This document shows, one piece after another, positions 1 through 64,000 of a DNA stretch of 64,000 bases. Numbering within the stretch: the first letter of the stretch is position 1; every line of letters starts with the position of its first letter. Both the position numbers and the translations under genes were made by a program. The stretch is from an uncultured Methanospirillum sp. Lineage in GTDB: Archaea; Halobacteriota; Methanomicrobia; Methanomicrobiales; Methanospirillaceae. Below the pieces are notes generated by a model. The model saw only the letters and a program-made list of their open reading frames with translations. It had not been told where the DNA came from and ran no database searches. Location: positions 1-64,000 of the forward strand of contig CAZWTX010000002.1 in assembly GCA_964637135.1 (NCBI GenBank), in the 5' to 3' direction.

Positions 1-1748
1 TGTTCCTGCTGGACCTTCTGGTAGATCTTGGTGGTGACCTTGAAGACGGCCTCGGTGAGATCTTCCATCGCCTTCTTGATCGCCTCTGAATCAGTCCCTT
101 CAAGGGCGGTCTTCACCGTGGCGATGTGATCGGTAATCGAGGTCTTGTCTTCCTCGTCGATCTTGTCCTCGCTCTCCTTGAGCAGTTTCTCTGCAGAGAA
201 GACTGCCATGTCGGCGTTGTTGCGGATCTCGATCTCTTCCTTCTTCTTGTTGTCCTCGTCTTCGAACTTCTTGGCGTCGTCGACCATCCGGTTGATCTCA
301 TCGTCGGAGAGCTTCTTGCTGCCCTTGATGGTGATCGTCTGCTCGTTACCGGAGCCGAGATCCTTGGCAGAGACATGGATGATACCGTTCGCATCGATAT
401 CAAAGGTAACCTCGATCTGCGGGATGCCCCGGGGTGCCGGCGGGATCCCGGTCAGCATGAACTTGCCGAGGGTAAAGTTGTCAGCAGCAAGCTTCCGTTC
501 ACCCTGCACGACGTGGATCTCGACCGAGGTCTGGTTGTCGGCTGCCGTTGAGAAGATCTGGCTCTTCTTTGTCGGGATGGTGGTGTTCCGGTCGATGATC
601 GGGGTCGCTATTCCGCCGAGGGTCTCGATAGAGAGGGTGAGCGGGGTCACGTCGAGAAGAACGATGTCGCTCGTTTCACCGGCAAGTACGCCACCCTGGA
701 TGGCTGCACCGACGGCAACGCATTCATCAGGATTGATCCCCTTGTCAGGATCCTTGCCGAGGACTTCCCTGACCTTCTGCTGGACGAGGGGAACACGGGT
801 CGAACCACCGACGAGGAGGACCCGGTCGATGTCCTTTCCGGTCATCCCGGCATCAGAGAGTGCCTGCTTGACCGGAGTGATCGTCTGCTCGACGAGATTG
901 CCGATCATCTGCTCGAACTGGGCGCGGGTCAGGTCGATGTCCAGGAACTTCGGTCCGGATGAGTCAGTCGTGATGTACGGGAGGTTGACGTTCGTCTTCT
1001 GCTTCTGGGAGAGTTCTATCTTCGCGTTCTCGGAGGCATCGCGGAGCCGCTGCATTGCCATCGGATCCTTGGTCAGGTCGATTCCTTCCTTCTTCCTGAA
1101 CTCTTCAACCAGGTAATCGGTGATCAGCTTGTCAAAGTCGTCACCACCGAGGTGGTTGTTTCCGGCGGTGGCCTTCACCTCAAAGACACCGTCACCGAGG
1201 GTCAGGATGGAGACATCAAAGGTTCCGCCTCCGAGGTCGTAGACCAGAACGGTGTGATCCTCTTCCTTGTCGATACCGTACGCAAGGGCAGATGCCGTCG
1301 GCTCGTTGATGATACGAAGTACTTCAAGGCCGGCAATCGTCCCGGCATCCTTGGTAGCCTGCCGCTGGGCATCGTTGAAGTAGGCCGGAACGGTGATGAC
1401 TGCTTTCTTGATCTCCTCGCCGAGGTATGCCTCGGCATCGGCCTTGATCTTCTGCAGGATCATCGCGGAGATCTCCTGCGGGGTGTAACTCTTCCCGCCG
1501 GCAGGGATCTTCTTGTCTGTTCCCATGATCCGCTTGACCGAGATGATGGTATTCTGCGGGTTCGTGATTGCCTGCCGCTTTGCAAGGCTCCCGACGAGAC
1601 GTTCACCGTCTTTCGTGAACGCGACGACCGACGGGGTGGTCCGGGCACCTTCGGCATTCGGAATGACGACAGCCTTCCCGCCTTCCATTATAGACATGCA
1701 TGAGTTGGTGGTTCCAAGATCGATACCAAGAATTTTTTCGCTTGCCAT
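1..1748 (-). CDS. dnaK: Molecular chaperone DnaK (Hsp70); 3' end runs off the window
   Basis: Minus strand from ATG 1748 reads [18 protein letters not shown], then [21 protein letters not shown] and LVGGSTRVP (Hsp70 signatures). Absent from the ORF track because there is no stop in the window. Confidence 0.98.
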
Positions 1749-1790
1749 ACTCTTACTCGTTAATGTGTGGTTGAAATTTGGTATATTCGA

Positions 1791-2375
1791 CTACTGTTCA
1801 CCGGACGAGGACTGTTTTTCCGGGCTGTTCCCCTGCGAGACGGCAACCTTGGCACACCGGATCACCTTCTCATTGAGGAGATACCCCTTACAGACCTCAT
1901 CACAGACGAGCCCTTCATCCAGCACGGATGGCACGTAGGCGATAGCTTCGTGTTTTGCCGGATCGAAGGTCTCATTCACCGATTCAAAGGATGTTATTCC
2001 CTGCCTGGAAAGAACATTCTCGAGGAGTTTCATGATCTGGCTGATCCCCTCGTGGTTTCCCCCTTCAGCCGTCAGTGCCCGCTCCAGGCTGTCAGCGACG
2101 TCAAGGATATCGCGGGCAAACTTCTCAAGCACCATCGAGACCCGGTATTCCGTATCCCTGGCTGATCGTTTCCTGAAGTTGTCAAAGTCAGCAGCGAGCC
2201 TGAGATACCGGTCATTCAGGTCGTCGAACTCTGCCTGAATCACTTCCAGCGGGGATTTCTCCTCCTTGGGGGGAGATTCTTCAGGGGAAACCGGAGATTC
2301 CGGAGATGCCGGCTCTTCGTCTTTCTCCTGGTTCATCATCTCTTCTCCATTGATATCGGCCATAGGGTTCACCAT
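1791..2375 (-). CDS. grpE: Nucleotide exchange factor GrpE
   Basis: RLAADFDNFRKR, FDPAKHEA and KGYLLNEKVIRCAKVAVS motifs; directly upstream of dnaK. Start may be ATG 2363. Confidence 0.97.
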   Translation of the reverse strand: MVNPMADINGEEMMNQEKDEEPASPESPVSPEESPPKEEKSPLEVIQAEFDDLNDRYLRLAADFDNFRKRSARDTEYRVSMVLEKFARDILDVADSLERALTAEGGNHEGISQIMKLLENVLSRQGITSFESVNETFDPAKHEAIAYVPSVLDEGLVCDEVCKGYLLNEKVIRCAKVAVSQGNSPEKQSSSGEQ

Positions 2376-2390
2376 AACTGTTGTAATGTA

Positions 2391-2440
2391 GTTCTATATT
2401 AATATTACCTCATCCCAGGCAGTGTTTATATTTAAGATAT
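2391..2440 (-). promoter_or_regulatory. AT-rich TATA-type promoter region of grpE-dnaK
   Basis: Minus strand contains TTAAATATAAA and AATATTAATATAG just upstream of grpE in an otherwise GC-rich context. Confidence 0.5.
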
Positions 2441-2543
2441 ACTCTGCTGCGATCTAGAATGATTAATTATTGGCGCTAAAAGTATCTGAATAACCTGGAT
2501 ATGGATGATAGTGATCATGGGGAAAAGTAACTTCAGGTTAGGA

Positions 2544-2867
2544 TCAGAACAGCCGCATGAGTACGACTCCGGCCCCAAAAGAGGCCAGGTTCATGAGAAG
2601 GGAAAACAGGAGTGATCGGGGAAGCCGGATCCTGAACAGCACGCCATAGAGAAGCGTTTCCACGAGGATGACCAGGATCTCAAGCGGCAGAACCGGCTGT
2701 CCGGCAAACAGGACAAGGTAATTCAGAAGAGGATTGGTAACCCCGTTCACGAGGATGACGCCGGGGAGGAATGAGACCGGGTTGTCCCTGAGCAGGAGGG
2801 ACAGCACGACATATTCAATCCCGGCCGTGAGAGCGAACGCTCCGATAAGCAGCAGCAGCAGGTTCAT
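2544..2867 (-). CDS. Small integral membrane protein (hypothetical)
   Basis: 107 aa, about 4 hydrophobic segments, NGVTNPLLNY and LEILVILVE motifs. Confidence 0.8.
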   Translation of the reverse strand: MNLLLLLIGAFALTAGIEYVVLSLLLRDNPVSFLPGVILVNGVTNPLLNYLVLFAGQPVLPLEILVILVETLLYGVLFRIRLPRSLLFSLLMNLASFGAGVVLMRLF

Positions 2868-3500
2868 CCGGCGAGGCGTCTCCTGATCACCATCACCAGG
2901 ATGATCGCGAAAGAAATGACCGGGAGGCCGAAAAACCAGAAATTAAGGAGAAGGAGATCCGGGTTCCGGAACATCATCCTCTACGACCGGAAGGGATTGC
3001 ACGGTCCCGTCGGCAAACCCGTACCTGACCTCGGTCAGGGTTGCATTCAGACCGGAAGGGGTGAGGGAGTTCACCACGATATCCACGGTCACGTTCGCGA
3101 CCCCGAGGGATTCATCAAGGGCAATGGAGACGGGAAGACTGACATTTGCAGTCACGAGCGGGGCATTCTCAAGTGATGGCGCGATATCGAAATCATCGGT
3201 TGCATTTCCCGCCAGTGCCATGGTCAGAACCGGATCGGCATCAGAGGTATTCAGGGCGTGGAGGACAAATCCGTCCAGTTTGTACCCCCCTCCAAACGAG
3301 CCGTTTACCACGGGTGTGGTCTGCTCATACCCCCAGATCTCGCTGCTTGTGAGGAAGGTATACCCGGGAAAATCATCGGCATTCACGATCTGATACTGGA
3401 AATCATAATTACGGATCCCCTCAATCAGGAGATCAGCCGCACCACCGGATGCGAGCAGCATTCCGGCCAGAAGAAGAACCAGCACACCCGGTCTCATCAC
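2864..3500 (-). pseudogene. Secreted/surface protein whose C-terminal membrane anchor lies in the +1 frame (pseudogene or sequencing error)
   Basis: Signal peptide, acidic body with several NxS/T sequons, in-frame stop at 2943. The +1 frame after VPEP reads DLLLLNFWFFGLPVISFAIILVMVIRRRLAG*, and its TGA overlaps the next ATG (ATGA 2867-2864). Confidence 0.7.
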
Positions 3501-4081
3501 ATCACCATGGAGGTACTGTGAACCGGGTGAGTATAGCCTTTCCCGTCAGAGCATCTGATCCCCGGGAACTGTCGATCACACGGTACATAATCATCCCGAA
3601 CCTCCTGTCCCCCGCATGGGTGAACAACGCGGGACAGAGGACCGTGTCATGGCAAAAAAACAATCCCTGAACAGTTGAACCACCGGGCAGGTACTCCCCG
3701 GACCAGTGCGGCACCCCTTCCTTCAGGTGGGCACCCGGAGCGGCCCGTGGTTCATCATATCAACACTTCGGTTTGCAGTTAAAAAATAAAATTATTTACG
3801 GGCCTTTCATGATAACACCTGATATTTACACCGCTCTCCAGTGGAAACAAAGGGGTTCTGGACCGATGGGAAATGAATCAGAACAGCTATATACTCCCCC
3901 ATCGGAAGACACAGGATCCCCCCCGATGGCTGCCCTGTTGATTTTGCGGGGGGGAACCGGGGAAGACCGGGTACCGGCCCGGACGTGATACGGCCTTCCC
4001 GGTATGAGGACTCCCGACCCCCGGAGGGCATCAGTATCCATACCAATATGCCCTCCTGAGGAGACTCTATCTGAAGATATC

Positions 4082-4798
4082 ATGGTGAGAATGATGCGGT
4101 TTTCGGTATCTCTTTCATTGTTTCTGATGATGATCTGCCTCACCGGCTGTCAGGCCTCATCGAATGGAACGATCGAGCTGGATGTCCCCGATATCGTGGA
4201 GATTGGCGACCAGTTCACGATCCAGGGGCTCATCGATCCCTCGGCTCCCGTGCTCTTCCCTGACGAACTGATCCTCATGATCCGGGCGCCTATGGACAGC
4301 CATGTCGAACAGTTCTCAACCCTCACCCCGGCGACGGATCGCACCTTTGAGAAGACCATCACTGCCGATATCATCGGAGAATGGACCGTATCAGCCCGGT
4401 ACGGGGATGCGGGTTCAGGTACATCAGAGGTAAAGGTGGTTCCCCGGACAACCCGGATGCGGGCAACCCTTGACCTCCTTCCGTACGGGGCGCCGGTAGA
4501 AACCGGGGAAGATGTTCCGATGTCAGGTACCCTCCGCGATCCGTCCGGGAACGGAATTTCACACCGTGAGATCACCTACGAGGTCGGTCTTCCGTCATAT
4601 ACCTGGTCAGGCTCTGATGTCGCAGATAGCGACCGGGTCTGGCAGATCTACGGCACGACCACGACCGACGAGACCGGGAGCTACTCGTTCTCGTTCCCGG
4701 TGTATGACACCGGTGAGTTTGGTGTCAGGGCAGTATTTGCCGGCGATGATACCTATCGTGCTGCACGGAGCACGGTTGAGCATGTCATCGTACGATAG
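4082..4798 (+). CDS. Exported protein with two Ig-like (beta-sandwich) domains
   Basis: Signal or lipobox-like LTGC; beta-rich repeats (GEWTVSARYGD, TTTTDETGSYSFSF, VRAVFAGDDTY). Start chosen at ATG 4082. Confidence 0.7.
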   Translation: MVRMMRFSVSLSLFLMMICLTGCQASSNGTIELDVPDIVEIGDQFTIQGLIDPSAPVLFPDELILMIRAPMDSHVEQFSTLTPATDRTFEKTITADIIGEWTVSARYGDAGSGTSEVKVVPRTTRMRATLDLLPYGAPVETGEDVPMSGTLRDPSGNGISHREITYEVGLPSYTWSGSDVADSDRVWQIYGTTTTDETGSYSFSFPVYDTGEFGVRAVFAGDDTYRAARSTVEHVIVR

Positions 4799-4858
4799 GA
4801 ACACCCTTTTTTTCACCGATACCCTGATACTATCCGGCTCCCTCTTCTCCATACGGAC

Positions 4859-7180
4859 ATGGAGTGGTACAGCGAATTTCCAGTGTTGATCATCGATGAA
4901 GAGGCAGGGACAGCCGGGATGTCCGGCCACACCCTCGAAGCAATCATCGACGAACTGAAAAAACGGGATCTCACCATTCTTGCTGCCGCCTCATTGAGCG
5001 AGGGAAAAGCGCTCTTTCTGGCCCACCCCGAGATCTCATGTGTGGTGATAGACTGGGATACCCGGTCTGAACCCGGAACCGGCGGTCCGGAGGAGGTCAT
5101 CCTCGCAATACACCGGAGAAACCGGTGGATCCCGGTATTTCTCTTTACTGACAAGACATCAGTCCAGGATCTGCCAGTGAGCGTCGTGCGGTCGCTCAAG
5201 GGATATTTCTGGAAACGGGAGGATACCCCCGGATTCATCGCCGGGCACATCCACGAGATCGTTGAGCGGTACCTTGCGAGCCTTCTTCCCCCGTTCTTCG
5301 GTGAACTGGTCAGGTACACGGAGGAAGCGAACTATTCCTGGCATACCCCGGGCCATATGGGCGGGGTGGCGTTCCTAAAAAGCCCGGTTGGGAGACTTTT
5401 TTTTGATTTTTACGGAGAAAACTCGCTTCGTGCCGATCTCTCGGTCTCTGTTCCCGGGCTGGGATCGCTCCTTGACCATTCCGGCGTGATCGGGCAGGCA
5501 GAGGCGAATGCCGCCAGGATATTCGGTTCGGACTGGACATGGTTTGTCACAAACGGGACATCTTCCTCGAACCGGATTATCTTCCATGCCACCGTCCGTC
5601 CGGGAGATATCGTCCTGGTTGACCGCAACTGCCATAAATCGGTGATGCACGCAATCATCATGACCGGGGCCATCCCGATCTACCTCCGCCCGTGTCGGAA
5701 CCGGTACGGAATCATCGGGCCGATCCGGATCTCAGAGCTCGCACCGGAGACGATCACCGATCGGATCAGAACCCATCCGCTTATCCCCAGGGATTCATCC
5801 CCCGGTATCAGGCATGCCGTGATCACGAACTGCACGTACGACGGCATCTGCTACTCGGTTAACCGGATCATCCGCCTCCTCTCCGGGAATGTCGCCGGAA
5901 TCCATTTTGACGAGGCATGGTACGGGTATGCCCGGTTCCATCCGCTCTACGCAGGGAGATATGCCATGGACGGCGACGCGAACCAGCCCGGGGATCCCGT
6001 TATCTACGCATCCCAGTCCATCCACAAGGTTCTTGCCGCCTTTTCTCAGGCATCGATGATCCATGTCAGGGATTCCCACCGGCCGGAAAAACAGAGGATA
6101 TCCCCGGAACGGTTTAATGAGGCATACATGATGCACAGTTCGACCTCCCCCCAGTACAGCATTCTCGCCTCCCTCGACGTCGCGGCAGAGATGATGGACG
6201 GGGATGCCGGACCGGTCCTGATGACCGAGACCCTTGAGGAAGCAACGATATTCCGGGCGAAGATGCTTCAGATCGGAAGGCAGCTCGTTGAGGAGCAGGC
6301 TGGGGATCCCTGGTGGTTCAGGATCTGGCAGGCGGAGCAGGATCCATCGGTAGTTGCAGCCGTATCGGGAAGATACGGCAGGGTGAGTGCAGGAGAGGAG
6401 GAGGGATCGGAAGATCCCTTCTCCTGCTGGGATATCTCACCGGATGATTCCTGGCATGGCTTTGATGGAATTGAAGAGGGATACGTCAGGCTGGATCCGA
6501 CGAAGGTGACGATTCTCTGCCCCGGACCGGGGGAAGACGGGACCCTCTCGGAGAAGGGCATACCTGCACCGGTGGTTGCCACGTATCTCCGGGAAGAAGG
6601 AATTGTGGTTGAAAAAACGGGTTTTTACTCGTTCCTGGTCCTGATGACCATCGGGGTTACGAAGGGAAAGACCGGCAGCCTGATCTCGACCCTGCTGACC
6701 TTCAAAGATCTCTATGATCGCAACGCCCCGCTGGCAGAAGTGTTCCCTGAGGCACTTGCCGGGTGGCGGACGCGGTATCCGGCGAGCATGGGACTTGCCG
6801 ATCTCTGCGATGAAATGCATGCCTTCCTCGGAGAACAAGAGATCCTCAGGCTTCTCCATGACGGGTACGAACCCCTTCCCGAGCAGGTCATGACCCCGGC
6901 TGATGCATACCGGAACCTGGTATCAGGGAACGTCGAGAATGTCCCGGTGTCTGAACTTGACGGAAGGGTGGCTGCCGTGATGGTGGTTCCCTATCCTCCC
7001 GGCATCCCGGTAATCATGCCCGGGGAACGCCTGACCGGAGAAAGCAGGGTCGTCATTGACCTCCTCTCCCTGTATGAAGCGTTTGACAACCGGTTTCCGG
7101 CATACGAGACCGGACTCCATGGCGTTATCGTCAGGAGAAAACATGGCCAGAAACGGTACCTTGTTCCCTGTATCAGGTAG
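4859..7180 (+). CDS. PLP-dependent Arg/Lys/Orn decarboxylase with N-terminal receiver-like wing domain (AdiA/LdcI type)
   Basis: WHTPGH, TNGTS, DRNCHKS, HFDEAW, QSIHK (PLP lysine), STSPQY and PYPPGIP motifs; 773 aa. Confidence 0.95.
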   Translation: MEWYSEFPVLIIDEEAGTAGMSGHTLEAIIDELKKRDLTILAAASLSEGKALFLAHPEISCVVIDWDTRSEPGTGGPEEVILAIHRRNRWIPVFLFTDKTSVQDLPVSVVRSLKGYFWKREDTPGFIAGHIHEIVERYLASLLPPFFGELVRYTEEANYSWHTPGHMGGVAFLKSPVGRLFFDFYGENSLRADLSVSVPGLGSLLDHSGVIGQAEANAARIFGSDWTWFVTNGTSSSNRIIFHATVRPGDIVLVDRNCHKSVMHAIIMTGAIPIYLRPCRNRYGIIGPIRISELAPETITDRIRTHPLIPRDSSPGIRHAVITNCTYDGICYSVNRIIRLLSGNVAGIHFDEAWYGYARFHPLYAGRYAMDGDANQPGDPVIYASQSIHKVLAAFSQASMIHVRDSHRPEKQRISPERFNEAYMMHSSTSPQYSILASLDVAAEMMDGDAGPVLMTETLEEATIFRAKMLQIGRQLVEEQAGDPWWFRIWQAEQDPSVVAAVSGRYGRVSAGEEEGSEDPFSCWDISPDDSWHGFDGIEEGYVRLDPTKVTILCPGPGEDGTLSEKGIPAPVVATYLREEGIVVEKTGFYSFLVLMTIGVTKGKTGSLISTLLTFKDLYDRNAPLAEVFPEALAGWRTRYPASMGLADLCDEMHAFLGEQEILRLLHDGYEPLPEQVMTPADAYRNLVSGNVENVPVSELDGRVAAVMVVPYPPGIPVIMPGERLTGESRVVIDLLSLYEAFDNRFPAYETGLHGVIVRRKHGQKRYLVPCIR

Positions 7181-7276
7181 AGGCCGGATGTTCTCCCGCC
7201 TGCAGGGTTTTTCCGGGGATTCTCTCCATCAGGTATAAGCCCTCGTATCGCCATCAGTTCACGAGGGGACAGAGGC

Positions 7277-7687
7277 ATGACGCGGGTTCTTGTCGTAGAT
7301 GACGAGCCTTCTTTTCTGGAAATCTCAAAAACCATTCTTGAAAAGATCCACCGCCTGGAGGTGATAACAACGCCGTATCCGGGGGAGGTGATGAACATCC
7401 TGAAAGAGTATCCGGTCGATGTCATCGTCTCCGATTACCAGATGCCCGGCACCAGCGGATGTGCATTGGTACAACTAATCCGGGGGGATCCACGCTGGAA
7501 AAACCTTCCCGTTATCATGTTTACCGGGAGAAGCAGGGAAGAGGAGGTTGTTGCCGCGATGAATGCCGGTGCTGACTTTTACCTTCAGAAAGGAGGGGAT
7601 CCTGCCAGCCAGTTCGCTGAACTGAATGAGACAATCACCCGGGCAATCGCCCGGAGATCGGCAGAACCCGCACGAACGGAGAAGTAA
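7277..7687 (+). CDS. Stand-alone response regulator receiver protein
   Basis: VLVVDDE, VSDYQMPG, FTGR and ADFYLQKGG motifs. Confidence 0.93.
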   Translation: MTRVLVVDDEPSFLEISKTILEKIHRLEVITTPYPGEVMNILKEYPVDVIVSDYQMPGTSGCALVQLIRGDPRWKNLPVIMFTGRSREEEVVAAMNAGADFYLQKGGDPASQFAELNETITRAIARRSAEPARTEK

Positions 7688-8153
7688 CCGGTCAGGTAAC
7701 AGCAGGCCGGGCAGTCCGCCACGATCCGGGGTATATCCCAGAGATCCTTTTTTGTCATTGGGGGGAGTGAAGGAATAATGAGTCTTCAGACGGGCGATCT
7801 ATCCATCATTATCCGGCCAAAGGGCATCCCCGGTAACGGGATGAGAAGAAGGATCCAAAACCTCACCTGATACCCGGGGTATCCCCCGGGCAGAACGGGT
7901 GCCGGCAGAAGCAGCCACCGGCGGTCATGAAACGGTGAACAATCAGACAATGATGAGCCACAGGGGGGAGATGTGTGCTTGTCTCATCACTCCCCATTGA
8001 AGGAGACCGGGAAGAATAAGGATATCGATTGGTTTCAGGGGAGGGAGAAAACCGGCAATAAAGGGGGTATTGTCCACACGGGGACGTATCCGGCATTCCA
8101 CCGCCATCCATGCAAACCTATCTCACCGATGAGAATCAAACGCGGTACGATCC

Positions 8154-8765
8154 ATGTCAGTCGTTGATCTGGCCTTCCTCGGGTTTATTATCGGTCTTAC
8201 CGGGGCAATTGCACCCGGTCCCACCCTGATTGCAACCATTTCCGCTTCGATAAAAACCGGATGGACCGGAGGACCGAAGATCACCGGGGGGCATATCATT
8301 GCAGAATTCCTGATCGTGGCTCTCATCGCGATAGGAATCCCCTTTATCCCTGCAGATATTACCCATATCGTCGCCATCCCCGGGGGAATAGCCCTCATCG
8401 CCTTCGGGATCCTGACCATCCGGTCAGTAAAAGGAGCCACCCTCCAGGTTCAGGAAACAGAACGCGGGAATCACACCCCGGTGATTGCCGGGCTCGTGAC
8501 CAGTCTCTCAAACCCCTATTTCTGGATTTGGTGGATATCGGTGGGAAGTGCCCTCCTGATCAGCTCGTTTGCGGAGGGGTTTTTCGGCGTGGCAGCATTC
8601 CTGCTCGGGCACTGGTCTGCAGACCTCGGCTGGTTCACGTTCGTATCCACCGGCATCCACTCCAGCCGGCATATGCTGACTGATCAGGCATACCGGTACA
8701 TCCTTGGTGTATGTGGTCTCTTCCTCTGTCTCTTTGGCGGATATTTCATCTTCATCGGGCAATGA
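8154..8765 (+). CDS. LysE family translocator
   Basis: GAIAPGP, GHIIAE and SLSNPYFWIWW motifs; multiple TM helices. Confidence 0.9.
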   Translation: MSVVDLAFLGFIIGLTGAIAPGPTLIATISASIKTGWTGGPKITGGHIIAEFLIVALIAIGIPFIPADITHIVAIPGGIALIAFGILTIRSVKGATLQVQETERGNHTPVIAGLVTSLSNPYFWIWWISVGSALLISSFAEGFFGVAAFLLGHWSADLGWFTFVSTGIHSSRHMLTDQAYRYILGVCGLFLCLFGGYFIFIGQ

Positions 8766-8957
8766 TTCCCGGAACACCCGGGGAAGGCGGAACCCCGGGG
8801 CAGACCGGTGTTCGCCGTGACCGGCTGTGGCTTCCTGCAGCCGGCAGAGATCCCGATCTTGAGCATACGGGAAGAGGCACGATACTGAGCACGCTGCTGA
8901 GACGGGGGTCGTCTTCTTTAAATAACCCGGTTGACCATACCATGGTGAGGAACGAGA

Positions 8958-9449
8958 ATGGGATCAAAAGGAAGAATGATCGTCGGTATGGATGTCGATG
9001 CCCTGATAGATCTTCTCAACAAGGCACTCGCTGACGAGTGGCTTGCCTATTACCAGTACTGGGTCGGATCCAAGGTCGTGAAAGGGCCGACAAAGGATGC
9101 GGTGATAGCCGAACTCGTCCAGCATGCCACCGAGGAACTATCCCATGCAGACATGATCGCCATCAGGATTGCCCAGCTTGGCGGAACACCGGTTCTTGAA
9201 CCGAAGGAGTGGTACTCCCTGACAAACTGCGGGTATGATGCACCCACCGATCCGTTCGTGAAGCAGGTCCTGATACAGAACATCAAAGGAGAACGATGTG
9301 CCATCGAGACCTACAACCGGTTACTTGAGATCGTCAAGGACAAGGATCCGATAACCTACAACATGGTTCTTACTATCATCTCGCAGGAGGTCGAACACGA
9401 GGAGGACCTTCAGGGCCTGCTTGAAGATCTCGAAGTTATCCTGAAATAA
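8958..9449 (+). CDS. Ferritin-like DPSL (Dps-like) protein
   Basis: DEWLAYYQYW, EELSHAD, ERCAI and EVEHEED di-iron ligands plus a Cys pair (NCGY, ERCAI). Confidence 0.88.
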   Translation: MGSKGRMIVGMDVDALIDLLNKALADEWLAYYQYWVGSKVVKGPTKDAVIAELVQHATEELSHADMIAIRIAQLGGTPVLEPKEWYSLTNCGYDAPTDPFVKQVLIQNIKGERCAIETYNRLLEIVKDKDPITYNMVLTIISQEVEHEEDLQGLLEDLEVILK

Positions 9450-9460
9450 CCAGGATAAAA

Positions 9461-9470
9461 CCCCTTTTTT
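9461..9470 (+). terminator. Oligo-T terminator
   Basis: CCCCTTTTTT about 12 nt after the ferritin stop. Confidence 0.5.
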
Positions 9471-9597
9471 CCCGTCGGCCGGGGAGCGGACCAAGTACTC
9501 ATACTATATCTCCTTTCCCCGTCGACCTTTTTGCCTGCATCATATTCGTCCTGATCCGGCCCCGGGGTCTGAATCAGGACACAGACTGGAGAATATC

Positions 9598-11088
9598 ATG
9601 TTTCAAGGTGAAACTGGCATTATAATCGCTTTTATCGTGTACCTGGCCGTCATGATCTCCATCGGGGTCATTTACTACCGGCGGACACATACCAACTGTG
9701 AATACATCCTTGGTAACCGGAAACTGAACCGGTTTGTCGGAGCGCTCAGTGCTGAGGCGTCAGATATGAGCGGTTGGCTGCTCATCGGTCTGCCTGGGCT
9801 TGCCTATGCCTCGGGCATGGAAGCGATGTGGGTAGCCCTCGGCCTTGTGATTGGTACCTTCCTGAACTGGAAATTTGTTGCCAAGCGGCTTCGGATCTAC
9901 ACCGAATGTGCCAACAACTCCCTGACACTCCCTGATTTCTTCAGGAACCGGTTTGCTGACAAGACAGACCTCATCGGCGCCATTGCAGCGGTATTCATCC
10001 TGATATTCTTCCTGGTGTACACCTCTGCCCAGTTTGTTGCCAGCGGGAAACTCTTCAACACCGTATTCGGGATAAACTATACCACGGCCCTCCTCATTGG
10101 TGCCCTGATCGTCGTCTCATATACCTTCATCGGGGGATTTCTGGCTGTCTGCTGGACCGATTTCTTCCAGGGCCTCCTGATGCTCTTTGCCATACTCCTC
10201 GTCCCGATCGCCGCAATGGCAGTCATCGGCGGCCCGGTTGCGACCATCACCACCATCGAGGAGATCAATCCAAACCTGCTCAATCCATTGACGAGTGCCG
10301 ATGGATCCCCGCTCACCACCATCGCCATCGTCTCCCTCCTCGCCTGGGGGCTCGGGTACTTCGGTATGCCACATGTCCTCGTCAGGTTCATGGCGATTGA
10401 AAAAGCAACGCAGATAAAGGAAGCCCGGTTCGTGGCAATGGTCTGGGTTATCCTCTCCCTGTGTGCCGCGGTTGCCATCGGGCTTGTCGGACGGGTTTTC
10501 CTTTCAGAACCGCTTATCGGGGCTGATTCGGAGACCGTCTTCATGGTGATGACGAGCGAACTCTTCTTCTCCTTCATGGCCGGTATCATCCTGTGTGGTA
10601 TTCTTGCCGCCATCATGAGTACGGCATCTTCCCAGCTCCTGGTAACAGCTTCGGCGATCTCGCAGGATCTCTACAAGACCATTATCAGGAAGGACGCGTC
10701 AGACAACGAACTGATCTGGGTGAGCAGGTTTGCAGTTCTCGGGGTTGCACTTTGTGCTATCGTCCTCGGCCTGAACGAGAACAGCATGGTATTCGGTATC
10801 GTATCCTATGCCTGGGCAGGGTTCGGGGCAGCATTCGGGCCCACCCTCCTCCTCGCACTCTTCTGGAAACGGATGACCCGCGAGGGGGCCCTTGCCGGTA
10901 TCATCGTCGGCGGGCTCACCGTTCTCATCTGGAAACAGTTCACGTTCTTCGGTCTTTACGAGATCATACCCGGATTTTTCCTCTCCCTCATTGCCATCTA
11001 TGTCGTCAGCAAGATGACTCCCCCGCCGGGTACCGGTGTGACCGGGACATTCGAGCAGGTTGACGAGATAGATTTCAGAACAAACTAA
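9598..11088 (+). CDS. putP: Sodium/proline symporter
   Basis: ALSAEASDMSGWLLIGLPG, WGLGYFGMPHVLVRFMA, AAIMSTASSQLL and WAGFGAAFGP motifs. Confidence 0.95.
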   Translation: MFQGETGIIIAFIVYLAVMISIGVIYYRRTHTNCEYILGNRKLNRFVGALSAEASDMSGWLLIGLPGLAYASGMEAMWVALGLVIGTFLNWKFVAKRLRIYTECANNSLTLPDFFRNRFADKTDLIGAIAAVFILIFFLVYTSAQFVASGKLFNTVFGINYTTALLIGALIVVSYTFIGGFLAVCWTDFFQGLLMLFAILLVPIAAMAVIGGPVATITTIEEINPNLLNPLTSADGSPLTTIAIVSLLAWGLGYFGMPHVLVRFMAIEKATQIKEARFVAMVWVILSLCAAVAIGLVGRVFLSEPLIGADSETVFMVMTSELFFSFMAGIILCGILAAIMSTASSQLLVTASAISQDLYKTIIRKDASDNELIWVSRFAVLGVALCAIVLGLNENSMVFGIVSYAWAGFGAAFGPTLLLALFWKRMTREGALAGIIVGGLTVLIWKQFTFFGLYEIIPGFFLSLIAIYVVSKMTPPPGTGVTGTFEQVDEIDFRTN

Positions 11089-11411
11089 TTTTTTTCGGGT
11101 ATCTTTCAGGGGATTACGGGTCTCCTTGAAAGAAAGACGTATTACCGAGAAGGTGGTACCTGAGATCACCGAATGCAGCCTGAATCCTTTTCAGAGACCC
11201 CATCCCATTCTGGCAACCGCCCGCATTGCCTGTATCTCTGGTTCCACCACGGTGAACCGGTCTGTTCTGAACAACACCAGTATCGCCGGTGCCCGTATCC
11301 GTTCCTTGATTGCAGGGCTCGGCACCCGGAACCAGAGCACCTGCCCGGTGAGATCATCAGGCCGGGAACGGGCAGCAGCCTGCCGGAGACAAGTATTCTC
11401 GGGGAGACCGG

Positions 11412-11873
11412 TTATCCGTAACCGGATCCTGAAATTCCAACTGTTTCACCATATTGTACGGCGTGCCCCTGCATTGCCGCAACGAGGTCATTTTTCGTCG
11501 AACCTCCCGCGAGGGAGAGGACAGTATCCAGGCCGTACACCCTGAACTGGTACCGGTGCAGTTCGCCTGACGGAACATCCGGTCCGTGGTACCCGATCTC
11601 ACCGTAATCATTCGTTCCCTGGACTGCCATAACCGGGCTTGTAACGGTCGGCCCGGGGGGTATCCCCCGTGGGATCTCCCTGACGGGAGGAAGATTCCAG
11701 ATGATCCACGGGGTAAATGAACAGCATGATTTGATGAACGGGTTGAATACCATAACCGCATAGCTGACTGCAGTCGGGGCAGAGATCCTGATAGCCGGAC
11801 TGATATTTCCTCCATGCCAGGTATAACCGGGGGGAAATTCAAGGAAGGGAAGTTCTACGATGATCGGTTCCAT
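11412..11873 (-). CDS. YbhB/YbcL (PEBP/Raf kinase inhibitor-like) protein
   Basis: GGNISP, WIIWNLP, QGTNDYGEIGYHGP and HRYQFRVYGLD motifs; start chosen at ATG 11873. Confidence 0.88.
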   Translation of the reverse strand: MEPIIVELPFLEFPPGYTWHGGNISPAIRISAPTAVSYAVMVFNPFIKSCCSFTPWIIWNLPPVREIPRGIPPGPTVTSPVMAVQGTNDYGEIGYHGPDVPSGELHRYQFRVYGLDTVLSLAGGSTKNDLVAAMQGHAVQYGETVGISGSGYG

Positions 11874-11955
11874 GGGTATCAATTCGCCGGTGATCCAGAG
11901 ATGGTACCCGGGAAGAAATGAGCCTATGGATCGGTGGATCAGTGCGATGACAGGC

Positions 11956-12669
11956 TCAGGGACAGGAGAACCCGGTCGTGATGAGCCGTTCATCCACCGG
12001 GGCCGGAACGAGGGTCGGGATGATCCCGGAGATGATGCTCACTCCGCCAAAAACCGCAAAGATGCCATCCACGCCATCGGGGACCTCATCCAGGCAGGAC
12101 TGGTCGTCCACCCTGAGATCGTTGCAGACCCGGGTGGCCACGGCATCAGCAAGGGAGGGATCGGGGGCAAAGACCGTCACACTGTCAGCGGTTCCGAGCG
12201 AGATGGAAGGACCGACCGTCGCCGATGAGGTGCAGATCCCGTATATACCCGGCCTTGGATCGATCACGAATGCATACGCTCCGGACAGAGGGGACGTGCC
12301 CGCGTACAGGCCAACCCGTACCGTCCGGTCTGATACGAGGGCGATATCCCCCCCGTTATCAATCACACAAAACCCGGCACCGCCGGCTATGGCAGCCTGC
12401 ACCCCGGCACCCGCAACGGTACCGGCAACCGCTGCCATCGGCCCCACCCGGGCGGCATCAGCCGCACGGGCCATGATACGGATGACCGGGTCGGAAGTAT
12501 CCACGGGGAGGGGATCAAAACTGGTCTGAAAAAAGGGATCCTGGCGGATATACCGTTCAATGGAGAGCCGTGCATCCTCCATACCCCTGCAGGCACCCGT
12601 GATCACTTCCGGTGAATCGGCAAGGACGGTCGCGATCGTCTCCTTGAGCTGGAAGTGATGCCTGATCAC
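11956..12669 (-). CDS. UPF0280 / COG2122 ApbE-like protein (sulfur assimilation)
   Basis: HFQLKETIATV, VGPMAAVAG, DNGGDIA, CTSSATVGPSISLG and ADAVAT motifs. Confidence 0.92.
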   Translation of the reverse strand: MIRHHFQLKETIATVLADSPEVITGACRGMEDARLSIERYIRQDPFFQTSFDPLPVDTSDPVIRIMARAADAARVGPMAAVAGTVAGAGVQAAIAGGAGFCVIDNGGDIALVSDRTVRVGLYAGTSPLSGAYAFVIDPRPGIYGICTSSATVGPSISLGTADSVTVFAPDPSLADAVATRVCNDLRVDDQSCLDEVPDGVDGIFAVFGGVSIISGIIPTLVPAPVDERLITTGFSCP

Positions 12670-12678
12670 GGGAGGATC

Positions 12679-13059
12679 CTAATACAGGATGGAGAGTGCC
12701 TGATGAGGACAGGCATACACACATTTGCCGCAGAGAATGCACTTCTTCTCTTCCACCTCAAGCTGCCATTCCCCGTTGAATGAGAAGACTCCCTTCGGAC
12801 AGACCGAGATGCAGGCCCCACAGTCGACACACTCCTCCTCGTCACGGCGGACCCCTTCATCAAGGATACTGACCTCTGCCCCGAGATCCCGCATCTTTGC
12901 CGATACGAGACGACATGATTCATCAGGTACGTCCACGAGGGCCTCCTCGCCCTCGCGGTTTGATTTTGCCCGGTCTACGTTGATGAGGATCCCGGTCTCC
13001 TTGACCGCCTGGGCGATGATCGGCCTGCTCCCGTGGGAGAGCCTGACAAGGAGTTTCAT
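12679..13059 (-). CDS. NIL domain + 2[4Fe-4S] ferredoxin (partner of the aspartate-semialdehyde sulfurtransferase)
   Basis: CVDCGACISVCP and CILCGKCVYACP; ATG 13059 overlaps the upstream TGA. Confidence 0.92.
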   Translation of the reverse strand: MKLLVRLSHGSRPIIAQAVKETGILINVDRAKSNREGEEALVDVPDESCRLVSAKMRDLGAEVSILDEGVRRDEEECVDCGACISVCPKGVFSFNGEWQLEVEEKKCILCGKCVYACPHQALSILY

Positions 13060-14567
13060 GGCTTGTCCCTCCCTTCGCGGAAGAGTTTCCCGAGATCGCT
13101 TGCATGGAGCAGGGCGATGCACTGGTTCCCGGCATCAACCACCGGGAGGGCACTGATACGGTGTTGTTCGAGTTTCCGTGCGGCTACATCGATGGGTTCA
13201 TCCGCACGGGCAGAGATGACATTCCTGGTCATGACATCCTTCACCTTTATCGTCCGGTTCGGCTGGGCAACTGCTTTCGTGACGTCAAACGTGGTCACCA
13301 CCCCGACCAGCTGGCCTTCTTCGTTCAGGACCGGGAGATGATTCGTCTCGCCACGGAGGAGTTTCTTTGCGGCACTCTGGATCTCCTCGTTCTCCTTAAC
13401 CGTGGTCACCTTCCGCTGCATGATCTCCTGGACCAGGGCAACCCGCTTTGTTTCCCGCATCGGTTTGACCTGCGTCGAGGGATCGAGCCGGCGGGTCGGG
13501 AGACAGAGGGTCATATCCCCTGCCTCTATCCAGGCCTTCAGGGTTTTTGCCACCTCGAGGGCTTTGCGGTAACTGGAGAGCGAAGAGGTCCGCACGTCTT
13601 CCCCGTTCAGTTCAATGCTCCCGCTCTTTAAATCGGCATAACTAACCTGTTTTATCACCGGCCGGTTCCGGGAGGGAACCCCGTAGTCCTTGATACTGAC
13701 ATGGATGTCCTCGTCCCGCACCGCCGTCCGCCTGACGACATCGATATCTATCACCGGGAGGGGAATTCCCACCCCGAGGTAGAGGGTGGGGCCGTACCGG
13801 CGGAAATAGGCTGCCCTGACATAATCAGTCGACATGTCGTTCATGTCGCCCGTTGTCATGAGGGTACTGAAATTTCCCGAAGAGGAATGCTGGGTCCCTT
13901 CCCCGACCACCATCCCCTGGGCACCGCCGAGGAAGATCGGAACCCCGCTGCCGATCAGCCGGAGGTCGGGATCGTTACAGATCGGGTTGAGCGTTCCTGC
14001 ACCGGAGTAGGACACGTTTCCTGAATGGGGAAGCAGCGTCCCCATGTATGTCAGGAGGGTTTCATCCGAGGTATTGGATGCAGCGTCGTACCGCTGGTAG
14101 GCATTGCGGGGATTGACCATGATCGCCTGGTTGAGATCCTCAAGATGGATATCCGTGGTGATGCTCCGGCGGGGATAACAGTCTGAACCCGAAGACTGGG
14201 CCCGCAGTTCGATGGATTTTCCGGCGATGAAATCCTCTATCACGTGGGCACCGCCGTAATTCTCAACCCGGGTCACCGATTTGTTCGTGGCACCGATATA
14301 CGTGTCAACCGCAGCAAGTCCGCCGTAGGCCTCGACATCGTTCAGCCAGAGCCGTTCCATCTTGATCGGGGGCTCGGCATGACCAAAGTTCAGGAAGGCT
14401 CCTGACGAGCACATCGCGCCAAAGGTCCCGGTCGTTACCACATCGACCTCCTTGAAGGCTCCTTCTTCGCCAAGCTCGCCGACGATGTCAGGCATCTCAT
14501 CGGCAGTGACCACCCGGGCTGTCCCATCCCTGATCCGCCGGTTGATCTCATCGATGGACTTGTGCAT
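13056..14567 (-). CDS. L-aspartate semialdehyde sulfurtransferase (homocysteine biosynthesis, DUF39 + CBS pair)
   Basis: VDVVTTGTFGAMCSSGAFLNFGH, YGGAHVIED, NPRNAYQRY and YMGTLLP motifs; C-terminal CBS domains. Confidence 0.95.
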   Translation of the reverse strand: MHKSIDEINRRIRDGTARVVTADEMPDIVGELGEEGAFKEVDVVTTGTFGAMCSSGAFLNFGHAEPPIKMERLWLNDVEAYGGLAAVDTYIGATNKSVTRVENYGGAHVIEDFIAGKSIELRAQSSGSDCYPRRSITTDIHLEDLNQAIMVNPRNAYQRYDAASNTSDETLLTYMGTLLPHSGNVSYSGAGTLNPICNDPDLRLIGSGVPIFLGGAQGMVVGEGTQHSSSGNFSTLMTTGDMNDMSTDYVRAAYFRRYGPTLYLGVGIPLPVIDIDVVRRTAVRDEDIHVSIKDYGVPSRNRPVIKQVSYADLKSGSIELNGEDVRTSSLSSYRKALEVAKTLKAWIEAGDMTLCLPTRRLDPSTQVKPMRETKRVALVQEIMQRKVTTVKENEEIQSAAKKLLRGETNHLPVLNEEGQLVGVVTTFDVTKAVAQPNRTIKVKDVMTRNVISARADEPIDVAARKLEQHRISALPVVDAGNQCIALLHASDLGKLFREGRDKP

Positions 14568-14702
14568 AATACATATCCGTACGTCCTTCTTGGGGAAATA
14601 TATTCGCTGACAGGAACGATTCGAAGAAAATACCCGTTACACGGGATTCAGGTACTGCTTCTCCGGCGATCCCCATATCCCGTCCGACGCCGATTCATAC
14701 CC

Positions 14703-15110
14703 ATGCATCTCTGGCTGAGGATCCTGCTCTCCGGCATCGTCACCTGGCTTATCCCGTTTCTTGTCGCGATTCCGTTTTACCAGCCGGACGGAACCATGCT
14801 TACCGACCCGGCCCTGTTCAAGAGTATCATGGTCGTTACCGGTGGACTGACCGGATCGCTCCTGCTCATCCACCTCTTCCGGCAGGAGACCGGGCAGTAC
14901 CTCCGCCTCGGCATCATCACGGGATCTGCCTGGATCGTGATAAACTGGCTGTTGGATAGTGCCATCCTCATTCCGATGAGCGGGGATGACATCCCGGCAT
15001 ACCTGGCAGACATCGGTCTCCGGTACCTCCTTCTTCCCATCATGACGATCATGGCCGGTATTATCGCCGCCGATGCTGCGGAGAGGAACCGGAACCGTCC
15101 TTTAGATTGA
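14703..15110 (+). CDS. Hypothetical membrane protein
   Basis: WLIPFLVAIPFY, FKSIMVV, WIVINWLLD and DIGLRYL; 4 TM helices; start chosen at ATG 14703. Confidence 0.8.
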   Translation: MHLWLRILLSGIVTWLIPFLVAIPFYQPDGTMLTDPALFKSIMVVTGGLTGSLLLIHLFRQETGQYLRLGIITGSAWIVINWLLDSAILIPMSGDDIPAYLADIGLRYLLLPIMTIMAGIIAADAAERNRNRPLD

Positions 15111-15136
15111 TGTGATCCGGAGACAGTACTCTGATA

Positions 15137-15691
15137 ATGACTGAGGGTGGCAGCGGTGGATCAGGGCGGTGGGTTGCCGATCTCTGGTACCTCATGGCCG
15201 GCCGGATTGCTCCCCCCCTCTGCTGTACTTCGCCTCCCCCGGCATTTCTTCTCGTTCGCCAGGCAATACGGGAGATTGGTGAGAAAAACGGAGATATTGA
15301 CCAGGCAGTGCTGATCCTGCGGGATCTCATCTCATCCTGCCCGTCCGAAGGATTTGTGTACGAGCAGGCCGGTCAGTTACTCAACATCATCGGATGGCGA
15401 CAGAAATACCACCAGGAATGGTTTTCCCGGGACGTTCATGGAACCAGGCTGCATACCGGCCGGTGTGGCCAGCATATCGCCCATGCGCTCGCCCTCATGA
15501 ACACCGGTTCAGATGATGAAGCCATGGAATTATCGGGCAGGATTATCCGGGAAGGGACACCCGGTTCAGACGATATCACGATTGCCCACCTGATCAGGGC
15601 TGCCATTCAGATCTGTACCGGGGAGATCGATGCCGGTGAAACTGAACTGGCACTGATATCAGCGGGTTTATCGGGGAACCAGAGAGACTGA
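15137..15691 (+). CDS. Hypothetical helical (TPR-like) protein
   Basis: 184 aa with TPR-like helix pairs; closely spaced with same-strand neighbours. Confidence 0.65.
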   Translation: MTEGGSGGSGRWVADLWYLMAGRIAPPLCCTSPPPAFLLVRQAIREIGEKNGDIDQAVLILRDLISSCPSEGFVYEQAGQLLNIIGWRQKYHQEWFSRDVHGTRLHTGRCGQHIAHALALMNTGSDDEAMELSGRIIREGTPGSDDITIAHLIRAAIQICTGEIDAGETELALISAGLSGNQRD

Positions 15692-15701
15692 GAGATACTC
15701 T

Positions 15702-16190
15702 GTGAGGAATGGCATGGATAAACGGATAGTATATGGTATCGGATCAGGATTTGTTATTCTCTGCATCCTTGTTGCCGGGGTACTGCTTGCCTCGTCCCAT
15801 TCATATGATTCAACCCCCCGCGAGACTGCGGAATCGGTGAACATTACCGTCCCGGCTCCTCCGGTGCAGGAAACCCATGAAACCCGGGTTACTCTGGCGT
15901 ATACGATTGAGACCTCGCCGTTCTCTGATGCCGGTCTTGACCTCATGAAAGTCGAGGTGATTGATCCTGAAGAAGGAACCGTGCTGAAGGCTTTCACCGG
16001 GGACCGGCTGGCGGAAGTGTTCACGCCGGGAACCGGAACGCGGGTTCCTTCGGTATCCGTCCGGCTGGACCTGGACAGGGAAACAATACCCGAAACGCTT
16101 ACTCACCGGCTCACGTTTATCTCGAAGAACCGGGCGGTTCTCCCGATTGTTGTCTCCGGCGGTGATACGCCCGTCTCTCCCCAATCCTGA
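15702..16190 (+). CDS. Membrane-anchored exported protein resembling the N-terminal domain of some M23 peptidases
   Basis: N-terminal TM; LAYTIE...KVEVID...LDLD...PETLTHRLTF pattern; no M23 catalytic motifs. Confidence 0.55.
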   Translation: MRNGMDKRIVYGIGSGFVILCILVAGVLLASSHSYDSTPRETAESVNITVPAPPVQETHETRVTLAYTIETSPFSDAGLDLMKVEVIDPEEGTVLKAFTGDRLAEVFTPGTGTRVPSVSVRLDLDRETIPETLTHRLTFISKNRAVLPIVVSGGDTPVSPQS

Positions 16191-16276
16191 TCAAAAAGCC
16201 GGGGATCTCCCTCCTCTTTATCTGGGGCCGGGTCGGGATCACAACTGACTAATCCGTCCCTGACAATCACAGGTAC

Positions 16277-17914
16277 ATGAGAGCCCTCAATAGACTGGTG
16301 ATCATCCTGCTGATGGTGTCAGGTTTCATCCTCGTACCATCATCCGCCGGAGAACCATCCGGTCATGAAGCAATGGAGCAATACCTCGGGGATATCACCG
16401 GAGAAATCACTGATACCCTCCTCGATCTCCAGGCTGCCAACGAAGAGAGTGCAGCCAGGATCGGGGAGCACTGGAATGAATCCGCACAACTGAAAGAGAT
16501 TCTGACAACCAAGATTGAAACGGTGCCGGCCGGGAAATCCTCCCTGATCATCGATCAGAACGGTACCGTGCTTATGGCAGCTCCGGCAATCCAGGAGTCG
16601 CTTATCGGGCACGATCTCGGGTACCAGCCAGAAGTCCAGGAGGCAAACCGCCTGCAGGAGCCGATCCTGAGCAGTGTTTTCCCGCTTGAGGAGGGATTCT
16701 CCGGAATTTCCCTCTCGTACCCGGTCTTCTCTGCTGAGAACGACTACCTCGGGTATACCGATATCACCTTCAGCCCCCAGGATCTGATCGGGGAGATCAT
16801 CAGGCCGATCCTGAAAAATACCCCGTATGACCTGATGATACTCCAGACCGACGGCCTGGTCATATACGAGACCAATCCGGAGGAGGTCGGGAGAAACGTG
16901 CTGACCGATACCCTCTATTCCTCCGATGAGATGAAGACCGTCAGCAGCGCCATCACGACGGAACCGGAGGGGACCGCAACATACCGGTTCTGGAACCGGA
17001 ACTGGAACGAGGAAACGAGCCGGGAGATAACCTGGAAGACCCTTGCATTCAACGAACGGAAATGGGTGATTGCGATAATCGGGGATAGTGAGGATACCCT
17101 GACCGCCAGCGGGGATGAACCTGAACCCTCGCCGTCAGCACTCAGGGATGAGATCCGGGAAATCACGCTGTTCGTGGAGAATGCCACCGATTTTGCCCGG
17201 GCAACCGGTGCTGAAGATGCACGTTTGGCATTCAACAATCTCTCCGGTCAGTTCGTAGATGGAGAGCGGTACATCTTCGCGTATGATATGAACGGAACCT
17301 GTCTCGCCCTGCCGTACCAGCCCGGCCTCATCGGGGAGAACCGGATGAACAACACCGATCCGAACGGCAACCGGTATATCGAACTGCTGACTGACCTTGC
17401 CAGGGACGGAGGCGGTGCAACCTATTACCTCTATCAGAATCCTGACCAGGGATACGAGAACCAGATGAAATATGTCGTCGTCCGCCCGGTTGATGAATCC
17501 TGGTTCATCGGATCGGGGTTGTATCTTCCCGGGGTGGATGCAGCGGTATCCGGGGAGGAGAAAAACGACCTTGTCACCCGGGTGAGAACCGCTAGTACTG
17601 CCGGGGAGACCATGGGCAGGGAAACGGCAGTTGCCGGGTTCACCGATGTCGTAGCGTATGACATGCACGGAACCGCTCTTGCCCGTCCCGATACCCCGGA
17701 TCTCGTCGGAAAGAACCTGCTCGACGAGGAAGACTCATTCGAAAGCCGGGTGATACTCCTTGCGAGGAATGTCGCCGGGCGGGGAGGCGGATTCATCTAT
17801 GCCGTATCGGAAAACCCGGGTACCGGCCTCAATGAACTGGCTCTCTGGTACGTCGAACCGGTTGACGATACCTGGTTTGTGGGCTCGTCGATGAATCTCG
17901 GAGCCGTTGCTTAA
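16277..17914 (+). CDS. Secreted multi-Cache-domain protein (dCache + two sCache_2-like)
   Basis: Signal peptide; YIFAYDMNGTCLALPYQPGLIGEN...DPNG and WFIGSGLY repeated; no second TM and no output domain. Confidence 0.85.
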   Translation: MRALNRLVIILLMVSGFILVPSSAGEPSGHEAMEQYLGDITGEITDTLLDLQAANEESAARIGEHWNESAQLKEILTTKIETVPAGKSSLIIDQNGTVLMAAPAIQESLIGHDLGYQPEVQEANRLQEPILSSVFPLEEGFSGISLSYPVFSAENDYLGYTDITFSPQDLIGEIIRPILKNTPYDLMILQTDGLVIYETNPEEVGRNVLTDTLYSSDEMKTVSSAITTEPEGTATYRFWNRNWNEETSREITWKTLAFNERKWVIAIIGDSEDTLTASGDEPEPSPSALRDEIREITLFVENATDFARATGAEDARLAFNNLSGQFVDGERYIFAYDMNGTCLALPYQPGLIGENRMNNTDPNGNRYIELLTDLARDGGGATYYLYQNPDQGYENQMKYVVVRPVDESWFIGSGLYLPGVDAAVSGEEKNDLVTRVRTASTAGETMGRETAVAGFTDVVAYDMHGTALARPDTPDLVGKNLLDEEDSFESRVILLARNVAGRGGGFIYAVSENPGTGLNELALWYVEPVDDTWFVGSSMNLGAVA

Positions 17915-17949
17915 ATCCACGGATCGGAACACCCGCTATTCCCTTTTTC

Positions 17950-19953
17950 TTGAAACAACATATCATGATTATGATGCCAGCACGTCTGAACCGGATACTC
18001 AGGATAGTCCTGATACTCCTGATTCTACTCCTCACCGGGGGAGGAGTGACCGGAGATACATCAACGCCCGCTGATGAACCATCCTCTCCGCCGGCCGGAA
18101 CCCTGATCATGGTGTATATGATCGGAAGTGATCTGGAGAGCGGAGAAGGAGCCGGTACCGCCGATCTCATGGAGATCGTCGACGGATATACTGGTGCCAG
18201 CCCGCACGATCTCCAGATCGTTGTTGCATACGGAGGATCGACGACACCAGGCTGGAACGGCATAAGGATCGCAACCGTTGAGAACCTTACAAAAGATGCT
18301 GAAAACGGGATTTTTGGCGATGAGGGGTATGAAATCAGCCGGAATGAGGGGGCAAACATGGCCAGCGCCGAAACCCTTGCCTCCTTCCTTGCCGACGTCT
18401 CTGCATGGTATCCCGCAGACCGGGTTATGCTCATCTTCTGGGACCATGGCATGGCATACGACGGGTTTGGTCTCGACGAGGAGACCGGTGACGAACTCTC
18501 GCTTGACGATCTCGACCAGGCCCTCGGTGAAGGGTCACTCCCGATCAGCATGATCGGATTTGATGCCTGTCTGATGGGTTCACTTGAAGTCGCAGCGGTC
18601 CTTTCCCCGTACAGCGAGTACCTGGTCGCATCCACGGAGTTGGAACCGGGCGGAGGGTGGCGGTACGATCGCTGGGTCCAGGAGCTGGCTGCCGATCCCA
18701 CGATGGATACCGAAACAATCGGCAAAACCATCGCCGATACCTACATGGAAACGGAGGAGAGCGGAAAAACCCTCTCGGTCATCAGGCTTTCAGCCATCCC
18801 TGCACTTCTTGAAGCCCTTGATAAGGTCGGTTCAGGTCTGAATCCGGCCCTCGTCTCACCGGAGGGCTTTTACACACTCGGGAGGGCCTTTGGAGGTACC
18901 ACCCGGTTCGGCGTGGAACCCGGGACCTCGGATACGGACACCACCATGGATCTCGGGATATTTGCACAGAACGTGAGAGAGACAATGCCGGATCTTGCAG
19001 ATCCCATTGCCAATCTCCTTGACCGGATCGCCGAGACGGTCGTGTATGAACGCCATGACGCTTTTATCCCCGAGACCCTCGGGATCTCAATCCTCTCTCC
19101 GACCGCACTCTCCTGGGAGGATTACACCGGGAAACAGGCTGTTCTCTCCCTCACCCCGGGGTGGGATACCTTCTTTGCCTCCTACCTCACCCGGACCGGT
19201 GATGACCTGGAGAAACCTGCCCTGTCAGCGACGGAGACGGGAACGTACGAAATAGACGATCCCTATAACGCGGCAGACGTCTACGCCGATTACTACCTCG
19301 TGGATGAGGCCGGTGTCCTTCTCCTCGGGTCAGACCCGGTTTTTCCTGACGACGAAGGATACTATGAAATCCCGGAATGGGACGGAAGATGGATGTACCT
19401 TACAGATCCAGATGATCCTGACCAGTATGCCCTGATGGAGTTTTATTTTGAGACCATTCTTCCGGACGGGACATACAAGTATTCAACCGAGATCGACATC
19501 GAGCGGAACGGTTCGGTGAAAGAAGCGGTGATGTACACGTATCTTACCCCGGAGAGCGGGGAGATGACCATCAGCATCACGCCGTACACCGTCCGGCCGG
19601 ACGGAGAGACGATCTTTGCCCGGAGTTCGATGATGCCTGAACCCGGCGATATCATCACCACCTATGCGATGCAGTACACCGATGAGATGGAAGAGACAGA
19701 GATGACTCCCATCGGTTCGATCACGATCACCGAAGGAACCGAGCTCATGTATGATCTCCTTCCGGACGGAACCTATGCGATCGGTCTTTCCACGGGATAT
19801 GCTCCAGGAGAGGAATCGTATTCAGATTTCGGGATCTATACCCTGTCGGATGGCATACTCACCCCCGAACGTATCGAGGATGATGAGGAGACCGGGTTCA
19901 TACCAGAATCCGGTGACCTGGAAGAGAATAACAGCGGGGACGTTTCACCCTGA
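17950..19953 (+). CDS. Clostripain family (C11) cysteine peptidase, secreted
   Basis: VYMIGSDLES, FWDHG (catalytic His), GFDACLM (catalytic Cys) and ASTELEPG motifs. Start may be a nearby ATG (about 17964-17973). Confidence 0.9.
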   Translation: MKQHIMIMMPARLNRILRIVLILLILLLTGGGVTGDTSTPADEPSSPPAGTLIMVYMIGSDLESGEGAGTADLMEIVDGYTGASPHDLQIVVAYGGSTTPGWNGIRIATVENLTKDAENGIFGDEGYEISRNEGANMASAETLASFLADVSAWYPADRVMLIFWDHGMAYDGFGLDEETGDELSLDDLDQALGEGSLPISMIGFDACLMGSLEVAAVLSPYSEYLVASTELEPGGGWRYDRWVQELAADPTMDTETIGKTIADTYMETEESGKTLSVIRLSAIPALLEALDKVGSGLNPALVSPEGFYTLGRAFGGTTRFGVEPGTSDTDTTMDLGIFAQNVRETMPDLADPIANLLDRIAETVVYERHDAFIPETLGISILSPTALSWEDYTGKQAVLSLTPGWDTFFASYLTRTGDDLEKPALSATETGTYEIDDPYNAADVYADYYLVDEAGVLLLGSDPVFPDDEGYYEIPEWDGRWMYLTDPDDPDQYALMEFYFETILPDGTYKYSTEIDIERNGSVKEAVMYTYLTPESGEMTISITPYTVRPDGETIFARSSMMPEPGDIITTYAMQYTDEMEETEMTPIGSITITEGTELMYDLLPDGTYAIGLSTGYAPGEESYSDFGIYTLSDGILTPERIEDDEETGFIPESGDLEENNSGDVSP

Positions 19954-20020
19954 ACGCGTCAGTATCCGGCATACCCTGACGGCCGGCCATCGAACCCCTC
20001 CGGGAAGAACGATCACCGGT

Positions 20021-22405
20021 TCACTCTTCCGGTTCATGGTGCCTGACCGGGTCCACCGTTGGATCATGCAGGGTGAAATAGAAGGTACTCCCTTCATTCA
20101 CCCGTGATTCTGCCCATATCAACCCCCCATGCCGGATGATGATCCGTTTTACGATTGCAAGGCCGACGCCGGTCCCTTCATACTCGGTCACCGGGTTCAG
20201 CCTGATAAACACGTCAAAGATCTGGTTTGCATTGGCCATATCAAACCCGATTCCGTTGTCCCGGATAAAATACACCCATCTTCCCGCAGTAAAGATCGAA
20301 CCAATCTCCACCACCGGACGGGAGACATTCTGCGTGAACTTGAACGCATTCGAGAGAAGGTTGACCAGTACCTGCCGTATGAGAGCCGGATCACCACTCG
20401 TTTCGGGGAGATGACCGACCGTGACATCCACCCGGCACCCGGGGATCGAACCGGTCATGGTTGTGACGATCCGCCCGACAAGATCCTGCATGTCAATCGG
20501 GGTGTTATCAAGAACCTTGCGTGAAACCCGGGAGAAATCAAGGAGATCATCGATGAGATGATCCATCATCCGGGTACTGTCGCGGATCTTCTGGACATAC
20601 CGGATGATCTCCTCGTTACCGGTTTCCTGTGCCTTTATACCGAGGATATGGCTGAATCCGTCGATTGACCGGACCGGGGCCCTGAGATCATGGGATACCG
20701 TGTAGGTGAACGAATCCAGTTCATGCACGGTCGCTTCCAGTTCCCGGGTCCGGTACCGTACCTCGTCCTCAAGCCGGCGGTTCATCTCAAACAGAAGACG
20801 TTTTGCCCGGTTTTCCATCGTGATATCATGGAAAATCGCTTGTACCAGGACATTTCGGCTCAGTCGGATCCGGGTCAGGTGTACTTCGGTCTCCACCAGT
20901 TCGCCGTCAGAACGGGTAAATCCCCATTCAGTCGAGACAAATCCGCCATCGATGACATGACTGATCAGTTCTTCCAGCTTTAGGGTACTCCCGGTTCCAT
21001 CAGACTGAATACCCGGAGAAAAGTCAAGAAGGGTTTTTCCGACTACTTCATGATCCGGATATCCAAGGAGATGGGATACTTCTGGATTTATCTCCCTGAT
21101 GATCCCGTCTTCGATGAGCACAATAGCATCGTATGCTGCAGTGAATATCGTCTGGTACTTCTCCTCGGCCCGTCTTCGCAGGAGAAGCTCGTCTTTGAGT
21201 TCACTCTTGCTCTGGTGAAGTGCGGAGATGGTCTCTTTGAGCGAGCCGATCATCATGTTGATGGACTGCTCGATCTGCCTCGTCTCTGCCGCCCCGGTTG
21301 CACGAATCCGGTGATTGAGATCGCCATGGGCAATCCGGTTGATATCCTCAACGATCCGGCTGAGCGGACGGATGATACGACGGGAGAGGTAGAACGCGAA
21401 GCAAAATGCGAGGAGGAGGGTGATAACATTGACAAGGATATACAGGGAAAGGAGGGACTGGACTGCTTTTTCTCGTTCGACGGTAGAAAAGGTGGTTCTC
21501 GCAACGATGTGAATGAATGAGTTCGAGGGGGCACTGCTCTCATACAGCGGTAAAAAGGTGTACACAACCTCTTCTCTATCATCAGGGTGGGATTCCCGGA
21601 GCACCGCCCTCGTGGTGTATACCCGGGTGATCTTCTCCATGAGATCCGGATCCCTGGTCGTATTGCCCTCCACGGGAAGACTGGCGATACTCTCCCCCAT
21701 CCAGTTATAGAGGTCAACCCCGGTGATGGCCGGATGAAGTCGCTGGATGTTGTAAATCAGCTCGTCATATGAGATGGCGCTGGTCGATGGCATGACGAGA
21801 TCCATCTCCTTGCTTACCTCAAGGAGCCACTGGTGATCGTGGGTGCTGATATAGCCGTATTTCCGGTTCTTCTTGCTCAAATCAACACCATGGACGGAAC
21901 GGTCAGGATAGAACCTCCCTGATTTCTGCATCTCCTGTATCTTTTCATAAAATCCAGGGAGCGTCCTGAAATCGAGCCCGAGATCATTCGGGTACGTGGT
22001 GCTGACGATAACGCCGTCAGAGGAGATGATGTAGAACTCGTATTGTCCATGCAGGCGGGTTTCAGCACGATGATCAAGGTCTGACAGGTTTATCGCTGAT
22101 ATGTCGTTTCCGGCTTCTTTGTAGGCATCCCGGAGATACAGGATTGCTTCAAGAATATCCGGGTTTTGAGTAATTTCGTAGAGATAATTGCCCCGATCGA
22201 TCCAACGGGTTGACTGGGTCAGGATAGACTGGGAAACGTTCACTTCCTGTTCGAATCGTTGATCGATACGGGCTTTCTCCTCGAAGAACCAGTAGGTCGT
22301 GAACATGAGGATGAATAATACGAGCAGGATAAGGATGGCGGCATTCAGAATGGCATGATAGGAGAGGGATTCAGACGGGGGGGGAGGTGCCATCTTGCTC
22401 GACAT
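20021..22405 (-). CDS. Membrane sensor histidine kinase (TM-sensor-TM-HAMP-PAS-HisKA-HATPase)
   Basis: SHDLRAP H-box, NLLSNAFKF, DNGIGF and GTGVGLAIV motifs. Confidence 0.95.
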   Translation of the reverse strand: MSSKMAPPPPSESLSYHAILNAAILILLVLFILMFTTYWFFEEKARIDQRFEQEVNVSQSILTQSTRWIDRGNYLYEITQNPDILEAILYLRDAYKEAGNDISAINLSDLDHRAETRLHGQYEFYIISSDGVIVSTTYPNDLGLDFRTLPGFYEKIQEMQKSGRFYPDRSVHGVDLSKKNRKYGYISTHDHQWLLEVSKEMDLVMPSTSAISYDELIYNIQRLHPAITGVDLYNWMGESIASLPVEGNTTRDPDLMEKITRVYTTRAVLRESHPDDREEVVYTFLPLYESSAPSNSFIHIVARTTFSTVEREKAVQSLLSLYILVNVITLLLAFCFAFYLSRRIIRPLSRIVEDINRIAHGDLNHRIRATGAAETRQIEQSINMMIGSLKETISALHQSKSELKDELLLRRRAEEKYQTIFTAAYDAIVLIEDGIIREINPEVSHLLGYPDHEVVGKTLLDFSPGIQSDGTGSTLKLEELISHVIDGGFVSTEWGFTRSDGELVETEVHLTRIRLSRNVLVQAIFHDITMENRAKRLLFEMNRRLEDEVRYRTRELEATVHELDSFTYTVSHDLRAPVRSIDGFSHILGIKAQETGNEEIIRYVQKIRDSTRMMDHLIDDLLDFSRVSRKVLDNTPIDMQDLVGRIVTTMTGSIPGCRVDVTVGHLPETSGDPALIRQVLVNLLSNAFKFTQNVSRPVVEIGSIFTAGRWVYFIRDNGIGFDMANANQIFDVFIRLNPVTEYEGTGVGLAIVKRIIIRHGGLIWAESRVNEGSTFYFTLHDPTVDPVRHHEPEE

Positions 22406-22469
22406 ACCTCTCTCTCTCTGGTTCGATAAAGGGATCTGAGAGAGTACCCTGAAAAAAAAGAAACCAGGA

Positions 22470-23462
22470 TTACTTGTTCCTGAACTGGGGCATCATACCC
22501 CTGATCTCGCTTCCGACTTCTTCGATGAGGTGTTCCTCATCGGCACGGGTCAGGGCATTGAATGACGGCCGGTTGACCAGGTTTTCGAGCATCCATTCCT
22601 TTGCAAAGGTTCCGTTCTGGATCTCCTCGAGGATCTCCTGCATCGCAAGGTAGGACTCCTGGCCGATAACCCGGGGACCCCGGGTGAGATCCCCGTACTG
22701 GGCAGTATTCGAGATGGCACTGCGCATCTTCGTGAATCCGCCTTCATAGATGAGATCCACGATCAGTTTGAGCTCGTGACAGACTTCGAGGTATGCCATC
22801 TCGGGTGCATACCCGGCTTCAACGAGGGTCTCAAATCCGGCCCGGATCAGGGAAGTAGCCCCCCCACAGAGGACTGCCTGTTCTCCGAAGAGGTCGGTCT
22901 CGGTCTCCTCACGGAACGTGGTCTCAAGAACCACGGCCCGTGCAGCCCCGATCCCCTGGGCATAGGCGAGGGCGATCTTCCGGGCATTGCCACTCACATC
23001 CTGGTGAATCGCGATGAGGGCGGGAACTCCCATCCCCTCCGTGTAGGTCCGGCGTACCATGTGACCTGGTCCCTTCGGGGCGACCATGAAGACATCGACA
23101 TTCTTCGGCGGGACAATCTGGCCGTAATGAATATTGAATCCGTGGGAGAACATCAGGCTCTTACCGGCGGTGAGGTGTCCGGCGATGGATTCCCGGTACA
23201 CGGCTCCCTGCATCTCGTCAGGGATGAGCACCTGGATGATGTCTGCTTTTTTCGCCGCTTCCGCGACGTCATAGACCTCGAATCCTTCACTCTTTGCAAG
23301 ATCCCAACTCTTTCCCGGGCGAAGACCGATGATGACCTTCAGGCCGCTGTCTTTCAGGTTCAGTGCCTGTCCGCGTCCCTGGGAACCATACCCTATCACG
23401 GCGATGGTTTTTCCGGTTATCGCGGTGATATCTGCGTCTTTTTCGTAATATTTCTGCATCAT
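22470..23462 (-). CDS. ilvC: Ketol-acid reductoisomerase
   Basis: [22 protein letters not shown] and [16 protein letters not shown] motifs; start trimmed to ATG 23462. Confidence 0.98.
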
Positions 23463-23560
23463 GGTACCAATCCGACCTACCTGTACGATTGTGGTCTTGC
23501 AGATATGTTTTTTCCTTTCTTCAGAAGGGAAAAAAAACCATTCATCCCGCTTTGATCCCA

Positions 23561-23592
23561 GTGGTGCATTTTCGCGCACTCGAATGCACCAC
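23561..23592. repeat. Perfect 10-bp inverted repeat in the divergent ilvC/TIGR00266 spacer
   Basis: GTGGTGCATT-N12-AATGCACCAC. Confidence 0.7.
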
Positions 23593-23652
23593 CTCCCCTC
23601 CTCCCATATGAGAAAAAATATGAGCCGTTAGAACATTCGTTGAACAGGGACC

Positions 23653-24348
23653 ATGAAATACGAGATCAAGTATCAGCCGTCATTTGCCCTGCTCGTTGTC
23701 AGGCTTGAACCGGGAGAGACGATAACCGCGGAAGCAGGTGCCATGACCTACATGCAGCCCACGATAGCGGTTCATACCAGGAAACGCAAGCAGGGAATCC
23801 TGTCATCGATCGGCCTCTCGCTCCTTGGCGGACAGTCCTTCTTTGTCAATGACTTCACCGCATCGGGAGGACCGGGAGAGGCCGGATTCTCGGCAGCCCC
23901 GCTCGGGGATATTGACCGGATCGCCATTCGTCCCGGGAGCGGATATATCATCCAGAAATCTGCCTACATCGCCTCGGGGCCGGGGGTTGAACTTGACGCC
24001 GAGTGGCAGGGATTCACCAAAGGGCTCTTCGGCCAGGGTCTTTTCATGATCAAGGTCTCCGGTGAAGGGGAGATTTTCATCAATGTCTTCGGTGCAGTGG
24101 ATAAACACGTGCTTGCCCCCGGGGAACGGCTCATCGTCGACAACTTTCACCTCGTTGCCTTCAGCGAGAGCTGCCAGTACCAGGTGACCAAGTTCGGAGG
24201 CTGGAAAGAGACGTTCCTTTCCGGAGAATTCCTCGTCACCGATATCACCGGTCCGGGTGAGGTCTACATACAGACAAAGAACATCAGGGAGATGGCAGAC
24301 TGGATCTGGACCCTTATCGAGCCACGGGTCCAGGCAAAAGCCCGATAA
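23653..24348 (+). CDS. TIGR00266 / AIM24 family protein
   Basis: AEAGAM, GQSFFVN, GQGLF, VDNFHLVAF and SGEFLV...GPGEVYIQT motifs. Confidence 0.92.
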   Translation: MKYEIKYQPSFALLVVRLEPGETITAEAGAMTYMQPTIAVHTRKRKQGILSSIGLSLLGGQSFFVNDFTASGGPGEAGFSAAPLGDIDRIAIRPGSGYIIQKSAYIASGPGVELDAEWQGFTKGLFGQGLFMIKVSGEGEIFINVFGAVDKHVLAPGERLIVDNFHLVAFSESCQYQVTKFGGWKETFLSGEFLVTDITGPGEVYIQTKNIREMADWIWTLIEPRVQAKAR

Positions 24349-24476
24349 CCAGTAGATCCAGGGCCTCCCCTGCACCCGTGATGAACAGGGAGCAGGAGAG
24401 GAGGGATCGGCATGTGGTGCATCAGGTAAACCCTCACGGGATATCTGATGCTTTTCGGAGAGGATTGAGGAACCAG

Positions 24477-24484
24477 TTATAAAA
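24477..24484 (+). promoter_or_regulatory. TATA box of the cimA-ilvB-ilvN operon
   Basis: TTATAAAA about 30 nt upstream of ATG 24514, consistent with a leaderless or near-leaderless transcript. Confidence 0.6.
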
Positions 24485-24513
24485 GGGTATTGAAAATCCG
24501 AGATCACTATTAT

Positions 24514-24579
24514 ATGATGGTGTGCCCAACGGGTAACCGGGAGTTTAGTCCTATGAGTGATTGTTTTATTGCCCGATAA
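24514..24579 (+). CDS. Putative leader peptide/uORF MMVCPTGNREFSPMSDCFIAR overlapping the cimA start
   Basis: ATG 24514 to TAA 24579; cimA lies in the +1 frame; positioned near the predicted transcription start. Confidence 0.55.
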   Translation: MMVCPTGNREFSPMSDCFIAR

Positions 24580-26071
24580 AAAGGTTCGTTTTTTTGATAC
24601 AACACTCCGTGACGGAGAACAGACACCTGGTGTCTCCCTGACCCCGACGGAAAAACTTGAGATCGCCACCGCCCTGTCGGGTATCGGTGTTCATGTTATC
24701 GAAGCAGGGTCAGCAGTTGCATCGGAGGGTGAACGGGAAGCCATCCGGCTGATCGCGGATGCCGGTCTTGCTGCTGAATGTTGTACCTATGTCAGAGCAC
24801 TGCACCAGGATATTGACTGTGCCGCAGATGCCGGTGCAGATTCGGTCCACCTCGTGGTGCCGGTCTCTGACCTCCATATCGTCCAGAAGATGCAGAAGAC
24901 CAGGGAGCAGATCTTCGAGATGGCCCTGGATGCCGTGCGGTATGCCAAGGACGCGGGGCTCATCGTTGAGCTCTCCGGGGAGGATGCATCCCGGGCAGAC
25001 ATGGAGTTCCTCCGGACCCTCTATGCAGCAGGGGTTGCCGAGGGAGCAGACCGGCTCTGTTTCTGTGATACCGTCGGGGTGCTCACCCCGGAACGGGTTG
25101 CCACCGATATTCCCCCCCTCTGTATCGCCCCGCTCTCGATCCACTGCCATAACGATCTCGGGCTCGCCCTTGCCAACACCCTTGCCGCCCTGAAAGCCGG
25201 GGCATCAGCGGCCCATGTGACCGTGAACGGGCTCGGAGAGCGGGCAGGGAACACCCCGTTGGAAGAACTCGTCATGGCACTCGAAACGCTGTACGGGTAC
25301 GATACCGGGATTAATACCCGGAAAATCTATCCGGTCTCAACGCTCGTGTCCCGCCTGACCGGTGTCCCCTTTGCAACAAACAAGCCGATCGTGGGAACGA
25401 TGGCATTTACCCACGAGAGCGGGATCCATGCCCACGGGCTCTTCCGGGATACCCGGACCTACGAGCCGATCTCACCTGAACTCGTTGGACGGACGAGACG
25501 GATTGTGCTCGGGAAACACTCCGGATCCGCGTCGGTAAAGGCCGCCCTGACCGAACTCGGGTACAACCCGAATCCCCGGCAGCTCGAGGAGATCGTCCGG
25601 CGGGTGAAGGCTCTCGGGGACGAGGGCCGGCGGGTGACCGATTCGGATGTCATGGCAATCGCAGATACCGTGATGCTTATCGAATGCAAACCGGTGATCA
25701 GCCTGAAGCAGTATACAGTCGTCAGCGGTACGAACGTCATCCCGACAGCATCGGTGACCATGACGGTGAACGGTAGTGAAGTGACCGGGGCTGCCATCGG
25801 GGATGGTCCGGTGGATGCCGCTCTCCGGGTCCTGGAACAGTCGGTTGCCATCGCTGGGGATATCAAACTGGAAGAGTTCCATGTGGATGCGGTCACCGGC
25901 GGAACCGATGCAATGGTTGAAGTTTTGGTAAAACTGAGAAAAGATGGACACAGCATCACGTCACGGGGAGCAAGGACCGATATCATCCAGGCCTCCGTGG
26001 AAGCTGTTATTGCAGGCATGAACCGCCTGCTGAGGGAGTATCATGAAGAGCGGAGCACAGATTCTGATTGA
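24557..26071 (+). CDS. cimA: (R)-citramalate synthase (LeuA/CimA family)
   Basis: DTTLRDGEQTPGVSLTP, IEAGSAVASEGERE, VHLVVPVS, HCHNDLG, GERAGN and HESGIH motifs typical of methanogen CimA. LeuA not fully excluded. The only in-frame start before the domain is GTG 24557, directly after an in-frame TGA. Confidence 0.85.
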   Translation: MIVLLPDKKVRFFDTTLRDGEQTPGVSLTPTEKLEIATALSGIGVHVIEAGSAVASEGEREAIRLIADAGLAAECCTYVRALHQDIDCAADAGADSVHLVVPVSDLHIVQKMQKTREQIFEMALDAVRYAKDAGLIVELSGEDASRADMEFLRTLYAAGVAEGADRLCFCDTVGVLTPERVATDIPPLCIAPLSIHCHNDLGLALANTLAALKAGASAAHVTVNGLGERAGNTPLEELVMALETLYGYDTGINTRKIYPVSTLVSRLTGVPFATNKPIVGTMAFTHESGIHAHGLFRDTRTYEPISPELVGRTRRIVLGKHSGSASVKAALTELGYNPNPRQLEEIVRRVKALGDEGRRVTDSDVMAIADTVMLIECKPVISLKQYTVVSGTNVIPTASVTMTVNGSEVTGAAIGDGPVDAALRVLEQSVAIAGDIKLEEFHVDAVTGGTDAMVEVLVKLRKDGHSITSRGARTDIIQASVEAVIAGMNRLLREYHEERSTDSD

Positions 26072-27734
26072 AGGATTAAAAGAGCAGGGTGTCGATCTCA
26101 TCTTCGGATATCCGGGCGGCGTTGTCCTTCCCATATACGATGAACTCTATGACTCCGACATTACCCATATCCTGGTGAGACACGAACAGGCAGCGATCCA
26201 TGCTGCAGACGGGTATGCCCGGGCAACCGGGAAGACCGGGGTATGCCTTGCGACCTCCGGTCCCGGCGCCTGCAACCTCGTCACCGGTCTTGCAACCGCC
26301 TACATGGATTCCATCCCGGTGGTTGCCCTGACCGGGCAGGTACCGACCACGCTTCTTGGAAACGATGCATTCCAGGAGTCTGATATCACCGGGATCACGA
26401 TGCCGGTGACCAAGCATAACTTCCTCGTCCAGGATGCACGGGATCTGAAACGGATCATCAGGGAAGCGTTTTACATCGCCGGGACCGGGAGAAAGGGGCC
26501 GGTCCTGATTGATATCCCAAAGGATGTCAGCACGGCCATGGTTCCGGATACCAACGGCCCTGACCAGCAGCCTCATCTTCGCGGGTACAAACCAACCCTC
26601 CACGGTCATGGAAAGATGATCCACAAGGCGACTGAACTCATCCGCGAGGCACAGCGTCCGATCATGTATGCCGGCGGGGGAGTCATCTCTGCCGAAGCAT
26701 CCGCAGAACTCGTTGAGTTTGCCGAACGGATGTGCATGCCGGTCACGACAACCCTGATGGGCCTTGGCTGCATCCCGACTGACCATCCCCTCAACCTCGG
26801 GATGCTTGGAATGCACGGAACCGAGTATGCCAATTATGCCATCTCGGAGTGCGATCTCCTCTTCGCCATCGGGGTGCGGTTCGATGACCGGGTCACCGGG
26901 AGAATCGAGACCTTTGCCCCGCATGCGAAGGTGATCCATATCGATGTCGACCCGGCCGAGATCGGGAAGAACAAAACCGTCGATGTTCCGATCGTCGGGG
27001 ATGCACGAAATATCCTCCTCGATCTCCTGAAAAAACTCCCTGATACCTGTAGCCACCCGGAATGGTCAGAGAAGGTTAAAAGGTGGAAACAGAACCATCC
27101 GCTCAGGTTTAACGAGAACGATCTCCTCCATCCGCAGCAGGTGATCCGGACACTATCAGAAATTCTCGGGAAACGGGGAATCATCGTCACCGAGGTCGGT
27201 CAGAACCAGATGTGGTCTGCCCAGTACTTCCGGTTCTCCCGGCCACGGCAGTGGATCAGCAGCGGCGGTCTTGGAACGATGGGATACGGATTCCCGGCTG
27301 CCATTGGTGCACAGATGGGAAAACCCGGCGAACCGGTCGTCGTCTTTGCCGGCGACGGGAGTTTCCAGATGAATATCCAGGAACTCGGAACGGTTGCCCA
27401 GTATAATATCCCGGTCAAGGTGATCATCCTGAATAACCGGTTCCTCGGGATGGTGAGGCAGTGGCAGGAGCTCTTCTACGAAAAACGGTACTCCTCTACC
27501 GAACTTCCCGAGGTCAGATTCGCAGATATTGCCCGTGCCTACGGGATAGAAGGGGCCACGATCACCGAAAAGGCAGATCTTGAGCCGGCTCTGCGGGCCG
27601 CCCTCGATCATCCCGGCCCGTATGTCCTGGATGTCAGGGTGGTCAGGGAAGAGAATGTCTTCCCGATGGTCCCGGCCGGGGCAGCCATCAGCGAAATGAT
27701 CGTCGGGCATCACACCGAACACCGGGAGGGATAA
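26043..27734 (+). CDS. ilvB: Acetolactate synthase large subunit
   Basis: FGYPGG, RHEQAA, TSGPGA, GDGSFQMN and GMVRQWQ motifs. Confidence 0.97.
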   Translation: MKSGAQILIEGLKEQGVDLIFGYPGGVVLPIYDELYDSDITHILVRHEQAAIHAADGYARATGKTGVCLATSGPGACNLVTGLATAYMDSIPVVALTGQVPTTLLGNDAFQESDITGITMPVTKHNFLVQDARDLKRIIREAFYIAGTGRKGPVLIDIPKDVSTAMVPDTNGPDQQPHLRGYKPTLHGHGKMIHKATELIREAQRPIMYAGGGVISAEASAELVEFAERMCMPVTTTLMGLGCIPTDHPLNLGMLGMHGTEYANYAISECDLLFAIGVRFDDRVTGRIETFAPHAKVIHIDVDPAEIGKNKTVDVPIVGDARNILLDLLKKLPDTCSHPEWSEKVKRWKQNHPLRFNENDLLHPQQVIRTLSEILGKRGIIVTEVGQNQMWSAQYFRFSRPRQWISSGGLGTMGYGFPAAIGAQMGKPGEPVVVFAGDGSFQMNIQELGTVAQYNIPVKVIILNNRFLGMVRQWQELFYEKRYSSTELPEVRFADIARAYGIEGATITEKADLEPALRAALDHPGPYVLDVRVVREENVFPMVPAGAAISEMIVGHHTEHREG

Positions 27735-27736
27735 CC

Positions 27737-28237
27737 ATGCAGCCGCATATCTTCAGTGTGCTTGTCGAGGACAGCCCGGGGGTTCTTTCCCGGGTGACCG
27801 GCCTCTTCTCCCGGCGGGGGTTCAACATCGAAAGTCTTGCCGTCGGAACCTGTGATCAACCACAGACGAGCCGGATCACGATAGTGGTCTCCGGGAACGA
27901 TGTCCAGATCGAACAGGTGAAGAAGCAGCTAAACAAGCTGATCGAGGTTATCACCGTCAGGGATATCTCGGAAACCGAGCATGTCGAGCGGGAACTCGCG
28001 CTGATCAAGGTGAAAGCCGAGCCGGGAGACGCCCGGTCAGAGATCATGCAGATTGCCGGGATATTCCGGGCAAAGATCATCGATGTCGGGCCCCAGAGCC
28101 TGATGGTTGAAGTGACCGGGGACTCGGGAAAGATTACCGCAATAGAGGATCTCTTCAAGCCGTACGGGATCCTTGAACTGGTCAGGACCGGCAAAATTGC
28201 CCTCCAGCGGGGTTCGGGCACGGTCACCGGGAAATAA
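27737..28237 (+). CDS. ilvN: Acetolactate synthase regulatory subunit
   Basis: PGVLSRVTGLFSRRGFNIESL, KQLNKLIEV and ERELALIKV motifs. Confidence 0.97.
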   Translation: MQPHIFSVLVEDSPGVLSRVTGLFSRRGFNIESLAVGTCDQPQTSRITIVVSGNDVQIEQVKKQLNKLIEVITVRDISETEHVERELALIKVKAEPGDARSEIMQIAGIFRAKIIDVGPQSLMVEVTGDSGKITAIEDLFKPYGILELVRTGKIALQRGSGTVTGK

Positions 28238-28238
28238 A

Positions 28239-28985
28239 TCAGCTCTTCTGCATCAGGTAGAAGACATACCCATATAATCCCCGGTACCGGTTGAAAATCT
28301 CAATCTCTTTTTCGATATCACTGATAACCTGCTCCATGATCCCGTCTACCCCGGCTGTACGTAACGCTGCGATCTGACCAATCTGGGGCCGGTAGTACTG
28401 AGCCCAGGCTTCTTCCGGAAGAAGAACCGACCCGATCCACCGGTACCCGGCATCACGGATGACCGCTTCGTTTGCTGAACGCGTCTGCATCGCCGGATAT
28501 TCAGTATCCCAGAAGGATTTCAACCCGGCAGGAGGCGAATCGGTGAGCCAGGTTGCTTCAGAAACAACGATATATCCGCCATCCTTCAGGAGCGGCTTCC
28601 ATAGCCGCAGTCCCCGGGCAAATCCAACGAAATATACCGCCCCCTCTGACCAGATGAGATCAAACGGACCAACCCCGTCAGGAAGGGCATCCATCGATGT
28701 CTCAAGAACATGAATGCGGTTAGAGAGACCCAGTTTTTCAGCCCGGTTGAGGAGCCGGGAGAAAAAGATCCCGTTGAGATCAACAGCCGTCACGTCACCG
28801 CCTTCTCCGGCGAGAACTATCGTCTGGGAACCGTTTCCGCATCCCATATCAGCAATACGGGGGCAATCAGGGAGATCGGTCAGGAGACGATAGAGAAACC
28901 GGGTGTACCGGTCATCACCCGGGCCAAGCCGGGGCATGGATTCATAAAAGGTAAGAAGAGCCTTGAAATATGCATCATCATCCAT
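28239..28985 (-). CDS. Class I SAM-dependent methyltransferase
   Basis: RLGPG, ADMGCGNG, DLIWSEGA and YGYVFY motifs; a different subfamily from the island methyltransferases. Confidence 0.9.
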   Translation of the reverse strand: MDDDAYFKALLTFYESMPRLGPGDDRYTRFLYRLLTDLPDCPRIADMGCGNGSQTIVLAGEGGDVTAVDLNGIFFSRLLNRAEKLGLSNRIHVLETSMDALPDGVGPFDLIWSEGAVYFVGFARGLRLWKPLLKDGGYIVVSEATWLTDSPPAGLKSFWDTEYPAMQTRSANEAVIRDAGYRWIGSVLLPEEAWAQYYRPQIGQIAALRTAGVDGIMEQVISDIEKEIEIFNRYRGLYGYVFYLMQKS

Positions 28986-29161
28986 TCAGTATGGTTCATC
29001 ACCGATCCATGAGAGGTTTCTGATGAGAGAGCCGGGGTCAGACTTTCGTCGGAAGAGGAATTCCGGTCAGTGAGGAAGAGAAAAAAGAGAAGAAAGGAAG
29101 AACGCCCCTCCCGGGAATCCCGCAGTCGCCGGTATGTGATTTCCCCCCGGGATTCCCATAC

Positions 29162-29542
29162 TTATGCAGACAGGACTGATGACGGTTCGGGCCCGACCGC
29201 AAGACGCTCTTTTTCAGCCATGCTCTCCCGGTACTGTCCTCCCCATTCGAGCATCACATGGATGATCGGAATGATGGCCCGCCCATGATCGGTGAGGGAG
29301 TATTCCACCCGGGGAGGAACTTCGGGATACACCACCCGGTTCAGGATGGAAGCCCGCTCAAGATCCCTGAGGTGTTTGGTGATGGTCTTTGAATTGATCC
29401 TGCACATCCTGCTCTGGAGTTCAGAAAAACGGAGCGTGCCTTCCCTGAGCTGCCAGATGATGATCAGGTTCCACTTGCTTCCGATAATATCCACGATATC
29501 ATTAAGCCCACATTTCACGGCTTTTTCACACGCATTACCCAT
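29162..29542 (-). CDS. HxlR family winged-HTH regulator
   Basis: C...DIIGSKW, RFSEL and [13 protein letters not shown] motifs. Confidence 0.93.
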   Translation of the reverse strand: MGNACEKAVKCGLNDIVDIIGSKWNLIIIWQLREGTLRFSELQSRMCRINSKTITKHLRDLERASILNRVVYPEVPPRVEYSLTDHGRAIIPIIHVMLEWGGQYRESMAEKERLAVGPEPSSVLSA

Positions 29543-29633
29543 TATATCAATACTTACTTTTTGGAAACAATATTACAAAAAGGATTCTGACCCCTATATG
29601 AAACAATAAGCAGCAGGTACTGAGTGAAGAAAA

Positions 29634-30452
29634 ATGTCCGTTGAGATTGATTCGGATACCTGCACGAGATGCGGAACCTGTATCCAGGTATGCCCGATCG
29701 GGATCATAACCCCCGGCAATGAGGGGGATGCACCATCTGTTGACCCTGAACGAACTGGATTGTGCCTCTCCTGCGGCCAATGCGAGGCATTCTGCCCCCC
29801 TGGTGCACTCACCCTGAACACCCGTTCCACCCCGGCCCCCCGGGCCTTCGCTGGTGAGACGATCCGGGCGGCAGACCTCGGGGTATACCTGAAGAGCCGC
29901 CGGTCTATCCGCCATTTTCTCAAAAAACCGGTTGACCGGGAGACGATCAAATCGATCCTCGATATTGCCCGGTACGCCGCCTCAGCAGGAAACGGGCAGC
30001 CGGTTGAATGGCTGGTCATCCACGATCCGGCAAGGGTACAGGAGATCGCCCGGCTGACGGCAGACTGGATGCGGACGATGGCCGCCGGCTCCCACCCGCT
30101 CGGTGCATACGTCAGGCCGATGATCACCGCATTTGATGCCGGTGGCGATCCGATCTGCCGGAATGCCCCCCACCTCGTCATCCCCCATGTCCAGGAAGAG
30201 GAGGGAAGAACAATGGTCCAGACCGATGCCATTATTGCCCTCACCCATGTTGATATCACCGCTCCTGCCTTTGGCGTCGGGACCTGCTGGGCAGGCTGGG
30301 TTGCCATGGCAGCACGTTCCTCTGCCCTGGTTGCAACCGCCCTCGCACTTCCTGAGGGAAGAGTCGCGGCACATGCCATGATGCTCGGATACCCCCGGTA
30401 TAAACCGGCATTCATCCCGGAGAGAAAACCACTGACCATCACCTGGCAGTAG
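29634..30452 (+). CDS. Nitroreductase with N-terminal 4Fe-4S ferredoxin domain
   Basis: CTRCGTCIQVCP, CLSCGQCEAFCP, RRSIRHF, ASAGNGQP and GTCWAG motifs. Confidence 0.93.
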   Translation: MSVEIDSDTCTRCGTCIQVCPIGIITPGNEGDAPSVDPERTGLCLSCGQCEAFCPPGALTLNTRSTPAPRAFAGETIRAADLGVYLKSRRSIRHFLKKPVDRETIKSILDIARYAASAGNGQPVEWLVIHDPARVQEIARLTADWMRTMAAGSHPLGAYVRPMITAFDAGGDPICRNAPHLVIPHVQEEEGRTMVQTDAIIALTHVDITAPAFGVGTCWAGWVAMAARSSALVATALALPEGRVAAHAMMLGYPRYKPAFIPERKPLTITWQ

Positions 30453-30809
30453 GACGGAGAATTCATCATACCATAACCGGGCATCCCGACAGTAAAACCG
30501 GCATTCCTGGCGGGTAATCAGTATGCCCGAGCCCTTCCCCCCTCTCCCTCCAGGGTATGCCAGACCTCCAATGTCGCGGGAGGATAGTGCATACACCCGG
30601 CAATGAGATGCTATCCCGCAGATGCCGGGGAATAACCATCCGGAAGACGATGACAGCAGTCGGCATCCCAGTTCACTTCCCGTTCAGGGGGCACCCCATT
30701 CCGGTCGGGATCCTGCTAATCAACTGATGATACGAAGGAAAATACCGGTTCCTGACCAGGCATGGACACCTGGTGTCCGGGAGAACAAGAATCAGAAAAA
30801 AGAGGATAC

Positions 30810-31454
30810 ATGAACGTTATTGCAATAAACGGAAGCCCGAGAAAGAGATGGAACACCGCAACCCTGCTTGAACATGCACTTGAAGGAGCAGCGTCACAGG
30901 GAGCTGAAACTGAACTCATCCACCTGTATGATTATGGATACCAGGGATGTACCAGTTGTTTTGCCTGTAAAACAAAGGACGGAAAGAGTTATGGCAGATG
31001 TGCCGTCAGGGATGAGATCACTCCCATCTTCAGCCGGATAGAAGCCGCAGACGCACTCATCCTCGGATCACCGATTTACTATGGAACCATGACCGGGATG
31101 ATGCGGTCATTCACCGAGCGCCTCTTCTTCCCCCACATGACCTATACCATACCATCAGTTTCGCTCTTTCCTAAACGGATGAAAACCGCTTTTATCTACA
31201 CCATGAATGTCTCAGAGCCACAGCTCAAAGAGAAAGGATACCAGTATCACATCGGATTAACCGAACAGGTGATGAACCTCATCTTCGGAGAATCCGAATC
31301 GTTCTTTGCATACGAGACCAGGCAATTCGAAGACTATTCAAAGGTGGTCTTCAGTTATGTCGATCCAGAAGAGCGGGTAAAAAAGGCAGAACAGACATTC
31401 CCTGATGATTGCAGACGGGCATATGAACTCGGGATCCGGCTGGTCACTCCATAA
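30810..31454 (+). CDS. Iron-sulfur flavoprotein (Isf)/multimeric flavodoxin
   Basis: INGSPRKRWNT, GCTSCFAC...C and GSPIYYG motifs; start trimmed to ATG 30810. Confidence 0.92.
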   Translation: MNVIAINGSPRKRWNTATLLEHALEGAASQGAETELIHLYDYGYQGCTSCFACKTKDGKSYGRCAVRDEITPIFSRIEAADALILGSPIYYGTMTGMMRSFTERLFFPHMTYTIPSVSLFPKRMKTAFIYTMNVSEPQLKEKGYQYHIGLTEQVMNLIFGESESFFAYETRQFEDYSKVVFSYVDPEERVKKAEQTFPDDCRRAYELGIRLVTP

Positions 31455-32472
31455 GATCCCTTCCAGGTGGAGACCCCGGCTGCCATCATGGAGGTTTCAT
31501 CCGCGATCATCATATTGACAGAAGGCATCACCACTCAGGAAGGAGAGGGAGGAGGCTGTTGCAACCGATTGCAACTGCCGGAAAATAATTCTATCCGAAA
31601 AATCACGGCAAAATATAATCCCTTGTCCATCCTTGTTCCCGGATGATGAAACCGGATTCAACCGGGGAGGAAGAGATCGTTTCCGGGATCCGGATGAAGA
31701 CGGGAAGAAACCAGAAGAAAGATGCCTCCATGATACCGGATGCCATTCAGACACATTTCTCCTGGTTTTGCCTGCCTGACTTATCCGCTGTTTCAGTCAA
31801 TGCTGGTATGTCACAGGTGAACCGGCCTGACGGAGATGCCTCCGGCAGACTGATCCGCCACGACAGGGAAACCAATCTGCGTTCAGCATGTCCTCCTACC
31901 ATCGCTGTCCTTCATGTATCCCCCCTGTCCGGTGGTGATTCCGGTTCACCGGATTTTGAATGTCTGCAATTCTCTTCACCGGCCAAAAAGGCCACATTTC
32001 CTCCTCCATTTTACACCTGTTCTGAACCGGAACACACCGGAGATGATACACTTCAGGACCGATCCCGGGAACGTGAAACATCAGGATTCCAGAATGAGGA
32101 ACCATATCATGCGTTATCTGAATCTTTTTATTACCGGGAGACAGCGGTTTTGAAGTATCGTATCATTACCGGGGCGGATCAGGTGAGGACCGGTTCTGGA
32201 ATATGCTTCCAGAGGACAATGAACGGATATCCTGACTACAGGTTTTGTCATGACATAAGCCATGATCATATCATCCCGGATGATGAATCCGGCACTGCTG
32301 ATATGATACTTTTTTCTACCACCAGCCGGCCCGGTTTTCAGGATACATCATGCACACACCCCCGGCTGGATGGAGAGAGAACAGCGGGCTTATTCTCACC
32401 TGATCCTCTTCTGGTATCGGCCGGATGGAACACTGAAACCATTAAAGGTTCTCAAAACGAGTATCTGCCTGT

Positions 32473-33954
32473 ATGAAATATCTGATTATTCTTCTCTGTT
32501 TCCTCCTCGCCGGATGCGGGGTTGTCCTGGCAGATGTGAAAACCGGCGATGAACTCTATGCGTCTGCCATGGATGCATTCGATGACCGGAATTACGAAAA
32601 AGCGGCAGCACTCTTTAACCAGTCATCACTCGCATATCGGGAAGCCGGTGACATGACCGGTGTACACCGGGCATTCCTGAAGGAGAAACAGATCGGCTGG
32701 ATCTTCCTTGAAATGGGATTGAATGAAACCACTGCCCACAATGTACTCACCACCATATTCCCTGCCTTCACACCTGATGAGATCGAACGGCTCCTGACGC
32801 CGGAAGCATCTATCCAGTTCGAATCCGATGGAGAAACGCGGTATTTTAACAGTCTGGCCAACAATGTGGCATACCACAACCTCTCCATCATCAGGGCACA
32901 GTTCGAGAAAGCCGGTCATTCTCCCTTCTTTGACGAGATATATCCGCTGACGGCAGCTGAACCATCATTCGAGGGACCGTATGGCAACCCCCATACCTTC
33001 AGTGCCGAGAGTGCCGTCACCCTCCCCCGCAGTCTTCTCCCGGAGAATGGAACGCTGAAGGTCTGGATACCGCTCCCCGTCGAAACGGAAAGCCAGGGAA
33101 ACATTACGGTTCTCTCGGTGGAACCGGCTGCCTACGTGAAGAATGGGCCGATCACGACCGGTGACCTTGGGATGGTATACCTTGAGATCCCCCTGGAGGA
33201 TGTCACCGGGGAGTGGCTGAATATCACCGCCGATTACCGGTTTACGACGTCTGAACGACGGTTTGAGATCGATCCCGGACTGGTCGGTGAGTATGATACC
33301 GGAAGCGATCTCTATTCCACGTATACCCGGTCACAGGAAAACATCGAGCTGACACCAGAAATCGCAGCACTGGCTGAGCAGATCGTCGGAGACGAGACGA
33401 ACCCGTACCGGAAAGCCGAACTGATCTACCGGTATATTATCACCACGTACCCGTACAGCCTCGTTCCCCACACGCATCTTTCGGCGCTCGGGACACCGGA
33501 GTCCACGTTCATGTACGAGACCGGGTTTGGTGACTGCGGAACGCAGAGTATGCTCTTTTCAGCCCTCTGCCGGTCCACCGGTATCCCGGCCAGGGCAGCG
33601 GGGGGCTACCAGCTTGCTCCCGGTCTTGCCGGCACCCATTTCTGGGCTGAATTTTATCTTCCTGTCTATGGATGGATCCCGGTTGACGTCACCATCGCAG
33701 AGAGCAGTGACTGGTCATGGAATGCCACCGAAGCGGAGCGGGATACCTTCAAGGGATATTACTTCGGCAACCTCGATCCCTACCGGTTAACGATGCAGAA
33801 TGACGTGGATGTCCCCTTTAGCCCAAAGCCAGGCGAGGACGCTATTCTCAATATGGTTCACCAGACACCGACTGTCGTCTGTGAAGGAGTGAATGAAGAC
33901 CTGGAACTGCTCGGGATGGAATACTGGACAATCACCCTGAGCGACGTTTCGTAA
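32473..33954 (+). CDS. Secreted transglutaminase-like protein
   Basis: Signal peptide; GDC...ALCRSTGIPAR, HFWAEFY and GWIPVD (Cys-His-Asp triad). Confidence 0.9.
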   Translation: MKYLIILLCFLLAGCGVVLADVKTGDELYASAMDAFDDRNYEKAAALFNQSSLAYREAGDMTGVHRAFLKEKQIGWIFLEMGLNETTAHNVLTTIFPAFTPDEIERLLTPEASIQFESDGETRYFNSLANNVAYHNLSIIRAQFEKAGHSPFFDEIYPLTAAEPSFEGPYGNPHTFSAESAVTLPRSLLPENGTLKVWIPLPVETESQGNITVLSVEPAAYVKNGPITTGDLGMVYLEIPLEDVTGEWLNITADYRFTTSERRFEIDPGLVGEYDTGSDLYSTYTRSQENIELTPEIAALAEQIVGDETNPYRKAELIYRYIITTYPYSLVPHTHLSALGTPESTFMYETGFGDCGTQSMLFSALCRSTGIPARAAGGYQLAPGLAGTHFWAEFYLPVYGWIPVDVTIAESSDWSWNATEAERDTFKGYYFGNLDPYRLTMQNDVDVPFSPKPGEDAILNMVHQTPTVVCEGVNEDLELLGMEYWTITLSDVS

Positions 33955-33961
33955 ATGGATA

Positions 33962-34372
33962 TCAGCCGGAAGAGCTCCTTCCCGGCACACCCTCGTTCTT
34001 TTCAACCAGGGAGCATGAAGCATCCCTCACCGGAACCGGGGGTGCATGCTTTTCAAGATACTCCTTCCCCCAGTCACAGAGCGTTCCCAGAATCGGGATA
34101 ACCGTCTCTCCAAACGGGGTAAGGGAGTACTCCACGCGGGGAGGCACCTCGGCATAGACAACCCGGTTAACAACCGAATCCATCTCAAGTTCACGGAGCT
34201 GCCTGGTCAGCATGCCCTGGGTGATGGAGGGAAGAACCGATCTGATCTCAGTGAACCGGAGCGGACCATTCCGGAGATGCCAGAGGATGACCGGTTTCCA
34301 TTTTCCCCCGATGATGTCGATTGCCGCCTCAATGGGACAATCGAAAATCCTTCTTTTCCGGGATATTTCCAT
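33962..34372 (-). CDS. HxlR family winged-HTH regulator
   Basis: [24 protein letters not shown] and [13 protein letters not shown] motifs; start trimmed. Confidence 0.93.
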
Positions 34373-34495
34373 TAGTACCATTTTAGAGATTATATCAGAA
34401 AAAAGATACTGCACAGCATATCAGGTACCGGTACCAATTTTATGATAGCATCTGATTGCAGACTATTAAACCGGATGCAAAAAAGAAGGAAAAAT

Positions 34496-34657
34496 ATGAC
34501 CGGGGTAACAGAAAAATTCACGACCAGCGATATCGGGAAGAACAAAGAGAACATACCCGAGACCACCATCCGGGTCCATCAGGAACCGGTGCGGATACCG
34601 CATTCATGCACGGCATGCATGGGCTGTATGAGTTATCCGACCGCCAGGAGGGAGTAA
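34496..34657 (+). CDS. Small Cys-motif ORF (CTACMGC), possible mini-protein or Isf fragment
   Basis: 53 aa after AAGGA; ends 1 nt before the Isf TTG start. Confidence 0.35.
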   Translation: MTGVTEKFTTSDIGKNKENIPETTIRVHQEPVRIPHSCTACMGCMSYPTARRE

Positions 34658-34658
34658 T

Positions 34659-35234
34659 TTGAAAGTTCTTGCAATTAACGGAAGCCCACGGAAAGAGGGA
34701 AATACAGCACATCTCCTTGCTGCCGTATGCAGTGAACTCAGGGAGAACGGGATTGAATGTGAGACGATCCATATCGGGGGAAAACCGGTTCACGGATGTA
34801 CTGCCTGCATGAAATGTTTTGAAAACCTGGACCGGCGCTGCGTGATCGATACCGATCCGGTAAATGACTGTATCGAAAAAATGGCAGAGGCAGATGCCTT
34901 CCTCCTCGGATCTCCGACGTATTTCGCGGATATCACCCCTGAACTGAAAGCCCTTATCGATCGGGCAGGATTTGTTGCCATGGCAAACGGGGGATTATTC
35001 AGGAGAAAAGCAGGAGCGGCCGTGATAGCCGTGAGGAGGGGGGGTGCAATCCATGCATATGACACGATCAACCATTTCTTCGGGATCAGCAGCATGATCA
35101 CGGTCGGGTCCTCCTACTGGAACTTCGGGTACGGAATGAATCCCGGTGATGTGGAGCAGGATGCCGAAGGGATGGCCACCATGAAAACGCTCGGCGAGAA
35201 CATGGCCTGGCTGGTCAAAAAGATCCAATCATGA
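34659..35234 (+). CDS. Iron-sulfur flavoprotein (Isf)
   Basis: TTG start after GGAG; INGSPRKEGNT, GCTACMKC...C, GSPTYF, RRGGA and GSSYWN motifs. Confidence 0.93.
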   Translation: MKVLAINGSPRKEGNTAHLLAAVCSELRENGIECETIHIGGKPVHGCTACMKCFENLDRRCVIDTDPVNDCIEKMAEADAFLLGSPTYFADITPELKALIDRAGFVAMANGGLFRRKAGAAVIAVRRGGAIHAYDTINHFFGISSMITVGSSYWNFGYGMNPGDVEQDAEGMATMKTLGENMAWLVKKIQS

Positions 35235-35340
35235 GATCCCGGCGGGAGGCATGATGCAATATACCGGGACGGTTCCCGGGAGGGGGGAGATCCGGTCCCC
35301 CCGGGGAATGGCTAAAGCCGTACAGGGCTGAAAAAAAAGA

Positions 35341-37590
35341 TTACTGGTCAGTGGTTCTGAACTTGTTCATCTCGGCAGAGATGAGATAGATTGACTGTGA
35401 TGCCTCGTTTACTGCCTTTGAGATCTGATCGAGGGCAGCAGAAGTCTCCTCTGTCGCAGAAGAAACGCTGACCGCGATATCCTCGGTTTCCCGGGAAAAT
35501 GTTCCCATCTCAGATACGCTTGCCGTGATCTCCTCGACCGACGCGGCTTCCTCTTCTGATGCCGCCGCGATCTGTTCCATGTTAGTGGCGATATCGGCAA
35601 CGAGCCGGGCAATATTCTGGAACACCGTGAGGGTCTCGCTGACTGCCTTGTTCCCGGATTCGGCCTCCTCAGACGAGTGCTTCACCGTCTCGTAGATCTG
35701 GTCGGTCTTCGTCTGAAGGGTGCTTATGATGGCAGCAATGTGTTCAGCTGACTTCTGGGATTCCTGGGCAAGGGATTTTACCTCTCCGGCGACCACTGCA
35801 AACCCGAGACCTGCTTCTCCTGCCCGTGCTGCCTCGATCGCAGCGTTCAGGGCAAGGAGGTTTGTCTGGTCAGAGATATCAGAGATGATGTCCACGATCT
35901 TGATGATCTCCCGCATCTGGTTTGCCATCTCATTTATCACGGTACTCGTCTCCCTGACCGACTCAGTCACCGCCTGCATCTTTCCTTCAGTCATTTCAGC
36001 AAGGGATGCCCCGTTTTCAGAGATCTCATTCGTCTTTCCGGCCATTCCGGAGACATCGTTGGTCCGCTGGGCAATGGTGGTCACGGTCGTGGAGAGATCT
36101 TCCATCGTCTGGAGCACCTGCTGGATGTTGTTGCTGCTCTTCTCGGAGAGTTCGCTAACTTTGGTTGAGCTCACGGCAAGCTCATGGCTTCCCGCACTGA
36201 CTCCCTCAAGGCTTGCGTTCGTCTCCTCCATGCTCGCAACGAGGGCTTCAACCTGTTTCTTCACCTCGTTCATGGCACCGGATGATTTTATCCCGATTGC
36301 ATTGAGTGCATCGCGGAAGGGGATCAGATCCCCGCTCACCGGTACAGAGGGATCAAACCGGTCGGTGAAGATGCCCCCGGCATAGGAACCGGCAAGGCGG
36401 ATCGCTTCCTGGAGGGGGGCAATGAGGGTGTTAAGCGTCTCGTTAAACCCGCCGATGATCTCCCGGTACCTGCCTGAGAAGGCAGAGATGTCTCCCTGGA
36501 CCGTCAGGTCGCCTGCCGTGGCACGGGTGGTAAGCGTATTTGTCTCCTCGATAAGGCTGTTTATCGTTTCGACCATCTTCACCATGGCAGGGCCGATCTC
36601 ATCAGCATCATCAGTAATGGGGATGTATTGCACCGGTTCCCCGTTGGCGATCTTCTGCATCGTAGCGATCACCTCGTTCTGGAGATTGTCGGCAAACCGG
36701 TCCATCTCCCGCGAAAGTATACCGATCTCGTCATCCTGCTCAAGACCAAGCCGCATCGAGAGATGCCCCTGTACCATCTCCTGGATCATCTCAACCGCCC
36801 GGGTGAGCGGACCAGTCACCGATCGGGAGAAGATAAACCCGATGGCCAGGATAACTGCCACCGTTATCACCACGATAATGATGATCAGAACAATCGTTGA
36901 GGCGATGGCCGCCTGCATGGTCTGAATCAGGTTCTGGTTCTCCTGGGTGAGATATGCTTCAATCTCTTGTGCCGGGGCATTGAATTCATCAATATATGTC
37001 GTGGCTGCGACCACCAGGAGAATTCCATCAGCTGTCGGCTGGTCCGTCGAACTGATGGCAAGATACTTCTGCCGTATCGATCCGTCTGCTTCAAGCCAGT
37101 CATAATACCCGCTTGAGGCATCCTGGGTCTTGATCTTCTCTGCGATGGCATAGAACTCGGGGAGCGTCTCCTTCATCTGGTGGAAATCATAGTTCAGATA
37201 TTGTTCGTTCGGATGGAACCGGCTCATGAGGGTCTTCTTCTCAAAAAATGCAACATACCCGGTCTCCCCCACCTTTTGTGAAGCCAGTGCCTGGAACGAT
37301 GGATCTTTCTGAAGATCGGCCAGTGTTTTCCCCGGATGAGCCGCGAGATAGATATTAATCTGATGTGCCACGTCTTCCGACTTCTGGTTGATGATCTCCT
37401 CCCCCAGGTTGTTGAGGGCGGTCGTGGATGCATCGACGCTTTTATTTCCAATCTCATGGACAAGCGATGACGTGGTCGCTTCTATCCCGTTCAGGCTCAG
37501 GATGGATACGAGGCCTAAGATAAGGAGCGGAATCAGCGAGAGTCCAATCATCATCAGCAGAAGTTTTTTTCGGAAATTCATGTTCATCAC
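35341..37590 (-). CDS. Methyl-accepting chemotaxis protein (Cache-like sensor, HAMP)
   Basis: Two TMs; [30 protein letters not shown]. Confidence 0.96.
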
Positions 37591-37804
37591 CTCATCATGT
37601 ACAGACTAATCCGGCAGAGATCAGTTGCCAGGTATGCCAGGTTCCCTACGCGGTGAATTGTCGTTCACGATATATAATAACACGCCTCAATCTGATGATT
37701 TACCCTGCCATACAATAGGGAGATTTATTGAATGATTTTCATAAAACACGTCTGCTCCCCGTGGGGAGACCATGATTTTATACTTCCGGCCACCTCTCCC
37801 ATGT

Positions 37805-38110
37805 ATGCAGACATACATCCTGCTCGGACGACTGACCGGACTTGCATGGGAACAGCAGGTCGGGTTTGCAGACCGGGATGCGAGGGCTGAGGAGATAATC
37901 AGGCGATCCGGGGGCAGACTCGTCGCCCTGTATTACACCTTCGGCCAGTACGACTTTATTGCGATCATCGAGGCTCCTTCCGAGGAGTCAATCGCAGCGA
38001 TTCTCCTCGATATCGGGAGGTTCGGGACGGTGAATTCTGAAACGCTCCTGGCCCTGAGACCAGACCAGTTTTACAAAGCAGTGGAGAAAGCCGGGCACCC
38101 GTTGCCATGA
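37805..38110 (+). CDS. GYD domain protein
   Basis: GGRLVALYYTFGQYDFIAIIEAP and SETLLA motifs. Confidence 0.88.
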   Translation: MQTYILLGRLTGLAWEQQVGFADRDARAEEIIRRSGGRLVALYYTFGQYDFIAIIEAPSEESIAAILLDIGRFGTVNSETLLALRPDQFYKAVEKAGHPLP

Positions 38111-38183
38111 ACCGGATCCGGCAGGACTCCGGTATGCCCGGGCACGACGGGTGCAGGGGCCGCTGCCAAAAAAAGGGAGAGGG

Positions 38184-39827
38184 CTACCGCATCACGGCAC
38201 CGGTATCTGCCTGGCCGACCGCCGCCGTGTACCGGGCAAGAATCCCGTCCAGGGAGCGTTCTGGGGGTTTCCAGGCATTTTTCCGGGCCTGGAGAACTCC
38301 TGGTTCGACGAGGAGATCAAGCCGGCGTTCGTGGAGATCGATTACAATCGTATCCCCGTCCTGAACCAGGCCGATCGGCCCGCCGACAGCTGCTTCCGGG
38401 GCAACGTGTCCGATGCAGGGACCACGGGTTCCCCCGGAGAAGCGCCCGTCCGTGATCAGGGTTACCCGGGTATATCCGAGTCCCATCAGGGCAGCGGTCG
38501 GGGAGAGCATCTCCGGCATACCCGGACCGCCGGAAGGCCCCTCGTACCGGATGATGATCACTTCTCCTTCGGTGATGCTACGCGAGAGGATTGCCTTCAT
38601 GGCGGCGGCCTCTCCATCAAACACCCGGGCCGGACCGGTATGCCGCCACATCTCGTCCCGGACCGCACCGCACTTAACCACGGCACCATCCGGAGCAAGG
38701 GTTCCTTTCAGGATCCGAAGTCCCCCGGCCGCATGGACCGGCCGTGATACCGGCTGGATCACGGATTCATCCACGTAGGTTACCTTTTCCGCGATCTCTC
38801 CGACCGTTTTTCCATTCACCGTTGTGCACGGTTCCAGGTGATCCCTGAGCTGCCTGAAGACCGCCGGAATGCCCCCGGCATGATAGAGCGTCTCCATTGA
38901 GTGGGGTCCCCCGGGCTGCATGGCAGCAATATGGGGGATCTGGTCACCGATCCGGTTGAATTCATCAAGACCGAACGGAATACCAGCTTCGGTGGCAATG
39001 GCCATCAGGTGAAGGACGGTGTTGGTCGAGCCGCCGAGGGCCATGTCAACCCTGATGGCATTGCGAAGACTTGCCGGAGTGATGATGTCCCGGGGGAGGA
39101 TGGTGCCGGTGACCAGCTCGACGGCACGGATACCGGTCTTGTAAGCCAGCCGGAGCTTGTGTGCATGGACCGCCGGAATTGCCGCACAGCCGGGGAGGGA
39201 CATCCCCATCGCCTCGGTCATGCAGGCCATGGTATTCGCGGTGTACAGCCCCTGACAGGATCCACAGCCCGGCATCGCAGCGTTCTCAAGTTCCTCGAGT
39301 TCCTCCTCGCTCATCGTTCCGGCGGCCACCTTTCCGACCCCTTCGAAGATATCGGTCAGGGAAAGGGTGCATCCATGATGTTTCCCGGAGAGCATGTTGC
39401 CACCGGTGAGCACGATTGCCGGGATGTTGCACCGGACGGCTGCCATGAGCATTCCGGGAACGATCTTGTCACAGGTACAGATACAGACGATGCCGTCGAA
39501 CCGGTGTGCCCGGATCATGAGTTCGACCGAATCTGCGATGTTTTCCCGCGAGGGAAGCGAGTACCGCATTCCTTCATGTCCCATGGCGATCCCGTCGCAG
39601 ATCCCGATGGTGTTGAATTCAAAGGCTGTTCCCCCACCGGCTGCAACCCCTTCCCTGACCCGCTCCGCGAGGGTCCGCAGGTGCGTGTGGCCGGGGACGA
39701 TCGTATTCCAGGAGTTTGCTATCCCGATGAACGGTTTGTCCATCTCTTCTTCCGAGATCCCAAGTGCCCGGATGAGCGACCGGTTTGGTGCACGGGTATA
39801 GCCTGCCTTTACCTCATCGCTACGCAT
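38184..39827 (-). CDS. ilvD: Dihydroxy-acid dehydratase
   Basis: [20 protein letters not shown] and TDGRFSGG motifs. Confidence 0.98.
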
Positions 39828-40032
39828 GTGACTCAGTCAGTATTGGGACGGCGACCTGATGAAGGGAGGGGGTGGTGGTGCATCTGGAGAAGGATGCTGC
39901 ACCACGTCCGCGGGTACCTGAACGAGAAGGAACAGGATTCCGATCTTCCAGAATTCGAGGAGCGTGTTTACCTTATCATACTCCCAGAGGGGAACGTTTT
40001 TTCGGGAATTATCCAGCCGTCTGACAGGGGGA

Positions 40033-40788
40033 TCATGACTTGTTCACGATGCCAATCACCCCGTAGGTGTCATTGTAATACGCATACTTAAGGAACCAGG
40101 GCAGGTACTTCTTCTGGATATCCCGGATGTGAGTAAAATCACGAGTTTTGATAGTTATCAGTTCATGATCTCTGAAATACGAGATCAGATCGTCCATTCT
40201 GACTCCGTTGAAGTTTGGCATGACTGAACTGAGATCCTGGCCGTACCGGATCTGGAACGTCCCTGACTGCATGCAGAGGAACTTGTAAAACCGGAGCATG
40301 AAGAGACAGGCACGTTGTCTTATTCCTTTCGGTTTCCATTGTCCGTCGATAACCATGATCTTTCCGCCCGGTTTGACCACCCGGATCCATTCATGAAAGG
40401 CGGTATCCGGATTTGGAAGTGTCCAGAGCAGGTACCGGCATATCACGAGATCGAAGGAGTTGTCCGGAAAGTCAGGATGTTCTGCATCCCCAAGGACAAA
40501 GGTATAGTCAACTCCGAGATCGACTGCTTTCCTGCGGGCATGGCTCATCATCTTCTCGCTGAAATCAAGCCCGGTCACCTCATGCCCGAGCCTGGCCAGG
40601 TTCAGGCCGATAAACCCGGTCCCGGTTCCGACATCCAGGACTTTCAACGGGTGGTTCCCGAGCAGCTCCCTAAAGTCCTGTTGCCATTGAAGAGATTCCT
40701 CCTCGGTCCCGAGACCATGCTTGTCGTAAAATTCGCTGTTCTTATCCCAGTACTCTTTCACACATTCTTTAATGACACAATCATCCAT
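40033..40788 (-). CDS. Class I SAM methyltransferase (UbiE/Methyltransf_11-like), island copy 1
   Basis: KEYWD, LDVGTGTG, GDAE, RYLLWTLP, EWIRVVKPGG and IDGQW; start overlaps the ATPase stop. Confidence 0.93.
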   Translation of the reverse strand: MDDCVIKECVKEYWDKNSEFYDKHGLGTEEESLQWQQDFRELLGNHPLKVLDVGTGTGFIGLNLARLGHEVTGLDFSEKMMSHARRKAVDLGVDYTFVLGDAEHPDFPDNSFDLVICRYLLWTLPNPDTAFHEWIRVVKPGGKIMVIDGQWKPKGIRQRACLFMLRFYKFLCMQSGTFQIRYGQDLSSVMPNFNGVRMDDLISYFRDHELITIKTRDFTHIRDIQKKYLPWFLKYAYYNDTYGVIGIVNKS

Positions 40789-41587
40789 GTTCTTCTCCGG
40801 AATTGATCTCCCCCCGGGCATTCCTGATTACCTTGCAGGGGATTATATGAGGATTCTTTTGAGAATCGGATAGGATCTCAGCCTCAACCTGATACACTTC
40901 AGATATCAGCCGACAGTCGATAGTCTCTTCCGGGCTTCCTGAGGTGATGATCCGGCCGTCATGCAGAACCGTGACATGATCGGCAAACCGACAGGCCATG
41001 TTGATGTCATGAAGTGATACGATAATCGTGGCCTGATGTTTTGCGGCATATCCGGATATCAGGTCAAAAAGTTCGAGTTGGTACTGGAGATCAAGCGAAT
41101 TCGTCGGTTCATCAAGAAGGAGGAGACGGGGCGTTTTTATCATCGCCTGGGCAAGAAAGATCATCTGACGCTGACCGCCACTGAGTTCGTTTATCAGGCG
41201 ATCCTGCAGATGAGTAATCCCGAGTTCCCGGAAGATGGATCTGACCAGTTCCTCGTCGGTCTTACCTACCCGCCATTTCAGTGACCCGAGCCGGCCGAGA
41301 AGGACCACTTCGTATGCAGTCAGAGCGACATGCGGGCTGATGAACTGGGGCAAATAACTGACCAGGTTTTCTTTCTTCATCAGAAGGTCTTCACCGGCGT
41401 TCTTTTCGTTATACCGGATCTCTCCTGAATAAGGGAGCAGTCCTGCAATACACTTTAAAAGGGTCGTTTTCCCTGACCCGTTTGGTCCGATGAGGGCATG
41501 CACGCCATGGGGGATGATCCCATCGACTCCACGGATAACCTCGGTATCCCCGTATCGGCATCTGACCGCAGACAAATGTATCGTCAC
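40781..41587 (-). CDS. Fe-chelate/cobalamin ABC ATPase (FecE/BtuD-like)
   Basis: GPNGSGKT, LSGGQ, LLDEPT and LHD motifs; GTG 41587 overlaps the permease TGA. Confidence 0.94.
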   Translation of the reverse strand: MTIHLSAVRCRYGDTEVIRGVDGIIPHGVHALIGPNGSGKTTLLKCIAGLLPYSGEIRYNEKNAGEDLLMKKENLVSYLPQFISPHVALTAYEVVLLGRLGSLKWRVGKTDEELVRSIFRELGITHLQDRLINELSGGQRQMIFLAQAMIKTPRLLLLDEPTNSLDLQYQLELFDLISGYAAKHQATIIVSLHDINMACRFADHVTVLHDGRIITSGSPEETIDCRLISEVYQVEAEILSDSQKNPHIIPCKVIRNARGEINSGEEHG

Positions 41588-42603
41588 CAGTACGACCTCC
41601 TGCTCGAGAGGATGATCCATACGAAGAACGGAATACCGATGAGTGAAGTGAGAATCCCAATTGGAAAGACCAGGCTTGGGATGATCATCTTGCTCATGAC
41701 CGAAGCGACAGTGAGCAAAAGAGCACCGGTGATCATGGAGAGGGGAGCAAAGAAGCGTTGATCTTCTCCGACGGTCATCCGGGCAATGTGGGGAGCAACA
41801 AGGCCGATGAAACCGATCGTTCCGACAAAACTAACGGCTGCTGCAGTGAGAACAGAGACAAAGATGATGACCTGAAACCGCAGGTTTTTCACCCTGACGC
41901 CGAGACTCTCTGCTATCTCATCCCCCATCCGAAGTGCCGTAAGCCGCCAGATATTCCGGTAGAGAAACGGGATCGAGAGCACGGATACGACTGCGATGCA
42001 GATGACCGCTGTCCAGTTCCCTTTCTGAAGACTTCCAAACATCCAGAAGACGATTGCCTGGGTCTGTTCGGGAGAGGCGAAAAACTGGACGAGGGCCAGA
42101 AGCGAGCTGAACAGGAACATGATGGCGATCCCGGCGAGGATGATGGTCTCCGACGATCCCATCCGATGTTTTGCGACAAGGTAGAGCAGCATCCCGCTTA
42201 GCAATGAGAAGAAGAAGGCGACAACCGGGGCAACATACACGGACGGAACCGGAAGCAGGGTATCTCCCAGTACAATCACGACTGCTGCCCCAAAACCGGC
42301 AGCGGATGAGAGACCCAGCGTATAGGGACTTGCCAGGGGATTGTTCAGGATGGTCTGCATCTCTGCACCGGCCAGGCCAAGGACCGCTCCGACAAGCAGG
42401 GCGAGCAATGTTACCGGAAACCGGAAATTCCAGACGATCACCCGTTCATAATCACTCACCGATTCAGGTGAAAAAAGCGTTCCTGCTACCACGGCCGGAT
42501 TCAGTGCCGATGGACCGGTCAGGAGATCAAGGCAGGAACAGATGAAGAGCAGCAGGGCGGTGCCCAGGATGAGCGATGTCTTTCTGCATCCGACCAGACT
42601 CAT
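41584..42603 (-). CDS. FecCD/BtuC family permease
   Basis: MQTILNNPLASPYTLG, AESLGV and GFIGLVAPHIAR motifs. Confidence 0.95.
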   Translation of the reverse strand: MSLVGCRKTSLILGTALLLFICSCLDLLTGPSALNPAVVAGTLFSPESVSDYERVIVWNFRFPVTLLALLVGAVLGLAGAEMQTILNNPLASPYTLGLSSAAGFGAAVVIVLGDTLLPVPSVYVAPVVAFFFSLLSGMLLYLVAKHRMGSSETIILAGIAIMFLFSSLLALVQFFASPEQTQAIVFWMFGSLQKGNWTAVICIAVVSVLSIPFLYRNIWRLTALRMGDEIAESLGVRVKNLRFQVIIFVSVLTAAAVSFVGTIGFIGLVAPHIARMTVGEDQRFFAPLSMITGALLLTVASVMSKMIIPSLVFPIGILTSLIGIPFFVWIILSSRRSYW

Positions 42604-42659
42604 ATTATTATATCCCTGTCGATGCCCGAAGATCGTGCAAACATAAAAAAGGGGAAGGA

Positions 42660-43805
42660 TTACTCCTTGAGGCTCGTAAACCAGGTTCCACTGTACTCGT
42701 ACGGCATGTACTTCTCGTGGAACTCCTTTACCTCGCCTTCTGGATCAAATTCGTCAAACATACCCGGGTTGAGCCACTTTGCGAGGGCTTCAAGGGCCGC
42801 ATAGTTGTAAATCCGGAAGCAGAATCCATGGAACGGCCCATATACCTCGTTGTTCTTCACAGCGTCAAGGTTACTCCAGCCATCCCGTTTCGTATATGAT
42901 TCAAGTTCTTCCCGTGCCTGTGCAGGCTCTGAAAAGTACCCGAGGTGAAGAGATCCGGCGGCATCAGGCCAGTTTGCACCGCTGATCACGATCTTCTCCG
43001 GGTTCTGTGCAACCAGGAACTCTGGAGTGATGGTGCTCATATCAGCGGATTCTGCAATGTTCTGACCTCCGGCGGCATCAACGATGATTCCCCATCCGGC
43101 CTTTCCATAGGTGTTTCCATACTCTTTCGGTCCTTTCCATCCGCATTCGACATACACGGTCGGCTTATCGGTCTGTTCGGCGTTGATCTTGTCTTCGATG
43201 TAGTTTACCTTCTCCTCAAAGTAGCCAGCAATCTCGTTTGCCCGGTCCTCTTTTCCGAAGAGCTGCCCGAGGATTCTCATGGACTTCGGGGGATTTGCCA
43301 GGGGTTCCTTCCAGAAGTCGGTGAAGACCACCGGGATGCCGGCTGCTTCAAGTTTCTCAACATCACCCATGCAGCGATCCTTCTCCCAGTACGGGATAAT
43401 GACCACGTCTGGGTTGAACGATGCGGTTTTTTCTGCACTGAACGTCCCTTTCAGGAAAGATCCGATATCAGGGATATCGTCAACTTCCGGATAGGACTCT
43501 TTAATCTTCAGGTAGGTGTCCTTGTCAGAATCCACAAGGTCCGGACCCCATCCGACGATCTTTGAAAGGAACTGATCCCCCTCAATAGCGGCGATCTCAT
43601 GGATGTCCCGGGCACTGCCGAGAACGACCCGTTCAACCGGGACTTTTACGGTTACCGTCCGGTCGAGAAGATCGGTGATGGTTATCTCCTGCTTTTCGGT
43701 AGTGGTATTTTCTGCAGATACGGCAGTTCCCGCCAGAGCGAGAATTACAAGACAGAGAATGAGGATCGAACCACATCTCTTGATGTTTTCAGTAACGTGG
43801 ATCAT
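42660..43805 (-). CDS. Class III (BtuF/FhuD-like) substrate-binding protein 1
   Basis: Signal peptide; ITDLLDRTVTVKVPVERVV and LDAVKNNEVY motifs. Confidence 0.92.
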   Translation of the reverse strand: MIHVTENIKRCGSILILCLVILALAGTAVSAENTTTEKQEITITDLLDRTVTVKVPVERVVLGSARDIHEIAAIEGDQFLSKIVGWGPDLVDSDKDTYLKIKESYPEVDDIPDIGSFLKGTFSAEKTASFNPDVVIIPYWEKDRCMGDVEKLEAAGIPVVFTDFWKEPLANPPKSMRILGQLFGKEDRANEIAGYFEEKVNYIEDKINAEQTDKPTVYVECGWKGPKEYGNTYGKAGWGIIVDAAGGQNIAESADMSTITPEFLVAQNPEKIVISGANWPDAAGSLHLGYFSEPAQAREELESYTKRDGWSNLDAVKNNEVYGPFHGFCFRIYNYAALEALAKWLNPGMFDEFDPEGEVKEFHEKYMPYEYSGTWFTSLKE

Positions 43806-43935
43806 GGGTACACCCTTAACGTCCAATATATGTTTCGTTAAAAAATAGATATAATTGTTTAATCAACAGCAAAAAATATGAAAAATTTTACAATTGTATG
43901 AATTGTACGGCTCAAGCCGGGGACCCGTCGGATAG

Positions 43936-45222
43936 TTACCATCCCTCCGGAACTGGGTACACAAAGATGCTCTTCTCATACGCATCCGGACCAAGATCGA
44001 GGTATTCCTCAAGATATTTCTTGTGAATCGACGGAACATCCAGATCTCCAAATAACTCGGGATGATAGATCTTAGCCTGGTAGAGGGTTGCCAGCCAACT
44101 GCAGTGTGAGACGAGTCCCCATGGCATAGCATACACCTGATTGTCCTTCACGGCATCGATCGAATCAAATCCCGGTAAAACCTTAATCTCGTCAATAACC
44201 GCCTTTATCCGGGACGAATCGTCCTGACCATATCCGATAAGGGGCTGTGTATCCCGGGAGAGTACATCCTCGTATAGAATAACCTGGGGATTCTCCTTGA
44301 TGGGGAACTCAGGATCGAGTTCTATCCAACTGCCGGGTGTCTCTGAGGTGATATCATGTCCTCCGGCAAAATCGATCATGTGTGCAACATAGCAGGCTCC
44401 CCCGCTTGACTGGATCTTACCGTCAGAGTAGTCATACGTATAGAGCACTTCCGGACGATCTGTTTCTGAAAGAGTCGAGATTTTATCCTCTACCCCGGAG
44501 AGATAGCCCCCATAATACTGGATGTACTCCTCTGCTTTATCAGGAACACCCAGAAGATAGCCAAGAAGTTTTGATTCTGCCATTCCTGAAGCAAAATTGG
44601 TGTCGATATAATCGTTGGTTCCATACGAGGTGATGACAACCGGGATACCTACATCTTCGATCTTCTTGATGAGTTCATCCTTTGCTGCCAGGGTAACCAC
44701 AAAATCAGGATCAAGGTTTACAATCTCCTCTATGTCCGGTTCAGCCCGCTTTCCCACAGAAGGTTTTGCTGATATATCAGGAAAGAGAACGGTCCGTTTT
44801 GCAGTCTCATCATCGATAGCAATGATCTTATCGGCGGCACCCATCGCCTGAATAGGTTCTGCTATCGTTGGCCAGAGACAGATAATCTTCTGGATCGGAT
44901 ACGGGAGGGTGACAACGCGATCATTACTGTCCTGAATGATGATGCTTGATGCCGTATTGTCAATGAGGCTCTTAATCTGATCGAGATCCGCTTTGTTGAC
45001 AAAACCGTCATTGTTTGCATCGGCATAGGTTGTTTTATCGGCTTTTCCGGCGAGGATATCTTCAACGTAGGCAACATCGAGATTGTTGAGATCTTCATCC
45101 ATGTTCGCATTGCCGAAGATCTTCAGCGTATAATCAAGAGATGATGCTCCTGATGCCAGTGAAAAACTAGCCAGGATTAGAAGGGATAACAGGATCCCGG
45201 GAATTTTTTTGTGGGTATTCAT
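43936..45222 (-). CDS. Substrate-binding protein 2 with N-terminal dockerin-like domain
   Basis: GGTGA SD; GNANMDEDLNNLD...ADANNDGFVNKAD duplicated Ca-loop, then DSNDRVVTL...IDAVKDNQVY. Confidence 0.9.
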   Translation of the reverse strand: MNTHKKIPGILLSLLILASFSLASGASSLDYTLKIFGNANMDEDLNNLDVAYVEDILAGKADKTTYADANNDGFVNKADLDQIKSLIDNTASSIIIQDSNDRVVTLPYPIQKIICLWPTIAEPIQAMGAADKIIAIDDETAKRTVLFPDISAKPSVGKRAEPDIEEIVNLDPDFVVTLAAKDELIKKIEDVGIPVVITSYGTNDYIDTNFASGMAESKLLGYLLGVPDKAEEYIQYYGGYLSGVEDKISTLSETDRPEVLYTYDYSDGKIQSSGGACYVAHMIDFAGGHDITSETPGSWIELDPEFPIKENPQVILYEDVLSRDTQPLIGYGQDDSSRIKAVIDEIKVLPGFDSIDAVKDNQVYAMPWGLVSHCSWLATLYQAKIYHPELFGDLDVPSIHKKYLEEYLDLGPDAYEKSIFVYPVPEGW

Positions 45223-45421
45223 TTGTTCACCATACCTAAACCACCCCTGTGGTTTCAATGAATTGAAGTTAAATCTAAAAAACTGTTGCTGTTTGTTTTG
45301 TAACACTATTAGGATATTTTTTTGCAATTCATCATCCCGGCTTTACAAACACCCACCAGGTTCACATAATGCTTCAGATCCTGACAGATATCACAAAAAA
45401 ATCCAGGATAGTTCAAATATC

Positions 45422-46180
45422 CTACGGAACCCGTCCCCAGATGATCTGAACCTCGCAGTGGTCTCCTTCAGGATCACCGGCTGGAACAAGACCCTTCTGG
45501 TATCTCGAGATATCATCGCAGCGTCGTGACTGAACATCAGTCAGTCCGAGTGAACTGAAGAGGTTTTTTAGCGTTTCGACGGTCAGGTTCTCTTTGTAGG
45601 GGAGTACCTGGATCAGTTCGGGCGAATACATCTCTCTCCATAACCGCTCCCGCTCACTGAGTTTTTCATCATTCCGATCATCATAGGAGAAATAATTATG
45701 CGGCTGGGCATGGCCGTCAATTGCGACAATCACCCCGCCCGGTCTGCATATTCGGGCCCATTCACGGATTGCCTTATCGGGATGGGGAAGCGTCCAGAGG
45801 AGATGGCGGCAGATCACTGCGTCAAACGAATTGTCCGGAAAGTCGGGTTCTTCAGCATCTCCCTGGAGAAACGAGATGCACAGGCCTCTCTCTGCTGCTT
45901 TCGCTTCAGCCTTTTTCAACATCTCTTCCCCGAGATCGATCCCGGTTACTTCATGGCCGAGTTCGGCAAGGTTGATCGCAATCATGCCGGTCCCGGTACC
46001 CACATCCAGGATCTTCCCGGGTTTTGTACCGATGATACCACCCAGGTTTTCCTTCCAGAGCCGGCACTCGGTCTCATCAGCTCCATGGCCGATATCCAGG
46101 TCAAAAGACGAACTCCGCTCGTTCCAGTATTTCCGGACGTTTTCTTTCAGTTCGTGGCTTGATGCCGAGGGTTGGATCAT
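45422..46180 (-). CDS. Class I SAM methyltransferase, island copy 2
   Basis: RKYWN, LDVGTGTG, RHLLWTLP and EWARICRPGG motifs. Confidence 0.93.
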   Translation of the reverse strand: MIQPSASSHELKENVRKYWNERSSSFDLDIGHGADETECRLWKENLGGIIGTKPGKILDVGTGTGMIAINLAELGHEVTGIDLGEEMLKKAEAKAAERGLCISFLQGDAEEPDFPDNSFDAVICRHLLWTLPHPDKAIREWARICRPGGVIVAIDGHAQPHNYFSYDDRNDEKLSERERLWREMYSPELIQVLPYKENLTVETLKNLFSSLGLTDVQSRRCDDISRYQKGLVPAGDPEGDHCEVQIIWGRVP

Positions 46181-46530
46181 AATAATAAATTTGGGAGGAT
46201 ATGATATGATACTTTATCTCAAATTGGTATGCAAAAATATGTAATGGTAAAACCATAAATTGAGAGCTCCTTTTTCAATATCAATACAAATCACGATAAT
46301 AACGAGCATCGTTTAAAAAACCATCAGAACATGGGATATTTCCAGGATTCGTAACAATAAATGTAAAAACGTAATACACCATAACTATTTTAAGATGTGA
46401 CGACCCGGCAGACAAAGGTTATTGGCATCGATATTCTCTGTTTTCAACTCGATCTTGAAAACGGCAAGTATACGATGCACTTTGAGACCGCGTTACCCTG
46501 GTGGCATTCACAGACGGATCGGGAGGAGCA

Positions 46531-47343
46531 ATGAGCGAACATGATACATCAGATCGGACATCTGCGTTTAAGCAGGAGATATCGGCATGGTGGACGAAAG
46601 ACAGCGCCTATTACGATAATTATCCTGAACACGGACTTACCGCCCGTGAAGAAGGATTGTGGAAAGAATTCCTGAGCCGGGAAATAGGTCCGGAACAGAA
46701 GACCATTCTCGATGTCGGATGCGGAACCGGTTCTATCGCCCTCCTTCTTGCAGACCTCGGCCACTCGGTAACCGGGATCGATCTATCTGAAGGAATGCTC
46801 GCCGTTTGTCAAAGAAAGGCTGCAAAACGCGGTCTGGATTTGCAGGTACAGACCGGAGACGCCGAAGCCCTGCCGTTTCCGGACCAGAGGTTTGATCTGG
46901 TTACGAGCAGGTGGGTTCTCTGGACGCTGCTCCATCCTGATACTGCTATCCGTGAATGGACACGGGTGCTCCGGCCGGGAGGCAGGATCCTTGCCTTTGA
47001 TGTGAAAACGCATTCCCGGGGAAATGACACCGTGCCGGCAAAGATCAGGCAGTACATATCAAAGACCCTGATCTCCCTGCAGGATGGCAGGAAACTCACC
47101 AGTTATACGTACAAAAAAGAGATTGCAGATGCTCTCCCGCTCAGTCACCATCATCCTGATGCCTTCGATCGTCAGGTGAGCCTCTTTCGGGATGCCGGAC
47201 TTACCGGAATTGAAGTAATACCAGTCAGCCCGCTCTCGGTCATGGCCAGCGAAAAACTGGACAAACCCTGGCGATACCGGTTCGGATGGAAGGGGTACGG
47301 TGACTGGTACTGCCTTTCAGGGAGGAAAGGGGGTGGGAGATGA
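46531..47343 (+). CDS. Class I SAM methyltransferase, island copy 3
   Basis: GGAGG SD; LDVGCGTG, RWVLWTL and EWTRVLRPGG motifs. Confidence 0.93.
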   Translation: MSEHDTSDRTSAFKQEISAWWTKDSAYYDNYPEHGLTAREEGLWKEFLSREIGPEQKTILDVGCGTGSIALLLADLGHSVTGIDLSEGMLAVCQRKAAKRGLDLQVQTGDAEALPFPDQRFDLVTSRWVLWTLLHPDTAIREWTRVLRPGGRILAFDVKTHSRGNDTVPAKIRQYISKTLISLQDGRKLTSYTYKKEIADALPLSHHHPDAFDRQVSLFRDAGLTGIEVIPVSPLSVMASEKLDKPWRYRFGWKGYGDWYCLSGRKGGGR

Positions 47344-47739
47344 AAGCGTGCAGATCAGATGATATCATTATTGGAATCCCAGTTCACTCAAGCAAGAAGA
47401 GTCATGAAACAACCAGGGATCTTCCGGGGCAGACCGACGAGATTGACGTGTTATGACCTCCACTGAACAGATAAAAACGGCTCCAATGAACCCCGGGGAG
47501 CAAAAATGGTGGATGAAAAAAATGATCGGGATAAACGGATATCTCCCTGTCCCGTTCAAAGACTGGGTAAAAAAGCGGCAGTGACGAACATCACCATAAG
47601 GGAGAAAGACGGGCCTCGATTATTCACAAGACAGATTATCAGCCAACCCGGATTTATATCGAAAAAACGAAAATCAAAAGCAGTTACCTGCTGATATCCA
47701 AAAAATGATTAAAATTAATTGAAACAGGTGTTCGAAACA

Positions 47740-48477
47740 ATGAAACATGCAATAAACCAGTACTGGAATGCCGGTGCCACCCGGTATAACCAGGGAGTAA
47801 AGCGCTTTCTCCGATCTGATACCGGAACGGCAGGATACAAATCTCTCTATAAAGACTACCTGGGAAATAATCCCTTGAACATTCTTGATGTTGGTACCGG
47901 ACCCGGTTCGATCTCTATTCTGCTCGCAGGGATGGGTCATCATGTGACCGCGGTTGACCTCTCCGAACAGATGCTCGGTCATGCACGTAAAAATGCAGAA
48001 AATAACGGAGTAACCGTGGATTTTCGAATTGGTGATGCAGAAAACCTGCCGTTTGATGACAATACCTTTGATGCTGTGGTTAACCGATGGGTTCTCTGGA
48101 CAATTACGGATCCAAAAACAGCGTTACAAGAATGGCACCGGGTTTTAAAACCCGGGGGAAGAGTTTGTATCATCGATGGAAACTGGTATACCAAAAAAAG
48201 CCTTTTCCAGAAGACATGGCAACAGGGATCCCGGTTGTACATGTCAATTTCAGAGCGGAGAAATGCCTGGAAAGGAATAGATCCCGAGGTTATCAATACC
48301 CTCTGGTCAACCCATGCGAAACGGCCTGATGAGGATCGGAAACTATTCCGTGATACAGGTTTTTCTGATATCCAGGTTTCAATGGATGTGAATCAGCGGG
48401 TGTATTCAACCAGCGATTATCTCCGGATGGGATACTGGGGTCCCACCTTTCTTGTTACCGGTATTAAATCCCGGTAA
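47740..48477 (+). CDS. Class I SAM methyltransferase, island copy 4
   Basis: INQYWN, LDVGTGPG, RWVLWT, DGNWY and GYWGPTFLV motifs. Confidence 0.93.
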   Translation: MKHAINQYWNAGATRYNQGVKRFLRSDTGTAGYKSLYKDYLGNNPLNILDVGTGPGSISILLAGMGHHVTAVDLSEQMLGHARKNAENNGVTVDFRIGDAENLPFDDNTFDAVVNRWVLWTITDPKTALQEWHRVLKPGGRVCIIDGNWYTKKSLFQKTWQQGSRLYMSISERRNAWKGIDPEVINTLWSTHAKRPDEDRKLFRDTGFSDIQVSMDVNQRVYSTSDYLRMGYWGPTFLVTGIKSR

Positions 48478-48531
48478 TTTCACCCATTTCCCGGATGGGA
48501 TGATGGAGAGTCCAAAACCATAAAAAAAAGG

Positions 48532-49776
48532 TTATCCGGATTGTGGATACTGAAATACCCCGTTGCTGTCGAGATCATAATCGATATGCTGCCAGTTCGT
48601 GAGGTATTCATTCTGGATCTGTTTTACGTCCATATCTGCAAAGAGTTCCGGATATAACATTTTTGCAAGTTTCACCAGACCAAGATGGTACCCTGGTCCA
48701 AGTAGATCAATATACGTGGTGATAAACACCTGATCATTCTTCACTGCATCCATTGAACTAAACCCGGGTTTTGCGATGATCTCGTCATATCGCTTCTTAA
48801 GGGTGTTGATATCGTTTGTCTCGTATCCCCCTTCCCAGCAAAGACCGATGATGACATCCGGATTCTGTTCGACAACCCATTCAGAGTCAATTTCGGGAAG
48901 TTGTGTACCAGTATCCTTCGCCACATCCTTCGCAATGTTGATGCCACCGATGAATTCAATAGCTTCAGAATATCCGCTCCCTTTTGCTACCGTGGTATCT
49001 CCGGGACGATCAACAAATACCCGTTTTCGTTTCTCTTCAGGAATCGTTGCAACCCGGGTTTTTATCTCGTTCAGTATCTTATCCTGGTAGGAGATGTAAT
49101 TCTTAGCGTTTTCGGTCTCATCAAGAATGTAGCTCAGCGTCATTAATGCCGGGACTGCCGTATGTGACTCCCACATCCTGAGCTGGATGAAATCAATCCC
49201 ATTTGATTCAATCTTTTCACCAAATTCTGATGAAAGACCTAACTCCGGCATTATTACCGCCTCAGGACTGATATCAAAAACAGCCTCCGTATTCATGTCT
49301 TTCCGGTTTCCGATGGAGGGAAGTTTACTGAATTCAGGGAAATACGTCGGCAGGGCTACGATCATATTATCCGTCCCGATTATTTTATCGCTTGCTCCCA
49401 GAATCCGGATAATCTCGCCGGCATTATCATAGATAACAATGGCAGAGTTTACCGGGTGACGGGCAGAAGCTACTTTATCATGAGCGTCCAGGTAAAATAT
49501 TTCATTCTCGGTCCCTTTGATAATCTGTTCTACCTGATCAATATCTGACTGGTCAATTTTCCCGTCATTATTTGCATCAGCAAGTCGCGTTTTTGTTTCG
49601 GTGCCACCGATGATCTTCTGGAGATAGTCAACATCACGGTCGTCAACGAACTGATCCAGATTTGCATTGCCCATAATCCCAACAACAATCGGATCACCAA
49701 TGACTACTTCTTCTGCCTGTACTGAAGAAAATAATACTGATACCACAAGTAAAATAAAAAATAATCCTTTTTTCAC
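48532..49776 (-). CDS. Substrate-binding protein 3 with N-terminal dockerin-like domain
   Basis: GTG start after GGTGA; GNANLDQFVDDRD...ADANNDGKIDQSD and MDAVKNDQVF motifs. Confidence 0.9.
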   Translation of the reverse strand: MKKGLFFILLVVSVLFSSVQAEEVVIGDPIVVGIMGNANLDQFVDDRDVDYLQKIIGGTETKTRLADANNDGKIDQSDIDQVEQIIKGTENEIFYLDAHDKVASARHPVNSAIVIYDNAGEIIRILGASDKIIGTDNMIVALPTYFPEFSKLPSIGNRKDMNTEAVFDISPEAVIMPELGLSSEFGEKIESNGIDFIQLRMWESHTAVPALMTLSYILDETENAKNYISYQDKILNEIKTRVATIPEEKRKRVFVDRPGDTTVAKGSGYSEAIEFIGGINIAKDVAKDTGTQLPEIDSEWVVEQNPDVIIGLCWEGGYETNDINTLKKRYDEIIAKPGFSSMDAVKNDQVFITTYIDLLGPGYHLGLVKLAKMLYPELFADMDVKQIQNEYLTNWQHIDYDLDSNGVFQYPQSG

Positions 49777-49873
49777 GTACTCACCCGTTAAGCAGATCTT
49801 ATCTGCAAAAACATATTAGTATACAATCATAAAAATTCTTACAATTTTGTTATTTGTTCATTAGCATAAGTTA

Positions 49874-50980
49874 ATGATTAACATGAAAGAACTACTAACC
49901 TTGACAACCGTGAACGACTCCTCATTATCCACCACGAATGCCAGGGATCAATACATCAAAACTCTGATGAAACGGAGTTACTTTATCGCCGGCTCACTGA
50001 TCATCATCATCATACTCATCGGTTACGCATCCGTTCTTGGGACCGCAAATCTAAGCATTGTTGAAGTTTACCAGATTATTTTAGCAAAATTTATCCCGGG
50101 GATAGAGACTGGAGGCGGACTGAAAGATGCAATCATCTGGGATATACGCCTCCCCCGAATAACGATGGCAATCATTGCCGGTGCAGCACTTGCCCTCACC
50201 GGGGCGGTCATGCAGGGAGTGTTACAAAATCCTCTTGCTGAACCGTTTACCTTGGGGATTTCTTCTGCGGCGGCAAGTGGAGCTGCAATTGCAATTGTTA
50301 CCGGTGCAGGTTTCATTGGGGGAAATTATCTCATAATTGGAAACGCGTTTATCTTTGCGATGATTGCCACCATTGTTGTTTATATGCTGGCACAGTTTCG
50401 CGGAATGACACCCGAATCGATGATTCTGGCAGGAATTGCCATCATGTTTTTTCTGAACGCAATCACATCGATAGCCCAGTATATTGGGACACCTGATCAG
50501 GTTGAAGCGGTCGTATTCTGGATGATGGGCAACCTGGGAAAATCCACCTGGAGCGTTATTGGAACGACAACATTACTGTTTATTCTTATCAGTCCGGTTC
50601 TGGTCTACAAAGCGAATGACATCAATATAATTGGATCAGGTGACGAGACAGCTAAAAGTCTTGGAATACATGTTGAAAGAACCAGGATTCTCTGCATGAT
50701 TTTATCCGGCCTGATAACTGCAACATTTACCTCATTTATCGGAATAATAGGTTTTGTGGGACTTATTGCCCCGCATGTCACCAGGATGATCATCGGGGGG
50801 GATAACCGGTACGTTATTCCCGGCTCTGCCCTGGTGGGATCAATCATCCTGCTCGGAGCCGATACGGTGGGGAGAACAATTGCTTCGCCGGTGATCCTCC
50901 CGGTAGGAGTGATGACAGCAGTTCTCGGGGTTCCGTTTTTCCTTTTCCTCTTTTTAAAGGGGAAAAAAAGAATGTGGTAA
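49874..50980 (+). CDS. FecCD/BtuC family permease
   Basis: IRLPRI, QGVLQNPLAEPFTLGISS and GFVGLIAPHVTR motifs. Confidence 0.95.
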   Translation: MINMKELLTLTTVNDSSLSTTNARDQYIKTLMKRSYFIAGSLIIIIILIGYASVLGTANLSIVEVYQIILAKFIPGIETGGGLKDAIIWDIRLPRITMAIIAGAALALTGAVMQGVLQNPLAEPFTLGISSAAASGAAIAIVTGAGFIGGNYLIIGNAFIFAMIATIVVYMLAQFRGMTPESMILAGIAIMFFLNAITSIAQYIGTPDQVEAVVFWMMGNLGKSTWSVIGTTTLLFILISPVLVYKANDINIIGSGDETAKSLGIHVERTRILCMILSGLITATFTSFIGIIGFVGLIAPHVTRMIIGGDNRYVIPGSALVGSIILLGADTVGRTIASPVILPVGVMTAVLGVPFFLFLFLKGKKRMW

Positions 50981-51260
50981 GAATCAAAGGATTTTTTTGA
51001 AAAAAATCATCATTTCTCCTGGAATCCTGGTCAAATGACCGGTTACCGGTGATTCGTCATTAATCAGATATAAATCAGCAGAATTGCAACCACGGAATAT
51101 TCGTATCGTGATTGTATCCTGATTTTCCTCAAACCAGCATTTTCAGGTTTCGGCAAAAAAGCGTTGAACGGAATGCTATTTGAATATTCAATTCGTATCC
51201 TGCATGAATATCCATTCAATCTCATCCGTACCTGCACGGTATGAAAAAAGAGAACTGATA

Positions 51261-52994
51261 TCAGATCTCCTGTGCAGCAACAAGGGAGGCATACATCCGT
51301 TTTAGGGTCACCAGTTCCTGGTGAGTCCCCCGCTCGGTGATCTCCCCCTGGTTCAGCACGAGGATCGTATCGGCATGAACGACCGTGCTGAGCCGGTGGG
51401 CGATCATGAAGACCGTTCTTCCTTTCATCAGTTCCCGGATGGTATCCCTGATCAGAAGTTCGGTTGCAGTATCAAGGTTGCTCGTCGCCTCGTCCATGAT
51501 GAGAACCGGGGCATTCTTCAGGATCGCCCGGGCAATGGCAACCCGCTGGCGCTCACCGCCGGAAAGCCGGATCCCCCGCTCCCCGACAATCGTCTCGTAC
51601 CCATCCGGAAGGCTCTCGATGAACTCGTGGATCCGGGCAAACCGGGCAGCCTGTTCGACATCGGTATCAGTTGCATCAGCCCTTCCCACCCTGATATTCT
51701 CCCGAATAGAAGTGTTGAAGAGGAAGATATCCTGGGTAACCACCGAGATCGTCCGTCGCAGATCCTCAAGCCTGAGATCCCTGATATCATGGCCGTCAAG
51801 GCGGATAGATCCCTGCTCCGGATCCCAGAACCGCATCATAAGATGGGTCAGGGTTGTCTTCCCTGCCCCGGTCAGCCCGACAATCGCTGCCGTGCATCCG
51901 GACGGAATGGAAAACGATACGCCCTTGAGCACATGTGGTTCTGCCGGTCCGTACCGGAACCAGAGATCGCTGACCTCAAGGGTTGGAGCCGAAGATATCA
52001 CCACCTGCGGGGTTCCGTTCTCGGTTACCACCGGAACATCGTCCATTACCGCAAAGAATCTTCTTGCCCCGGCAATCGTCATACTGAGCTGCTTTGATAC
52101 CTCGTTAACCTCCTTCATTGCGGCAAAGGCACCGGCGGCAAGGATCACGGTTATCGGAAGGTAAAAAGAACTGATCACTCCTTCCTGGGCGAGTATGGTT
52201 GCTTCAACAAGCACGACCACGATTCCTGCCGAGACAAGGATAGCATACGAGGCAGAGGCAGCAGCATTCACCCGTACATACGCTCCCTGTTCCCTGCGGT
52301 AATCAAGCACCAGTTTAACGATCGTTTCAAGCCGATCCTTTCCCCGTCCGAAGGCAAGGATCTCCCATATCCCTTGGACACTGTCTATGAGGAAAGATCC
52401 CATATTTGCCAGGTACAGCCTGAGCCGATCTCCTTTCTTCTCGTTCGCCCGGATGGTACATACCGGTACAAGGGCTGCAAGAATAAGGAAGACGAACAGA
52501 ATCAGTGCCAGGAAGGGATGAATGAAGGTCAGGGCAATGAGAACCAGCAGGGGGATGAAGACAGCCACCACGATCTGGGTCAGTGTATGGGCAAAGAAGA
52601 GCTCAAGGNNNNNNNNNNTGATCGCCACCGAGACGAGATCTCCTGTCCGCCGGGAGATGAAGATCGCCGGTGCGAGCGGATCCACCTTCCGATAGAACTG
52701 GGTACGAAGGTCGGAGAGGATACGAAATGCGGCGATATGGTTCAGGTATGGACCGAAATAGCCACATAGCCCGCGAAGCAGGGCCAGCACGAGAATGCCG
52801 CTCCCAATCGGGAGGAGGGAAGATGCCGGTGCATGGGTTGTTGCGGTATAGATGAGAAGGACGCCAAGAAGGCCAATTCCGATCGTCACCAGCTGTTTTG
52901 TGGCATCGCAGATCATCCCGGTAGCAAGGAGCGGAAGATGAGCCCTGACAAGGCCGGTCATCCGTGCGAGCTGATGAAACGGAGAGGAGGTCAT
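51261..52994 (-). CDS. ABC half-transporter (TMD+NBD), IrtB/YbtQ/CydC-like; spans a 10-N gap
   Basis: HIAAFRILSDLR, LELFFAH, GLTGAGKT, LSGGERQ and MDEAT motifs. Confidence 0.88.
   Translation of the reverse strand: MTSSPFHQLARMTGLVRAHLPLLATGMICDATKQLVTIGIGLLGVLLIYTATTHAPASSLLPIGSGILVLALLRGLCGYFGPYLNHIAAFRILSDLRTQFYRKVDPLAPAIFISRRTGDLVSVAIXXXXLELFFAHTLTQIVVAVFIPLLVLIALTFIHPFLALILFVFLILAALVPVCTIRANEKKGDRLRLYLANMGSFLIDSVQGIWEILAFGRGKDRLETIVKLVLDYRREQGAYVRVNAAASASYAILVSAGIVVVLVEATILAQEGVISSFYLPITVILAAGAFAAMKEVNEVSKQLSMTIAGARRFFAVMDDVPVVTENGTPQVVISSAPTLEVSDLWFRYGPAEPHVLKGVSFSIPSGCTAAIVGLTGAGKTTLTHLMMRFWDPEQGSIRLDGHDIRDLRLEDLRRTISVVTQDIFLFNTSIRENIRVGRADATDTDVEQAARFARIHEFIESLPDGYETIVGERGIRLSGGERQRVAIARAILKNAPVLIMDEATSNLDTATELLIRDTIRELMKGRTVFMIAHRLSTVVHADTILVLNQGEITERGTHQELVTLKRMYASLVAAQEI
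52609..52618. other. Assembly gap (10 N)
   Basis: Run of n characters; true gap length unknown. Confidence 1.
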
Positions 52995-54814
52995 ATGTCC
53001 CCTCCCTGAACCGATGAAGACGGATTCGTTTCAAGCATCCGGATCTGGGCCTGAACAAGCCGGGCATACTGGCCACCTGACCGAAGGAGTTCCTCATGAG
53101 TACCGGTCTCGATAATCCTTCCTTCTTCCATTACCAGGATCCGGTCTGTTCGGCGGATGGTCGAGAGCCGGTGGGCGATCACGAGCACGGTCCGGTCAGC
53201 ACAGAGAACATCAAGGGCACGCTGAATGAGTTGTTCGGATCCAGCATCGATGCTTGAGGTCGGTTCGTCAAGGAGAAGAACGGGTGCATCTTTCAGTATC
53301 GCCCGTGCAATCGCAATACGCTGTTTTTCTCCGCCGGAAAGGCGGGTTCCCCGTTCCCCGACGATCGTATCATACCCGTCCGGAAGGCCGGTTATCCACT
53401 CGTGGATATGGGCTGCCTGTGCAGCGGCAACGATCTCGTCCATGGATGCCTGTGGATTGCCGATCAGGAGGTTGTTTTTGATGGTATCATAAAAGAGATA
53501 TGTCTCCTGTGATACGAGAGAGAACTGGCGGCGAAGGTCGGGGAGGGGGATAGTGTCTATCGCCAGGTCGCCAAGACGAATGGATCCCCGGTCCGGGTTA
53601 TGGAACCGGAAGAGGAGATCGATAACCGTGCTCTTCCCGACGCCGGATGCTCCGACGAGGGCTACCGTCTCCCTGGACTGGATGGTAAACGAACACTCCT
53701 TCAGGACTTCACGTCCGGATTCATAAGAGAAACTGACATCATCAAAGACGACCCCCGGAGGTGGATTTCGCTGAAGCGTGACCGGGGTGTGAGGGCCGGT
53801 GACCACCGGGACCTCGTTCATTATCTGTTCGAGGGTATCGAGGGCCCGCTTTCCATACAGGCTGTTATGAAAATGCTGGCTGAGTGCGATAACATGTTCG
53901 TAGAAGACCGGACCAACGAGGAGAACGGTCATCACACCCTCTATCCCGAATCTGCCGGCCGTATACTGGATGCATGCATACAGGAGGGCGAGTCCGTACC
54001 CGAGATACGGCACCACATCGCAGACATAATGGACCCCGAAGAAGATCTTCAGGGCCTTGATATACGTGTCTTTCAGCCGTTCAGCCTTCTGATGAATACG
54101 TCCGGCCCGATCCCGACTGAGCCCGAACATCTTCAGGGTGGTCAGGCCCTGCAGGCTTTCTGCATAGTAGGAACTGAGGTCATGATAATCCCGCCAGATA
54201 TCCAGCTTCTCGTTCCAGGAGAGTTTATAGGAGAGGGCAACCGAGAACGGGACCAGTGGTACAAAGACCAGGAGAATGAGGGCAACCGGGAGGTCGAGCA
54301 GGAGGGTAAACGCAATAAAGAGAACAGCTGGCACGATAAAACAGAGAATCAGGCAGGGAATGAAAAAGCCGACATACTGCTCAAGCGTATCGACTCCGTC
54401 TGCGATCGTTGCCGCTATCGAGCCCGAACTCCGATGCTCGGTGTACGCCGGTCCGAGATGGAGAAGATGTTCGTATACCCGTGACCGTACCGAGAGCTTC
54501 ATCAGATCGGCCGTCCGCTGTGCGGAGATGTCCCGAAGGGCTTCAGCTCCTCCCCGGACAAGAAACAGGAGAATCATTCCTCCGATAACCGGGGCAAGAG
54601 ACGTCAGCGGACTCCCGTTAATCACCCCGGCGATGAGCATGCTCACGAGGAAGAGCATCGCGATATTCGTTCCAGAACTGATGAGTCCGGCAAGGGTTGT
54701 CACCGCCATGCTCCGGTTCATGCCTTCCGCCAGCCGGAAGATTCTCCGATCAAAGAGGGCGGAGCTCAGCCACGAAAGAAGGGATATGTTGTCTGATTTG
54801 AGTAACTCAACCAT
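52991..54814 (-). CDS. ABC half-transporter (TMD+NBD), IrtA/YbtP/CydD-like
   Basis: ESLQGLTTLKMF, GASGVGKS, LSGGEKQ and LDEPT motifs; TGA overlaps the partner ATG. Confidence 0.9.
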   Translation of the reverse strand: MVELLKSDNISLLSWLSSALFDRRIFRLAEGMNRSMAVTTLAGLISSGTNIAMLFLVSMLIAGVINGSPLTSLAPVIGGMILLFLVRGGAEALRDISAQRTADLMKLSVRSRVYEHLLHLGPAYTEHRSSGSIAATIADGVDTLEQYVGFFIPCLILCFIVPAVLFIAFTLLLDLPVALILLVFVPLVPFSVALSYKLSWNEKLDIWRDYHDLSSYYAESLQGLTTLKMFGLSRDRAGRIHQKAERLKDTYIKALKIFFGVHYVCDVVPYLGYGLALLYACIQYTAGRFGIEGVMTVLLVGPVFYEHVIALSQHFHNSLYGKRALDTLEQIMNEVPVVTGPHTPVTLQRNPPPGVVFDDVSFSYESGREVLKECSFTIQSRETVALVGASGVGKSTVIDLLFRFHNPDRGSIRLGDLAIDTIPLPDLRRQFSLVSQETYLFYDTIKNNLLIGNPQASMDEIVAAAQAAHIHEWITGLPDGYDTIVGERGTRLSGGEKQRIAIARAILKDAPVLLLDEPTSSIDAGSEQLIQRALDVLCADRTVLVIAHRLSTIRRTDRILVMEEGRIIETGTHEELLRSGGQYARLVQAQIRMLETNPSSSVQGGDI

Positions 54815-54958
54815 GGTATACCATTACACGATGTGTTGGATTGTTCATACAATTACTTACAAAATTTGATTTCATAACAACTTGCTCGGAGTTGTCATAT
54901 GTACATATCGATATCACTTCCCGGGATCCTCCTGCCGATACCGAAGGCCGGTTCCTCT

Positions 54959-55783
54959 TCAGGCAGGGATCTCCTTCAGTCCTTCGGGAGCCTGTACCGG
55001 CGTAAATGTCCCCGTCTTCACCGGGCTGACCGGCACCACATGGGGCTTTCCAAGAACGGACAGCACCACGGCCGTGACACCGTAGACCTCCTCGATCATC
55101 TCCGGCGTATAGAGTTCATCTGCCTTCCCGGCCGAGAATATCCGTCCGTCCCGGAGCATCACCATCGAATCGGTGTACCGGGCGCCGAGGTTCAGATCAT
55201 GCAGGGCAATGATCGCCGACATCTGCCGCTCCTTCACGAGATTGTTCACGATCTCGAGCACCTCGAGCTGATGCCTGATATCGAGAGCCGAGGTTGGTTC
55301 ATCAAGGAGGAGGACCTCCGGCTCCTGGCATATCGCCCGTGCCAGAAGGACCATCTGTTTCTGCCCGCCGGAAAGGCTGGCAAAATCCCGCATCGCCATA
55401 TCGCCTATCCCGAGCCGATCCAGGGTATCGGCTACCTTGTCGATATCCTCGTCACGAATCCGCCAGGCGGAATGCGGCCGTCGTCCCATCAGCACCGTCT
55501 CAAAGACGGTCGAATCCATCGCACTGGTCCCCTGCTGGGGAACTAGTCCGATCGTCTTTGCCCGTTCGACCTGGTCCATCTTCAGGATCTCCTTGCCGTC
55601 AAGGAGAATAGAACCTTTCGGCTTGAGGATGGCATCGATACACTTGATGAGTGTGCTCTTTCCTGACCCGTTCGGCCCGATGAGTCCGGTCATCTCTCCC
55701 GGACCGATACAGAAGGTTACATCATGCAGGATGTCTGCTCCGGGATAACTGAAGCAGACGCGGTTAAGATCAACATTTACCAT
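54959..55783 (-). CDS. Fe-chelate/cobalamin ABC ATPase
   Basis: GPNGSGKS, LSGGQ, LLDEPTSALD and LHDLN motifs. Confidence 0.95.
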   Translation of the reverse strand: MVNVDLNRVCFSYPGADILHDVTFCIGPGEMTGLIGPNGSGKSTLIKCIDAILKPKGSILLDGKEILKMDQVERAKTIGLVPQQGTSAMDSTVFETVLMGRRPHSAWRIRDEDIDKVADTLDRLGIGDMAMRDFASLSGGQKQMVLLARAICQEPEVLLLDEPTSALDIRHQLEVLEIVNNLVKERQMSAIIALHDLNLGARYTDSMVMLRDGRIFSAGKADELYTPEMIEEVYGVTAVVLSVLGKPHVVPVSPVKTGTFTPVQAPEGLKEIPA

Positions 55784-56913
55784 AATTCTTTCCTCTTTCG
55801 CATAAACAGAAACATAAAAAAGGGAACTCCAACAAAAGCGGTCATGATCCCGACCGGAAGGATCATCGGGGCAAGGATTGTCCGGGCAACCGTGTCGGCA
55901 CCGAGCAGGAGGATCCCACCGACGAGTGCCGATCCGGGAATCACATACCGGTTGTCTCCCCCGATGATCATCCGGGTGATATGGGGGGAGACAAGGCCGA
56001 TGAATCCGATGATCCCGCAGAACGCGGTGACCGATGCCGTAAGCAGCGCTCCGAAGACGAGTGTTCGCATCCTGACCCGTTCCACATTGATCCCAAGACT
56101 GTGGGCGGTTTCATCACCGGCCCCGATGATCGTGATCTCGGAGGCTTTCAGGATGAGATACGGGATCGAGATGACTGCAATGGTAAAAACGATAAAAATC
56201 GTCTCCCAGCTGGCTACCGAGACGCTGCCCATCATCCAGAAGACGACGGCCTGGACCTGTTCGGCAGTCCCGAGGTACTGGGTGAAGGAGGTGACGGCAT
56301 CAAGGAGAAACATGATAGCGATCCCGGCGAGGATGATCGCTTCGGGGGTCATCCCCTTGCTCTTTGCGATGGTGTAGATGACCATCGTTGCAACAAAGGC
56401 ACTGATGAAGGCGTTGAGCACGACACTGTACGATCCGAAGAACTTGACTCCCCCGATGATTGCAAGCGAGGCACCCATCGCGGCAGCCGAGGAGATGCCA
56501 AGCGTGAACGGTTCTGCCAGGGGGTTGCGGAGCACGCCCTGCATGATTGCCCCCGCAACACCGAGGCTTGCGCCGCAGACGACGGCCATCGCAATCCGGG
56601 GAAGCCGGATCTCCCAGATGATCGTACTCACCACCGATTCAGGGAGATTAAGGCCAGGAAAGATTCCGGCGAGGATAGTCATGTATACCTCGCTCAGGGT
56701 GAGATCGTACGAGCCGAACGAGGCGGCGATACCGACCAGAAGAAGAATGCCGGCAGAAATGCAGGCTAAAAACAGGACCTTCCTTCCATGGAAGTGAAGA
56801 TACTGATCCCTGATGGGAACATGTGGATCTCGCGTACCCGTGCCGGGTGCAGGTTTATCTCGGATCATGGACCGGCCGGCCTGAGAGGAACGGGGGAATG
56901 GAAAACCCGTCAC
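55777..56913 (-). CDS. FecCD/BtuC family permease
   Basis: IRLPRI, NPLAEPFTLGISS and PHITRMIIGGDNRY; close paralog of 49874-50980. Start GTG 56913 or ATG 56868. Confidence 0.95.
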   Translation of the reverse strand: MTGFPFPRSSQAGRSMIRDKPAPGTGTRDPHVPIRDQYLHFHGRKVLFLACISAGILLLVGIAASFGSYDLTLSEVYMTILAGIFPGLNLPESVVSTIIWEIRLPRIAMAVVCGASLGVAGAIMQGVLRNPLAEPFTLGISSAAAMGASLAIIGGVKFFGSYSVVLNAFISAFVATMVIYTIAKSKGMTPEAIILAGIAIMFLLDAVTSFTQYLGTAEQVQAVVFWMMGSVSVASWETIFIVFTIAVISIPYLILKASEITIIGAGDETAHSLGINVERVRMRTLVFGALLTASVTAFCGIIGFIGLVSPHITRMIIGGDNRYVIPGSALVGGILLLGADTVARTILAPMILPVGIMTAFVGVPFFMFLFMRKRKELW

Positions 56914-57740
56914 TCAGGGAGATGTTCATCTGCTCCTGAATCTGAACACGGCCCCCCAGGTTCACCGGGGGAGGGAACCGGGGGAGAAAGAGATGGGGGT
57001 TTTCCTGCAGATACGAGGAAACGGGGTCCCCAGTACCCTTCTCTGAAATACTCCATCCGGTCGGAGATGTACGGTTCGATCGATTCGATCACCGTGACGT
57101 CAGAGTACCCGGCAGAGGCCAGCAGTCCCCGGTCATATGTCGGGCGGTCTGCCTGTACCGACCAGAGGGCCTGCTTCATCTCCTCGGTGAGGTCATCACT
57201 GCGGGGATTTCGCCGTTCAGTGATCAGGGTCAGGATGGTGGAGAGGGCGGTCCAGGCTTTCCTCTTGATGGTCTTGTCGGTTTTGTACCAGTTCCCGTCC
57301 ACGTATACGACCCGTCCTCCCGGTTTTACCACCCGGAACCATTCCCTGAGGACTGCTTCCGGATTGACTGATGTCCAGAGAACGTGCCTGCTGACCACGA
57401 TGTCAAAGGAGTCATCCGGATACGGAAGCGATTCAGTATCTGCTTCTTCAAACCGGATGGAAAGATTTCTCTTCGTGGCATTTTCGCGGGCATACCCGAG
57501 CATCTCGGGAGAGAAGTCAACCCCGGTAACATCGTATCCCTTCTCCGCGAGCATGATCGCGATAACGCCCGGTCCGGTTCCGACATCAAGAACCGTTCGT
57601 GCATCGGGGGGAAATACCCTGCAGAAGAGCGCCTGCCAACGGGCAGTCTTCGAATCCCGTCCCCGGGTAACCGGGACACCATGGTTGTAGTCGTCTGCTG
57701 CCCGGTTCCAGTACTGGTTGATGCTGTCTTTCAGATTCAT
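56910..57740 (-). CDS. Class I SAM methyltransferase, island copy 5
   Basis: INQYWN, LDVGTGPG, RHVLWT, DGNWY and GYWGPRFLV; lies between SBP and permease in one operon. Confidence 0.93.
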   Translation of the reverse strand: MNLKDSINQYWNRAADDYNHGVPVTRGRDSKTARWQALFCRVFPPDARTVLDVGTGPGVIAIMLAEKGYDVTGVDFSPEMLGYARENATKRNLSIRFEEADTESLPYPDDSFDIVVSRHVLWTSVNPEAVLREWFRVVKPGGRVVYVDGNWYKTDKTIKRKAWTALSTILTLITERRNPRSDDLTEEMKQALWSVQADRPTYDRGLLASAGYSDVTVIESIEPYISDRMEYFREGYWGPRFLVSAGKPPSLSPPVPSPGEPGGPCSDSGADEHLPE

Positions 57741-57785
57741 GATAAGAAAATAAACGACAAGGTCCTGAATCAGAACCCGGCCCAT

Positions 57786-58892
57786 TCAGGGCTGTTGCGG
57801 GTAGAGGAAGACTCCATCCGAGGCTATATCAACATCGACTCCGAGGAACCGGTCCATGTACTGCTGGTGGACTGCAGTTGCATCCAGGTCAGAAAAGAGT
57901 TCGGGGTGAACAACCGGGGCAAGATAAATTGCGGCAAGCCAGGTATCACCGGTAAGGATGCTGACCGGAATGCCGTACACCTGGTTTTGTGCTATGGCAT
58001 CGACCGAGTCCATTCCGGGTAATGCCTTCAGGGTCTTGATGTTTTCTGCCATGGCAGCGGTATCCGGATTCCCGTACCCGCTGTTATGGCTCATCTCCTC
58101 GAATATAATAAATTCCGGGTTTTCCGCGATCAGGTGTTCCAGTTCGACCTCTGCCCAATCACCGGCAACATTGCTGTTGACGTCCCTGGTTCCGATGAAA
58201 TCAAGGAGGTAATGGAACCGGTTGGTGGAACCTGAACCATAGATCTTGTTCGTATCCCACTTGTACGCGTACATAACCGATGGCTTGTCAGAGGTGGTGA
58301 GGTTTGCCGTCCGGTCACGGATCATGTCCAGGTATTCCTGGCGCCAGGTTGCAAACTCCCGGGCTTTCTCTTCATTTCCCGTAATTGCGCCAAGAACAAG
58401 TGTGTTTTCCCGGGTGGGTTCGAATCCCTCGGCAATTGTCGGAAACAGGCTCGTAACGAGGACGGTAAATCCGGCATCTTCAAGCTTCCGGATCTTCTCC
58501 TCGGTCGCGTACATGCCCAGGATCACGAGGTCCGGATCCAGGGCAACCAGTTGTTCGAGATCAGGTTCGCTGCTGCTGCCAATATTGACAGCCCCGAATC
58601 CTTCCGGAGAGGGGACTTTCTCGAGAGCGGTCGTCTCATCCACTGCAACAATCGTATCAACGGCACCGATTGCCTGAAGGGTCGAGGCTACCTGCGGAAG
58701 GGCATCGATGACGGCGATTCGTTCGACCGGCTTTTGGATCGATACCTCACGGCCCATGCTGTCGATAACCGTGATGCTATCAGCTGAGTTTTCCCCGATC
58801 GTCATGATCGTGGAGGCAGAAGTCAGAGGCAGACACACGCTGATGAACAGGAGCGAAAGGATGCACAAGAGAGGGAAACTCATACGGTTCAT
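57786..58892 (-). CDS. Class III substrate-binding protein 4
   Basis: Signal peptide; DSMGREVSIQKPVERI, PDLEQLVALDPDLVI and VDAIAQNQVY motifs. Confidence 0.92.
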   Translation of the reverse strand: MNRMSFPLLCILSLLFISVCLPLTSASTIMTIGENSADSITVIDSMGREVSIQKPVERIAVIDALPQVASTLQAIGAVDTIVAVDETTALEKVPSPEGFGAVNIGSSSEPDLEQLVALDPDLVILGMYATEEKIRKLEDAGFTVLVTSLFPTIAEGFEPTRENTLVLGAITGNEEKAREFATWRQEYLDMIRDRTANLTTSDKPSVMYAYKWDTNKIYGSGSTNRFHYLLDFIGTRDVNSNVAGDWAEVELEHLIAENPEFIIFEEMSHNSGYGNPDTAAMAENIKTLKALPGMDSVDAIAQNQVYGIPVSILTGDTWLAAIYLAPVVHPELFSDLDATAVHQQYMDRFLGVDVDIASDGVFLYPQQP

Positions 58893-59009
58893 TAACACAG
58901 ATTTAATTTACATAATTAAAAAAATTTGTCATAATGATTAGGCGTTTCAAACAGGTTCCGAGTAGTGGAGGTTATTGCCTTGATTATCCTGTTGAAGTAG
59001 GAGCCATCA

Positions 59010-59570
59010 ATGGTTTTCCAATCGATGCAACGTTTACCAGTTGGATATGAATTGTTCTCCGAGTTAACTAATCTGCAGACAAACTCCACAACAGTTCAAT
59101 TACAAAAACAGGACCAGATAATGCAGGTTACCATCCTCACGGCAAGGGCAGATGATCTCTTTGTTGCCAGGGAGGAGTTCCAACGGGAAGTGACCGGAAC
59201 AACTCTGTTCCTGGGGATGTCGGCCGTGGTGCATCCCCATCATCTCGAACTCTTCCATGCAATTGCACAAAAAGGGGCAGATATCACCCATATCCTCTCG
59301 CCAGAAGCAGCGACAACCCTGAACCGCGTGTACCCGGAGATGACCCGGAAGCTGCTCTCGCTCAAGAGCAACTGCCTGTATGTCAGTTCCGAAGAGTTCT
59401 TCTGGGAATGTGTCATCACCGACAGAGCAGTCTTCTTTTCCCTTTTTACAACCGAAAAGATGACTGATCCCCTCCGGGACCTCTATACCACTGAACCGGG
59501 GGCACGGATTTGGGCAGCGGACCTCATCGCCCGGTACCGGAAGTCATCGCACCGGTTACACCTGGCCTGA
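59010..59570 (+). CDS. DUF1724/FilR1-middle-like domain protein without N-terminal HTH
   Basis: GMSAVVHP, ITDRAVFFSLF...D...DL and ARIWAADLIARY pattern; start may be ATG 59121. Confidence 0.6.
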   Translation: MVFQSMQRLPVGYELFSELTNLQTNSTTVQLQKQDQIMQVTILTARADDLFVAREEFQREVTGTTLFLGMSAVVHPHHLELFHAIAQKGADITHILSPEAATTLNRVYPEMTRKLLSLKSNCLYVSSEEFFWECVITDRAVFFSLFTTEKMTDPLRDLYTTEPGARIWAADLIARYRKSSHRLHLA

Positions 59571-59607
59571 TCATCCAGTGGATAAAAAGAAATCGCCGTT
59601 TCAACCG

Positions 59608-59639
59608 GTCTGCATGATATCGTCATTACTCATGCAGAC
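59608..59639. repeat. Perfect 10-bp inverted repeat between convergent genes
   Basis: GTCTGCATGA-N12-TCATGCAGAC. Confidence 0.7.
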
Positions 59640-59823
59640 ATCTCTGAACAACCCGGCAGGGAATCCACCCGGTAGTGCTATGCCCTCTCTACAGGTAAAA
59701 ACATATATCCCTACCGTCACCTGACATCTCATCTCTCCCAGATTGAGGGAAACGGTATCAATAAAAGACCGCACATCACGGAAGCTTCATACACAAGAAT
59801 GAAGGGAAACCCAGAATCAACCA

Positions 59824-61554
59824 TCAACGAATTTTCTCCACCGGATATCCGGAAAGGTTTCGGGAAATGCCTATGATATGAGTTACCTTCCGGTCGTCTC
59901 CGGCAACAAATGAACTTGAGAGTTCAATCCATATCGGGTATCCATCCCGGTGGTACTGGATGACCTCAATCCGGCCATGTCTGGCAGAGTCGTCTCCATC
60001 TTTAAATGCAGCGATCCTGCGCTGAATATCTTCATGAAACACGAGGTACTGATTTTGTTCCAGGATATCCGATACCGGCCGGCCAATAATCTCTTCAGGC
60101 TGATACCCCCGGAGAAAACAACTGGCCGGGCTGACGTATTGGAGGATCTCCGTTTCCGGGTCGATGAGCCAGAACACATCCCTGATGGATTCGGCAAGAA
60201 GCCGATACTGTCGTTCGCTTTGTCGTAATCGCTCCTCGATGAGGAGTTGGCTGGATATATCCCGGGAGACGCCGATCACCTGGCTGGGGGATCCTGCGGA
60301 GTTTTCGATATAGGTAATTCGTGCCTCTGTTGGAACCAGGGAACCGTCAGATCTCAGAAGATCCATCCGGAACCGATGATATAGGGATACCCGCCGGTAC
60401 CTCACATCGTTGAGGTAACCAGAGTAGTTCTCCATGACACGACGATACGAATCTTCAGTCATGACGACCGGCAGCGGACGGGAGAGAAATTCAGCAGGGC
60501 TAAACCCGAGCAGGCGTTCCACCGAGGGACTGATAAATGTGAACCGGAACGAGATGCAATCCATCACCCAGATGACATCCTGGGTATATTCGGCCAGTAA
60601 CCGGTACATCTCCTCGCTTTTCCGAAGTTTTTCCTCGATCTTCTTTCTTTCAGTGATATCCCGGACAACGGTCAACAGGCAGTCCTGATTTCCGATCCGG
60701 GTGACACGGGATGATATACCCACATTGCAGGATTCACCGGATCGTCGGTTAAATTGGATATCAAATGAACAACTCCCGGTTTTTTGCATCGTGGTTTCTT
60801 CGATTAGCAGATTTCGCCAGTTAATAGTGGGAAAAATTCCGATTTTAAAAAAAGTATTCCCAATCAATTCTTCCCATGAATACCCGGTAATAGTACAGAA
60901 AGAAGAATTGACTTCCAGTATTTCCCCGGTCTCAAAATCGGTTATTATGATGCCATCCGGGGAGGCATGGAAGGCAAGGAGGTACTTCTCCTGGATACGA
61001 TTGAATTCTTTTTCGGACTGGATTTTTTCCGAAATATCTATGCAGATAACAGCGATCTGGTTCGGGGCCTGGAGAAGGGAGAATCCGAGGATAGTGACCT
61101 CCATCCATCTCCCATCGGTATCCTGCAAGATCTTGGATTCTCCTTTCTCGTATGAAAACTCTGACACTGCACTAATAATCCGCGGATCGGAGAACAGGGG
61201 AAGAGCTGCCTCGTCGATCCGACGGCCCAGGAGAGCATGGAGTGACGTATTACAACGCCGGGCTGCTGCAGAGTTGATGTATTGAATCGTAAGAGAAGAA
61301 TCAAGGATAAGGATGAGATCGGTGCTGATATCGATAAGCCCTGAAACCGGAAGTGTTCTGACCAGGAGATACTTCTTTGCACATCCTATCTCGATCTTCC
61401 TTACTTTTCCGAGGATCTCAAGAACATCGAGATGACGGGCAACGGTATGCCGGTTAATTCCGGTTCTCCGGGCGATCATAATGATAGAGAGGCATTTCTG
61501 TTCCGCTTCCAGCACTGAAAGGATCTTCTGCTTCTCTTCGTCAATACCGGCCAT
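59824..61554 (-). CDS. N-terminal wHTH + four PAS domains (one-component regulator)
   Basis: IARRTGINRHTVARHLDVLE...GCAKKY, followed by PAS/PAC repeats ending IDIS, RDIT, RDIS and RNLS; no kinase domain. Confidence 0.88.
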   Translation of the reverse strand: MAGIDEEKQKILSVLEAEQKCLSIIMIARRTGINRHTVARHLDVLEILGKVRKIEIGCAKKYLLVRTLPVSGLIDISTDLILILDSSLTIQYINSAAARRCNTSLHALLGRRIDEAALPLFSDPRIISAVSEFSYEKGESKILQDTDGRWMEVTILGFSLLQAPNQIAVICIDISEKIQSEKEFNRIQEKYLLAFHASPDGIIITDFETGEILEVNSSFCTITGYSWEELIGNTFFKIGIFPTINWRNLLIEETTMQKTGSCSFDIQFNRRSGESCNVGISSRVTRIGNQDCLLTVVRDITERKKIEEKLRKSEEMYRLLAEYTQDVIWVMDCISFRFTFISPSVERLLGFSPAEFLSRPLPVVMTEDSYRRVMENYSGYLNDVRYRRVSLYHRFRMDLLRSDGSLVPTEARITYIENSAGSPSQVIGVSRDISSQLLIEERLRQSERQYRLLAESIRDVFWLIDPETEILQYVSPASCFLRGYQPEEIIGRPVSDILEQNQYLVFHEDIQRRIAAFKDGDDSARHGRIEVIQYHRDGYPIWIELSSSFVAGDDRKVTHIIGISRNLSGYPVEKIR

Positions 61555-61747
61555 ATTTCTTCGCTCATAAAAGATCTCCTCCAATAACAATCATTCCATC
61601 ACCGGTATGTTTCCGGCCCATCAATAACGAAAAAAGAGTATTATCCTGCGGTAAGGAACGAATAGAGGAATACCCCGGTTTTAGAACCAGATCTGACGGA
61701 TTAGTACCGTTGACCGTACCTCATGAAATCAACAAATCGGAAGAATT

Positions 61748-62254
61748 CTATTGCCCCATCTCCCTGAGCAATCCGGGAACATCAAGCCAGATGACCAGAT
61801 CGGTCTTTTCAGAATCACGATCCCCGGATTTCTGCCTGATGATGCCTAAAATGAAAGAATCTTCTCCTTCCAGGGTTCTCTTGTCGATCTGGGAGTGACT
61901 GACCGACTGGACCGTGGTGACATCATCCACGAGGATGCCAGTCTTGTTGGTGGTGACCGAAGTATCAATAACGATGATCCGAGACTGTTCGAGGTCAGTA
62001 GAGATCTGCGCGATTCCCATCCGCTCCTTCAGATCGATGATCGTGGTGATCTCTCCCCTGAGATCAATGATCCCCCGGATATACGTGGCACTGCCGGGAA
62101 GTGGCGTTATCCGGGTATATTCAACGATCTCTTTGACATCAAAGAGGTTGATTGCAAATTGTTCCGTTCCAAGGATGAACTCAACCACCTGGATCTCCTC
62201 ACCGGTTGACGAAGATTCCAATGCCGGTTTCTGGAGAGACACTGCCTCTGCCAT
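61748..62254 (-). CDS. cheW: Chemotaxis coupling protein CheW
   Basis: VKEIV, GIIDLRGEITTIIDL and GILVDDV motifs. Confidence 0.95.
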   Translation of the reverse strand: MAEAVSLQKPALESSSTGEEIQVVEFILGTEQFAINLFDVKEIVEYTRITPLPGSATYIRGIIDLRGEITTIIDLKERMGIAQISTDLEQSRIIVIDTSVTTNKTGILVDDVTTVQSVSHSQIDKRTLEGEDSFILGIIRQKSGDRDSEKTDLVIWLDVPGLLREMGQ

Positions 62255-62261
62255 CTGCTCA

Positions 62262-64000
62262 TCACACCCTGAACTTCGCCATTTCTGCCGAGATATTGTC
62301 GATAACTTTCACCACGCCGTTCATGATCCGCCCGATCTCATCAATCGAGGCACTTGCCTCTTCTGTGGCCGCAGCAGCATCCCCTGCTTCGTGCGACGTG
62401 TTCTGCACGAGGCCGGCAACCTCATGGATACTTGCCGTCACCTCTTCTACCGATGCAGCCTGCTCTTCCGAAGCAGAAGCAACCTCGACGGTATCCTGGT
62501 TGATCACTTCTATCGTTGTTGCAATCTGGCCGAACGCGGTCAGGGTCTGTTCAAGAGCCGAACTGCCGGTTTGGACGGCACCGGTTGATTTCCCCATTGC
62601 TTCTGTCGCCTGTTTCGCTTTATTCTGGAGTGTTGCTATCATATCCTCAATGTTTTCTGCCGATGTTCGCGAGTCCTGGGCCAGCGACTTGACTTCCGCA
62701 GCCACAACCGCAAACCCCCGTCCCGCTTCTCCTGCCCGTGCGGCTTCAATGGCAGCATTAAGGGCGAGGAGATTGGTCTGGCTTGCAATATCTGAAATAA
62801 GCCGGAAAATCTTGCCGATCTCACTCATCTGTTCGTTGATCCCGGTTACAATCGCATCAACCTCACTCGTTGAAACCCGGATCTCCCCCATTGCCTTCTC
62901 TGACTGTCTGGCAAGCCCGATGCCATCCTTTGCAAGGGTATTTGCCTCGTTTGAAGCAATTGAAACCGATTCGGCCTTGCGCGAGACCGCTCCCACGGTC
63001 TGGTTCAGATCCTCCATCGCCTTGAGAACCTGGGCAATTCCATCCCCTCCAAGCTCGGCATTCTGGCTCACTTTCCCGGCATTCGCTGCGATCTGATGAG
63101 CTCCGGCGAGAACTTCCTCAACGCTGGCATTTGCTTCTTCAGCACTGGAAGCAAGATCAGCAACACTCTGTGTAATCAGGGAGATCGCTTCTGATACGCG
63201 GACTCCAATATCATTCAGGGCTTCTGCGAACGGGATCCAGTCTCCTTTGACCGGGATGGCAGGATCAAACCGGGTGGTGAAGGTGTAATTCGCATAATCC
63301 TTCGCTATTTTCATGGATTCGGTGATTGGGCCGTTTATCGAATCGAGGGTCTGATTCATCCCTTCAATGACTGTCCGGTAATCTCCCCTGTGAACGGAGG
63401 GATCTGACCGGTATCCCAGTTCTCCGGCAATAGCTGCTTTCGCAATCGCCTGGGAATCATTCACCAGCCGTTGAATCGCTGCCCGGGCAGTATCGACTGC
63501 CTCGGCAATCTTCACGAACTGTTCCCTGGCCGATGTCGAGTGTTCATCGGCATCTAGGATCGTGGTCGCAGACGAGGTATCCCCGGCAGCCAGGGAACTG
63601 ATACTTTTTTCGACCTGGTCAACAGACTTTCCAAGGTAGGAGACCATCGACTGGATCGCTGTCATATCTGAGAAGATCTCAAGAAACCGGGTGATGGTCC
63701 CTTTCTTATCAAGGATGGGAATATAAACATACTCCAGATGCCTGATACCTGCAGGGGTATCTGCAATGACTCGCCCATTAACTGGTTTTTTACTCTTCAG
63801 GGCATCACTTACTGTCTGGCCATGCCGTTCAAGAACCTTCAAATCAGTCAGTTTCATCCGGATTCCTTCTTCGTGCGAATATCCAAGGATGTTGCTGAAA
63901 GCAGGATTTACATCGGTGATCTGAAGATCCGGATTCATCGTAAGGATTGCATGGGGGTTCTCCCTGATGAACGTCTCGATCTCTTCCACATACGCTACCT
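62262..64000 (-). CDS. PAS-domain methyl-accepting chemotaxis protein; 5' end outside window
   Basis: PAS domain, then [30 protein letters not shown]; frame open to the window edge. Confidence 0.94.

Follow-up and report, generated by a model that had tools for sequence, protein, structure and literature searches.

The locus considered here raises the question of how its first enzyme comes to be translated. Within the window, i.e., the whole 64,000-nucleotide stretch from an uncultured Methanospirillum sp. that was analysed, the plus strand carries cimA (24566..26071, 504 codons), whose product belongs to the (R)-citramalate synthase clade and matches NF002085 and TIGR02090 above cut-off. It is followed on the same strand by ilvB, encoding the large subunit of acetolactate synthase (26043..27734; TIGR00118 above cut-off), the start of which overlaps the end of cimA by 29 nt, and by ilvN, encoding the small subunit (27737..28237; NF008864, TIGR00119). 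Upstream (22470-24348) are a minus-strand ilvC and, between ilvC and cimA, a gene of the TIGR00266 family. As described in the original prediction, the enzyme lies in the +1 frame relative to a short leader, and the GTG taken as its start by gene callers (24557..24559) directly follows an in-frame TGA (24554-24556). An in-frame ATG is not met again until some 110 codons into the gene. We consider it probable that synthesis of CimA depends on a programmed +1 ribosomal frameshift that responds to isoleucine.

Loci (L-numbers), genomes (G-numbers) and families (f-numbers) were compared in a set in which the window locus is L001 and its genome G000. Loci were drawn from 41 relatives, 80 named loci, 151 genomes of the phylum, each paralogue serving as a query, and 61 genomes from the halobacterial class, taking the 30 best matches per search plus 100 regions hand-picked to spread over families, which gave 301 distinct sites encoding the catalytic motif DTTLRDG. 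A tree was built from 291 of these, five being too short and five having been merged under one name. It contains a cimA clade of 145 leaves (support 1.0) plus 14 (1.0), joined at 0.655, and a leuA clade of 91 leaves (0.993). With five short loci placed by hand, 162 cimA and 93 leuA loci (255 in total) were scored.

Database names among relatives of the cimA/leuA family are mixed, and the PDB holds no close relative of the window enzyme, the best match being a bacterial LeuA (E value 5.5e-75). The source genome has three paralogues, namely the window cimA, a leuA-like gene on contig C29 and a short gene on C4 which we take to be aksA. This last gene, unregulated in appearance, opens with an ordinary ATG. 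The 145-leaf clade includes both the window locus and the Haloferax-type locus L276, the leader of which shares the same 25 residues with sORFribo45 (HVO_0644A) of H. volcanii. HVO_0644 shares 47% identity with MJ1392, a proven CimA, and its own transposon mutant is an isoleucine auxotroph. Thus, the identification as CimA that had been proposed from the window letters holds: judged by orthology to a gene needed for isoleucine synthesis, the window gene is CimA-like. The second clade includes L305, in which the N-terminal frame agrees with Leu-27, Cys-30, Arg-36, Glu-45 and Phe-46 of HVO_1510, which is annotated LeuA.

The leader was first described as a leaderless 21-codon ORF that opens at ATG 24514 behind a TATA box at 24477 and stops at TAA 24577-24579. 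All of these letters are present, and the observation is real, but its conserved unit is shorter. The 13 in-frame codons from 24514 to 24552 are not conserved; they contain a stop in 14 of the 21 other same-genus loci and are open in seven, a Met stands there in one locus, and the peptide CPTG.R.FSP, which had been expected to recur, is found in none of the 21. Comparison instead delimits an eight-codon ORF, MSDCFIAR* (24553..24579, plus strand), so that the core idea holds with the 5' end of the leader moved to ATG 24553. The distal TATA-like box TTATAAAA (24477..24484), a candidate promoter, is 76 nt 5' of this ATG, and 16 of 22 same-genus loci have a word resembling it between -73 and -77. 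A proximal TATA-like word, TTATAT (24510..24515), overlaps ATG 24514 and is 43 nt 5' of ATG 24553; it recurs at -43 to -45 in 19 of the 22 and would place the transcript start near 24540. Two promoters are possible, one at each word, and the extension may be translated in this strain. An SD-like GGGAG lies within a 4-bp hairpin (24539..24552; GGGA 24539-42, TCCT 24549-52), all on the plus strand. The sequence TGT TTT ATT occupies 24562-24570, in which TTT (Phe) and ATT (Ile) at 24565..24570 form the predicted shift site, as P-site and A-site codon, respectively. The ATT is the sole Ile codon of the leader ORF, as had been stated, and DTTLRDG begins at 24596. The window contains a single copy of the pattern ATG-WSD-GAK-YGY-TTT-ATY, and none of 100 shuffles contains one, although, as the pattern was derived from the alignment, this shows only that the word is uncommon.

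Sites were recognized in two ways. A 12-nt weight matrix, blind to the frame and to the next codon and grown from a seed pattern chosen after the sequences had been seen, scored at least 8 at 154 of the 255 loci (97 of 162 cimA and 57 of 93 leuA). A looser rule, fixed to the leader frame and requiring a P-site codon NTT or GAA, which by this rule re-pairs at least its middle base after a +1 slip, called 130 cimA and 78 leuA loci. Most of the loci without a call (32 cimA, 15 leuA) begin in the ordinary way; in L012, L143 and L045 the motif is present, yet they failed the looser rule.

The enzyme is in the +1 frame at 152 of the 154 matrix matches (95/97 for cimA, 57/57 for leuA), i.e., the frame relation seen in the window is constant across relatives. 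In true cassettes the distance from the site to DTTLRDG varies from 22 to more than 100 nt in steps of three. An open ATG within 30 codons is found in the leader frame of 87 of 95 cimA and 56 of 57 leuA cassettes, compared with 1 and 15 in the enzyme frame and 4 and 10 in the third frame. Of 94 short leaders, 80 possess an SD word, and the TATA-like word is modally 40-47 nt upstream; long leaders have an SD word in only 4 of 30 and 12 of 64 cases, with the TATA-like word 28-39 nt upstream, as in leaderless messages.

The codon that follows the motif corresponds to the product of the pathway. Among matrix matches it is an Ile codon at 93 of 97 cimA loci (ATT 90, ATC 3) and a Leu codon at all 57 leuA loci (TTA 22, CTT 21, CTA 11, CTC 2, TTG 1), and the looser rule gives Ile at 124 of 130 and Leu at 77 of 78. 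The near-invariant TTT ATH predicted for relatives is therefore present, and a parallel Leu cassette, absent from the original prediction, is found on leuA. Of the six cimA misses under the looser rule, four have a second candidate with ATT, one is L023 and one is a junk call, while the single leuA miss has a second candidate with CTT. The four non-Ile matrix matches on cimA comprise L186, L152 and L300, which look like chance, and L023, which is a real cassette with Leu. At this last locus (G032) a member of the cimA clade has TTT CTT in place of TTT ATT, and a divergent leuA has CTT CTT, possibly reflecting a change of the sensed amino acid.

When synonymous codons of the +1 frame were resampled with each gene's own usage, 20.0 Ile codons were expected in the 124 cimA cassettes, against 124 seen, and 66.7 Leu codons in the 77 leuA cassettes; the codon test therefore discriminates well for cimA and poorly for leuA. 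Two other patterns bear on which frame is under selection. At 27 halobacterial loci the +1 residue has changed from Leu to Lys (GAA ATT) with the ATT kept. Moreover, where the +1 codon of a leuA locus is TTT, the next two bases are TA or TG, giving Leu in the leader, in 24 of 24 cases, and TT or TC, which would give Phe, in none; where it is TTC, they are TT or TC in 42 of 53. Both the persistence of ATT and the TTT/TTC pattern favour the leader frame as the one selected. As the loci are related, these counts overstate independence and are to be read as patterns rather than as probabilities. In the body of the window cimA, TTA is used for none of 46 Leu codons, ATC outnumbers ATT (25 vs 5) and TTC outnumbers TTT (5 vs 2). 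The genome has one tRNA-Ile(GAT) and one tRNA-Phe(GAA) gene, so that ATT and TTT would both be read by wobble.

Based on these features, ribosomes would begin translation at ATG 24553 and decode Met-Ser-Asp-Cys-Phe. If charged tRNA-Ile is abundant, the ATT would also be decoded and translation would end at the stop three codons later. When isoleucine is short, the A site would stay empty and peptidyl-tRNA-Phe would slip from TTT to TTA (24566-68), after which decoding would resume at TTG 24569 into the enzyme. On leuA the same cassette would operate with a Leu codon in the waiting position, each first enzyme being switched on by lack of its own product. Since the waiting codon is that of the end product, the response has the right sign, shortage making the enzyme. 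A shift at Phe-Ile with this isoleucine logic, as first predicted, is strongly supported by comparative evidence, namely the constant frame, TTT ATH, a GTG that is not conserved and the Leu cassette on leuA. The translation of ilvB-ilvN may be coupled to the shift, and a 5' hairpin may assist it. After a +1 slip, most leuA sites would re-pair in full and cimA sites at no more than two of the three bases; a move from TTT to TTA costs the wobble pair, and re-pairing at ATT ATT and GAA ATT is poorer still. No stimulator was universal across the cassette loci. Attenuation by exposing a start is unlikely, because only 22-31 nt separate the Ile codon from the start of DTTLRDG in 88 of the 130 calls.

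Three loci depart from the cassette logic, namely L023 with its Leu codon on cimA, L012 and L195. At L012 (G012, 72% complete), the site reads TTA ATT, so that the codon on which the tRNA would re-pair in +1 is a TAA stop, and a GTG start is therefore excluded at this locus; it may be an assembly error. At L195 (G066) the motif stands behind an ordinary in-frame cimA ATG and leuA (L233) keeps the cassette, which is possibly an intermediate of gain or loss. In L006, L045 and L066 enzyme frames break early (259, 124, 101 and 56 codons), probably through assembly errors.

The alternative that survives best dispenses with the frameshift. Translation would begin at a weak in-frame start, GTG 24557 or TTG 24569 in the window and ATT, ATC or CTG elsewhere, with the leader competing for ribosomes or passing them on by re-initiation. 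We give this a small chance. It is in keeping with the in-frame GTG, TTG or ATG that 98 of 124 cimA cassettes possess, the window included, where the claim that GTG 24557 is the only possible start fails on TTG 24569-24571, also in frame. An in-frame ATG is likewise present in 29 of 77 leuA cassettes, and L195 has its motif behind a normal ATG. ATT or ATC is often nearby in the enzyme frame just 5' of the site; the codon two positions ahead of the P site is GAT or AAT in 76 of 130 cimA and 53 of 78 leuA calls. However, a different start codon would be needed in each lineage; 60 of the 201 cassettes (26 of 124 cimA, 34 of 77 leuA) have no ATG, GTG or TTG in the enzyme frame before DTTLRDG, CTG and ATT/ATC not being counted, and M. 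mazei MM_0671 (cimA-like) is annotated from ATC. The GTG itself was expected to be non-conserved if the shift is real, and among 74 five-codon leaders it is present in 53 and missing from 21. Called N-termini are scattered over 120 homologues. Weak starts also leave unexplained both the invariant TTA, a codon absent from the 46 Leu codons of the gene, and the split between Ile and Leu. Furthermore, a ribosome stalled at the Ile codon would cover starts 5' of DTTLRDG, so that starvation would be expected to lower output.

Published work on Haloferax bears on the same choice. According to the Ribo-seq report, the main text of which leaves it undiscussed, sORFribo45 (HVO_0644A) is translated and leaderless, with ribosomes in the leader frame, which speaks against a weak start alone. 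For HVO_1510, the accessible text of Pfeiffer and Dyall-Smith 2021 (PMC8305020) remarks that proteomics, although coverage was high, did not detect an 18-residue peptide that ends at residue 61. This peptide spans the predicted shift, and the numbering agrees with L305. Its absence fits the shift, because under our model the zero-shift peptide could not exist; it could equally reflect a downstream start or a detection gap. Those authors offer an in-frame CTG as the HVO_1510 start, in line with initiation at a weak codon, and also speculate on slippage and leucine control for haloarchaeal leuA. As far as that text goes, the puzzle concerns haloarchaeal leuA only; it gives no shift site, direction or sensing codon and does not extend to cimA or to methanogens.

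A second alternative, to which we assign a still lower probability, accepts the +1 shift as real and running at a fixed low rate, with the Ile and Leu codons as by-products of the N-terminal residues of the enzymes. The leuA null, which alone yields 66.7 of 77 Leu codons, would suit it, as would the Leu codon on the cimA of L023. Against it, the cimA null gives only 20 of 124, ATT survives the Leu to Lys change of the +1 residue, none of the 24 TTT-type leuA loci gives Phe, and the codon match tracks the pathway in both paralogues. That the frame is mended in RNA by polymerase slippage or editing, as a T run at the site might suggest, or that the genes are broken, is scarcely credible, since the run is only 2-5 T long and is lacking at GAA ATT sites, almost every locus has an unbroken enzyme frame, and growth in the absence of isoleucine requires HVO_0644. 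Three RNA runs (X1-X3), which consist of contigs and contain 0.15-0.25 of the words, have no coverage at the site.

Of the upstream hairpins noted in the window, GGGA/TCCT recurs in relatives, but TGCCC-AAC-GGGTA is absent from the other aligned loci. Among 53 distinct cimA leaders, 39 have an SD hairpin with a stem of at least 4 bp, vs 30% of cross-pairings, and its arms co-vary (TCC with GGA, CAC with GTG). In 26 of 28 Methanomicrobiales leuA leaders the predicted stem ends 5 or 7 nt before the P codon. In yeast, a hairpin 5' of the site can enhance +1 shifting, according to the accessible part of PMC3639245. The window SD hairpin is weak (-3.8 kcal/mol, z 0.05), and outside Methanomicrobiales and Halobacteria 5' hairpins are weak or absent (22 cimA and 34 leuA loci, median z 0.05 and 0.5); a 5' hairpin may thus be at most accessory. 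A structured RNA in the window leader was considered and rejected, as the predicted fold of the region is no more stable than those of shuffled sequences (z 0.99, 0.80 and 0.05) and no Rfam family matches the leader, a search of 23500-25500 at E up to 5 giving four chance matches (E 2.6-4.8).

The leuA-Halobacteria RNA motif mentioned in the original prediction exists as RF03001, and the gene behind it is the orthologue of HVO_0644 (CimA). Its threshold of 47.9 bits is passed by five of six halobacterial loci (L274, L276, L280, L286 and L288) and by none of the eight non-halobacterial loci tested. The model takes in the 3'-terminal 53 nt of the leader in the halobacterial cimA clade and consists of a hairpin, the stem of which ends 6 nt before the P codon, and then CGN GAA AUU C, i.e., the predicted shift site. 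Rfam presents it as a cis-regulatory structure with no frameshift, whereas here it is read as a frameshift cassette. The main text of PMC5737381 does not name RF03001.

By eye, the cassette is present on cimA in 19 of 27 families (absent from seven, vestigial in one) and on leuA in 23 of 29. Its spread is mosaic, being on cimA only in f20, on leuA only in f11, f18 and f26, and on neither in f8, f12, f15, f17 and f25. In another archaeal phylum (that of G216), 24 of 25 cimA-like loci were readable, and all have an ordinary start near DTTLRDG and no cassette. The cassette is also absent from the seven paralogue loci that were read (L341, L346 and L371-L375), and the bacterial loci among those listed have ordinary starts. 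In G000, a genome-wide scan of 3913 long open frames gave 15 motif matches, with cimA first and leuA seventh; the other 13 have no link to the Ile/Leu pathway and mostly their own Met, so that no third target with the motif was found. The second and third matches (window 45776 and G000:C18:20858) also end in an Ile codon; the frames behind them look non-coding, and they are probably due to chance. We regard it as likely, by a shade less than the shift on cimA itself, that this is an old system, found within one phylum in methanogens, haloarchaea and their relatives, and that the first enzyme for isoleucine and that for leucine are each made only by a +1 shift on a single codon of their own product, as a natural, programmed hungry-codon feedback. 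It would also explain RF03001 and the misannotated N-termini.

Several other features of these loci were observed. The leuA of G000 (L212, C29, site 22437) has GGT CGC TTT CTC with a stop three codons on, ending a 21-codon leader, an 8-bp hairpin just 5' of the site and also an in-frame ATG. At L023, L024, L030, L130, L035, L038, L045, L064 and L066, cimA and leuA are head to head, each with its own cassette, and less than 1 kb apart where measured. In family f7 (L141-L147) the cimA leaders have ATT ATT, starts GTG, ATG or CTG, and many codons before the stop. The word TGCACC, possibly a transcription-factor operator, is found 130 nt 5' of the leader ATG before cimA in 17 of 22 same-genus loci, often twice, against a genome background of 0.54 per kb; it is also present before the leuA of G000 and absent before the window cimA. 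Ribo-seq source data for M. mazei list a translation efficiency of 21.2 for MM_1284 (leuA-like) and 1.3 for MM_0671 (PMC11456600).

Full-text searching, with subscription journals mostly outside its coverage, found no paper describing this system. The 2016 and 2021 recoding reviews do not mention it in their accessible text under the terms searched, the supplements of PMC7261190 do not mention the cimA or leuA genes, and no such leader appears in the 14 supplementary files of PMC11456600 that were searched. It was partly anticipated, for haloarchaeal leuA, by PMC8305020 and by RF03001. If true, it would lead to corrected N-termini for CimA and LeuA across many genomes, bear on the engineering of branched-chain amino acid output in methanogens, and show a way for these archaea to sense amino acids at the ribosome without a bacterial-type attenuator.

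In the bacterial leuL and ilvL attenuators, a short leader ORF with codons for the product precedes a branched-chain amino acid gene. These leaders have a run of product codons, whereas the cimA leader has a single sensing codon and overlaps the gene, and the 22-31 nt before the catalytic motif are too short for a terminator or an alternative fold. With one Ile codon and folding no better than shuffles, the window leader does not have the characteristics of a transcription attenuator.

The closest parallel in layout is the +1 shift of prfB, the RF2 gene, as far as described in the accessible part of PMC10798248. In both, a short zero-frame ORF overlaps the main ORF; prfB shares with the proposed cassette mechanism the fusion by a +1 slip, a U-rich P codon, a slow A site as sensor and negative feedback. 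In prfB, however, the A site holds UGA and the signal is release factor, whereas in the archaeal cimA and leuA cassettes, which have no UGA there, it holds an Ile or Leu sense codon and the proposed signal is aminoacyl-tRNA. Also, prfB has an SD three bases 5' of the slippery codon, whereas these cassettes have no conserved one, the position reading AGG GAT in some lineages and AGT, ACA or TGT GAT in others; the 3' end of the host 16S was not found among seven look-alikes. The cimA cassette would work like prfB, yet is not a member of the prfB family.

Antizyme, according to the accessible sections of PMC5009743, shares with the proposed cimA switch a metabolite-responsive +1 shift at the end of a short first ORF, with sensor and effector combined. 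It differs in that its shift takes place on a stop codon and increases when polyamine is in excess, whereas the cimA shift would occur at least two codons before the stop and rise with shortage. Hungry-codon frameshifting, treated in the same sections, shares with the proposed switch the empty A site under amino-acid limitation and the slip of the P-site tRNA; there, this 2016 review recognizes no known hungry-codon shift making a protein for starvation conditions. The accessible part of the 2021 review of archaeal recoding (PMC8211752) records one demonstrated chromosomal frameshift, a -1 case. Compared with these hungry-codon cases, the cimA cassette would be programmed and conserved and, if true, would represent a regulatory +1 frameshift in archaea together with the natural, protein-making use of hungry-codon shifting that the 2016 review lacks.
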